From Mytilus edulis (taxonomy: Eukaryota): DNA of 64,000 nucleotides. Shown in pieces: positions 1 to 64,000 of the stretch. Both the position numbers and the translations under genes were made by a program. Each line of letters begins with the position of its first letter. The first letter of the stretch is position 1. Below the pieces are notes generated by a model. The model saw nothing but the letters and a program-made list of their open reading frames with translations, made no database searches and was not told the DNA's origin. The stretch lies in contig NC_092351.1 in assembly GCF_963676685.1 (NCBI RefSeq), forward strand, positions 35,898,001-35,962,000. Reading direction: 5' to 3'.

Positions 1-39
1 TTGAGCATTCATTTCCTCAGACATTTGTCAGACACATTA

Positions 40-252
40 GGGGGGTTCTGATCCCGGATCCCGCTTACTGTTTAGTCAGATTCCTGTATCCCGCTTACAC
101 TATGTAGGTAAGCAATTTTCATTTTTTTTGTAATTTCCTGTGTCCCGCTAGACTTCATTTCCCGTTTTCACGGCACAAAAATTTGATTATCACGTGTCAC
201 GCTAACAAAAAATCAGCAATCCCGCGTCACGCTTAGACCCCAATGAGACCCA
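40..252. mobile_element. MITE-like interspersed repeat with internal (A)TCCCG repeats
   Basis: CpG-rich island in CpG-poor flanks with repeated ATCCCG/TCACG motifs. Similar in style to 33824-33993 in the opposite orientation. Confidence 0.55.
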
Positions 253-2713
253 CCTTATGCTTATTAATTTATCTCTGAAAAGCAGTGTTCAAAGTGAAAA
301 TAAAATTTAGGTCTTTGATAAATATGTAAATCCATAGCCTGATTAATGTCTTATCTATATACCTTGCAAGGTTTTACTTTCTGTAGAACAGGAATTTGTG
401 GTAGACAGTTGGTCTTTGGTGAAAAGTTCTAATCAGCAAGAGTTGATAAACATTGACAAGGGTCATTTTAAATTTAAATAATGCATACTTCTAAATACAT
501 GTCATAGAAATTAATAACTACAGGTTACCTTTATATGGTCTTCAGCAATAAACAAAACTCAATTATACTGACTTCCAAATGCAAAAAGAAAGTGTGATGC
601 ATGTCAGAATTGAAAGGGTCTTTCAGTAAATATTTTGGAACTGGCAATAAAATTTGGATGCTGGTAAATTTTTTGTCAACATCAGCTGGACAAAATACAT
701 AAATATTGAGGCTAGCTCAGCATAGTACATACAATGTAAGAGAAACCCTGTTACAAGTTTTTATGTCCTCGTTGCAGCAGAGGGGCAGTAAATTTTACCT
801 TTGTCTGTCTACATACATACATTAAAAAATTAGTTTCTATCCAACTGCAGTTTGCCTCAAATAAATGTTATGAAACTTATTAATACTCAATTCTTATCCC
901 CATAAACCAAGTTAAAATTGGGTGATGTCACTTTTACCGTTCTAGAGTTATGTCCTTTTATAAGGTTATATGCAAGCGGGCCCATCATCTGTGACCAATG
1001 GACATATTCTCCATTTATTTTAAGTAAATCATCATTACTGCATGTGGGTCACTATTGCTTTTATTTTATTCTATATATCTTAAAATGTAAATTGGTTGTG
1101 TAAACTGAATAATCTATCCCACACTTGAAGTCCCTTCTCTTTTATAAGCTGACACACATCTAAAATACACATTGGTGACATTGGTAACAAGCTTTAAGTT
1201 TTTTTTAGTTTGAGATTTGTTTTGAGAGGGCATCAACCAGTATTGTGAGAGGAAAATTCTAAAATCTATAATAATTCTTTAGTGTTTTTTGTATAACACA
1301 TATGATGCACATTTGAAATATGGTACGTATATTTAAAATGCATACACTGGAAATATGTTGCTCTAATTAGGTGAATTGAAATAAAATTTTGTTAGTTGTA
1401 TGTGGGCTGCAGTTAATGTTTAGGCCTGCAGGGGTCAGCTTATTGAAGTTTTGTATCTTCAGTATAACAAGGTGTTGTAAAATTGGCGTTATACCTTAAA
1501 AATCTTTCTACAATGTAAAGTAAGAGTAGACTAACAATTTTTTGAAATAAATTTTACCTAAGTAATTGTGCAATTAAAATACAACCCCTGTGAGAGTCAT
1601 TTCAACCTTTCATATGATCATTTCAATAGGATCATTGACAGATGCTATGGATCTATTGATTTTCTGCCATCATCTGAGCATGCTCATTGAGGTTACTTCC
1701 TTGTCAATTTTGATTGGTCAATTTTGCTTCTGCAACCACCAATCAATGAAATTAATTTACAGTTTTTTTCTTGAACAGTTGTTAATTGACTAAGGGGAGA
1801 TAATAGGTACAGTTTTAAAGCATTTGTGTCCAGGATTTTGGAAATATATTCTAAAGCCATTTGGAATTTTTTCTGTAGCACAAACTTTATACAGTTATGG
1901 TAAGAATTTTAATTACTTTTTTTTTTAGCAAATATTTGTTTAGGAAAGTTTGAAGTAGTAGTAAAGTCCCAAACATATATCATGTAGTTTTTAAGTTCTG
2001 AAACATGTAATATGTTGTTAATAGGTATTAACACTTGAGATACTAGAAAAAGGTCAAATTTACTACAAGTACTTGACCTATAGTATTTTGTTTTAAATAT
2101 CCTCATATTGAACAACATATTATGTAATATAAACATTTTGCAGCATACAGTGCAAACTATTAATTTATTTGACATAAGGTTTCATTTGATTCAATCTGTT
2201 ACATAGTATTTTTAGCATATCAAAGACACAGTTTAAAAGGAGAAAAAAGAATAGTTTTAAACTTTCATGCTCAATAAAAGAATTAAATGTGTTTTGCAGG
2301 AGCATTTGGCAACATGAATAAAATCAACATAAAAAATCATTTTATTTTTTTAATAGTGAGTAATAGAGCAGTTTCTGTTAAAAAGCATCACTACAGCAAT
2401 TCATACATAAAGCACGTCATTTTAGTGTTACATGACTTAAATTCTTTCAAATCTGAAAAATTTATCATTCCCCCTTATATATTGTTTACTATCATTGACT
2501 ATTGATCATGATTGATAAAAAATATCTTTGAATGGAAAATGGAAGTGCAAATAAGTTATTTTCTAGTTCCAGATCAGTTCTCTCATTGCCTCAATGATTT
2601 TTTCAAGAATAAAGTTAAGTCATGTAAGCAATGTATGCAATATGAAGTCACTTGAACTGATGTAAAAAATAATCTCAATTCTATTAGATTGTCAAGATTT
2701 GATAATTGATTTG

Positions 2714-2862
2714 CAGGCGCGGATCCAGCCATTTTAAAAAAGGGGGGTTCCCAACCCAGAGTAAAGGGGGGGGTTCCAACTATATGCTCCCATTCAAATG
2801 CATTGATCGGCAAAAAAAAAGGGGTGGGTTCCAACCCCCCCCCCCCCCCGGATCCGCCACTG
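2714..2862. mobile_element. Short MITE (CAGGCGCGGATCC...GGATCCGCCACTG)
   Basis: Imperfect terminal inverted repeats and G/C runs. Related copies at about 60340-60441 and 63675-63757. Confidence 0.75.
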
Positions 2863-5800
2863 ATTTGTTTGTACTCCCAATAAAACTTCTTCAACATAAG
2901 AACTGAAACTGGCATTATATAAATAAATAAAAATATAAATATATTGAATTTATAAAGTAAACATGAACATGAACTACAGTAAAACTTAAAGAGATGTTTT
3001 TTATAGAAATGAATTTCTGAAGCAGACATATTTTTCTTTGCTTGATATATGTTTCAAGTTCTCAGAATTAGATGTTTTAAATAAGTTAGTGAATAAATCC
3101 TGACATTTTCGTCTTAAAAATAGCCTACCCTAAAGATTTTATTGTAATTTTTCATTAAGCACTGTTAAAGTCAGATGTTGGTTCTATAGACTCAATGTAA
3201 AAAAAAAATCCCTACCTACCTACCCTAACTATTTCCAGATGTAACTGAAACCACATATCCTATTTTATTTGGCCTTATTATAGTGTATATAACTGTAAAC
3301 ATGCTAATTAAACAAAGTGCAATTCAATTTCCTGATTTTCGTGAGAAAAAAAATTAATGCTAAAATGAATTGTTGCAAATATTCAAAATTGGATCTTTTT
3401 TATTTAACAAGTAAATTTGAAAATCTGGAAATTAAATCGCCTCAAATGGGCTTGAAAGGGCTAGATGTGAAATAAAGTGTCCCGGAAAATAAGTTAGTTT
3501 TCAGTATTCTTTTTTCTACTTTTTTTGTCTTGATTGTAAGGAGAGTAACACAGTGAAGATGTAACAATCCTAGATATCATATTGTCGGCAATTTAAACAT
3601 GTTCTGTCTGAAATTAAAGTTTTTTAAGACTTCATTAATTTTGTCAAACATTATTGAAATTTTAGGAATTATGGATAGAAGCTGCTTCACAATCATGAGA
3701 TAGCATCTGGGGATATTTTGAAAAGAATTTTTTTATTAGTAATTTTGTTGTATCTTACAGATAAATGGATAAATCGTTGGATAAGTTACTTATTAGTTAT
3801 GTTTACCAGTAAATCACATTTTAGAGTTCTGGTTTTTTATACATCAATAACGTCAAATCTTAATAGATGGTAAAAGAACTTCAAAAGCTTCTTCTTGATC
3901 AAGATATAGCATCTTGAAAAAAATTTGAATTTGAATTTTCCATTTTCCATTTATAAATTATTCTTTTTTAATTTAATATTTATAAACAGTCTAGGACTTA
4001 AATTTTAAAAACTTCAATAACTTTTCAAAACGGTCATGGAATTTACATTAAGATCTCTTTTACAGACCTTTGGTGGATCATAACACAGCTATTTATTGTG
4101 TATCTAAATATTTTTGGCTGTCAAGTATTAAGAATTTGTATAACTTTGTCAAACCTTCATAGAATTTTATCAAACTTAGAAGCTTCTTTGTATACAAGAG
4201 ATATATATATAGTTCTCAAAGCAAATCATCTGTTTTTGTTTTTATCTTTTTATTTTTACTTTGGCATTTTTCATTTTTTTTCATTTCCACTGACAGTAGC
4301 AGCTTTGTACATGATATTACCATATTCCACTTTATCATTTATATTGTTAAAAGTATGGAATTAAAAGTACTCATGATTTAAAGAAAATTAAATACTAGAA
4401 ACTGTGTAATTTATTAATTACTTAAGATTCTATGTACATGTACTAAGGAAGATAACTCCAATTCTAAAATTAATTTTTACAATCAATAACATAATGTCAT
4501 TTCTAAGTAGGTGGGAAAAGTAGTTCTCCTGTGAACAGGGTATAAGATTAACAAGTCAAAAGTTTTTTCTTCTCTAACCATATCATAATTTATCTATATA
4601 ACCTTATAATTTGAATTATATATGCAAATACATTGATTGTTAGCAATCAATCATTTCATCTTTTATTATCAGTCTACACGAAATCATTTCCTACTACTTG
4701 TCTGAACTTTAAAAAACAATATTCCAACACTTTCCTCATGTGTCTAAACATGCAAGGACTTACTAGTCTAAAATTAATTTTACTAGTCTGGGTAAATTTG
4801 ACTTGACTGTCAGTGAAGATTGAAGTAGTATTTATCTCCATGTTTTTGTTTGTACATTTAAAGGAATCATTATGTGCTGTATCAAATCAATAATAAAATA
4901 TAATTTTAAGCTTTGTGCTGCGATGGTTAAATGCTGTAATGTATTATGTCCACATATTATATTGCAACATCAATTATAAATACATACAGAATTAGACATG
5001 AAGCAACAATTTTATTGCATTGACAATAAATTGATAGATTGGTCTTTACACTCAATACAATTCATTCAATTATTAATGCTATGATTGGTTCTTTTTTTAG
5101 GACAATGTCTTTTTCTGTGAATACAAAGAGAAGATAAAAAAAACTCTATATAATGATCTTTTTTCATGGATCATGATTAATGAAGATAGCAGATTTTTCT
5201 CTATTTTATGTGCATACCTGGATAAAGGCCTGCAACTAAGAAAATCAGAAAATTAGTTAAATACTCTAAAATATATCAAAATTATCTCCCCTTGACCACT
5301 GATCCTTTCTTCATGCATTTGAATTTGAATTATTATTTTATGTTTCTTTAATCACTCTGTAATGTTTATGTCATGTTGTAATTAATGTTATGCTCTTAAT
5401 GGGCTCTTTAATTTGGAAAATAAAAAAAATATTGTATATTGTATTGTATATATACATGTACAACTGGAAATTTCCTGACATTTTCAAACAACTACAGAAC
5501 TTAATTGTTTTGAATACTTAAATAAGTTTTTTTGCTCATTGTGATGAATAGATATAAGACATAGATTTCTAAATGTTTTAGAAGAAATTATGTAAAAACA
5601 ATTATAATATTTTTCAAACATACATGTTCCTGCAAAACCTTTTTGAAGTTGTATGACTTGGTCAATGTAAAGACTTTTACTTATTGTACAACAATTTTAT
5701 TATAAGAAAGTTTTTCACCAAACACTTTTTAGTGACCACAATCTTAAAATTGAACACTGGATGTGGGATTTTGATGCTGTGTGGAAGACCCATTGATGGT

Positions 5801-7895
5801 GGTTGTCTCTTTGACATATTCCCCATTTCCATTTTCAATTTTAATGTTCCTGAAAACAAGGTACATTTCCTCTTAGAGCGTAGTAAGAACAATAAATTAA
5901 GATTGGATCTATTTAAAAAATTAAAATGGGAAGTAAATTTATGTTACTTCAGAAAATGCTATACCCTATATTAAAAAGCATGTGAAACTAAAGGGCTATT
6001 TTTTAAACCGTCATTAGAACTGAGGACAGAAGCAGGTTAATTTTTCATGTTTTGTATACCCGTATATATTTCTTGACTGCATTTATAATTAAAATAACCT
6101 GTTGACTTCAGCTTTTAGATTCAAATGATTTCAAGAAAATTAGTACAATGTACAATCTGACTAAGATTCTATTAAAAAATGTTTTTGTCTACAATAAAAG
6201 ACTGGTTTACTTAGTCAAGTTCTGAGGTTTAATTGATTGAGCATCAGATTTAAAACAATCTTGTAAATGTGCAAACTTACTTTTTCAAGATAAACAGATT
6301 TATTCTCTCTGTAAGAACTTTTATAGGTTTTATGCATAGTTACAATGTATGTGACAAGGGAGACAATCCTAATCATTTTCAGTTTAATTACTTGTTTTTG
6401 AACAGGATTACTCCCCTTACATCATGATAATATTATAGCCTTGCTTTTACCGTTACATCAGACTGACCAGGTGTTAATGATGTTTTCAAAAAACACATTT
6501 ACTAAAATCAAGGACGATTTTAATTTGTTTTTTTTTACTGTTAATTTGCCTTGGGAGAAAAAAATAAATGTCATGTGTATATAAGCTGGTAGAAAATGAC
6601 ACGTTTAAAATAGGTGTTAAACGTCCTTGTAAAATAGTGTTTTATTACACTTGTACTTAAAAAGTATGAAATGGAATCTTGGAAAATTTAGACTGTAGTT
6701 TAAAATCACATTTTTCATATATATAATTTATTTAGCTTAATTAAGATTTATCCACTGTTAAAGGGTATTCCATCAATTATTATTTTGCCCAAGATCTCTT
6801 TTTGTATCATATGAAAAATTATACTGGAGTTGCTTCCCTTTGCCTAGGAAACTGAATTTAATTTTTTCCCCATAACTTGTATGAAGGTGGCCTTGACCAA
6901 TTTTTTGGTGCTGAAGGGTCCTCAAATATTGAAAAAATATGTTTTCTAATTCCATTTGATGAAGACAGTTTAATAAAAGTTTCTCTGGTGCAATAATATT
7001 AAATGTCAACCAGTCACATGACAGTATTGTTTTATTATTGCTTGACTTCATTATCCTCATCATTGAAACATTATTATGGTATTTGAAATAAGAATTTAAT
7101 TGGAGATAGAACGGAACTAAATATTGATTATTTGTATCTCCCATCTGTTGTGTAAGGAGTTTATTGCAGATCTATTTTAAGAATCGCTCCGTATGATATT
7201 AGATAATAATTTCCCTCAGATGTTGTAAAGATTGAGAGTTTTGTAATAATTTAAAACAAAAACTTGAAAATCCTATTGGGGTTATACATCATTTTATAAA
7301 ATTCTTGTTTGTCAAGGTTTTATCAAGTCTTAAATTGGAAGGGAAACCATGTTTTTTTGAATGATGAATCCACTGTTTTGCAAATGATTATTTTGGTTTT
7401 TTTTTACCTTTCAAAATCTAATTTTGTTAGAGATGAATTAAGCATACTTGTGATGAAGAATCCCTAAACATTTATTGTGAAATGTTTAAACAAAATGTTA
7501 AAACAATTTTTTTCTAACAAGTTTTTTAATTGTTTAATTCTAAGCAAAATCTGTATTCTGTAGTGTGATTCGGCTGGTCCATTGCTATGAATTTTGGAGA
7601 AAAAGATTTTTTGTGTTGTTTTTATTTTTTTTAGAATTCTCCTTTATGTCCATGGCTTACACCTTCCCCATTTTCATTGAAAAAAGAAAATTGATCCATA
7701 ACATGTAAAATATTAATAAAAAAATCTTTTAAATTATGCAAAGAAACACCAATTTAGTGCTGGCTATTTGAAAATGAATCTTTGTTTTTTTTCAGCATTT
7801 CTCATTTTACCTTATTCTATGAGTGCTAAGTAAGGTATTCTATTAGGTATTAGTTGTGAACATTGTTTGACATAAATATTTAAAGATTATTATGT

Positions 7896-8569
7896 CAGTC
7901 AGGGGTACTACTTGTACAAGTTATTTTTATTTACATAAAGAAGTAAAAAAAAATATAAACATTTAAGTAAATAAATAATGTTTGAATAATCTCCCCTTAA
8001 TTTTCTCAAACATTTACTTGTATAAGTAAATTTTTCTTACAATCCCACAAAAGTCCTCAAGTTTTGAGATGTAAATTCATGCCTTTAATGATTTTTCCCA
8101 GGTTTGCTCAATTTTTTTTTATTATAGTTCAATGTTTCATCTCATTAATTCAACAAAGAAACTGATTGAGCAAAAATCTTAGGTATTTGTGCAAGGCCTT
8201 CAAAAATTGCTCCTTGGGGTCTTGTAAATGAGCAGTGTTCTGAAGATAACAGACAAATGGGATTTTCATTGCCAATGAAATTACACTTAAATGATTAATA
8301 AAGACATCTGCAAAGGGCAGATAATTTAAAATTCTATAAGAGCAAAGAAATCATAAGAATTCAATAAAAAAAGATAGGATGACTTTTTTACTTCTACAAG
8401 TAAAATAATCTGGATGTCTATGGTACATACCTCAGCCAATATTTTTTTTTTACCTATACAAGTAAATAAAATTCACTTGTATAAGTATCCTACAAATTTA
8501 CTTATATATTAATATTACTTCTTCAAGTATTTAAAAATAACTTGTACAAGTAGTATGTACCCCTGACTG
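7896..8569. mobile_element. 674-bp non-autonomous DNA transposon with ~35-bp TIRs and 5-bp TSD TATGT
   Basis: Left end CAGTCAGGGGTAC-TACTTGTACAAGTTATTTTT matches the reverse complement of right end AAAAATAACTTGTACAAGTAGTATGTACCCCTGACTG. TATGT flanks both sides, and there are subterminal ACTTGTATAAGT repeats. Confidence 0.8.
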
Positions 8570-10653
8570 TATGTCATAGCTAATTATATAACTACTGGAC
8601 AGCTAATTCAGATGAGTTATGCTTTACTACAATGGTGTGCATGAAATCTGTTACATTTTAATGTGTTTTAACAAACATTATATCATATCCAGTTTTAAGA
8701 AAAATCTACTCATGACTTTTAAAGTCTTAGGATCAATAACTATTATCATTTTTCTTTGATATATTAAACCATTGCAAATTGTCATGGTTACCAGACTTAA
8801 TCAATGAAAATTATTATTTAAAAGGCTTCTAATATCAGAAGAATATTTAAGGCTTATCCTGTTTTAACTCGTGTCACGACATTTGTTTCTGTTGACTGAA
8901 AACTCACAAAACATTGTTAATCTGTAGGTGCATTGTGTTATTCACTGTTTAACCAAGTTAATTTTTATTCAGTCATGTTCAGTCTTTTAAATTTCAGTTA
9001 CAGTATTTTGGTTTTAGTTGCTCCACTCCTTCTCTGTGGTATGAAGAAATAACATCTACAGTAAAGTTCCTGATATAAATATATATAAGCTTCTTCTCTA
9101 ATAAATGACTTCTGCTTTTCAATGAGAAAAAGGGGGTATATCTTAGAAAAGTGTGTTCATTTTAGTTTTTCTTGTCATACAATTTTGATTTACTTAGTGC
9201 AGCTTTGAAACTGAAAAAGTCTCCATAAATTTCTTCATTCCATTGATTATGCATATCAGATAATGCTAGCAAAGAATGGTGTTCTGAATAACCTTTGAAA
9301 ATCAGTTAATGTATTTCAAAGTTAAGTCAGTTTGAAAGATTCTCAAACAAACAAGAATTTATACATGAAAACGACAAAAAAGATATCACGTACATAAATG
9401 AATATTAAACTTAAATCGATCTTGGTTTTACTGATATTGTTTTACATAAAGATATTCTACTTGCTTATTGTTGTTACTTTCTGTGTCATTTTGGTCTCTT
9501 GTGGAGAGTTGTCTTATTGGTGATCATACCACATCTTCTTTTTTATATTATATAATTTAAGGTCCCTATACTCAAGTCACTAAAGTAAAGCATGAATAGT
9601 GTTAGGGACTTCAGGTTCAGTTTACAATTATGGTTAGGTTGGAGTTATAGCTAAGTTTATTATTTATAGAGCTTGTTAAGTATAGATTTGTATATATAAT
9701 AGGTTTGGAGGCTGGTTTTCTGACAGTAGGTTTGCACTTGAAGGTTGACTTATGCAAATTTGTTATATATGAATGAACAAATATTTTAATATTCTAGTGA
9801 TATATAAAAAAAAAATCATTGATAATGAATCAGGAACAGCTGAACACTTATCCCTCGCTCAAACATGTTATAACACAAGACTATTTTGCTTAAATAGACA
9901 ATTTCATATTGAGCATTTAACCTTAATAGCCTCTGAGGCTATTCATTTTTGTATTTACCTACTAAATGTAAAGCTTTTATATAGTATACAGTAGATGTTT
10001 ATCATGTTATTTTAGTCCTTTAAACCATTGTAGATTTATTTTGTTCGAAATGACCCAAATATTGGTCGGTGTGTCGATGGTTCAACAACCCGAGGTAGTA
10101 AAACAGATATTTTTAGCTACAAGTGGCCTTAAGGGGTATCAACTGGTTTCTAAGTGCGATAGGCATGTTTGTTGTAAGTAGCCTAAAATAATTGGGTGTC
10201 ATCTTATTAAAGGAAATGACAAGAGGAAGACATTCTTTTCAAGTACCAGTTTGTTAAAATAGAGGTTCATAGGGGGGAATTGGGAGATTTAAGTACTGAT
10301 TGAAAGAGGGATTCAAGTACTTCATAAGTAAAAATTAGGATAATTAGGGAAAATTTGAATGCTTGTGAGATCTCTAAGTAGAAGAGAGTGACTTTGTTAA
10401 AAAAATGTTTAATGTACTAACTACTTGTTAGAAAAGAAGACATTTGGCTTTTAAACCTATTGAAGTATATATTTAAACAATGTGCACAGACAATTGCCTA
10501 TTATATTCCCTATATACAAAGATATTTTTACAATGTTGAACTCAGAATCACCTCAATTAAAAGTCACATATAAATGCAACTGTTCAAGTTGTTGACCAGA
10601 ATCCCTACTTTCATATCAATAGAAAAATATACTTTGGCAGCATTTTCTGGATA

Positions 10654-11185
10654 GTTGTTTGTCTGTTGTTGTGTTTTGCCTTTGTGCATGTTGTGTTGTC
10701 TGTTGTTGTGTTTTGCCATTGTGCATGTTGTGTTGTCTGTTGTTGTGTTTTGCCATTGTGCATGTTGTGTTGTCTGTTGTTGTGTTTTGCCATTGTGCAT
10801 GTTGTTTTGTCTGTTGTTGTGTTTTGCCATTGTGCATGTTGTTTGTCTGTTGTTGTGTTTTGCCATTGTACATGTTGTGTTGTCTGTTGTTGTGTTTTGT
10901 CATTGTACATGTGTTGTCTGTTGTTGTGTTTTGCCATTGTGCATGTTGTTTGTCTGTTGTTGTGTTTTGCCATTGTACATGTTGTTTGTCTGTTGTTGTG
11001 TTTTGCCATTGTACATGTTGTGTTGTCTGTTGTTGTGTTTTGCCATTGTGCATGTTGTGTTGTCCGTTGTTGTATTTTGCCATTGTGCATGTTGTGTTGT
11101 CCGTTGTTGTGTTTTGCCATTGTGCATGTTGTGTTGTCCGTTGTTGTGTTTTGTCATTGTGCATGTTGTGTTGTCTGTTGCTTTT
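10654..11185. repeat. Minisatellite, ~37-bp unit (GTTGTGTTGTCTGTTGTTGTGTTTTGCCATTGTGCAT), ~14 copies
   Basis: Period of 37 is directly visible (GTGCAT at 10684 and 10721), with 33-36-bp variants. Confidence 0.95.
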
Positions 11186-12015
11186 TAGCCATTGTGTTTT
11201 TCGAATTTGTTGTATTACTTTATTCATTGCATTGTTGGTTGTTTTTTTTAGTAATTTTGTTGTCTGTTGTTTTTATAGCCATTGTGTATTGTTGTTTTTT
11301 AGCCATTGTGTATCGTTGTTTTTTAGCTATTGTGTTGTCTGAGGTTTGTTTTTCTTTTGACTAAAGTTTTTCTATTGTTACCTTGATACCCTTCTCCCCT
11401 TCTGTGTATGTGCCTTAGGTTTTGCGTTTGCTTGTGTATTACAAAAATGAGAATATAGATCATGCCCAGGTCAAGTTTAGTGTTTCTAGGAAGATGAATT
11501 ATTTTATTTACATATATAAGGTGGTGCAATAAAGTCATTAGTTACTAAACTTGTATGTCAAATATATTTATGGCATACATGTATCTGGAAGATATACATG
11601 TACGTAGTAAAAGTCAATGTTTTCAGAAATTGTTTACAGACATGTTCAATAATTGCTATTTCAAATTATTATTTTGTAGAATAAAGCTATTGTGAAGAAT
11701 ACAGCTAAAACTATCTACCATTTTTTTTTCTGCAAATACTAACTTTTTGTATTAGCCTTTTTTTTTAATTTGTTTATGACAGATATCAGTGCAGAAATGT
11801 GACAAATATAGAAATAGGTTATCTAACTCGGATTATAGTTAAACATCAGTATTTATTGAACTTAGGTTTGTAATAATCAAGAAAACATCTTTAATCCTGC
11901 CAGACAAATGGTCATTGAAAAAGTTACACAAACAACAGGTTGTCTCAGTTTGCTATATTGAACAGACATGACATTAAACTGATGAAATCAGTGATGAGTG
12001 TTGGTATTGGACTCA

Positions 12016-12318
12016 GTATTTGACTCGATATTTCAATGGGGGAAAAAGCAACTTAATGCACTAAATGTATAGTACTTCTGTACATATATGGTAACTTGTT
12101 TACCTATTATTATAAAATGGTTTTCCCTGCCAGATCAGATAGATGCCATTATTTTTTTTTATAAGTATTTGACTGGGGAAAAAAGCAACTTAATGTACTA
12201 AAAGTATAGTACTTCTGTACACATACCATGTATGTATGTGAAAGTGGTCACTGGTTTTACCTACTATTATTATATGGTTTTCCCTACCAGATTGGTTAGA
12301 TGCCATTATTTTTTATAA
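12016..12318. repeat. Diverged tandem duplication, ~150-bp unit x2
   Basis: GGGGAAAAAGCAACTTAATG...GTATAGTACTTCTGTACA...GGTTTTCCCT..CAGAT...AGATGCCATTATTTTTT occurs twice. Confidence 0.85.
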
Positions 12319-12866
12319 TTCAAAGTATATGAAGCAGTTCTTTTTAATTGATTTTATATGGAAATATGGTTGTGAAAAGAATAATTTTCTATTAACATTA
12401 ATTTTTAATAGATAAATAATACTTTATATATACATTTCACGCCTACATACACATATATTTGGCAGGTACATCAGTTCTAACACATATATATTAGACACGG
12501 TTCAATGATCAGAGTAGTCATCTGTCCTATGAAGAACATGCTAGTAGACCTCTAAACCTGAGTTTTTCAACTATTTCTCTAAAAAATTAATCAGTGCACA
12601 ATAGTACATATAAGTTAATTGTCATTATTGATATGTTCGTTATCTTTAAGTAGCTAGTGAAAGTAAATACAATAATGAATTGCAGCATGGATTTTGTTCT
12701 CGCTTGATGTTCTAACAGTGGCAAATATTTCATGCATTTTTGCAGACAATATACTACATGTTTACTAACTTTAGACTTATTTATTTAAATGGTTATTGAA
12801 TAGTTCTGGGTCTCAAAACTGAAATATGCATATAGCATATACTGCAATATTTAAAGTATAGTGATT

Positions 12867-13281
12867 GGTAAATAGCATTGTTTATGCCTGTATAAAAGTG
12901 GTAAATAGCATTCTTTATGCCTGTATAAAAGTGGTAAATAGCATTCTTTATGCCTGTATAAAAGTGGTAAATAGCATTCTTTATGCCTGTATAAAAGTAT
13001 CTTTTTAAGACATAGGGCACTAGCATAAGTAGAAGTCATAGTTCACAACCCAAAGTGTACATTATGTCTTTCCCTGTGCAGGGGTTCTAAAAATTGTTGA
13101 GTTGAGATCAGGGACCTGTATAAAAGTGGTAAATAGCATTCTTTATGCCTGTATAAAAGTATCTTTTTAAGACATAGGGCACTAGCATAAGTAGAAGTCA
13201 TAGTTCACAACCCAAAGTGTACATTATGTCTTTCCCTGTGCAGGGGTTCTAAAAATTGTTGAGTTGAGATCAGGGACCTGT
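12867..13281. repeat. 33-bp minisatellite x4 followed by an exact 162-bp tandem duplication
   Basis: Unit GGTAAATAGCATTCTTTATGCCTGTATAAAAGT. CTTTTTAAGA recurs at 13001 and 13163 with identical context. Confidence 0.92.
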
Positions 13282-13482
13282 CTTTTCTAATCAGGGGACT
13301 CTTAACTTGACTTTTTATGTTTGGATTACAAAAGTCAAGGACCCACTATTCTTTACATAGATGCTTTAAACAGGACCATGGAATTTCTTATGGAGGACCT
13401 TTCACTGAAAATATCAAATGGATTATGCCATTATGATCCACTCTTGGTCCTTTCATTATTTAATGAAAATTTGAACCCCTGC
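13240..13482. mobile_element. Possible hAT-like MITE (GCAGGGGTTC...GAACCCCTGC)
   Basis: 10-bp perfect inverted repeats about 240 bp apart. No convincing TSD. Confidence 0.45.
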
Positions 13483-15750
13483 TGAGGCTACTATTTTGGG
13501 TAGTGAATGCAATATGAATTATTGGAGACGTCTAATTTAGTTCAAATGTTGTTGAGTAGTTGTTTTATTGACAATTACCCCATATCTTCAGTTGATTATG
13601 TTGACTTCCCCACACTGAACCTCAGTCAAACCAGTTAATAATAATTCCTTTGTTGGCTATACTTCCTGTAGCTCATTTTATCATTAAACCGACTTTAATA
13701 TATTATAGTACTTATAATCAGATATGTGGTAAACAAATTGTTTGTACAATTTTAAATCAACATATTGATCTGTCTTTTTATGGGAAAATAAAGTGGTAAA
13801 TATTTTTGCAACGTCCCTGACACTACCAGTTTTGTTATAAGTTGTTAATTATACCATACATATACTTGGTCCAATGCTAATGTCCTGTACATGCATGTAA
13901 ATATATATGAAAGCATTTTACTCATTGATTTGCCACACATTCATTGTGAACTTTTGGCATGTTATATAAAGTTTAAAATAAAAACAAAACATGTAATTTT
14001 TTTAAGTTGATAAGTTAGTACTATTTATAGATTGAAAGCAGTAATGTTTATTTAGATGAATAGGTAAATTTTCTTTGTAGATAATTTGTATTAGTAAATG
14101 TAGGCAAGGAGACATCTTATGATGAAAATCTGTCTTCTGACATAATCTTAAAACAAAGACATTGATTTAATATCTTCTATGGTTCAGTCTGTTCTATTAA
14201 GAATTTATGTAGTAATATTTTGTTTACTGATGTTTGCATTGACTTTTTTACTTTTACAATAGTTCTGTGTCTATCTTTCTTTCACATCATTGTGTATTGT
14301 CCCGTTCACAGGTATCTTCTCTCTCTTTGTATTATTCCATTTGGTGCTTCAATGAGATCTTACTACAATGGTTTGGAATAGACATGTCTGAAGTCCAGCC
14401 TTAGGTCAAAGGCATGTGTAGCCTGTAAAAGATAAATAGCCACTTAAGCATGTGTAGTTTATAGCTAGCATAGCTTCACATACCATCTATAGGCATGTGA
14501 TTTTAGCACTTCATAGTGGCATTAGCCATAGGCATGTGTAGTCCAACATAGCCCCATAGCCCATCAGTATGTATAGTTTTATAACATAGCCACATATGAT
14601 ATGCCATTGGCATAAGAATAAGTCCAGCATAGCAGTATAGGAACTAGACATGTGTTGGTACATGCAAATATGAATATGTGGTAGGTTTGTTTTTAAAGCC
14701 GTGGTACATTTGTATGAAGTGTTGAACAAAACAGAAGAAATGAAAACAAAAATCTATATTTACATGTTCAATCATGAATCTCCATCAAGTAAAAGATTGA
14801 AGGTTAGTTTTTTTTTATTAACTTACATTGAAAGTACAACTAAGCCACATTATATAATGGGCTACAGGACTTAAATATTACAATGTATTCCCCAGCTTGA
14901 CTCTTGACTGGAGAAAAACAATGAAAGCCCAAACTATCATGGGCAGAGCTCAGAGTTTGATAGCATAGCAATTATTGAAACCTTTGAGTTTCTTGTAGTG
15001 AATTGAGGGGGAGGGGTACTTCTCTATGATATGCGATGTTGTTGTTTATTTATAAACCATATGTTCCAATATTTGATCTTTGTTATTGTTTGGTTGCTAT
15101 TGCATGTATTGTATTAACTTTCTTCAGGTAGTAAAATATAGACTGTAAAGTTGATTGAACTTTATAAAGGTGCATTAATTGTTTATTCCTGTAAAAGGGA
15201 GTAGTTTAATTTAAACATACATTTGATTCATAAATTCTATTTAATTTATGACAGGAAATATTAATGTCACCAAATAGAGAAGTGATTATAACATGGATCT
15301 TTATTGCAGTTTAGCTATGATATATGGAGGGGAAGACAAAAAATTAAGCATTCTTCACAGTTACATAAGTGCCAGGCAATCAAACGGTTTTGTAATTTAA
15401 AATGGCAATAAATGTATACCTTAGCAAAAAATATTGCCCTAAATAATACTACACACCGCCTACTTGATTTGGTAAAATGATTTGTCATGTTAAGACTGTT
15501 GTCAGGGCTATAACAAGTTACATTTACACCTGTGGTGTTTCTTTTGTATGTGTCCCAGGTCTATAGAACAATAAATGCGGAAACAGGTAATAAAAAAGCA
15601 TCAGATTTCCGTGTCCACCCAACCATAAAATGTTTACCTTAGACCGACCAGAAATACCATCTTTTGTTATAACATTCTTTCACCTTAACAATAGAATGTT
15701 TGCTTCACTGATGAGTTCCCGTGAAGGAGAATTGTACAGATCTGTACAAA

Positions 15751-15953
15751 TAGGTTAAGACGTGTACTTATATTGTCCCTATACAGATAAAACAAGACCA
15801 AAAGTAAAACATAGGTTAAGACGTGTACTTATATTGTCCCTATACAGATAAAACAAGACCAAAAGTAAAACATAGGTTAAGACGTGTACTTATATTGTCC
15901 CTATACAGATAAAACAAGACCAAAAGTAAAACAAAGGTTAAGATGGGTACTTT
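15751..15953. repeat. 61-bp minisatellite, ~3.3 copies
   Basis: TAGGTTAAGACGTGTACTTATATTGTCCCTATACAGATAAAACAAGACCAAAAGTAAAACA at 15751, 15812 and 15873. Confidence 0.95.
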
Positions 15954-17238
15954 TACAGGGGAAAAAAGAGGAAAGAGGACATTTTGTGAGATCTGACGAG
16001 ATTTGTCTGTTGTACTTAAACCTCATTTGATGGCCGTTCATTTTAAAGCAGACACATATAGTATCTTGAAGTCTGATGTTGTCTAGTGGCAACCCTTCAG
16101 AGAATGTTCAGTTGTCTTGTCAACAGATATAAAACTGGATTGGGGTTTCACATCATACTCAAATTTGCAGCCTGGTGAATTTTTTCTTGCATTGTTTTTA
16201 TATTTAGATGTGCTTATATTAAGAGGCTATATATATAATTGTCTCTTAAAAGGGTTAGGGTTATATAGAACTTGTATATGGATTGTCTCTTAAGAACAAT
16301 GTAGAAAATGACTTTTAAATGTTTTCCTGGTAACAAGTGTATCCTGGTTACTGAAGTGTATGTTCTAATGCAGAGATAAAAAATAAAAGTGATGTTCTGA
16401 ATAATTAAGAAATTGATACAGCTTAGCTATATTGAATTTTTGAAATGATTTAATAATTTGATATATTTTCTAATACTGATGTCCAAAAAACCTTAGGGTT
16501 GCTATAAGAAGGGGTAGTTAACCATGTATTAGTAAGGTGTTTAAATAGTAAATACATTTGTACATGTAAATTTTAATAGGACAATTTTAGATTTCTTATT
16601 GCATGGTGGTTGTTAAAATATTAAAAGGGTCCTCGATTTTTCATATATTTTTTTTCCGGAAAGATTACTAGAATTTCTAATGCGTTTCAAGGGCTAAAGC
16701 TCTTTTAGCACTAAAGTTTTTTTCACACCTGGCTCATGCCCTCTACAAATGACCTTGATTGATTCTTAGACATATCGATAACACTATTATATACTTAGTC
16801 TACTGATGCAGATTAAACAGTGCATGGACCTTGAAACAGGTTAATAACCTAACAGGTTGAAACAGACTGCAATGAATTCATTAACATCTCACCTAGATAA
16901 TATAGGCTCTGTAATTTAGACTTTCACATATATGGTGTAGACCATTTAGTAAAATCGTGAAGTCTTATTTTGGTGTACTTTTATTGTTGGGTTGTTGGTT
17001 CCTTCTATTTCACCCGAAGTGTCAATTGTGTTGAAGGGTAATGAAGACCCATTGGTGGCCTTGGGCAGTTTTCTGCCATTTTGGTCAGATTGTTGTCTCT
17101 TTGACACATTCCCTGTTTTCATTCTCTATTCTATTTTTCCATTTTCTCCAAGCTCTGTTCATAGTTTATGCTTTTCTTGAATAGTTTGCAAGCTTATTAG
17201 AGATTGTGTAATACAAGTACTGATATGGTACCAGTATA

Positions 17239-17442
17239 CTGTAAATTCAGAAATTATTGCATGCATTTATTATTGGGATTTTGTCATTTTTGACTAAAAT
17301 GTGATTTTAATTTTTCGCGATTTTGAGACATCCTGTTCAATTCATATAAAAGATTTCAAATGCGAGTTTAATTTATTGCAATTGTAACCCTGTTGCATTT
17401 TTCGCAATAACAAAAACCTCACAATAATTTCTGAATTTACAG
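17239..17442. mobile_element. Tc1/mariner-type MITE with TA TSD
   Basis: TA|CTGTAAATTCAGAAATTATTG ... CAATAATTTCTGAATTTACAG|TA, a 21-bp perfect TIR. Confidence 0.85.
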
Positions 17443-17764
17443 TATACAATTCTTTCCTGATCTTTCAAGTCTGGACACTGGTCTGGACATCTGAATTGAC
17501 CATGCAGTAGACAGACAATGAATTATGGATAACAAGACATCATTCTTGGTCAGTTCATGTAAGACATGTTTACTCTATTGTTACCTTACATGTTGTAACA
17601 GAACATAATTATCTACCTGGCTAACACCTGAACTATCTACCTGATAAATGTGTCTTGTTATTGTTAGTCTCAAGTCCTTGTCATAAATAACATGTGTGTT
17701 GACCTGTGACAACTTATTTTTTTTCTTCCTTCCTTAGGGTGTATCCCTTGTCATATATGTATTA

Positions 17765-17950
17765 CTGTAAATTCACAAATTATGGAGTGCATTTTGTATG
17801 GCAATTTTTGAAGAAAGGACAAAAATGCGGAAAAAAATATTGCAATTTCATGAAATTCTGCATACACTTTTATGTACATCAGAAATCAGATTGCAAGTAA
17901 ATGTGATTATCACCCACTATAATATAAACCTCACAATTCTGAATTTACAG
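17765..17950. mobile_element. Second, more diverged copy of the same MITE family
   Basis: TA|CTGTAAATTCA ... TGAATTTACAG|TA, with internal similarity to 17239-17442. Confidence 0.75.
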
Positions 17951-20900
17951 TACCCGGTACTTTTAAAAATATTAGGTTCTGTATTTTCTATACCAAATAT
18001 TAGGTTCTGTATTTTCTATACCAAATATTGAATAGTACTAGTTCATGTAGTTTTACAGTAAAAAAGCATTGTTTCTTTGAAACTCAATTCCAGTTTTCTA
18101 TTCTATATACCATTCTTCTTTCGATCTCTTTCTGCAAAGTCTGGACATGTTCAAGTGACCATATTGCTATAGCTTATTAAGTATTCAGTCAAAAAGGATT
18201 GTTCAATGAATTTTATGAATGAAAAAAATTACAAGTAATGTAACATCTTTGTATAACTGCACCTTCACTAATGTGTTTGTAACATATGCTGAATAAAATG
18301 TACTGCAATTAAAAATTTAAACATACATTCAGCAGCTGATTGACCTAAAACAGCAACATTTTGTAGTTTACAGTAGGGTAAAGAGATTTTAATGCAGATT
18401 TAAGTTTCGTGAGTCAGAAACTGATATGCCTCCACAATTCATCAATTATTTTTCTTCAGCCATTGTTTAAAACAAACAAGAAGTTTTATATGAACTACCA
18501 TTCTTAGAACTATAATAGGGTTGATATATTGTTTTTCAAATGTCATGTGGTACATTTCTTTGAAGTTCCAGTGAAAGTTCCATAACACCTTGATCTGTCA
18601 AGTTCTACTGGCAGAAAAAAGCTGTCTATAACTCTCTCTCTAATTTCTTCTATAGTAGATGTCTTTAATCTGAAGAAGTCTACCATTGATTGAAGTGTTA
18701 ATTGTGTGACTCTTATTTTAGAAATAAGAAATAACCATCTAAAATAAATGCAATGTACTTGTATGAAAGAAATGAAGGGTGTTTGAACTCGTGCTTGAAA
18801 ATAAATGCGAACAAATGTACTCGGGGCAAAAGACGGTCAACCTGTTTCTTGTATACAGTTTATGAATGCTAATAGTATAAGTAGATTAACTACATACAAA
18901 ACAACATGTTTGTGTTTGTTGGTTTTCTCTTGAAATCTTTCACATTTTGTCCAGCTGGTGGCTTTGATAAATAACTAAAAAGTTTGTGTTTTGCTCATTG
19001 TTGAATAGTGCAGTGCCCTATAGTGACTTTCTCATCCTTTAGGTCTCGGATGGATATGTGCCTTTGGTAATCATTTCATACTTCCTTGACCTTATTTATG
19101 TATTCTCTATAACCTTGCTAACAATACTAGATGATTCCCTCTAACAGCAGGGTATGTCATATAATATGTATAGACAATAACAGCTTATTGTTATCTGTTG
19201 CTAACTATGTTCCACTGCAAGCTTTCTATTTGGGTTGACAGCTTTTAGACTAATAAATTGCCTTTACTATTGAAGTTTAGAAAGTAAGCATATCCAATGC
19301 ACTTGGAGTAATCCTTATGATGTGCATCTATCAGAATTGATTAGCTGACTTGTAATTTATTTTAAATTGACTTCTCAACGGGAGTTAGAAACTTTAAAAC
19401 GAAAACAAATATTTTCTTCAGTTGCTACAATAAAAATCAAGGCTATCAGTACTTTGTACTGGGCTATCTACTTAGAGAACGAATATGTATACATAAATTT
19501 CTCAAATATGGACTCTATTGTTTTGTCATTTAATAAGTGTTCACCGAGGAAATCCTGAATGGAGGGACACTTCAGTACAGTTGATTTGTTTCTTCCCGTA
19601 ATGCACTTAACTGCTTGCAAAATCGGACAAGAAAGTCAACATTTAAGCACTCCTAATTTGTCATGTGACAGTTTTGTGAATCATATAAAGAGTGTTCTAC
19701 AGGTAATCTACGTACAGTGAAATTTTCTTGAATCAAATCTCGTACTGACGTAAGATCAGGGCTATAGTCGTGATAAAAGTTGTTTACAAAGAAAAATGTT
19801 TCCGGTTTTTCTATGTATTTGAGCTGAATTATATTAATATGTATGTTATAATGACAGGTTAGGTAATTGTTAGTAATAAAAGTGATATTGCTTCGAGCAT
19901 TTGTCGTTCATTCTTTTTTAGGTTGAAAAATTAAGCGATAGTCACGTAAGATTGACTTTTGTTATATCTTGTTTATATGACATCTTATGAGGTATATATT
20001 GTACTATAAAAACTCCCACACTGAATATAAATATATTCTTTCTAATTATTTTATTATAACTTTTGATTTTTGAAAGTAATAAAAAAAATATGGCCATGTT
20101 TCTTTCCTTATTTATGATAGATGTATGTTCATTTGACTTTCAAATTTTGAAAAAAAAATTGAACATTTCCCAAAAATTACCATATTTTAAATTAAAATAT
20201 TTATGTACTATGATGAGATGTTTCTTAGAACAACATACAGTTAGTAAATGACAATAGAAATTATACCTATTCAAGAGATGACAAACAATTCTTTAGTTTT
20301 TATACATATTGTAAAAAATACATATTTTATGATATTATTTAGAGAAAACAATAATTTATGGAATGACAGTTATTAGTTCTACGCAGATGATCATTTGATA
20401 CAAACTTACAGAAATACATTTATGATTAATATGAATGAAAGCATGACTTGCTATTTTAGTCAATAAGAAAAGTCTACAATATTTTTTTGTTTTTTTGTTT
20501 AATGATAAATAAAGCCATATTGAAAAGATACGATCAATATCTCGTCAAACCATCGGTACTTTTGAAATAAACAGGAAGTGTGTTCTGAAGTAAACATCAA
20601 ACTTTATTCAATTGATTATTAACTTGGTACGATTGATTGTGTATAGTTAATGCGGTACTTTTATAATTCCAGTTATTTAATGAGTACATTCAGTCAATAA
20701 AAGTTTACAATTCTTTAAGTAAAATATTCTGCAAACACTGCTATTGTTTATGATCAATTGTTCAAATGCCATTTTAATACAAGGTTTATTGTTTAAATTA
20801 TTATTGGCTCACAGGTCACAAATATGTAGTATGTTATACAAGTTGATTGTCCTTGTTCATGCGATGATGGGAAGTGAATATCATGATATTGATTTTGTCA

Positions 20901-22379
20901 GCATCTGAATCTGAATTATCTCCCTTATATTAAGAACTCAATGGATTCAAACAGGAAACTTTATTCGGTAATTTGTCTACTTTTCAGGTTAATTTACATA
21001 TGATACAAGGGATAATGTCATAAATTCTAAGAAAATCTGTTTCAATTTCCTTTATAATATCCTTGACCCAATTGAAAGCTTCTAGGAGCATGTAGGTGTT
21101 TTTGTAGTGTATTCCATTTAGCAATAGCAGGATTATGCATCAGTAAAGGTTACAAGGGTTCAGTCATTACCATTTTTGATTAACAACTCCTAAACAGTAA
21201 AGAATTTTAATTAAACTGCCAAAACATGTTTATCTTTTCCCTGGTTTTTCTATTAGTAATTAAAAGAAAATGGTATACCTCTACGGAACAACAACCAAAT
21301 GATACACAGATGCAGATTCACCAATTTCCAAAAGGGGGTTCAAACCCCCCAGAACACCATGCAATGTTCACATAATTTATTTTAAAAAAAAGAGGGGGGT
21401 GTATTAACCATTGATTAACAATATTCATGATCATGATTATAAGTACCCACAAAACTTTTAGAATTTACAGTAATTGATGGAAATGATGTGAAATCAGCTT
21501 ATATTTTAATGAAGGCACAGCTCTTTTAAGAAGCATTTATCAGTAATTTTGTGTTAAATATTGAGAAAAAATGAGATTTTGAAAAGGGGGAGGGCGCACC
21601 AACAAGGCATAAACCCAAAGGCAGATTTAGGTAGAGGTAGGGGATGTGCAGGCTCCCTCTTATGAAGGTACAAATATAGTTAATTCATAGAGTTCTTGCA
21701 TTTCCCTCTCTCAACCTTCAAACTTTGCCTGGTTTGGCTCCCCTCTTATTTTTCAAAATCCTGTATCAGTATCTGTATCCATATATATATAGCTCCATTA
21801 GAGGGGCTAAGCACTCTGTCTCTCCTTAAATCTGTGCCTCTAATAAATCAACAAATCTATGTTACACACCTACATCAATATCAGGCAGTCATAGAAAAAA
21901 TAAGACTCAAACATTTGGTTCAGAATTGTCTCATTGGCGATCATACCATAATTTTTTCTTTTCTTTTTTATGATATATATATAATTAAAGAAGTCATATC
22001 CTTACTCCCTGTTTAAGAATTTAGGGGGGGGGGGATTGTTCAGTGTTATTATGGATTCCAATTTGGACAACGCTTTGTTTTGGTTCTTTTTAAATGTAAT
22101 TTTGTCAGTAGAAAAATACCAGATATTGCTACTGTACAGGTTCCCCTAGTCCTCCCTTCTAATACAGCCTGACAGTTCTTATATTTTGTGTACACTTGTA
22201 AAAAGGATTAAACTACGAGATTTAAAACCTTGATATTAATACATTATTATTTCACCTTTGCACCTTCAAGTTAGGTACATTATAGGTGTGTTAGATTTAA
22301 TGTGTTTTGTTTATGATCACCTAAGTAATAATTTACTTATGACACACACATAGACTTTAAAAACAAGATATACAATTTT

Positions 22380-22730
22380 TATCTTATCCTGTTTCCTTAT
22401 TACCTATCAGTGTGTGAAGTGATTTTTACCTGTATTCACCTGTTCTCACTAAATACACCTATATCCCCCCATTAACAAAAGCCTTTTTCATTATTCAATA
22501 CTTTTGATATTGAATATAAATTTTCCTAATCTTAATCCCCCTTGAGCTGTTTTTGTCACTTTATCAAGGTAATTCATTTCCTACTTGTATACAAGGTATT
22601 CATATCGGCAAACATATTTCCTACACTGTATATGACCTAGAAAAAGAGGTCATGTGACTGTCAGCTATAGTTTACTTCCTATGCATGGTTGTTGTTTGAC
22701 ATAACTGACTTCCTATCTCACAGAGGTATG
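22380..22730 (+). promoter_or_regulatory. Candidate proximal promoter/enhancer of the exon-1 isoform
   Basis: GTCATGTGAC (M-box/CLEAR-type E-box) at 22649-22658, ETS cores ACTTCCT at 22674-22680 and 22708-22714, and further TTTCCT cores at about 22390, 22577 and 22616, all 0.4-0.7 kb upstream of the ATG. Confidence 0.4.
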
Positions 22731-23096
22731 TGTAAGCAAGACAGATTGTCACTGATTAACAATTATTGACAATTTTACTCAAATTGGAAATTTATTACTT
22801 GGAATAATAGACATTAGTAACATATTATAGAAAACACATGTGGATTTTTTTTATATTTAATTGATTTGTTAGTGTGACTAGTGTGTAACACATCATTTGA
22901 AGAAGACTACCTATTTTTGTCAATATTTGTGAGGACAAACATCAACTAGTAACATGCAATATTTCACTGGACAAAATATTGCATTTAGTTTTTTGAAATA
23001 GTAAATACTGTTTTTTAAAAACAAGGTTTTAAGGAATAAATTAAAAAGTGAAGGAATTGAAATTGCCTCAAAAGTTACAGTTCTTTTAAAATAAAA

Positions 23097-23301
23097 ATGA
23101 TGGATTACAGAATTGCCGCTAATTATATATCTCCAATGGATTATGAAACCTCTCCGGTGTTAGATTTATCTATGAAAAAGGAGAGACGGGAGTCTGTAAT
23201 GTCGGAAGATAGTTCTATTGACCAAGGACTTGATTTTGGAGAATCTAAAAAAGACACTAGTAGTGCTAAAACCTACAAAAAGAAACTTCTAACAAGATAT
23301 T
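23097..23301 (+). CDS. E74: E74 coding exon 1 ([10 protein letters not shown]...PVLDLSMKK...[11 protein letters not shown])
   Basis: ATG at 23097, open frame, and a strong donor T|GTAAGT at 23302 (phase 1) compatible with exon 2. Confidence 0.85.
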
Positions 23302-26300
23302 GTAAGTTTTCTTATATTAATCTCTGGTTTTTTTACCTTCCTTTTTTCAGTACTCTTTTTAAATTCAGATTTTGATTTTTCAAAAGCAGCTACATGTATG
23401 AACATTGAATTGAAAAATTAAGTAATTTGAATTTATTGTACATTTATGTGGTGGAGAAGACTGAAAAAATGTAGTAATTTTAATAGCGGGTATATATATA
23501 TTTAAATGATATTGTGAAGAAAAAAATCATATGATTTTTTAATGTTAATTCCCTCAGGCCACATTTTCACAAAATTTGGAAGTATGATTTTCTATTTTAA
23601 ATTTAATTGTTTCCTAAGAATAATCATCATTTCACAAATTTTGAATGCGGAGATTCATCATTCTTATGATATTGAATTTTATATTCAAATAATTATGCAC
23701 TTATTTAAACTGACGACTTTTTTTGTGCAGTAATTTGGTGTGACGATAGTAGTCATTTTAATATTTGACGTCACCCAATTCATTCCTGTTGACATTACGC
23801 AAGGTTGGGTGGGTTATAATCGGAAATACAATGTATAAGAACCAAAAGGATTTAAATACATATATATTCTAGTAATTTGACAAGCCAGCTATTATCTAAA
23901 CCTGTCTTGTCAAGTTTTTTTTCTCATGTCATGTTTTTTAGTGTCATGGTTATTTCTAACAATATTATTTCATTTTACTTTTTATGGAAAGAAAAGGTAT
24001 TCATAACACGATATAATAAGTATATCTGTCGGTAAAAAGATATGTTCAAAATGAAAAGCTTTATCTTTACATTCTTGGAAGTTCAAATGACGACCTTAGA
24101 ATTTGAATTGTTCCTGTTTAATTTGTCTGATTTCTACTAAAGGAAGTCTTAATTTGTTGGAACAATCAAGGGCGAATTTGATAATGATCAAATTTAAATT
24201 TCTTGAGGATTCGTTAACAGGTTGATAATAGCACTTTTCAGTATTTAAATGTCTTTCTTTTCAGTTCTAAAAACTTGAAAATGTTTTACATAAATAGATT
24301 TTAGAGCATAATTTGAGATAACAAGATAAATGTATTATGTCGGGAGATCATATCTCCCCCATTTAATAGTTATACAGTAAGTGATGGGATGTTTGTTAAT
24401 CAGGGACTTAGATTCCTCAATTACTAGGGTTGAACAGTACTTTACCTCAATGTTTACTTGACCACCATCAAAAATGTTAAAAGCAGGCAAATCAACAAGA
24501 CTAACATCATTATTTATGGTGCAGTGTCAGCATTTAACCAGCAATAACAACATAATAACTAATGTTAGATTTGGGTTAACAATTGTGATTTTATGAATTA
24601 AAATAATATTTCAAAAAAGTTCTTTATCATATCTGTAAAGGGAGGGTCTAATTTATTGAGATCATTTATATGTATAAACATTTAAAAAATTGAGAAAGTA
24701 GATTTTTATCAAAACTTTTAATAATTTTTTCTGAGTTTTTTTTTTTTAAGCCAGCACAGATGTTCAGTCCTACCTATAGAAATGTTGTTAATAAGTTGAG
24801 TAAATGTGACAACCTTTAGATACAGAACACCTGCTCCATGGCCTTTGTAGTGCATTCTATTCGTTCTCATATTTATTCAAATTTCTTGCTTTCTATAAAA
24901 CTAAACACAGAAAAATTGTCTGAAAGTTTGCAAGATTTTATGAATTTCAATATATTTTTTGGGGGTAATTAAAGTTATCTTTGAATAAAAAAATGACCAG
25001 CTCACAAATGCATTAATAATTTGGTTTCCTTAATTTGCCTTTTTTTTACATATAAATTGTTATGAATTCAACCTCTCTCAAATGATTTTACTGCAGAAAT
25101 AAGGGGAAAAAATGTTAGAAGTAAAGTACTGTGGTGTTGATAGAGGTATTATGATTAATGATTTGTTTTGCTAAAAGCAGATTACATAATTTTGTATACA
25201 TAAACTACATATTTCACAAATGTAAAGGCCTGATGAACTGACAATTTTCATGGTTTTTAAAAGCCTTTCTGAAATGCATGAAATGAACTGTTTTTGGTTT
25301 CCAAATACACATTTAGTTAGTTCTACACTCTTTTTAAATGGGAAATCTTGAAACTCGAGTATACATGTACATGTACATTTATACTCTGTATACTTTGCAT
25401 TGCTTTATATCTTTTTCTTGTGTGTTAAAGAAGTATAAGGAACTCAATGTACTCCAGGGACTTTCAGTCATAAATCTTTACTTAGTACTGGAGTATGTAG
25501 AAAAGTTTTATGAACAGAAGCCATGGTATTTATATATATATATATATCTTCGCAGGTGAGCAACATTGAAAATCTTGTTCTAATTAGATTAGGTCAAACT
25601 ACATAAGCTTTATTCCATCTATGTCAAGCGAGTTGGTTATTAAGTCATTCAATGTCATGTATTTTGCCTCAGTTGTATTTTTTTTTGTCTTAGTGAATTA
25701 GGCCTGTGTTGAGATGTATTTCAATTGATGATTTATTATCTGCCCTTGATTTGAATTGGACATTTACATTCTAAAGTAATAGAAATTCTGGCTTATTATA
25801 TTTATATACAAATATATATGAATGAGAAACAGTCATCAGAGGTTAAAAATAATTATTAAAACTGAGCAGTTTTTGTAGTATTTAAACAAATTTTAAAAAG
25901 TGAACAAATTCAGGGGATTTAGTAAATTTTCAAGTGGATTTATTAGCATAATTCTTACATAAAATGTATATATTCATGTGGAGCATGTTGAATTCATCAC
26001 ACATATGTTGTTGTACCTACACAACTATTGACAAACATGTACCGTATGTAATTACCATTAATTCCAAGTTTACATATGTATGTTGGAAAAAGCCCAAGGA
26101 CAACCTTACTAGTATATCTAGGTCGGTGATCTTGACAATTTTGTCGCTGGTGACGACTTTGTTAATATTATATAGTCGTGGGGGCATTCTCCATTGTACA
26201 ACTTAGTCCCTCCAGGGTCCACTCAAACACAGAAATATTCATTGTGAATGATCAAAATTAACAAAGTTGTCATTTTTTGTCTTGTTTCCGTAGTCACGCC

Positions 26301-29300
26301 CGGGGGACTACAATGTCTTGGTTTCTGCTTTACATTCATAGATACAGGTCAAAGGAAGATTACATGCTTGATAAATGTTAAAAAGTCTTTACTTTCCTCT
26401 GGAGGATAAAAATATTTGTAGTCAAGATTTGTCTAGGTCAGCAGTTTTCTGTGATATTAATGGAAAAGAGATTTACCGACTATCAGTTCTTTTATAACTA
26501 ACTATATTCCTCTTTTGTATGATCAAACTATTGTTAGCCAGTCATTATTCAATAGCTTTCAGTTTTAATTTCTTTGTCAGGAAGCCAAAATTGCTTCATT
26601 TACAGTTCATTTTCTCTTCCAATTCCTAAGAGATTAAAACAGTTACATAACTCGTAAGTAGTTTTGTACTGAAATATGTAGTCTTAAGAACATAAACTTT
26701 TAGAAAATAGGGCCATGAAATTATTCATTTGCTTCTAAGAATAACTTCTTGATACTTGATACATTAAAGAGTACACAATTATTGTGGACATACAGACTTG
26801 TTTGACAATCAAGTATAAGCTTTTCATGGTGTATGTATGTTTATATAGGTCTGTTTGATTTTTTGGTATTTGGGGGTCTCACACTCATTGATCCTTAAAT
26901 CTATTCTTTTCATTTCTATACATATATATATATATATATATATAATATGAATCGGTATAATTTGCATTAGTTCACAAGATGTAGGTCTACAAAAGTAAGA
27001 ATAATTGAATCAACCAAATATTAAATTTACCTTTGGGAAACATCTGTTTAAAGTCTATATTGAAAATCAAATGAACATTAAACAAGCAAAGTAAAAGGAC
27101 AAAGTTACTTTTTGATACATTTAGCTCTTTTAATGTAAGAGAATTAAATCCCTTTATTTGTTGTGGTGTGATACGTTGTAGGTTAGTGCATATATGCTAG
27201 ATTTTGGATTTGGGGTAAAAAGGGGGAGGGGAGTATTTTGATAGCACTAATTAACACCATTGATTGGGTTAGTTAAGTGACAGTTTTGTGGTTGTTTTAC
27301 ATGTTCTTTTATCAGTAAAGTGACTTCACGATACCAAATTTTGGCAGTAATTGTTATGTTTCTTATACTCTCCTGTGAGGCTGTGAAAAATAGCCTGTAA
27401 CAAGAGGAAAAAGCTTTTCTTATTGCATTCAACAAGAGACAAATTAGAGGTCTTTATAGACTCTCAATAAAATGACAGTGCTTAAAGGTGATAGCTGCAT
27501 CATGAGAAAAGATATGCATGAACTTGCACAGCATGCATTAGCGATAAATATATAAATAAAACAGATCCAATATTATGATCTAACGAGAAGTGTGTTTTAA
27601 TTGTCATTTTACAAGTTGCCTAACTGATTTCACATGTAGATTAGTAGCAAGAATGGTTATGAAAAATCGTCATAAATATATACTTTTTTACAACATTCAA
27701 ACCATGCTTAATACTTGTGTACTAGTTAGTTTTTATGAAAACTTTGTTTTTCTTGTCCACTTTTTCATTGATTTGTTTAATGGCAAAATTGACCAATAAT
27801 ACTTTTTACCCCTAGGGTTATGTGAAGTTATGTGCTTTTATACATTTTTGTACATGCATGTAGTTCCTGATACAAGTACAGAAAAGTCATGCAATGGTCA
27901 ATTCTGACTATATATTGCATGGGTATGTGAAATAATTGACCAGATAATAAGTTAATCATCTAAAAATGTGCATCTCGTTACTTTGCTCATTACAGGGAGA
28001 TCCAAACACCAATAGCCATTGATTTGTGACCATGATCACTAAATCTGTTATGTGTTTGTTTTAATACACACCTACACCATAATAACAAGCATTGTTTTGA
28101 GAGGGACAGGTAATCAATCACATGTGTCCAGAACTGACCAGACCTAATTTAGTGACATTGACTGTCTTCCTTTGTTGTAACTATATTTTTGCACTGATTT
28201 CAAGACATTAATGTTATATAATGCAACTTTCTTGGAGATTTGTAATTCAAAAATAGGCTGTATGCAAAATATTTTAATGCATTAAAAAATATGTTAGGTA
28301 TTTCCTAACTTGAATACACGTAAGCATTGAATGGTATGTCATGTTTGTGCAGGCTGTTATATATTATGCCTAAAGATATGTTTATGAAGACTGTAACCTT
28401 CAACTAACATGACTAAAATGGGGGATAAAACTACTGTTTCTTTCTTAAATGCTCATTTTGCAAACTTTAAAATCTTGAATCAATGATTATTACTAATAAT
28501 TTCAAATGTAAAACAAAAGAGTCTTTGATAACTCCAGAAATACAAGTGTGGCAGTTAATTATATTTGACCTTTTGTTAGTGACCAGTTAGATGTATAAGA
28601 GTGATAGGAATCGTTTACTTTAATTATGCTAAATTGTAGTTCCTCATTACAATGTTATGACGCTGCTGGTGTAATATCCTCTATGATTTACACCAAGTAT
28701 TTTACATTGTGCATTGATCAACATAATTTATTTGCTGCTACTATTATGTTGGCTGCTATTTCTCTGCAGCTTATAATAAAGTAGTAAGTTGACAACAGCC
28801 TTGTAAAATTTGTTTGATAAAAAAACAAAAACAGAATCTTTATCTATGCACTTGCAGCCATGCAATAAATACAACTATATTGTAACTGATCTTTATCAAT
28901 ATTTTTTTTTTTATAAACAAAAGATAAATGTTTAAGTATATATGAAGATGACTATAATTCATTTGTATTTTAATGTTGATTGTTCTGCATACTGATAATA
29001 TTCAGCCCTCATGTTGGGATTGATGTATTATGTATACCATATATAGATGAAATATTGATTTGAAATGAATTATTAAAATGTAAAAACTATTGTTTATAAA
29101 AAATTAAACTTATGAATAACAAGCTTTATATTTAAGTTTCTAGATAAATACTTGTTTTCATAACTTAAGCCGTCACCACATATTTAGATGAGAAATTATT
29201 TCCGATGTGCTGAGTACATTTTTACTCATACTTGGATTAAAAATTGTTAAACTATTTTTACGTAGAGGGATTTAGAGGAGAGATGTATTTTTAATGTAAT

Positions 29301-32300
29301 ATTTTCATAAGTATTTAAACATGTTAAAACAACATTGAAAAAATGTTTAAAAATATGCATGATACGCTGTTAATGTTAAGTAATTTTCCAAGAAAAGTGT
29401 ATAGTTTGGAGTGTTTTGTTCTTATGTCCTCTTTTACCCTATGAGTAACCTCGCAAGCAATCAAAAACAATTAGGAAACCAGAAATGAATCACGAACAGT
29501 TTAAGGAAATATATTTCTTCCTTTATAAGTCATAAGTTTAAAGGATCCTTGTTGTCTTACTTTGTCACAAGATAATCATTTAGGTATTATGAACGATCCT
29601 ATTAATAAACTGAAAAATGACCAACTGCGGAAGTTTGTCATTAAGAATTTATGTTCACATGTTGTAAATTGTTAGAAAAGTGAATATGAGAATGTATAAT
29701 TTTCCATGATTTCATGCTCAACAGTTGTTTACAAGGATAGACAGTCAGGTTGTTGACCTACGAGGAAAAGGCGAACAATTATGTTAAAGAAAAGTGAAAT
29801 TGCATGATTTATAACAAACATGTTTTTATGAGATTTTAATATCAAAGTACATCTGATTCTATTTTTCACAATCTTACTGAAATTAATGTTATTTCTGCAG
29901 CTAGATTTTTATTTTAAGATCACGATAACGCATTGTTTCAAATTTTCCTTTGAAGTATGTCGGAGACTTGCCAAGAACCTTTATAAAAGTAGCTATTGTA
30001 TAAGTAATATTTCCTGATTTGATAATGAGAACAAAGGATTTAAATACACCATAGGTGAATGGTTCACTGTTATGAAAGAATGAACTTTAACTATGGTAAA
30101 TTAGAGTCTACCGATCATTATAATATTATATCTAATGACCTTCCTTAAAGTTTGGGAAATTATTCAGATATTTAAATTTTTAGTCAACTTAAATCTTGAG
30201 CTGTTTTCTATTTATAACTCTTGAAACAAGATACTACTAATTGTTATGGGCACATTATTTGTGAATTCTTAATATACCCCTGTAAAAGAAAAGATAATTC
30301 TAGCAACCAAAGCAGCAGTCCCTCAATAAAAACATGATAACATGACAAGTTTTATTGCACAGACAAATTAATGCTTGCACATTTGACCTAATACAAGTTT
30401 TATACAAATCTAGGTCACTGTGTATGCTTTTTTTATTTTCAGTTAGATTTATAAGACCTTCAAGAAAAGGTGAGACCTTTTTGAATCCTCAGAATGGACC
30501 TATAATGGAAAATTTTGCTTGTATATCATCTGAATTTTTTATTTTTTCTTGTTTTAGTGGATGCTTGTGAACAACAAACAAAGATCAAGGAAGAACCAAG
30601 AGAGAGACTATATTATCACAATGGACACCATGTGGCTGCTGAAGCCTTACTGTGTATGGACTCACCTCACGAGGATAACAAAACCTTTCTTCAAGATATT
30701 CTCAGACAGAATCAAAAATCAAGTAAGACCTCAATCAAAGCATGTTGAGATTATCTCTTATAGGCATTGTTTCAGTTTACACTAGTATGACCTCTATCAA
30801 AGCCTGTACAGATTGTCTTTTATAGGTATAGTTTCAGTTTTACGCTAGTTAGCCCTCTATCAAAGCCTGTAGAGATTGTCTCTTATAGGTATAGTTTCAG
30901 TTTTACGCTAGTTGGCCCTCTATCAAAGCCTGTAGAGATTGTCTCTTATAGGTATAGTTTCAGTTTTACACTAGTTAGCCCTCAATCAAAGCCTGTAGAG
31001 ATTGTCTCTTATAGATATTGTTTCAGTTTACACAATGTAAAAAATTGGAGAGCTTTAGTGAAGTGCGAGTTTCAATAGAAAATAGCTTCACGCTGAAGAT
31101 ATTAACGATAATTGTGGATGTTAATGATAAGTTTTCAGCATTAAAACAAATAAAATCAATGTAGCATATTAATATTATGGCATTTAAGATTTATTTTCAA
31201 ACTCCTAGCTTTAAATCTTATTTAAATGAGATCAGATATCAAAGGTCAATAAGGGGAAAAAGAAAATCAACCAGGAACATTGTTTTGGCAAATTCACAGA
31301 TCTAAGAAATCTGCCTGAAAATAATAAATGTTTCAGTTTCTATATTTGCTTTCAGAAGATATAAGTCCTTGAGGATCTTTAAATGTTTTTTAATATTTCC
31401 TCCGGGGTTTAAATTTCTCAAATTATTATGTATAAATTTTTGCACTGGTGCCAAGGATCCATAGGTGATTACATGAATGTGCTATTCTTATTCATGTTCC
31501 GTTTCTTATGTGCGATAAGAATACATAATGGAAGTTTTGATCTTGTTTCTTTTGAATCGGAAGAACAGAGGAAGATTACCTTACATATGTTAAGATTTAA
31601 AAAGCCGGTTTTATTTAATCCTTAATTTATACCAGTGGCTTGTCAAGATAATACGTTTGACGCATGACTTCATTTCAATAGCTGTATTACAATAAGGAAA
31701 TGAATAGATACAAAACATTTTTCCTTGCTTGTAATAAATGATCTTTTTAATGGTTTATAGTTTTGGGGTGAAATATTTCTGCCTGTGCAACAGTGCACAT
31801 TCATTGTTGGTACTAAGAAAATTGTGTTTTGAGGAAGTTGTCAATGTCTGTTTTTAATGAATAGATTTGGATATCTGAATGAAAATTGATTATGATACGG
31901 TCTAAAAAAACAACCTTTTACATAATAAAAAAGGGGGAGGGTTATAGAATACTACGACAATATCAAGTCTATATCATATAAATACATAATTCAAGCAGTA
32001 TATAAAAAAAAAAAAAAAACGTAAATCAGAAAAAGATATAAATGGAATATTTCAAAACCATCAGATTTTTCTAAATTTTTATACTTATAACAGACAAGAA
32101 TGACAAACAGAACATTCTTGAAAGCATATACTCAAAATTTTTTCTTTTCTTTTTCCAGCTTCCCTACCTCCTAGCCCTTCAGACAGTGGAGTGTCTTCAG
32201 ACATCGACAGTAACTGTGACGATAAATCACGGATCCCCCCAGGTAAGCATATGTTTACTATAAATGTGAGTCAGCTCAGAAGGAGTGAAGAGTAAATACT

Positions 32301-35300
32301 AATTCATCATTAGATACATCTGTTACAACTACATGTATAACAAGGTTGTAGGGATGGGAACAGATTGGCTACAGTGAAAACAAAAAGAGCTTAACTCAAT
32401 TTTCAATATTAAGTCCAAGATATTTGAAAAATATTTTTTAAACACATATTTCCTTTTAACGAACAGTCACTGTACTTAAGTACACACACCTTTGCGAAAC
32501 TTTTTATCGCAGTCTATATATGTAATTTGTATTAAAATCTTTTGCCAGTATAAAATTACGATATTGAAATTTGGGAAGGAGGATACAATTGAAATACAAG
32601 ATTAAGTGTAGGTTGGATGTTATAACATATATGTAAATAAAAAAAAGTCAAATATAGTGATTTTGGCAAACAATCAAAGAAATAAGAAGCCACAAACAAA
32701 AATGGCTGTATATTACAACAGACCAGAGGAAATACAATACATTCTTTTCTGTTTGTTAAACATTACTGGGTTTATTTATAAAATCTTTAAATTTTTGTGG
32801 GTAACTTTAAATTATAAAGGTTACAAATACAAGTATTCATTGTATATTTTGCAAGTACATTTATTGAACCTAGAAAGTAGATTTTTGTAGAAAGAATTGA
32901 TGTAAAAAGAATATGATTATTTAAAGCGTTAGTAAATCTTTTTACTTGGTACAAAAATTAAATCAAAATTTGATTTTAATTTTCTCAAAAGCAGGATCAA
33001 TTCTCTTATGAATAATGCATAGAGTCACTGCCTAGAAATGAGTCTTATTAAATTATATACACAGAATCATTAACTTCCAGCGATGTAATAGATTGTCTGA
33101 AGTATCCTATTTGAAGTGCAGTTAGTTGGAACAAATCTTGATTGCAGCCGCACTGACATAGATCAGCTAGAACGAATAGGTCATGTATTTATACAACTGA
33201 TCCCATTAATGGGATAAAGCGCTTCCGGGGAAAGTTGTCCTATTTTCCATCAATAGTACAATGTTAGGAACATAGTTAAAAACCGAATTATTCTGCAATT
33301 AACTTACTTTCGGGTTCGAATTAAATGCTTATTACGGATGAAATGAAAATCACTATGCCAATATGTGTTATTTGTTTTTCTTTGACAGTGTATTTACAGA
33401 GACAAACATCATCACCAGGTCCTTACGTTCCCCCTTTTTGTCAGATGCCAGCTGGACAACTTCGACCTCCTCCTGCTCACCAACCTTTACCTGCACATTT
33501 TAATACTGCCACACACATAGCAATGAGACCAGGTAATTTGCATAAATTTATGAACCAGGTTATTTGCATACAATGCATCAATATTTTAATAAAATTACAA
33601 GCAATCAAGAGTTTTGAAGATCTCAAATACTATAAATTGTTTTCCCACAATGCATCTTGATGAAAACAAGTTGCATGGATACCTTATATATCCGAAACAC
33701 AAATAACACTATGTATGGTAGTTATTGCAAGAATTTTGTTTTAATTTTGTATTTGAAATATATGAATACAGAGTGCAAATGTTTGCATGTATAAAATGCT
33801 ATGACATTACAATATGTTGTTATGAGTGGGATAGGACCTTTATCGGGACTGCGGGATTGGGTGTTTTTAAGCTCAGGATTTCGAGATTAACTCTTTCGGG
33901 ATCCGGGAATTCTTTTTTTCAAATTTGGGGACCTCAGGATTTCGTGTTTTTAAGCCCGGGATTTTGTGATCAGGACCCCTCCTATCCCACCTCTATTATA
34001 CTTTACTGTGAAAATTAGCACATCTGTCAACGGCTTTTAACACATATGAATACAACCTGCTAGCGACTATAAATAGTACAAAAAAATCTGTACGATGTTA
34101 ATAGACCCTCTCCTCATTTAACGTGTGAATGGCCCTAAAATATAGCGTGAGTTGCCTAAAATAAACTGTGAATAGCTTTTTATAGAAGTGTAACACCTCT
34201 ATATAAAAGTGGGATATTTTCTTTAATAAAAATCTTATTATAGAGAGAATGGAACTAAAGACAGAATTTCTATGTAAAAGTGTTAACTTAAATAAACACC
34301 TCTTTTTAACCTTATGAATACTAGTCTGTGTGTAAATTACTTTTCACACATTGAAGGTCATAAAATGTTTTAAATGTTGCATTCAAAGAGCCTTGAGATA
34401 TTTGTTTAGGTTTTGACCATTCATGTCCTATATTTCGACATTGACTCACTGACCTTCACCTAAATGAGATGTTAAAAGTGGAGACCAATTAGGCTCTGTC
34501 AATTCACAGAAAATGAAAAATTTTAATGATGAAGTAAATATTATTAAGTTTGAAATATATTGGATTAGATGAATGGTGACAATGAGTGTGACATTGTAAA
34601 TGTTGGCATTATAGAGATATTTACTCTTTTTTTTTAGCCAATGCAATTTCAAGATTTATTCTAATTAGGTAAAATTTTGTATTTTACCATGTCATTTTAG
34701 TGCTGCCTACATTAAAAAGGAAATAGTTTAATTTTTAACTATACTGTAATATTTCATTGAAATACAAAGACTCAAATTTTAATTTTGCAAATGGGAGATA
34801 TTTTTGTCATCAGATTGTATGTTCCCCTTTGATAAATCAAACTTGTGTGTACTCTTTGTGCTAATTTCAGAAGTCAACCAATATAACTTAAACATCCCAT
34901 GCCGGTATGTAATAGAGCTTGAAATGTTATATATTTGAATTTTATTTTAAGTGACGAACAAACTTGAATGTTAACTTATTGTTATATATAAACTGGATAA
35001 TGTCCAAATTGTTAAATGAGATTTTTCAAATGCTAAGTTTTACTGATAAGCTGACGTTTATGGAAGTAAGGCAAAATTTAAATGTTGTAAATCCTATTTA
35101 AATATTTGAATTGGTTTCGGGTAAATATCGATGTTGATGGATATATTTCCTGGCTAAAACCTTTTCCTGTTGGGGTGTTTTATCTTTTACCTATGTTTAA
35201 TGTTCACTTGTAAACTAGGTCAGATAAATCTTGTTACAGTGAGGACCCCTAAGGGTATATGATTTACAAAAAAAATAGGCTGGACTATTTCTGAGATAAA

Positions 35301-38300
35301 GATATTTTCAGTTAAACAAGTTGAACTATAATGACTTTCTTTAATACAAATCGTCTTTTTATATTTTCCTGATTGATTTTTTTTTTGAAGATGATACCAC
35401 TGAAAGGTTTAGAAAATTAGTCAGGACAATTTAGCTGAGAAAAGAAACTAAAACCAAGAGGGAAGAACAAGCTAGATAAAGTTTCTTAAAGGAAATTTTC
35501 TTAGAAAACATTTAACAATTCCTCATGGATTGAGTTACAAACTAGGAAATTTCTAAGATTTTTCTCTCGGTTTCAAATTCATATCAAACAATAATATGAT
35601 AAAAGAATTTCTAGACGTGGATATAAATTTGATACGTATGACATGTTTCATATTCCCTGTCTTTAATCATGCTAAGTTCTTGAAACAGGAAATGTCTAGC
35701 AAGGTCATCTGTATAGGAAATAAACCTTTTATAAACTAGAAAAACAGGTTGTTCATACTAGAGACAAGGTTTTAAGTCTTGTCAACGGGAAATCACATGT
35801 TTTAGATTAAATAATTGAATCACGATGGTTTCCGGTAATATTAAGACAGTTCTGTACTTTACATGTAGACGAATTGTCCCAGGGTTTCGGAAGACACTTG
35901 CAAAAGGTCGAAGTTTACCATTTTTTTCTTTAGATAGACATCTATCAGTTCGCTTAATTAAGGAAATAATTAAATTTATGTAATAATCTTACATTCTGAA
36001 CTAAAGTACTAACTAAAAACTTGTATTTTTTTAAGTATTCAAATAGTTTGTATACATTTAATTAAATAAGGAGTGAGAAAAATACAAACACATGACACAA
36101 TCCAGTAATAAACTTAGTTAGGATTAATCCTAGTCTTGGCTGGTTTTATTTCTCTCAGTATGACAATAGGTGTTTAACATGTATATTGATTGATACATAT
36201 AAACTTATACTTAAGATGGAAGGCCAGCTGTAACTGTCCTACATTTTACTAATCAATTCAATAAATTGACCTACTTGTAGATTTGTACTGTAAATTTTTC
36301 ATGTTTCATGTAAATATTCAATACATTAATGTCCTTTTATGGGTGTAGATTAACTAGCATTAATCCTTAGAGAAACATCTTCTTTTCTAATTGTCATTTG
36401 CACCAACAGAAAATAAAGAATCGACAGATTTTGTCATGATGTAAAGAATTTTCTTGTAAATGAATGATAATTGACTTATTAAAAATTTAGCAGTCCCAGT
36501 TTCAGACATCTTATTGTTGTGACTGGTTAACCTATTATTTCCAAGAACAATGTATTAGATCAAAACAAAATGGGCAGTCCTTGCTCTTTTGTAACCTCTT
36601 GGCATGAAAAAAGGTAAAATTGTTGACTGATTTACTGTTAGATTTAAATATATCCAGTGGCAATTAGAGAAACGGATGGTTCAAATATATGGATCTGAAA
36701 CTAAGGATAATTATCACGATGACAAAAACAGGAAGTTGGGCTCTAACCGATCGCAGACGATATTGATTTTCTCTAAGATAAGTTTACTGTATAATACAGT
36801 AGGCACAGGAAATCAGAAGATGTGGCTAAACATAGAGAAAGTCTGTAGGCGGCTTTTTAAGTACAAAGTCTATAATTTCTTACAGCCTTAATTGTTCAGG
36901 TTTTCCCTTTAATTGTATAGTAACTATAAACCTCCTGCTTTCTTCATGCTGAGAGAAATTCTCCATCATTTCTTGAACAAGTTAATATTTTTTTTCAGAA
37001 ATGTCCTATTCAGAATTATACATAATAGCCATTATTGTTGCACAAAAAGGTTTAAGATATATTACAATGTCTTAAATTAATTACATTTATCTTTGCAGAA
37101 GAATCAAGATACACAAACAGTCTGTTACCCTCCCCATTACCACACATGGGTATGGAGAGTTGGGAAACCAGTTATCACTCATCCTGTCACTCACCATCAA
37201 CCAACACGCCTCCGATGTCACCCATTAGAAGTAAGGATAAAAAAGGTACTTTATTCACACCCTTTGGCAGGGTGTCAAGGCAGTTCAGTCCTGTTAATTC
37301 AAACAATACAACCATCTTATTATTCAACAAAAAACTGTTGGATATTTGGTCAGACAAACTGCACTGATTAATTAGACTCAATAAACAAATTTCTAGACAT
37401 TCGTATGAAAGAAATTGTAAATACCAGCTTAAGGTTATATTTGTCTCACACCTAAATGTGTATAAAAAAAGTAGGTTTATGTACTATATATAATATATCG
37501 TTTTCAATAAGCATTTACAGTTTATTGGAATGTATTAGGAAAATTAGCACGTTTTCCACAGTGTTTAACACATATCAAAATAACCTGCTATCTGATAAAA
37601 AAATTTGATGCTAAATAAGCCCTTTCCTTAAATAGGGTGAGAAACGCCATATTATAAGCTGTAAATTTCTTTTTATAAGTTTGGTATTTCCTTTATTAGT
37701 GAAATTAACAAAGATTGAAAGGTTACTGGATGTGTAAAGGAAGTCATGTGGTGTTGTTATTAAAACTAACACACAAACATATGTCTCTGTCAAAAGTTTC
37801 TTTAATATCATTATAAAAGTTAAGCTATCCTTTACATTACTAAGTGAAAATTACTAGCATTTAATTAAGATGATATATATACAATGAATCAAGGTATGTT
37901 TTGGAGTTGTTCGATTTGGTTCAAGGGTGATGACTTTATCATGATGCGTATCTAAATATATCTCTATGTTTCAAACATTTACATAATATTCATATGATAT
38001 CATATACTTGTCAAAGTTTTTACATCATTTTTGACAACAAAGCTTTTAATTAGAACCTTATGTAGGCTGGAGGGTCTTAACTCTGTGAGGCACCGATTTT
38101 TTTATATATCTTTTCACATCAAAGAACTTGTTATTAAAACTTGTACTTTTAGATCTAAATATAAGACGTGGTTATGTAAACACATTTCTATCAATGACGT
38201 TAAATTTGTGGTTAATTTCTGTGTTATTTACATGAATGGGGCGACGCAGCGCCTTATATTTATTTGAATTGAATGTACATTGAATCGCAAATTATGAATA

Positions 38301-41300
38301 AAAGATGCACAAGCCTATTTATCATATAATTTCATTAGCTGTGAAACAACAGGGGCATCTTTGATAGCGAAAAAGGGGGGAAGCGAACTATGTTTTTTAT
38401 CTTAAAAACTGTAAACTCTTAAAATCAAAGTTTAAATAGCTTGAATCTTTGATATTTTTTTGATATATACATTATGTGCAATGATTTAGTAGTAAAAAAA
38501 AATGTGGGTAATTAGAATACTAAAGCCCAGATATGATTCATTTATTATCTCTTTAAAGCCGTATATTTTTGTCGTTCTAAGTAGTGTTTGTGCATTTTAA
38601 GATTTTTGAAGAAGTTTTTATTTGATGAGTAAATATTTGATGATAGATAAGATAGACCATGGGTCATTTAATAGATTTCCACTTCCTCCAGTTTACCTTT
38701 TATATACATGTTACGACTTCATATTACGTAGATTAGGAGGTTTTTCTCTCGAGATTGAAATGCGGAGAAACATGAATGCCCATTGAATGATTATTGATTC
38801 TGTAACACGTTTTAAAAAAGTGTATATAACTTTTACCTATCCATTCATACATACAAGTTAGATTTCATTGATTTGTCATTGAATAAACGGCAACAAATGT
38901 TACATATGAGTAAATACTATTTAATCTGTAAAGAAATAAATATGTCATCAGAAAATATTATCGTACAAACAGTATTCAATAACTTCTGTATTAGGAGAAA
39001 AAAAGGATTGCTTGTTTACGAGAAACAATAACTCTAGTAGTACATCTGTACTTTTACTGGCTTTCTTAATGATTAGTTGGTGAATTAGATTTTGCCAAGT
39101 TTTCTTTTCTTTTTCATTGAAGTTGATATGAAAACCAAGAGAAAAAAAATCAGAAATTTAACTTGTTCGTCACAATTGTATGGTTTTTGAAGTCTGTTTA
39201 AGTGGTAGTCTAATATTGGCTATACCCAAACAAGGTGGTTGTAATCTTCAATGATTTTGGAGGATAAAAAGGGTGTACTTATACCTAGAGTCAGCTTGAA
39301 TAGCTTATACAGATTACTAGAATGTAATTAAGTTTGTGTTGTCATTTAAATGTCCTGCAATCCTATTTATCTACTCTCTCTCTCAAGAGGCAACAGCTTC
39401 ACATTATTCAAAGTCATGTAATGTTAGGTTCTGTGGACAACACTTAATGACAAGTATATCACTAATCATAATAAGTCTTCTCGGATGACATTGTTTATTG
39501 AACTATCAAAACATTTAAAGTAGTTCTGGTTTTATGTTTGAGAAGCTATCGTCTTTGTCTTTGAAGTTAAAGTGTAGATGTACTTTTCTGACACTTGGTC
39601 AATACATTGGGGTAAATAAGTTCTAGATCACTTTTCATTTTATGACAAATTGTCACTTGTACTTGTTTAGTATGCCCCACGTTTTTGTCTTTATCACTTA
39701 TTCTTGTGGGTGGTTTTTATTTGATGATTACGATAGTTCAGTTGGTGTGTGCCATGTCATCGAATCGTGTGTACTCCAGTGGTTATCTCCCCCTATTTAG
39801 TTAATGTCCACTTGTAGTTATAAAGGTGATAAGAAATTTCCTATTGAAGGTCTGTGGTTTTCTCCAGCCTCTCCAGCTTCCTCGACCAAAAATGGCTGCC
39901 ACAAAATACCCCAAAAGTGGCGTTAAAACAGACAATCAATTTATCAATGTTAATATAACCGTCTTTAAAGATTTCGACTTTAGACATGACTATAATTTGT
40001 CTTTTTACTTTTGAGAGTTCTAAATTTTTATTTTTTTTATTATTTCAGGTAGAAAACCAAAGAATTTAATTGACTGTCCTATTAATCAACCAAAAAGGAA
40101 GAGAGAAAGTAAGTTAATGAATTTATATCAAATATGGATCATTCTTTTCCTGAAAAAACCCATCAAAGTTCATAATTTAAAATGTCGCTTGCCACCAATA
40201 ACATGCTTCAATAGTGGCAACTGCAGACAGATGCTTAGAAATGCATGACTTGGTAGAAACTATTTAATGTGTAAATACAATGAACCTTACACATCACTGA
40301 CTATTTCAGAAATAGTTTTCCATTAAAATCCTAATAAATATTTTATTTCTTTTATATCTGTCTTATAATGTTGCATTCATTAACCTATTAATTATAGTTG
40401 CTTTTAAGATGCATAGAGAAATTGTGATACAAATTGTTGCTAAATGATTACAAATTCTTGAAGAGATTATTATGAACGGTGCAAATGCACTGTTTGGAAA
40501 TATTGTGTTGAAATACTGTTAAAGATATGTTCTGGTCTATTAAAAAAACCACATTATTTCTTTGTATTCAAATTTAAACATCAACAAAAATTATTAGAGC
40601 AAAAAGTGTTCAGTATAATTAGAATCAAAAGTGTTTAAAACTATTAGAGCCAATAGTGTTCCATCAATCTACATAAAGTATGGAGAGCTTTGTTAAAAAA
40701 AATGGACAGTTTCAAAGTCAGAAAAATACTCCAGAAGTCTAACTGGCTGATATAATTAGAAACTTTGAATTGGTTTGTACACAAAAAATCTTGAAGATGT
40801 AGTATGGTTGCCAAAGAGGCAACTCTTCACAAGAGACTAAATGACACAGATATAACACAAAGGTCACTGAACGACGTTCAAAAATATGTATTTATTGACA
40901 AGATTGTGTATCCATGGATTATGTTGCATTGAAAACAGCTGGTACATTGATATTTTACTGGTTCCCTAAGTCAATATAATACAGGGTATCAAATGTCCAA
41001 ACTGGTATTGATATAAATTTTCTTGATTTTTATGTATATTTAAATATCGGACTATTAGAATCCATACAAATTGAAAATGGTCCCACGAATGTGCACTAAT
41101 TTTGCATGTGTGTGTTATATGTAAGTTTTGTTGCTTGGATGAATAAATTTTTATTTTATTTTGAAAAACATAACATTAAAAAATGAATTTGTCACTAAGT
41201 TCCTAAATGTTTTGTTTTACAGGTAGTACGACATATCTGTGGGAGTTTTTACTGCAGTTATTACAGAATCACGAAACATGTCCAAGATACATCAAATGGA

Positions 41301-42239
41301 CCAATCGGGAGAAGGGAATATTTAAACTAGTTGACTCAAAGGCAGTATCCAAACTGTGGGGCCTACACAAAAACAAACCCGACATGAACTATGAAACTAT
41401 GGGAAGAGCTTTAAGGTATGTATTAATACAGAATTTAACAATGATTGTTGTTTTGCTATGTGTGCAGTGGCATATATTTCATGCACATTAAGGATGGTAG
41501 GAAAAACAATGCTGAAATTGTATATGTTCAAAGAAACACATTCAAGGTTATCATTTTTCTTGTAGGAGGTCATTTCTAATTATATTTTCGTAGAACAATA
41601 TGTCATTTGTTTGCCAATGAACTGGAAATTGTTCAAGTGGGTTAATTTTATTTCAAATAACTTATAATATACCTAAGCAATTTTGAAATCGATTTTATGT
41701 GTTATCTAAAAAGCTGCTTTAATAAAGTGATAGAAATGTTTAGAATAAGTTAATAAATGAATATTTTCTAATTTAAAAAAATGAAGTCAAGTTTATCTTA
41801 CTTGTAGGTTAACGACATATCAAATATTGTCATTGATGTGTTATCAAATTTTCATTATAAGAGTAGGAGAATAATTGGGCTCAAATTAGGGTATTTTCTG
41901 GATTGTGCAAATATTCCTTTTAAAGTACTTGCAATTTTCTAGCAGCAGATTGACACATCCTTCTTTTTTGGTCAGTCATGGTTCTGAGGATTGCCCTGCA
42001 TATGTTTAATTAAAGTTATCCCACAGTATAACATATTATATATTGAATTTAAAAGGTTTGTACATCTACTAGTATGTATTTGATTGTCCAGAAAAGATGT
42101 ATTATACATGTTTTTATCTTCCACTTTTAGGTATTACTATGCCAGAGGTATTTTAAACAAAGTTGATGGACAGAGACTAGTATACCAGTTTGCTGAGGTT
42201 CCAAAACAAATCATTGAAATTGACTGTAGTAACGTTTGA
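23097..42239 (+). CDS. E74: ETS-domain transcription factor, E74/ELF class; spliced CDS join(23097-23301,30558-30722,32159-32242,33389-33532,37099-37245,40049-40108,41223-41415,42131-42239), 368 aa
   Basis: Exons joined by hand give one open frame of 1107 nt from ATG 23097 to TGA 42237-42239. The C-terminal domain [99 protein letters not shown] is the ELF/E74 ETS domain and ends with the E74-type IIEIDC tail. Confidence 0.93.
30558..30722 (+). CDS. E74: E74 coding exon 2 ([15 protein letters not shown]...[14 protein letters not shown]...)
   Basis: Pyrimidine tract plus TTTTAG acceptor ending at 30557, donor A|GTAAGA at 30723, 165 nt, phase 1-1, ELF-type AAEALL.MDSP motif. Confidence 0.9.
30727..31033. 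repeat. 63-bp minisatellite, ~5 copies, starting just after the exon 2 donor
   Basis: Unit CCTCTATCAAAGCCTGTAGAGATTGTCTCTTATAGGTATAGTTTCAGTTTTACGCTAGTTAGC, period 63 (30791, 30854). Confidence 0.93.
32159..32242 (+). CDS. E74: E74 coding exon 3 ([27 protein letters not shown])
   Basis: Long pyrimidine tract plus CCAG, donor G|GTAAGC at 32243, 84 nt, phase 1-1, E74-type LPPSPxDSGVS motif. Too short for the ORF track. Confidence 0.9.
33389..33532 (+). CDS. E74: E74 coding exon 4, Pro/Gln/His-rich
   Basis: TTTGACAG acceptor, CAG|GTAATT donor, 144 nt, phase 1-1. Lies within ORF 33325-33660. Confidence 0.82.
33824..33993. mobile_element. 170-bp MITE with GAG...CTC termini in intron 4
   Basis: GAGTGGGATAGGA / TCCTATCCCACCTC inverted ends, internal CGGGAT repeats, TAT on both flanks. 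Confidence 0.7.
37099..37245 (+). CDS. E74: E74 coding exon 5, Ser/Pro-rich, ending RSKDKK
   Basis: CTTTGCAG acceptor, AAG|GTACTT donor at 37246, 147 nt, phase 1-1. Splicing to exon 6 gives KKGRKPK, as in ELF/E74 proteins. Confidence 0.85.
39800..39950 (+). mobile_element. Decayed V-domain SINE fragment (RUDI/V-SINE-like)
   Basis: GGTTTTCTCCAGCCTCTCCAGCTTCCTC resembles the V-SINE core GGTTTTCTCCGGGYACTCCGGTTTCCTCC and is followed by a CAAT-type tail. Family assignment is from memory. Confidence 0.5.
40049..40108 (+). CDS. E74: E74 coding exon 6, basic NLS-like linker ([20 protein letters not shown])
   Basis: TTTCAG acceptor after a T-rich tract, A|GTAAGT donor at 40109, 60 nt, phase 1-1. 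Confidence 0.88.
41223..41415 (+). CDS. E74: E74 coding exon 7, N-terminal part of the ETS domain
   Basis: TTTTACAG acceptor, AG|GTATGT donor (phase 2), translation YLWEFLL...[11 protein letters not shown]. Confidence 0.97.
42131..42239 (+). CDS. E74: E74 coding exon 8, C-terminal part of the ETS domain and stop
   Basis: CTTTTAG acceptor, phase 2, translation (R)[20 protein letters not shown]...DCSNV then TGA. Confidence 0.97.
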
Positions 42240-45200
42240 AAGGATTGTTAATGTTGAAGTAATTATGAAGTGCCATAACAAAGTGTCCCGATCACTGGAG
42301 AGAACTTCATAGACCTGTGTCTTGTCATCAGTGTGATAATCTCAAGAATTGTGATAACGGCATTACACGGACAGGTGCTTTCCCCTGTCGACAACCAACT
42401 TTTGAAGGAGTGAAGATATCGGTTATTTTGACCCTCAAACTGTGGCAGTGTCATGATAGATTGTTATGCTCTGCTGAAAATGTATCCTACGGGAGGAACA
42501 CCATGTAGTCTATCCTACTGTGGTGTACCATGGGTGCCTTTTATGTCGTAGCAAAAAATCGAATGTCACATGACTCTCATGTGATCACCGTAATGTGCTT
42601 TATAAGTATATGTGCTCACAGACAAATTATCGAATGTACAGACGTTGAAAGAATTGTATACTTTGTTGAGTTTTATATTGTTTTGTTGTCTATGTTTTTG
42701 GAAAATTATTTAATTGTTAACTGTAGTCATAAAATAGGAATTTGTATGTCATTTTTGGGATGTGAATATAGACTAAATGGCATGTGTCTTATACATGAAA
42801 TCCTCTTCAGGTGACAAAAATCAGCCCAATAAATTATAATTATGCAGGTTTGATTCGCCTGCGTAGTTTACAATGATTTATAACTATTTAAACATTCTTG
42901 CATAGAAATATCAAGGTTTAAATCGTTCAACAGATAAAATATAATCATTTCCTCTTATTTGAAGGATATCTCATCAACTATATCAGAAATACAAGCAAGT
43001 CTTTGGGAAAATGTAAATTAGTCTGATCATTTGACCTTTGTTTATATGGATCTAGGTCACAATCTGGTTTTATTAAATGTTAAAGATTTGTGAAATTTGT
43101 TGAGGATTTTGTTTTAAGTTTATATTGTTACAGAGTTTTAATGATAACATTGTTATGATATGTTGGTTTAAAACAAAACAAAAAAACAAAAAAATAGACC
43201 CTTTTATCATAGAAACCAAACCCTATATGACAGAAGATTTTGTATGGATAATACAATTGTATGTTTTACTGTAAGTGTACAGGTTTTGGTGAAGTCAGGT
43301 TTTACTGTATTTCCTAATGTACCAACCTATTGATTCCTTCAGTTTGTTTTTTAACTTGTTTATGAAGTTTGATCCATTCCATTTTAATTCAGTGCTGTTA
43401 AAATTCAGATACAGAGTAAAAATGACAATACTTGTGAAACAAAATGATTAATTAACATTTAATTCTATAGTGAAATCTGTTTTGGAATAAACATACAGTT
43501 TCAAAGAAGTTAGAAACCAGCTTGATATATGGTTGCTTAAGAGCTGTTCCATTTAAGTGGACTTTGGAGGGTTGATAAAGATTTAATTGAGTTATTTACT
43601 TACATAAAATAGACCTACAACTGTATATAATCCAAAACCCATGTTCAAACATCAAATTTAGCATCCTTCCCTAACAAAGTTATTTTAACAGAATAGCCCT
43701 CAGTTTATCTTCGACCTTTCTTGTTAAAAAATTATTTTTTTTGGCTTCTGATGGTTAAATTGACCAATGTCTTTTGAAGCAATTAGTTTAGTTTTAAAGA
43801 CCAATGTTTTATGTTGAACTAAGTCTAAAATAATGATAAAATGATTCTGTAAACTTGTTTGTTGGCCATTGACGCTGTTGGCGCATCCTCCCCTTTTATC
43901 ACGAGATTGTCAAGATAAAAACAAGTATTGTCATGTTTACTCTTATATGCATGGTTTGACCAATCCTAAACATTCCTCTAACCCGAACATTTCCTACGGT
44001 TTTAAACATGTTATTTGTTATTTTATAATTTCTTTTTATGTGTGTGAAGTGTTAAATTGACTAATAGTATAATATATTTTGAAATATGTGTACGTGTGGT
44101 TAAGTTGGAAGTGAAGAATGAATCAGAAAAAATATCCTCGAGGGAATGTGAGTTTAGTACATTTGTCCTTAATTTTTTGTAATTATCATTTTTTTAAAAG
44201 CATAATATAAAAGCAGGTACTTGCATCACAAGATTTAAATGCCAAAGATAGGGATTCCCAAAGCTATATAGATATGTACCAGTTGACTTCTTTACAGTAT
44301 TGCAGATTTCATTAATATTTAACATTTTTAATCCCAAGGAGGCTTTTCATCATTTTTAAGTATTTAAAAACATGATGATAGGTTTTTTAAATGATATTCT
44401 GTTATTTGACATAAATTTGACACATCCATACTTTGACTGATATTTCTAAACTGTGCTGTATGTTTTTTAAAATTAATAATACTTCTAGTTTCATTTTTTT
44501 AGGAAAGACAGAGTTGTCTAATCTTGCATTTAAGATTTTAGTGACATCACTTACAGCACAACACATATATATTAAATTAGTCAGAATTAAGAACTATGTT
44601 ATTTAATATGTATTTATATAAATATAGGAAAAAGAGAGAATAAGGATTATAGAAGATTTATTGATTGAAATACATTTACTAATCTGTTTTTATTGAGGCG
44701 TAGGAAGAATCTTTAACTAGATTAAAAACACAATATTTCAATTTTGTGAGGTATTATAGATTATTCTTCATTGTAAGAAAGATAATGGTATTGATTTTTG
44801 TATATTCTTAACAATTGATTTTATATAGAGTTTCTGCCTTTAAAAGCCAGGTTGGTTGGTAAAAGACTATGATTTATTATTCATTACGATCCTTGTTTTT
44901 ATCAGCGGAAATATCCTGATATTTTCCTGGTTACAAGAAGGTTTATATTTATGAAAATAAAGGCTACTTATGGATTTTAATTTGAATAAATCTTTTTTAT
45001 ATGCTTAAAGGCAATAATAAGCTGTACTTGGGAAATCTACATACAGTGTTAACCTGATTTCAAAATAATTGATTCTATTGGGAATGGAAACAATAGCAAT
45101 AACTTTTTAATACCTTTTGTTAAAAATTCTTTCAGAAAAAAAAAACTTTTTTTGGTTTATCCTGTTTAAAGCAATGAATTTTTCATGCTGTTATGAGGTA

Positions 45201-46510
45201 TATATTACAGATATTTCACAAGGTCAATTAACAAGTCGTAAATTATAACTCTCGCATAAGAGACAAACATTTAATATCCTTGAGAGAAAGAATTCATGAC
45301 ACAGGTATAAATATTTACATACTACCATTTATTCCATGACGAAGATCTGAATTCCTATGGCAGCTATTACAATTCACAACACTAAAAATTATTCGTTAAA
45401 GTAACAGATGAATTGTAACATCGATTTGTATGATTTCATGTATGTATAAACCATACTATAGGTTTTAGAAAAAAAAGCATTATATTTTTGCTGTTCATTA
45501 TTAAATGTATATTTAGACCCAAGTTTTTATGTAATCTGGTTTCCCTATATTCAGAACTCATTATAAATAGGATTGACATATAAACTCAGCACACTCTTAT
45601 ATTTGAGAAGATTTTACTAAAATTGTTTTAAGGATTATTCAACGAATTTTTTATTTGCTTGTCAAGAATTCATTTCAAAGGAAATTGTAGTTTTGATATG
45701 TATTTGTAAAATTTTAAGCACAGATTTCAGAGAAGTTTTATAAAATTAAACTATAATTTTATTTCTAAGATTTATAATCACGTTTTGCCATTTTTACTGT
45801 TTACTTTTAACCCTCACATGAAGATATTTTATTACATTTTTCGACATAATTATTTTATTTTTTGTCTTTACCTGTAATTTTAATCAGGTGAATTGATATA
45901 TGGGCATTATTTATGTTATATGTAAAAGTCTGTCTTTCTCTGCAATTTCTTATTACTACTTATATGTCTACTGATCCTTGACCGATTAGAACGGTCATTG
46001 TAATCCATTTTATTATGTCCACATTATGCTGATTGCCATTTTCAGTGTTATTTCTAAATTAATAATGGAAAAAAAATTAGGTTGCAAATTATTGTGTATA
46101 TTTAGATAAATGAAAGAATGTTTAAGGATAAAAGTAAATCTGACGTTTTTCCAAGTTTAATGGCAGGGAGTAGATTCAAATATAAAAGGGATTGTGCAAT
46201 CTTTTAACGATTAACTGGAAATGGCGAACAATTGATTTGGATAATTCTTTTTCATATGAAAAAACTTTCATACCATACAGACTTTGTACACAACAATGGA
46301 TTAATTGGCATATTAAAACTCTTGATATTGTGGGAAGAATGTGGATTTTCATAATCATTTATAGAGAGAAAGAAAGACTGAATAAAAGTTATTATGTATG
46401 ATGCTGAAGATTAAGATTATATATTATTGTGCTGTTCTTATGAATGTAAGAAATGACAAGAAAAATGTGATATAAATATGAAAATAAAGAAATTAAAAAA
46501 AAAAAAATAT
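42240..46510 (+). other. Probable long AU-rich 3' UTR of E74 (end uncertain)
   Basis: About 4 kb of U-rich sequence with no recognisable repeats and several AATAAA hexamers (about 42829, 43487, 44957, 46381, 46483). Interspersed repeats resume at about 46660. Confidence 0.45.
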
Positions 46511-47129
46511 GGTTTGTTTTTATGATATTCATAAAGGAAGCTTTTACATGCAGATGATATTTTCCTGTCTTGAAAATTGAAAAACAAAAAAGTACCAAAT
46601 TTCATTTTCTCTACTTTTTAACAACTTAATTCTGCACCAGTTGACTACAGTTAGAAAGATATGGAGATATGGTATGATTGCCAATAAGAAAACTAACCAC
46701 CAGAGACCAAATTATGTGCATATATATCAGTAAGCAACTTGGATCACTGTGAAGCCTTCAACAATGAGCAAAACCAAAACTATTATTAGTGAGCTATGAA
46801 TATGCCCAACATGTCAAAATTTGAAACAGGTCAAATACTATAATTAGCCTGATTTATGATAAAAAAAAATAAGCAATGACAACCACTGAACTCAGGTACA
46901 CACACTATGTAATGCACATAGAAAAAAAATGCAGCTTTAAATTCAAATACTTTCAAAAACAAACAGCATATATTATGCCAGGATATTTTTTTGGGGTCCT
47001 AAATGGCTGACAGACTACTAGAACTTGGTGAAATATATTTTAGTAGCTGACAAAGCAGAACTTATTTTCCTCCTAAAACAAACTATGTCCTAACTGAAGA
47101 TGGAATTGTATACATTTGTGCACTGAATT

Positions 47130-47430
47130 AGAAGCAAAACGGCTTCAAGTGTATTGAGATTTTTAAAGTGGAACCTAATACATTGTCCACAAAAGGAAAT
47201 GCCATACCAAAGTCTAGTCCTACTAAAAGTGGAGTAAGCAACACCTTATTGGAATCAACTACAGAAAAATCAGATTTAACATAAAAAACAGGTACAGCGA
47301 AATGCTGCCTAACTTGTAATGAACCAAACATACAACCCATAAAGGCCAATCATAACAGTGTAACACCAATGGTTCCTTTCCTCAACTGGAACATAGGAGA
47401 ACCATATCTAATGTCAACATCATGTTCAAG
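47130..47430 (+). mobile_element. Highly decayed LINE ORF2 fragment (post-RT region)
   Basis: Frameshifted translation AYQSLV..KVE*..YWNQLQKNQI..QVQRNAA parallels AYISLIRSTMEY..LW.PY..DI.KLERIQ of the adjacent LINE. Confidence 0.5.
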
Positions 47431-47529
47431 GTAGTCCACAAACTACTAGCTAAACCAATACTCTACATTCCAAACCAGCTATCGTAATTAGAACTTGAAA
47501 TAGCCCCAGTTTGAAATTATTGCCATAAT

Positions 47530-49468
47530 GTGTTGAACAACTAGCACCCATCCTGCAAATTATAATGCAATGCTCGCTAGACACAGGTGAACTACCAAAT
47601 GACTGGAGAGACGCGAACATATTTAGTATCTTCAAAAAAGGTGACAAACGTCTAGCAGAAAACTACACCTGTATCCTTAACATCTGTCATAAAAAAAACA
47701 AGATCCTAACCAACTTAAACCACGGCTCCAGGTCAGGATACTCATGTGAAACCCAATTCATAACTACCATCAACGACTTCCTACAAGAACATGACAAGGG
47801 ACATCAAATCGACGTAGGCATATTAGATTTCTCAAAAGCATTTGACATAGTACCACACAAGTTATTACATAAGTTAGATCAATATGGAATCAAAGGAAAC
47901 CCACACAAATGGCTTAAAAACTTCCTAACTGCCAGATCGATGCGAACCATCGTGGAAGGCGAATCATCAGGCGAAACAACAGTCCCCCAGGGCACCGTCA
48001 TAGGACCAATCCTGTTTCTGTGCCACATAAATGACCTTCCGGCCAGCGTAACATCATCAGTAAGACTTTTTGCCGACGATTGCATACTGTACAGAACAAT
48101 TAAAAAATAGCCAAGACCGACAAAAACTACACAGATTTGGAACATCTAGAAATCCGGGCCTACAAAAGGAGGATGCGATTCAATGCCAAGCAGTGCTATG
48201 TCTTATCCATAAACAAAAAGCAGACAAATTCTATACGCTTGATAAGCACATCCTACAAAAGGTACAAGTGAACCCATACTTAGGGCTCCAAATATCAAAC
48301 GATCTGAAATGGAGTATCCACATAAACAACATCAGTAAGAAAGCCAACGCCACCTTGGGCTTTCGTAGGAGTATCTTGAGAAACGTACCAGAGGCATGTA
48401 GGAAAGTAGCATACATATCCTTAATAAGATCGACAATGGAATATGACACAACACTCTGGAAGCCATATATGAAAGGGGATATTGACAAACTGGAACGTAT
48501 CCAAAACAGGCATACGATTCATATATAAAAAAAATTACATGCAGGAGTCGAGAAACAGGATCCATAACTAACATGAGACGCCAGCTTGAAATGGAGACGC
48601 TAGAGGAAAAAAAAAACACCCTCCGTCTTATCCTGATTTACAAGGTGATTGATGGTCTGATGCTTGTATTTCCTATCATGATTTTCTTGATAGAGGGTTG
48701 CTGCTCACAAGTAAGCTATTAAACCAAGAGTTGAACTCATCCCTTCGTAAATTTTACGGACGCCATCACGTTTTGGTTGACCGTTATTGAAAAACCGTTT
48801 CACAGATGATATGGGATATGTTCCTTACAATTCCCTTCCCTTTCATGAATGTGACCTACCGAATTAGACTTTTTACCGGATTTGTTTTTACATGAGCAAC
48901 ACGACGGGTGCCACATGTGGAGCAGGATCTGCTATCCATTCCGGAGCACCTGAGATCACCCCTAGTTTTTGGTGGGGTTCGGCGTGTTGCTTATTCTTTA
49001 GTTTTCTATGCTGTGTCATGTGTACTATTGTTTGTCTATTTGTCTTTTTCTTTTTTAGCCATAGCGTTGTCAGTTTTTTTTTTTCGATTTATGAGTTTGA
49101 CTGTCCCTCTGGTATTTTTCGTCCCTCTTCTCTACCAGCCGATAATTTTGTCATACCAGCACGACCTAAACGAACTATCAAAGCTAAAGCATATTCAAAC
49201 TATGAAACTGACAATATTATTGAACGTCAAGTAATCAATAACACCAGAGAACTTAAAGTACCAAATAGCAACAAACCACAGTATAAACATTCAATTTTTG
49301 AGGAAACAACTATTCACTGGAACCAATTAACAGATAAAGTTGTGCATGCAGGTTCTATAGAGGAATTTAAGACCGCTCTACAAGAACTACGCCCATAACA
49401 ACGGCGCTCTTCTCAACCGTGTATAAAAGCCTAAATAGGATTCTACACGTACCACTACAGATACAGAA
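47530..49468 (+). mobile_element. 5'-truncated, frameshifted non-LTR retrotransposon (RTE-X/CR1-like) RT pseudogene
   Basis: RT motifs [42 protein letters not shown] and the C-terminal YKHS...TTIHWNQL, with stops, frameshifts and deletions. Ends in a TACAGATACAGA short-repeat tail. Confidence 0.9.
48662..49129 (+). mobile_element. 3' fragment of a probable Penelope-like retroelement nested in the LINE
   Basis: Translates ACISYHDFLDRGLLLTSKLLNQE..SSLRKFYGRHH.LVDRY, resembling a PLE RT-thumb region, then a T/G-rich tail. The host LINE frame reads KVIDGL before and LPADNF after. Confidence 0.7.
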
Positions 49469-50628
49469 TAGAAAGTTGTTTGTACGTCACTTGTGTAATG
49501 GATTATTAATTCGAAAACAATTAATAGTTTAGATCTTCATCTTTGGTTAAAGCCTCAAGTTAACAGGAAACAGACTCTCCCGATTGTCCAAGATATGCCA
49601 TTGGGTCATTTGTTATCGTTCAAAACAATTTTGTAATTTCACCAATGAACCAGGAAAATGAGGTCAATGACAGATGATACCTGCCAGACTGACATATAAA
49701 TAAAGGCAACAGTAGTATACCACTGTTCAAACTCATAAATCCATGGACAAAAAACAAAATCGGGGTAACAAACTAAAACTGAAGGAAACGCATAGAACAC
49801 CTCAATACTCCAAATATACAAAATGACTTAAACCAATTTAAGTTCAATTTTACAATTTATGCAGAGTATATATAGCTTATGTCAAAAAGGAGGAAGATAC
49901 CAGGGAGAAATCAGAAACCTCGAGTCGAAAAAAACATAAAATGAAAACGCAATTGCAAAGAAGGGACAAACAACCGTGGTCAAAACACTGCACAGAAAAA
50001 CAAGAATTGAAGAACACAAACGCCAAAAAAAGATCATCGATTCTTTTCAGAACTTGCGAATCTTGTACTGTGACGGTTGTTGCTTAGGTAATGTGACATA
50101 TTTTCGCCAGACAGTACAAAGTGTTGAATAACACAGTGTTTTTAACTGCCTGTTTTGTGTATTGTCCATGTTATAGATTCGAGGTAAACTGTCTCGAAGA
50201 GCTTACATGAATGCGTAAGAAAATCAGCATTATACATGCTGATTTTTCCGTATTAGAAACGATTTGCTCATATCATTTGATAATTTGTCTTACAATTTCA
50301 AAAGAAATCGTTTCGGTAAAATAATGTTTTGCTCGGTTTTGTCTGACAACCCCTTTAAACTGTTTCCATTTGGTAATTTAAAAATACTAAAACAAAGTAA
50401 ATATTCTAATTTTGAAGTCTGAAATTACCAAATGTGCAACGTATGGTGGTATGGCATTAAAAAAGTATGGTCCAACTAATGATCACCAACAGGTGTTTTT
50501 GTATAAAGCCCAAAGATTATAAACACGTAAAGAAAAGAAACTATAAAATAACCAAAACCGTCTACGTTAAAAAAATGTTGAGATATTTGGAGTATTTGGA
50601 TATTTTAGGTAAGATTACAACTATAAAT

Positions 50629-50990
50629 ATAAAATTGAGGATTGAAATGAGGAGTGTGTCAGAGAGACAACAACCCGACAAAAGAGTAGAAAACGGTCAA
50701 AGGCCATCACAGCGAGAAAATCCCACACCAGGAGGGGGTTCAGTTGGCCCTTAAACAAAAATGTGTACTAGTTCAGTGAAAATAGACGTAATATCAAACT
50801 CCAAAACATATAAATGAACTAAAATCAAAAATCAAACAGGACTAACAAAGGCCAGAGGCTCCTAACTTGGGGCAGGCGCAAAAAATGCGGCGGATTAACA
50901 TGTACGGTGGTATACCAAACCTCACCCTTTACCTCTAGCCTATGTAAAGATAAAACGTTCATCAATACGCATAGTAAAACTCAGTTGCAA
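50629..50990 (-). mobile_element. High-copy SINE-like repeat, family B
   Basis: ATAAAATTGAG...GTCAGAGAGACAACAACCCGAC end. Reverse-complement fragments occur at about 5760-5845 and 17020-17130. Shares a GGCTCCTRACTTGGGRCAGGC core with family A. Confidence 0.65.
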
Positions 50991-52249
50991 AATGACAAAG
51001 ATTTCAAATGCAAAGACCCTATGAGTGAATCAATATCAATACCAAAATATACCATCTTTAATGACCTGACAACAGAATCGTATCTATATCCCCTCTGAAA
51101 AGGTTTGTTTGGTTTGGTTAGCTTTTTAGGTGAATGCCGACATTTGTGCTTAGTTTGTTTAAACATATGTAAACAATACAGCATATTAAGACAAACTAAA
51201 AATTCATTGATTTTGGTCTCATGCGCGAACCTTTAAAATACCTTTAAAACGTGCGATTTTAAAAACAAAAAGGTTAATTTATCGAGAATATCATTGTGTT
51301 TCCAGTATGATAGATCTTATAAATTTATAAATTCTATATCATAAAAAGCAATCATATAATTTAATAGACCATATTTTTTCAGCCCGGCTTCTGGTCACAG
51401 ATCGAAGAGAAGCTTTTTATAAGTCATTAAGTGGTCACATAAAGTCAGTTGAATGCCGTGGGGAGAGAAACGAGAAATAATATTTTTTTAAACTATACAT
51501 AATATTGATTTATTCGAGAAAAAAGCTTTAATTGAACGATTATCTCAGACGATGTCCAAATGAGTGCTCTTGTGTCATCTTTAAAACTTTAAAAATTGAC
51601 AAAATATGATACAACAATTCTGCTCTTAATATTTTGTTTTGGTAAACAGTTCGACATTGTACAGATAACATATTTTGTTAATAATTATGACTGCGTAAAT
51701 TATTTAAAATGTACTATATACAAAACGTTGCGGAAAGAAGTTGAAAAAAAAATTCGTCTAGCATTGGAGACACAAATATTCTATCCGGTTGGAGATACTT
51801 AAGCGACTTATCCCCTAGAGAAATACACACTAGTACGGATTTACTCATACGGATTGAAATGCCAAATGCTCCAATGACCGTATCTATTCAAACATTTGTA
51901 AATATTCGAGTATGACGGCTTCTCATCGAATCGTGTGATATTTTAACAAGCAAAACATGGACGTTTTTTTGTTGTTTTTTTTTTTTTGGGGGGGGGGGGG
52001 GGGGACCGAGTGTAACCTTTACTCTTAGTCGAATCCAGCGTTGTTACACTGTAAATGATATAAAAGGCATGAAGATGGAATTGATATCAGATTAACTAAG
52101 GTATCTGTCGTAAAGAGTCGAAAGATGCAGTTAACAGAAATAACTAATTGAAAAGTGCGTTTAAACTAGTGACAGGTCTACGACAGATCTTTCCATTGGA
52201 CCACCAATGAAGGTGACACACGGCTAAAGACACATAAACTTAATATATT

Positions 52250-52420
52250 CATGATTACTCTAATTAGAATCTCAACAATGCTAAATCAGCAAATTTGCGG
52301 AAACATATTTTTGTACTTCCCTCGCCAAGATTTGAACTCATACTATTATATGTGTCAACAACACCTACACTGTATCCAGTGCTTTAGTGAATGTTGTCTA
52401 ATTGACAATCATACCTCAAG
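52250..52420 (-). mobile_element. Decayed tRNA-derived SINE head
   Basis: The - strand reads GAGTTCAAATCTTGGCGAGGGAAG, which is B-box-like. No intact cloverleaf. Confidence 0.35.
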
Positions 52421-54594
52421 TCAACTCCTTATTTTTGTATTAAACACAAATTTTTGAAAGGAGAAACACTTTTAATCTCTAATTGTACAAGTGCTGAAGA
52501 TTAAAAAGAGTTCTAATTTCAAACAAAAGACTTAAAGAAATATTATAGACATTATAGATTTTAGTTTTGGAAATTATTTCGTTTGTTGGTAAAGCATTGA
52601 TAGAGTTCAATAGTACTAGAAACACATTTAAAGCAATACGTGAATCACAAAACAAACCGAACAGTACAAATAACAACATCAAGAACTGCGAGAGAAATCA
52701 ACACAAGACACACACGAACAAAAAACAAACAACAGCGAACACAACATCGTCCAAGCAACCATGTCTTAGACGAGATGAACATTTATACGTCAATTTCGTT
52801 TTAATATTGTAGAATCAAAATTTCGACATAACGACATTAAGATCCGAAATTAATACAATACTCAAGGATCTAGGATATAAAGCTAGGGTGGAAAGGTAGT
52901 CTTTAACAACTTTTTATACCACATTTATCTATATTTTTTTGGGGTTTTATTTTGACATTTCAACATCTCATTATTGGCTGCTTTGCCACGGTCAGCTTGT
53001 TAAAACACAAAAAAACATTCTGAGAGTAATCAGTTTGATATAAGTTTTTTATCGATAATTCGAACAATTGAAATTAATATATACACTAGTAGCTACTTTA
53101 GAAATGTATTATACTATATTTAACCAGATTAATACATTTTCTGAAGATAGACTTTATCTATATTAGCTTTCCTCCTTCTGCCCTTAGATCAACTTTAAGG
53201 ATAATGTCAAATGTATAATGATTCATTACTTCAAACAAACCCAATATGATCTATATTTATTTCAAATAATTGTTCGATTTGAATCCGAAGCCAGCAGAAC
53301 TATTATTATGTATTGCTATTCCAGTTCATATAGAATACTGCTATCATTTTTACGTTGCAAATTCTCAGAAAATGGTTTTAAATTCCAACTTATAAGAAAT
53401 TGCACCTAGATAAAGTCAACTTGGTTTATCTTTAGATATGGATTAAAATCATGTTAGCAGGTAGCGTGTATCTATTAACGCAAGTAAGGTTTCAAGTGCT
53501 ATTGTTGTTAATGGAGAATATCATCCTATCAGTAGTCGGTACTTCTTCCTTTTTTTAAAATTCCGTTTATAAATTATGAAGTTATATAGAAACTAATAGG
53601 CGAGTGACATTTTCAGAAAAGACGCTTAGTTAGTGACTTTAACGCACCCACCTAACACACAGCTGAATTTTTTATATGTTATAGTATAATATCTGAACTT
53701 CCATTTTTGGTCGGTCGTAAAAAAAATCGTACGGTGCAATTTTTGTAAAAATTGAATTGAAATCGAGAAATAATTCCAAAATTAAAAATGACCAACAGTG
53801 TTGAAGCGTGAAAAATTAACATGTAGCTTTATTTTCTGTTGTCACAATGCAAAAATTATGTACGTTTAACATGTCAATGTTTAAAAAAATACTTTTTTAA
53901 AAATGAAAGAAGTAATTTTTGTAACATTTTTGGAATTTTTTTTATAAAAATGGTGCCAATTTTCATATTTTTCTTCATTTCTTAGATATTTTCGGCTTGA
54001 AACCTAAATTAATGATGTTCGTATTATTCAAAAGTTCATTACTCGTTTAATACATATCGTTATCACTGTATAATTCTGGATTTTATACACTTTTACACAC
54101 TCCCCCTTTTCAATCAAATTTCCGAAATCGCTTTCTCTGTTAATTTCCTTCAAGTTAACGGACCTAAACGCTTCGAAAAAGAGTATGAATAACCATGAAG
54201 GCATTTCGTTTGGTACAAATATTACGCAAAGTATTAAAAAAAAAATCAAAGGACCATAGAAGCTGAGATGTCAACGTTTTTTTAGTCTTGGTAAAAAACC
54301 ACTATCTTATTATTCTTGGTCATTTTGCACTAACAAAAGGCAGAGATTATGAATAAGTATTGATAAATACTTCTTTCTTAATTGGATCAATGCACATTTT
54401 AGTTTTGCAACTAAAAGTACGCAAAAATGTGTCAAATCTGATATTTTCCCCATGAACTTGAACGTGAGATATGTCCACCTTTTAAATTTCCTACCGTTTT
54501 AACCATCGCATACGATAGACTTATTGATGATGCCAATTTTGTCAGTATTTTAGAGGAAGCATGCATGGTGTATGTGCTAGGAGCACGTCAAGAG

Positions 54595-54865
54595 CCTGTG
54601 TGTTGACATGCTACAAATACTTTAATATATGGGGATACCTATTCATTCAGTTGACAAAGTTTAAAATCTTCGTAGATATTTGAAATGCAATAAATGTTCT
54701 ACCTCAGGCGTATATATTACCTAAGCCGTATTTGAAATAGGATTACGTGTTTTTAAATATTCTTCGAAAATTTACTTGGTTCGAGCGTCACCGACGAATC
54801 TTATGTAGACGAAACGCGTGTCTAACGTAAACAATCGATCATATATGCCTGATATCTTTCAAATT
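54595..54865 (+). mobile_element. Decayed retrozyme copy with a mutated hammerhead (CCGACGA in place of CTGATGA)
   Basis: GAGCGTCA-CCGACGA-ATCTTATGTAGAC-GAAA-CGCGTG-TC at 54783-54822. Upstream matches (GTGTTGACATG, ATTACCTAAGCCGTATTTG) to the unit at 61207-61695. Confidence 0.75.
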
Positions 54866-55328
54866 GATTTGTTATTCATTATGGTTGTCGTTAGTTGCTT
54901 TTTATGATTTTATCTTTTGTTTGTAGTTTAGAGCATGAATCAAGCTTTTGGGTATCTAATTAAAATTGTTTTAGAACGTTTATAGCTTATTATACAGTGT
55001 TGGCTATTGCTTTAAGGCCATACGATAAACTATAGTTGTTTACCTCAAAGCATTTAGTCTCTGGTATACAAAGATCATAGTGTCCTTTTAAGCATACTTA
55101 TCAAAGGTACCGGGCTTATAATATGATATCTTCAGGCTTCTTATTCTAAATACGGATTAACAATTTAAGAGGACTAATGTCAGAGGGTCAAAGATGGCCT
55201 GAAACTTCTTTGTATTCTAGACATGGAACAACTGTATGCTGTTTACGAGTTCTATAACCAGTGGGAATTATGGTTGGCGATGCACCATGTTTATTGTGAA
55301 TGTATATTTTTTTTTTTATTAAATATAT

Positions 55329-55695
55329 ATAAAAAAGAAGATGTGGTATGATTGCCAATTAGACAACTATCTACAAAAGACCAAAATGACACAGACATTA
55401 ACAACTATAGGTCACCATACGGCCTTCAACATTGAGCAAAGCTCATACCGCATAATCAGCTATAATAGGCCCCGATAAGACAATGTAAAACAATTCAAAC
55501 AAGAAAACTAACGGCCTTATTTATGTAAAAAAATGAACGAAAAACAAATATGTAACACATAAACAAATGACAACCACTGAATTACAGGCTCCTGACTTGG
55601 GACAGGCACATACATAATAATGTGGCGGAGTTAAACATGTTAGCGGGATCCCAACCCTCCCCTAACCTGGGACAGTGGTATAACAGTACAACATA
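55329..55695 (-). mobile_element. High-copy SINE-like repeat, family A (best-preserved copy)
   Basis: AAGAAGATGTGGTATGATTGCCAAT...AGACAACT end. Decayed copies at about 9465-9548, 18920-19090 and 54880-55075 (opposite orientation) and about 40795-40885 and 46660-46900. Confidence 0.75.
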
Positions 55696-56749
55696 TTCCT
55701 TTATCAGCAGTTCATGCTCTTACAGGTTCTAACAGCCCATCATCTATCTTTGTTCCTAAGAAAACTCTCTTTTAACGCTTTGAAAATCATCAATAGAATC
55801 ACAAATTAAACAAAATTCATATTGACACGTCTACAGATCGGTGCTGCAAGAAAACTCTAAAGTGTCCGAAACCAAAAATAAGTATGTACTAGTATAAGTC
55901 TAATCAAGAGCAAGCTACATATCAGACTTCCAACCAAAAAGATTGCCATCGTGTCACGCCGACAAACAAGTGCATCATCATTCAAACTACATGTTCTGAG
56001 AGCTAGCAAACAAAGACATGGCGTCATATAACAAACAAATACGGCAGTAGGTTTACCCATGTATGAGTACGGATGACAAAAGTGGTCTTAATACGTCATA
56101 CTTTCTTCAGGATTTGATAAATTTGTTCTTTTGAAGGAAAAATATATGCATTAGGGAGCTTGTGCATGTACTGAAATCATTGTAAGCCTCTGTTACACAG
56201 AATTATTTCAGTAACAGTGAAGCATCAGGAATTGTTCCAGTAAAGCAAAAGCTTTACAGACTCAGTTTTAAAATATGAATTTAGACTGTCTTATATTGTT
56301 AAAAATCACAAAATTGAAAATTGCATTATTTGTAATAAATGATCGAGATACATTGTATATTTCGTTTCTTTAAAAGAAATAGATTATTCACAGAAACTCC
56401 TCCAGAATGACAAAAAAACTATATATAGGTTTAGCCGAATTAAATCCCGGAAATTCCACCCTCATATTAGTTGATAAATATCTATATATATATCTAAGTT
56501 TTGAATACTGGTAAGAAATCAATGCTTGCATTTTTAACTGCAAACCTTTTGACTGCACAAATGTGAGTGAAAATAAATGCAGCCGTAATAAAACAAAATA
56601 CGTTAAGAAATTAAAATGTTTGTAAATTATATAATTCCAAATGTCAAAATAAAAGTCACCGTGGTACCTAACTGTAGTTTGTAAATCACCGCATTCTAAT
56701 TTTGCATCTGGGGTCAGTCAACAAATCCTACGACTAAAGCTGGTCGTAA

Positions 56750-57335
56750 GTCATGAATAGTTCAGTTTACTTACGATTAATCTTGTCTTAGGTTTTTTTG
56801 TGAAACCGACTTCTGTATCTGAAGTTTGATAAACCTTAGTTTTGCAGCTATATATATGTAGCGGGCAGGATTCCATTATGATTGGATCAATATCACAGTG
56901 ACCTGATTTTAGTTTGTGACCATCCCCTATTATATGATGTATATTCATACTTAGTTTGGAAAACCCAGATTCAACGGTTCAAAAGATATTGACCGGACAC
57001 AAACCAGACAAGCACGAATCAAACAATGTTTTAAAACTTGACGGCTCAAATGTCAATGTCAATGTCAAAATGAACTGATTTAATTTATGAAGGACCACGT
57101 GCAATCCCATAATACATCTCTGAACTAAGTGTATTTAACATCAGTTCTATAGTTCAAAGCAATGCATTTTATATTTGAAATCATTGGTTTTTGGATGAAC
57201 TGTATATCTGTATACATGTATAAGTTACCTGATTTAATTCGACACGGGCCACAAACAAGTGGGGACTGACGGACGGATAGACTTCAAATGTTATTCATGT
57301 ATCCTCTTTAACTTTGCTTGTGGTTGTATTAAACA
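56750..57335 (+). mobile_element. Possible decayed Helentron/HINE (pearl-like) non-autonomous element
   Basis: TGACC-rich body, short (ACGG)n microsatellite at about 57268-57283, and a degenerate 3' hairpin before an A-rich end. Pattern recalled from bivalve HINEs. Confidence 0.35.
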
Positions 57336-58199
57336 TGTAAGATAGTGATTTCCGATCTTGACACGATTTGTAGGCTGTTAACAAACAGGAGACTATTAAT
57401 TGTCACTGTTGATGTGACAAAGACCTCTACTTTTTACTATCTTTATTGCGTTGTTTTCTCTCCCTTTTACTCGTCCAACTTACAAATATTTCATCATATT
57501 TTTTCATTTTGCATGGCACACCATCAATTATAGTAAATATTAACACATTTAAGGTCAAATATTTAAGGAATAACAGTACTGTAGTTGAAGAGTTGCCACC
57601 GTCATTATACGTCGTTTTTGTAGAAAGTACCGTTTTACCTATATCAGGGTTAAAACGTCAAAATGACGTCAATTATCGCCAAACCATGAACGATATGCAA
57701 CTAAGAATCAGAGAGACGTTATAATAGTATCGTGTAAAGTAAAATTTGAATTAACTATATTACCAGCTGCTTCAAATAAGACAATAATACTACAAAACTG
57801 TATTCTTTCATTTTTTTATGCATGACCTTTGACCCCAATTAAAAAAAATTACACCATATTTCACTTTTACGACCGGGAAAAATGGAATCTACACATGTTT
57901 TCCTTTCGAATGATATATAATATAGCTGTGTGTTAGATAGGTGCATTAAAAATATTTTTTAGGTCTGAATGTCACTCGCCTATAAGGCTTCAGCTCCCTC
58001 AAGCAAAGTTAACCTGAGATGCATTTTTTCCTTAAATCATTTCGGTTCTTATAAAACCTTCAAATATTCGGCCTTGAGTGTACCACATAAAGGTAAATAA
58101 AACCAAAAACACTTGGACGCACGAAATTCATAACTTGTTTTTTTCATTTTTTTATGAGGTGAAATATGATATGTGTTGTGACGTTGATTTTATTTATAG

Positions 58200-59970
58200 G
58201 TTTCAAAAGATATCACACTGATCTGTTGCCTTCTTTAATGTCACTTGGTATGTTTCGAAAGAAATCACACTGATCTGTTGTCTGCGTTCTTGTACTTTCA
58301 TATGAAGAGAGCACTCTCATCCGTTGCCGCCATTATTGCCACTTCGTATATGTTTCGAAGAAATTCAACCGATCTTTTTCTAATGCATGTCTTTTTGTCA
58401 TTCAATACGTTTCGAAAGAAATCACAATTATCTTTAGCCTTCTTTAATGCCACTTGATATGTCCGAAAGAAATCACATGGATCCGTTGCCGGCATTGTTG
58501 CTTCGTATGTTTTGAAGAAATCACACCGATCTAATGCACTCTTTATTGCTATTTGACATGTTTCGAAAGAAATCACACTGATCAGTTGCTTGTCTTATTG
58601 CCACTTGATATGTTTTAACAGATATCATACTAATAAGATGCATGCCTTTTTGCCATTGATATGTTTCAAAAGTTATAGAAATTTTATGTTGTCTGCCTTG
58701 TTGCCACTTGATATGTCACACTGATCTGTTTCATGCCTTATTGATATGTTTCGAAAGAGTTCGCAATGATATGTTGTCTGCCTTGTTGCCACTTGATATG
58801 TTTCAAAAGAAATCACACTGATCTATGTCTTGCCTTAGAGCAACTGTGGCATGTTTCGAAAGAAATAACACTGATCAGTTGCTTGTCTTATTACCACTTG
58901 ATATGTTTCAACAGATATTATACTAATCTGATGCCTGCCTTTTTGCCATTGATATGTTTCAAAAGAAATCACACTGATCTATGTCTTGCCTTAGAGCAAC
59001 TTGCCACTTGATATGTTTCGAATGCGGTCGCAATGATATGTTGTCTGCCTTGTTGCCACTTGATTTGTTTAAAAAGAAAACACAATGATCAGTTGTTTGC
59101 CTTATTGCCACTTGATATGTTTCAACATCAGTTTCTTGCCTTATTGCCACTTGATATGTTTCAAAAGATCTCACAATTATAAGTTTCTTGTCCTATTGCC
59201 ACTTGACCTTTTTCAAAAGATATGACACTGATCAGTTATTTGCCTTCTTGCCACTTGATGTTTCAACAGATATGACACTGATTAGTTGCTTGCCTTATTA
59301 CCACTTGAAGTATTTCAAATATATCACTCTGATCAGCTGCTTGCCCTAATGCCACTGGATATTTTTCAAAAAATATTATATGACACTGATCAGTCATTTG
59401 CCTAATTGCCACTTGATATGTTTACACAGATTTGACACTAATTAGTTGCTTGCCTTATTGTCACTTGAAGTATTTACAAATGTATCACTCTGATCATTTC
59501 CTTGCTCTAATGTCTCTGGATATGTTTCAAAAATATAACACTGATCTATTCTCTACATATTTGCCCTTTAGTATTATTTTACAAAGAAATCACACCAAGC
59601 CTGCTTTGTTGCCACTTTATATGTTTCGAAAAAAAATCATGCACACTAATCTGATGCCTGCCTTTTTGGCCATTGATACATTCTGGATTTTTTTTCGAAA
59701 GAAATAGCACTGATCTATAACCTGCCTTATTGTAACTGGATTTTTTACTAAAGAAATCGCACTGATCTGCATTTTGCGTTTATTATTGTTGCTTGATATG
59801 TTTCAAAAGAAGTCGCAGAGAGATATGTTACTTGCCTTATTGTCATTTATTCTGTTTTAAAAGATATGATACTAGCAGATGCTTGCCTAATTGTCACTTG
59901 ATTTTTTTGAAAGATCTCACACTATCAGTTGCTTGCCCTTTTCCCACTTGACATGTTTCAAAAGAAATTT
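58200..59970. repeat. Degenerate ~53-bp minisatellite array A (~33 units)
   Basis: Recurring TTGATATGTTTCGAAAGAAATCACACTGATC..TTGC.TGCCTTATTGCCAC. Confidence 0.92.
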
Positions 59971-59981
59971 CATTTTCATTT

Positions 59982-60690
59982 TGATACTGATCTCCATAAA
60001 TAAGTACACATTGAACTGCCATTGTGTGTGTCTGCTCTCGGACTAACTAATTGTTAAAGAAGTACAAACTTTATTCACGAGGTTTGATCAGTTTAATTAG
60101 AGTAATTTGATTGAAAGAAAATACTTTTGTTTTACTATAACTGTTGCTTTGATACATATAAAACGGCAAAAGAAGAAGGGGTATCATATTTACTAGCTGT
60201 AGCCCACCACTTATTCGTGTCTTATAGTTTTTGTTTCCGTTGTTTGATGGTTTTCTCATTGGTGTATAATCGCATCTCTTTTTCACGTGGATAGTTGTTC
60301 ACTGATGTGGTTAAAACATGGCATCATTACTAAACTATCCAGGGGCGGATCCAGCCTTTGTTAAAAGGGGGTTCCAAATATATGTCCCCAATCAAATGCA
60401 TCACCCCTCCCCCTTACGGCCGCCTCCTTGATCCGGCACTCCTAACTAACCAATTAACCCAATATCATTTGCTTACCTTAAAATGTTGAAGGGTTGAAGC
60501 TTGGTGTTCACTCTGTAATGCCTTAAGCTAATAAAAGTACTAATAGAATAAAAAGAAAATTTTCAAGGTCCTTTTCTTAGAAAACACTATAAGATATAAA
60601 TACAAATTCTGTGTACATTATGCACTCATGTGAGTATCAAATGTATTGATTTTATGGAAATATAAAGTTGTATCATGAACTTCAAAATTT
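59982..60690 (+). repeat. Unique tail of the duplicated block, paralogous to 63360-63990
   Basis: Colinear matches GATCTCCA.AAATAAGTACACAT, GTTGCTTTGATACATATAAAA, TTCACGTGGATAGTTGTT, a shared MITE, and AAGTTGTATCATGAACTTC. Confidence 0.88.
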
Positions 60691-61242
60691 AAATGGGTTA
60701 TCAGCCACAAGTACGTATTATTTTTCTAATAATTACAGTTCAAATTTTAATTATGAAACAGCTAAAAGCAATAACATGAACAGATAGATGATATATAAGG
60801 ACTCGATAAACCATATTAAAATGAAGACATTAATAACATCATTATTTTGCACCTGTGTTTTTTTATATCATGAAAAAGTTGACAGAATAACAACTGATTG
60901 ACTAGAGTACAACATTTTATTAGAGTAACATTCATTAAAAAAAGAAGATAATTTAATAAAAAAAGCGAAAAAAAAAAATTAATTTCAAAATCATTGATCA
61001 TTGTATTGTAAGTATAATGTTATGGAAATGAAGCATGATGAAAAATTTAATAGAATAGGAAAATTGAACGAACTATTTCTGTCCAAGTGTTTTTGAGTGT
61101 TTCACTGTCACAAAAAAATGGAGACTTCAGTTGATATAAACCAAAGGTACTAGATATCAAAAGAAAGAAAACAGACTATACTTCTTTAAAAGCTTCATTC
61201 GCCACTAAAATAGTTATCAAAGGTACCAGGATTATAATTTAA

Positions 61243-61289
61243 TACACCAGACGTGCGTTTCGTCTCCATAAGACTCATCAGTGACGCTC
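61243..61289 (-). ncRNA. Type I (minimal) hammerhead ribozyme, intact core
   Basis: - strand: GCGUCA CUGAUGA GUCU-uaugg-AGAC GAAA CgcacG UC^ UGGUGU. Stems I and II and a minimal stem III can form. Predicted cleavage between 61250 and 61249. Confidence 0.85.
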
Positions 61290-61599
61290 AAATCTAAATA
61301 GTTATAAAGCCAAACACGTACAAAGTTGAAGAGCATTGAGGACCCAAAATTCCAAAAAGTTGCGCCAAATAAGGCTAAGGTAATCTATTCCTGGGATAAG
61401 ACAATCCTTAGTGTTACGAGAAATTTAAAGTTTTGTCAACATTAAAAATTTACTAAAATTACCATATAACTGATATTCATGTCAACACCGAAGTGCTGAC
61501 TACTGGGCTGGTGATAACCTCGGGGACGAAACGTCCACCAGCAGTGGCATCGACCCAGTGGTGAAAATATTTATCAAAGGTACCAGGATTATAATTTTA

Positions 61600-61646
61600 T
61601 ACGTCCGACGCGCGTTTCTTCTTCATAGGACTCATCAGTGACGCTC
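61600..61646 (-). ncRNA. Type I hammerhead ribozyme, damaged stem II
   Basis: - strand: GCGUCA CUGAUGA GUCC-uauga-AGAA GAAA CGCGCG UC^ GGACGU. Core nucleotides are intact but the closing G-C pair of stem II is lost. Confidence 0.7.
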
Positions 61647-61964
61647 ATATCTAAATGTTATAAAGCCAAACAAGTACAAAGTTGAAGAGCATTGAAACAC
61701 CGTCAAAAGCAAAACCAAATCACATATCCTGCCAAGCCTTTTATTAGAGATAAGAGTTTGAAATACGACTGTATTTTGCTAGCAAAACAAGTTGAATACA
61801 CTTACATTTCATTAATAGAACACACTTACATGGATTTAGATTTTTATGATATTTTTTCAGCGAATGAAATTCAAGAACTTATGATAAGGTATCTCTCCCT
61901 TGCTACATACGGATATCTCAGATACCCGTGTTGTCTTGATATATGTAATATCTGATAAACAGAT

Positions 61965-63360
61965 AAAGGACATTCGATATGTTTCAAAAGTAATGACGCT
62001 GATTTTCTGTCTCCTTTATTGTAATTTGATATGTTCCGAAATAAAGCACATTGATCCTTTGCCAGCATTATTGCCACTTCGTATATTTTGAAGAAAGCAC
62101 ACTGATCTAATGCATTCTTTATTGTCATTTGACATGTTTCGAAAGAAGTCACACTGATTGTTTGCCTTCTATAATGGCGCTTAATATCTTTAAAAGAAAT
62201 TGCAATGACATATTTCCTGCCTTATTGCCACTATATGTTTCGAAAGAAACCATACTGATGTTTTACCTTTCTTATTGCTACTTGATATGTTTTGGAAGAA
62301 ATCACACTGATCTGTTGTCTGCTTTGGTGACACGTAATTGATATATTTCGAAAGAAATCATGCACACACATCTGATGCCTTTTTGGCCATTGATATGTTT
62401 CGAAAGATAACACACCGATCTATATCCTGCCTTATTGCAACTTGATATGTTTCTAAAGAAATCACACTGATTTGCATGTAGCCTGTATCGTTGTCACTTG
62501 ATATTTTTCACAAAATATCACACTGATAAGTTGATTACCTTAATGACAGTTCATTTGTTTCAAAAGATATCATACTGATCTATTCTCTGCATATTTGCCT
62601 TTAGGTCCTTTTTTATGTTTCAAAGAAATCAGACTGGCCTGGTGCGTTCTTTAATGCCGCTAAATATATTCAAAAGAAATTACCCCGATCCATTCCATGC
62701 CTTATTGCCACGATATGTTTCGAAAGAAATTGTCTATCGTATTGCTAATTTAAATGTTCTTTGTTGCCTCTTGATTGATATATTTCAACAGAAATAACGC
62801 TCAACTGATGCCTGCCTTTTAAGGTCCTTGATATGTTTTGAAAGATATCACACTGATCTATTACCTGTCTTATTACAACTTGGCCCTTGGAATTTAAAAA
62901 AAAGATATTATTCTGATCAGCTGCTTGCTTTTTAAGCCACTTGATCGGTTTCTAAAGATCACTAACTGACCAATTGCTTACCTTTTCCCCACTTCATTTG
63001 TTTCAAAAGATATCATACTGATCATTTGCTTGCCTTTTTTGCCACTTCATTTGTTTCAAAAGATATCATACTGATCATTTGCTTGCCTTTTTTGCCACTT
63101 CATTTGTTTCAAAAGATATCATACTGATCATTTGCTTGCCTTTTTTGCCACTTCATCTGTTTAAAACGATATCACATTATCAGATGCTCACATTGCTTTC
63201 CCTTGATATGTTTTGAAAGATATCACACTGATTAGTTGCTTGCTCTATTAAATCTTGATATGTTTTTAAAAAAATACACTGATCTGTTGTCTGCGTTTCA
63301 AAGAAATCACACACAGTTGCCTACCTTATCTCCACTCAAAAGAAATAACATTGATATGTC
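61965..63360. repeat. Degenerate ~53-bp minisatellite array B (~26 units)
   Basis: Same consensus as array A. Three near-identical 53-bp units at about 63001-63160 fix the period. Confidence 0.92.
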
Positions 63361-64000
63361 GATACCGATCTCCACAAATAAGTACACATATAACTTCCAT
63401 TTATGTCTGCCCTCGGACAAACCAATTGTCGAATTAGTTCCAACTTTATTAAAGAGGATTGAAAAGTTTAATTAAGAGTCATTTGAATGAACGATTTTTG
63501 TTTTATTATAGTTGTTGCTTTGATACATATAAAAAGGCAGAAGAAGAATTGGAAATCATATTTACTGGTTAAAGCCCGTCAATTGTTCATGTTTTGTAGT
63601 TTTTTTCTTGTGTCGTTTGTTGATTGTCTCATTTGTGTATACCCCGCATCTCTGTATTCACGTGGATAGTTGTTAGGAGCGGATCTAGCCTTTTTTTAAA
63701 AGAGGTTCCAAATATATGTCCCAATTCAAATGCATCAATCCCCCTTGATCCGCCACTCCTAACAAACCAATTGACCAAATATCATTTGCCTACCTAAATA
63801 TTTTGAAGCTTGTTGTTCACTTTGTAATGCCTTAAGGTAAAGTATTAATAAAAAAAATTCAAGGTCCTTTTACTCGAAACCACTATCAGAAAACAATTTA
63901 TTGTCTACTTTATGCACTCGTATGTTTTGTGAGCATCATATCTATTGCCGTTGTTGAAATTTTAAGTTGTATCATGAACTTCTAAATTTAACTCGTTTAT

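Follow-up and report, generated by a model that had tools for sequence, protein, structure and literature searches.

The window analysed here, a 64,000-nt stretch of Mytilus edulis DNA, carries on its - strand (61208..61695) what we read as an old, 5'-truncated retrozyme insertion that was likely made by the enzyme of a Naiad element and that, through random decay of its upstream ribozyme, probably releases no 357-nt circle. We give this reading a probability of roughly two in three. The retrozyme family is already published and this copy itself is ordinary. The family-level link to Naiads matters because, according to a 2020 review, animal retrozymes have no conserved motif that would allow a helper to be deduced. 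The features of the locus are as follows.

61696..61701, - strand: left target flank, defined by the empty paralogous site
61208..61695, - strand: whole insertion, consisting of a 5'-truncated partial unit, one full 357-nt unit and a tail (1.37 units, retrozyme subfamily A), defined by the empty paralogous site and alignment to a young copy
61601..61644, - strand: upstream type I hammerhead, predicted cut 61607/61606, predicted inactive (pattern, Rfam, fold energy)
61565..61606, - strand: internal copy of the 42-nt stretch from the cut to the retrozyme's fixed 3' end (self-comparison, end survey)
61502..61559, - strand: three-stem hairpin common to the retrozyme and the Naiad 5' start, putative recognition and start signal for reverse transcriptase (RT) (alignments, covariance)
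61481..61500, - strand: 8-bp hairpin with a UUCG loop
61250..61606, - strand: predicted cut-to-cut monomer of 357 nt, which would need both cuts
61244..61287, - strand: downstream type I hammerhead with a predicted cut at 61250/61249; its core and stem II are intact, loop III reads GCAC and stem I is weakened
61208..61249, - strand: terminal 42-nt tail up to the retrozyme's fixed 3' end (GATAACTATTT), putative RT start (end survey, RNA reads)

Structure and insertion of the retrozyme

The - strand contains CUGAUGA at 61638-61632 and again at 61281-61275, 357 nt apart, each followed in order by stem II, GAAA, stem III and GUC, and the unit from cut to cut (61606..61250) is likewise 357 nt, so the positions and spacing given in the original prediction were correct. 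When we searched for the pattern CUGANGA-GAAA-UH, these two cores were the only - strand matches in the window, and the + strand gave one chance-like match. The Rfam model Hammerhead_1 finds both cores, as had been suggested for a check with Infernal, with 28.2 bits at 61287-61244 (E 1.6e-4) and 19.4 bits at 61644-61601 (E 0.13), but both fall below the gathering score of 34, at which Rfam has no match anywhere in the window. A further candidate on the + strand (CUGGUGA...GAAACGUC), which is the complement of the hairpin, was dropped by eye, as its core is changed and the 10.1-11.1 pair is missing. The duplicated part of the element covers just 133 nt (61695-61564 versus 61339-61207, 91%), and the element therefore amounts to 1.37 units, short of a full tandem; the two 133-nt overlaps differ by 9%. 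No open reading frame of at least 120 aa was found over the element, and the Naiad-type frame (N-terminal GIY-YIG, CxC, DKA, RT) is absent, leaving a non-coding element with a type I hammerhead in each repeat unit, a ribozyme that is intact in the family. The UUCG-loop hairpin at 61481..61500 is consistent with the - strand acting as the folded RNA.

A count of the intact hammerhead core over the genome (1.37 Gb, 14 large contigs) gave 14,326 exact matches, and the reversed control gave none. The best 60 genomic matches are 89-92% identical to this copy (91-92% for the nearest), family units are 350-365 nt long, and some arrays exceed 10 units of 355 nt. Retrozyme insertions have variable 5' ends and no terminal repeat structure. 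These family features and the intact genomic cores support the earlier assignment to mussel-type non-LTR retrozymes with type I hammerheads, and the element has the published hallmarks of metazoan non-LTR retrozymes, namely tandem units of 150-450 bp, many copies and GC under 50%. In M. galloprovincialis, retrozymes have been described with about 5000 hammerheads, 350-390-bp repeats, circular RNA and ligation by RtcB (PMC7229834). From its size, ribozyme type, copy number and Mytilus genome we infer that our element belongs to that family, with which it shares the type I hammerhead, tandem repeats in thousands of copies, low GC, the lack of an LTR and presumably of PBS and PPT, and sense RNA with cut ends; unlike the published elements, this copy is decayed and has only 1.37 units. 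Stem III remains an 8-nt palindrome across the subfamilies while its sequence changes among four forms (ACGCGCGT, ATGCGCAT, AAGCGCTT and ATCCGGAT), which suggests that dimers matter to the family.

Some related repeats were seen along the way. Two further retrozyme subfamilies (L159, L165, L160, L161) have 350-nt units and other hammerheads, with the palindromes ATGCGCAT and AAGCGCTT; they too have the hairpin and the fixed end, and Rfam misses their ribozymes. Subfamily B copies at L042/L043 form a head-to-head inverted pair that resembles inverted 5'-truncated Penelope-like copies. A 442-bp tandem repeat with a tRNA-like head (L088:98 and 540 on the + strand, L092, L071) carries a CUGACGA...GAAAGCUU stretch just upstream of that head, inside the region complementary to it; this stretch does not fit a plain hammerhead and has no Rfam match.

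The locus lies within an old tandem segmental duplication of about 3.3-3.7 kb with 74% identity (60000-61210 versus 63378-64494). The paralogue, about 3.3 kb downstream and just beyond the window, lacks the element and thus serves as the empty site. It has a run of four T that is divided over both junctions, and the insertion was therefore accompanied by a 0-3 bp duplication or by microhomology. A DNA contig of run X15 covers the 3' junction. Candidate target-site duplications among 38 insertions measure 6-7 bp in six and 4-5 bp in eight; they are AT-rich and partly due to chance.

The 3' ends of the family are fixed. Among 78 distinct hammerhead contexts, 35 run on into the next unit and 43 are terminal, and 41 of the terminal ones end 36-50 nt past the cut, this copy at +42; the same held for 22 of 22 terminal hammerheads in a sample chosen by position. 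RNA reads of other copies (124) run off into unrelated DNA at 61208-61210. The 5' ends, in contrast, are scattered over unit positions 30-347 in 38 insertions (41 were found, and three were dropped for incomplete alignment or proximity to the locus edge). By analogy with the Penelope-like element PAc in vitro, a fixed 3' end with scattered 5' ends is the pattern that target-primed reverse transcription from one internal site would leave. Because most insertions cross the cut, the template would have been circular or uncut. Pattern matches for 5' truncations at the cut, one base before it and two bases after it numbered 67, 49 and 86, and the examined cases were true truncations in 21/30, 14/20 and 5/20 (about 47, 34 and 22), which leaves at most a weak excess at the cut such as a linear cut template would produce.

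This pattern also bears on an origin at the DNA level, in which the copy would have arisen by duplication or by unequal crossing-over of satellite-like repeats, with no reverse transcription. The element does lie among copies of a 52-bp satellite within a tandem segmental duplication, and the discussion of a recent preprint notes that arrays can grow by recombination (bioRxiv 10.64898/2026.07.22.740005), but the clean insertion into an empty site, together with 3' ends that are fixed and 5' ends that are scattered over the dispersed copies, largely refutes such an origin, which we regard as very improbable.

Other repeats in the window include degenerate arrays of the 52-bp satellite in two blocks within the segmental duplication (58196-59970 and 61975-63360), a young 37-bp tandem array (10654-11196; 15 copies, 94% matches) that yields spurious Cys-rich open frames, and, on the - strand at 55094-55128, a 35-nt remnant of the retrozyme tail alone (86%), which resembles 43-nt cut-to-end mini-insertions elsewhere in the genome.

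Decay of the two ribozymes

Both hammerheads of this copy are damaged, in the ways that had been noticed before: the downstream one has an intact stem II and the non-palindromic stem III ACGCACGU (CGCACG), and the upstream one keeps the palindrome ACGCGCGU and has a broken stem II. In the upstream core the conserved G10.1-C11.1 pair is lost through a C11.1 to A change (61619), U10.4 has become C, and a U1.1 to G change at 61606 turns the innermost stem I pair, next to the cut, into an A.G mismatch. A mismatch at the N1.1 pair slows hammerhead cleavage. The G10.1-C11.1 pair has been termed highly conserved in hammerheads (PMC4209133). Stem I of the downstream ribozyme has suffered a C-to-U change and contains three wobble pairs. 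The upstream hammerhead fold is calculated at +2.3 kcal/mol, versus -5.7 for a young copy, and the downstream fold at -1.1 kcal/mol, with its stem I at -1.1 versus -5.9. From these models the upstream ribozyme is predicted to be inactive, and the downstream one may keep some activity as a monomer. A partition function over the whole transcript gave near-zero probability for every hammerhead helix, in cis or swapped, a result that is uninformative because the isolated ribozyme of the young copy also fails to fold as a hammerhead there.

Damage extends beyond the ribozymes. In the hairpin one stem pair is broken (61517), and the A just 5' of it is changed (61564). The monomer differs from the family majority at 21 of 334 conserved columns, where the family median is 4 (range 0-26), and 14 of these 21 departures occur in none of 30 other units; these 30 distinct units, taken from the top matches and the intact-core matches, lean young as a sample. 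By sequence divergence, this copy is old and among the most diverged that we examined.

The original prediction held the element able to release the 357-nt monomer and saw the two defects as pointing to a double-hammerhead fold. The logic of the swap is sound in principle: the downstream core, being intact, would cleave first the upstream site and then its own. Geometrically this would work, as the mixed stem III forms 7 of 8 pairs with one mismatch (-7.9 versus -13.3 kcal/mol) and the swapped stem I forms 5 pairs (-6.3 kcal/mol). On energy alone the swapped ribozyme may form, and the downstream ribozyme may still cut. The palindrome kept across subfamilies suggests a role of dimers in the family, and rescue by dimerization has been published for axolotl retrozymes (PMC7229834). 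The swapped ribozyme nevertheless retains the A.G mismatch beside the cut as well as the stem III mismatch, and since the upstream base pair beside the cut is lost, even a double-hammerhead rescue would be handicapped. The idea that the two defects complement each other by design is not supported either. A CpG-type transition accounts for the CGCACG loop, which 512 other cores also have, and 738 cores have A or T at 11.1 or a base other than T at N1.1 (the matches to a relaxed pattern, which allowed C at 11.1, minus those to the intact-core pattern). Because the same variants recur in so many cores, both defects look like ordinary decay. In addition, this copy has no known promoter, its flanks have no reads and its private base at 61606 is missing from the one RNA run, and with its hairpin damaged as well, its circle would likely be a poor template. 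We therefore consider it unlikely that this copy still frees a 357-nt monomer through a double hammerhead.

The newt and axolotl double-hammerhead retrozymes resemble the mussel family in a palindromic stem III that permits a dimer fold, but their stem III is too short for activity as a monomer, whereas the mussel stem III, with its two pairs and tetraloop, allows cleavage from a single repeat (PMC7229834, PMC4209133); for the mussel ribozyme in a single cloned repeat, a kobs of about 0.1/min is given (PMC7229834). In Xenopus, eight of nine predicted genomic retrozyme dimers did not cleave (bioRxiv 10.64898/2026.07.22.740005).

For expression, we read about 6% of one stranded raw RNA run (X24) and aligned it to this locus and to the young copy. 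At this locus 459 reads aligned at 95% identity or more, all within the repeat, and the unique flanks had no read depth in this sample. The reads carried the family base at the private sites of this copy in 34/34 cases at 61606, 163/163 at 61564 and 201/212 at 61517, where the remaining 11 lacked it. No read in this run could be tied to this copy. This absence is weak evidence, because the sampled animal may not carry the insertion. The young copy gathered 5308 reads at 90% identity or more, with sense reads outnumbering antisense ones about 6:1 in the body. A total of 117 molecules end on the base that directly follows the predicted cut (its position 3945, depth 493). These reads indicate that the family is expressed and cut in vivo. 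Two smaller pile-ups were also seen: 101 read starts at the hairpin base, where a C-A step at the stem edge may make them a library effect, and 18 read ends at 61618, which adjoin a private base and are likely due to clipping. Random decay of the upstream ribozyme has probably ended the release of the 357-nt circle, and we infer that this copy is inactive.

A hairpin common to retrozymes and Naiads

A three-stem hairpin (61559-61502) comes immediately after the retrozyme's fixed 3' end. Three Naiad families of this genome begin with it too, and in them it lies between the end of the pLTR and the ATG. Their open frames of 1053, 1007 and 1000 aa have an N-terminal GIY-YIG, the CxC motif, RT and the DKA motif, which is given as diagnostic of Naiads (Craig et al. 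2021, PMC8557442), and the 1053-aa family matches Naiad_Mgal. Naiad 3' ends stop before the hairpin as well. This was the case for 30 of 30 Naiad-1 ends sampled by position, with only ORF-bearing tandem junctions continuing into it, and likewise for Naiad-2 and Naiad-3 (four loci and window 48825-49133). A structured signal therefore sits at the same place relative to the 3' end in retrozymes and Naiads. Retrozyme A and Naiad-3 align at 78% over 96 nt (E 1.4e-15), and three further retrozyme subfamilies keep the hairpin behind their own fixed end.

In an alignment of 12 rows from 7 families, 10 of the 23 hairpin pairs change on both sides and 97.8% of cells are paired. None of 500 shuffles reached the observed pairing, a control that overstates significance because the rows are related, and slid structures reached 36-51%. 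We searched 343 kb with a covariance model of the hairpin, including canonical Penelope-like loci, and recovered only Naiad starts, this copy and one other place (L129), with no match in the canonical loci searched. In the supplement of Craig et al. (PMC8557442), 11 of 12 occurrences of CTGCTGGTGG sit at the 5' start of Naiad consensuses, and the consensuses with the hairpin core come from mussels, oysters, clams and two hemichordates. The link between retrozymes and Naiads through the hairpin is thus well supported at the level of sequence comparison.

The link became clear only after further Naiad families were added. BLAST of the element against 30 GIY-YIG loci did not detect the Naiad hairpin, and a single local alignment to Naiad-1 scored 39, within shuffles (null maximum 44). 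Rfam holds no family for the hairpin, nor did one appear at E up to 0.1 in L168, L088, L159 and L160; the divergent hammerheads of subfamilies C and D escaped that search as well. A first guess at the common motif, the GCCAC-GTGG stretch of the Naiad-3 3' UTR, was wrong.

Because the hairpin and the fixed 3' ends are common to both, the Naiad RT/endonuclease is the likely helper, which agrees with the Penelope-like enzyme that had been proposed and narrows it to the Naiad clade. By analogy with the anole Penelope-like element, the hairpin would recruit and position the Naiad RT; lying just before the ATG, it could instead serve Naiad translation or transcription. The insertion would then proceed as follows. 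Intact tandem copies would be transcribed and cut at their hammerheads, in line with the family cut ends in our reads and with published in vitro results, and a host ligase would close the monomers into circles, as has been published. A Naiad RT/GIY-YIG protein would bind the hairpin, which its own 5' start also has, and nick AT-rich DNA, and cDNA synthesis would begin 40-45 nt past the cut, immediately 5' of the hairpin; we propose this step because the hairpin and fixed 3' ends are shared, again by analogy with the anole element. The RT would read across the ribozyme junction of a template that is presumably circular or an uncut multimer, and drop off at random, giving the observed scattered 5' ends and lengths of 0.3-4 units. 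The inserted copy would then decay neutrally.

A different helper has to be weighed, namely a canonical hammerhead-bearing Penelope-like element of the Neptune or Poseidon type, with this copy equally decayed and the hairpin either a passenger acquired from a Naiad or a signal for translation or promoter function. This genome is rich in canonical elements that have open frames and hammerheads, and Xenopus retrozymes match the pLTRs of canonical elements (bioRxiv 10.64898/2026.07.22.740005). The mussel retrozyme, though, has no clear similarity to the canonical loci tested, where one weak match, of 111 nt in L097, resembles an old retrozyme copy; the model of the hairpin has no match in those searched; and the hairpin stands in the same positional relation to the 3' ends of retrozymes and of Naiads. 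A canonical helper is thus doubtful, and we prefer a Naiad.

At the family level, we lean towards a picture in which mussel retrozymes are viroid-like circles with a 5' hairpin stolen from hammerhead-free Naiads, where the hairpin would be a portable signal for binding and starting the Naiad RT. Exchange may have gone both ways or started from a common ancestor, because the Naiad-2 3' UTR retains a stretch of about 290 nt that resembles the retrozyme (69-70%, E about 1e-37) and includes a degenerate hammerhead. This stretch (L166:5365-5646, L167:4660-4948) has a dead hammerhead core and no hairpin. If the picture is true, any RNA circle with the hairpin could be copied into the genome as a rolling-circle tandem.

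Comparison with known systems

The published account of mussel retrozymes (PMC7229834) reports self-cleavage of the monomer, and in the text available to us its description does not include a fixed 3' end, a hairpin or a named helper. Naiads, as described by Craig et al. 2021 (PMC8557442), resemble the retrozyme in 5' truncation, partial tandems, a fixed 3' end, AT-rich targets and the 5' hairpin; they differ in encoding GIY-YIG and RT and in lacking canonical hammerheads, while the retrozyme is non-coding and has one. We found no mention of the hairpin in the portions of that article's text that were available, though its consensus sequences contain it. The Poseidon element PAc of Anolis (Frangieh et al. 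2024, PMC11167929) also cuts AT-rich DNA; its RT begins at an internal site of the RNA, a stem-loop downstream of the hammerhead, and this start fixes the 3' end found in the genome, much as we propose here. Unlike the retrozyme, PAc is autonomous, has a C-terminal endonuclease and differs in sequence, and its insertion in vitro did not need hammerhead cleavage (PMC11167929).

Xenopus retrozymes are, as would be the case here, non-autonomous partners of Penelope-like elements (Li, Clavereau, Pollet, bioRxiv 10.64898/2026.07.22.740005), but they are from a vertebrate, belong with canonical clades and show similarity to pLTRs. The words mussel, Mytilus, tail and hairpin are absent from the main text of that preprint. 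Our search of the literature found no paper on a retrozyme-Naiad link, and the supplements of PMC7229834 and of the 2026 preprint, which we did not see, may bear on it.

A covarying hairpin beside a fixed 3' end names a helper clade and a likely cis signal, and the in vitro assay that already exists for Penelope-like elements makes the question of the helper testable. If the proposal is true, Naiads, which are dominant in the genomes of bivalves, would have their first candidate for an RT start signal, and the hairpin might serve as a short RNA module that steers circular RNA into a genome.

Further Penelope-like sequences were encountered in the course of the analysis. A Naiad-3 3' fragment lies in the window on the + strand (48825-49133), is 93% identical to the Naiad-3 3' UTR and ends at the Naiad-3 fixed 3' end; its insertion site is close to the end of a broken LINE-type RT (47529-48528; RVT_1, E 2e-14). 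Several young canonical Penelope-like families with open frames occur elsewhere (L064, L068, L074, L090, L095-L097), and some of them carry minimal hammerheads of their own and TA-repeat targets.
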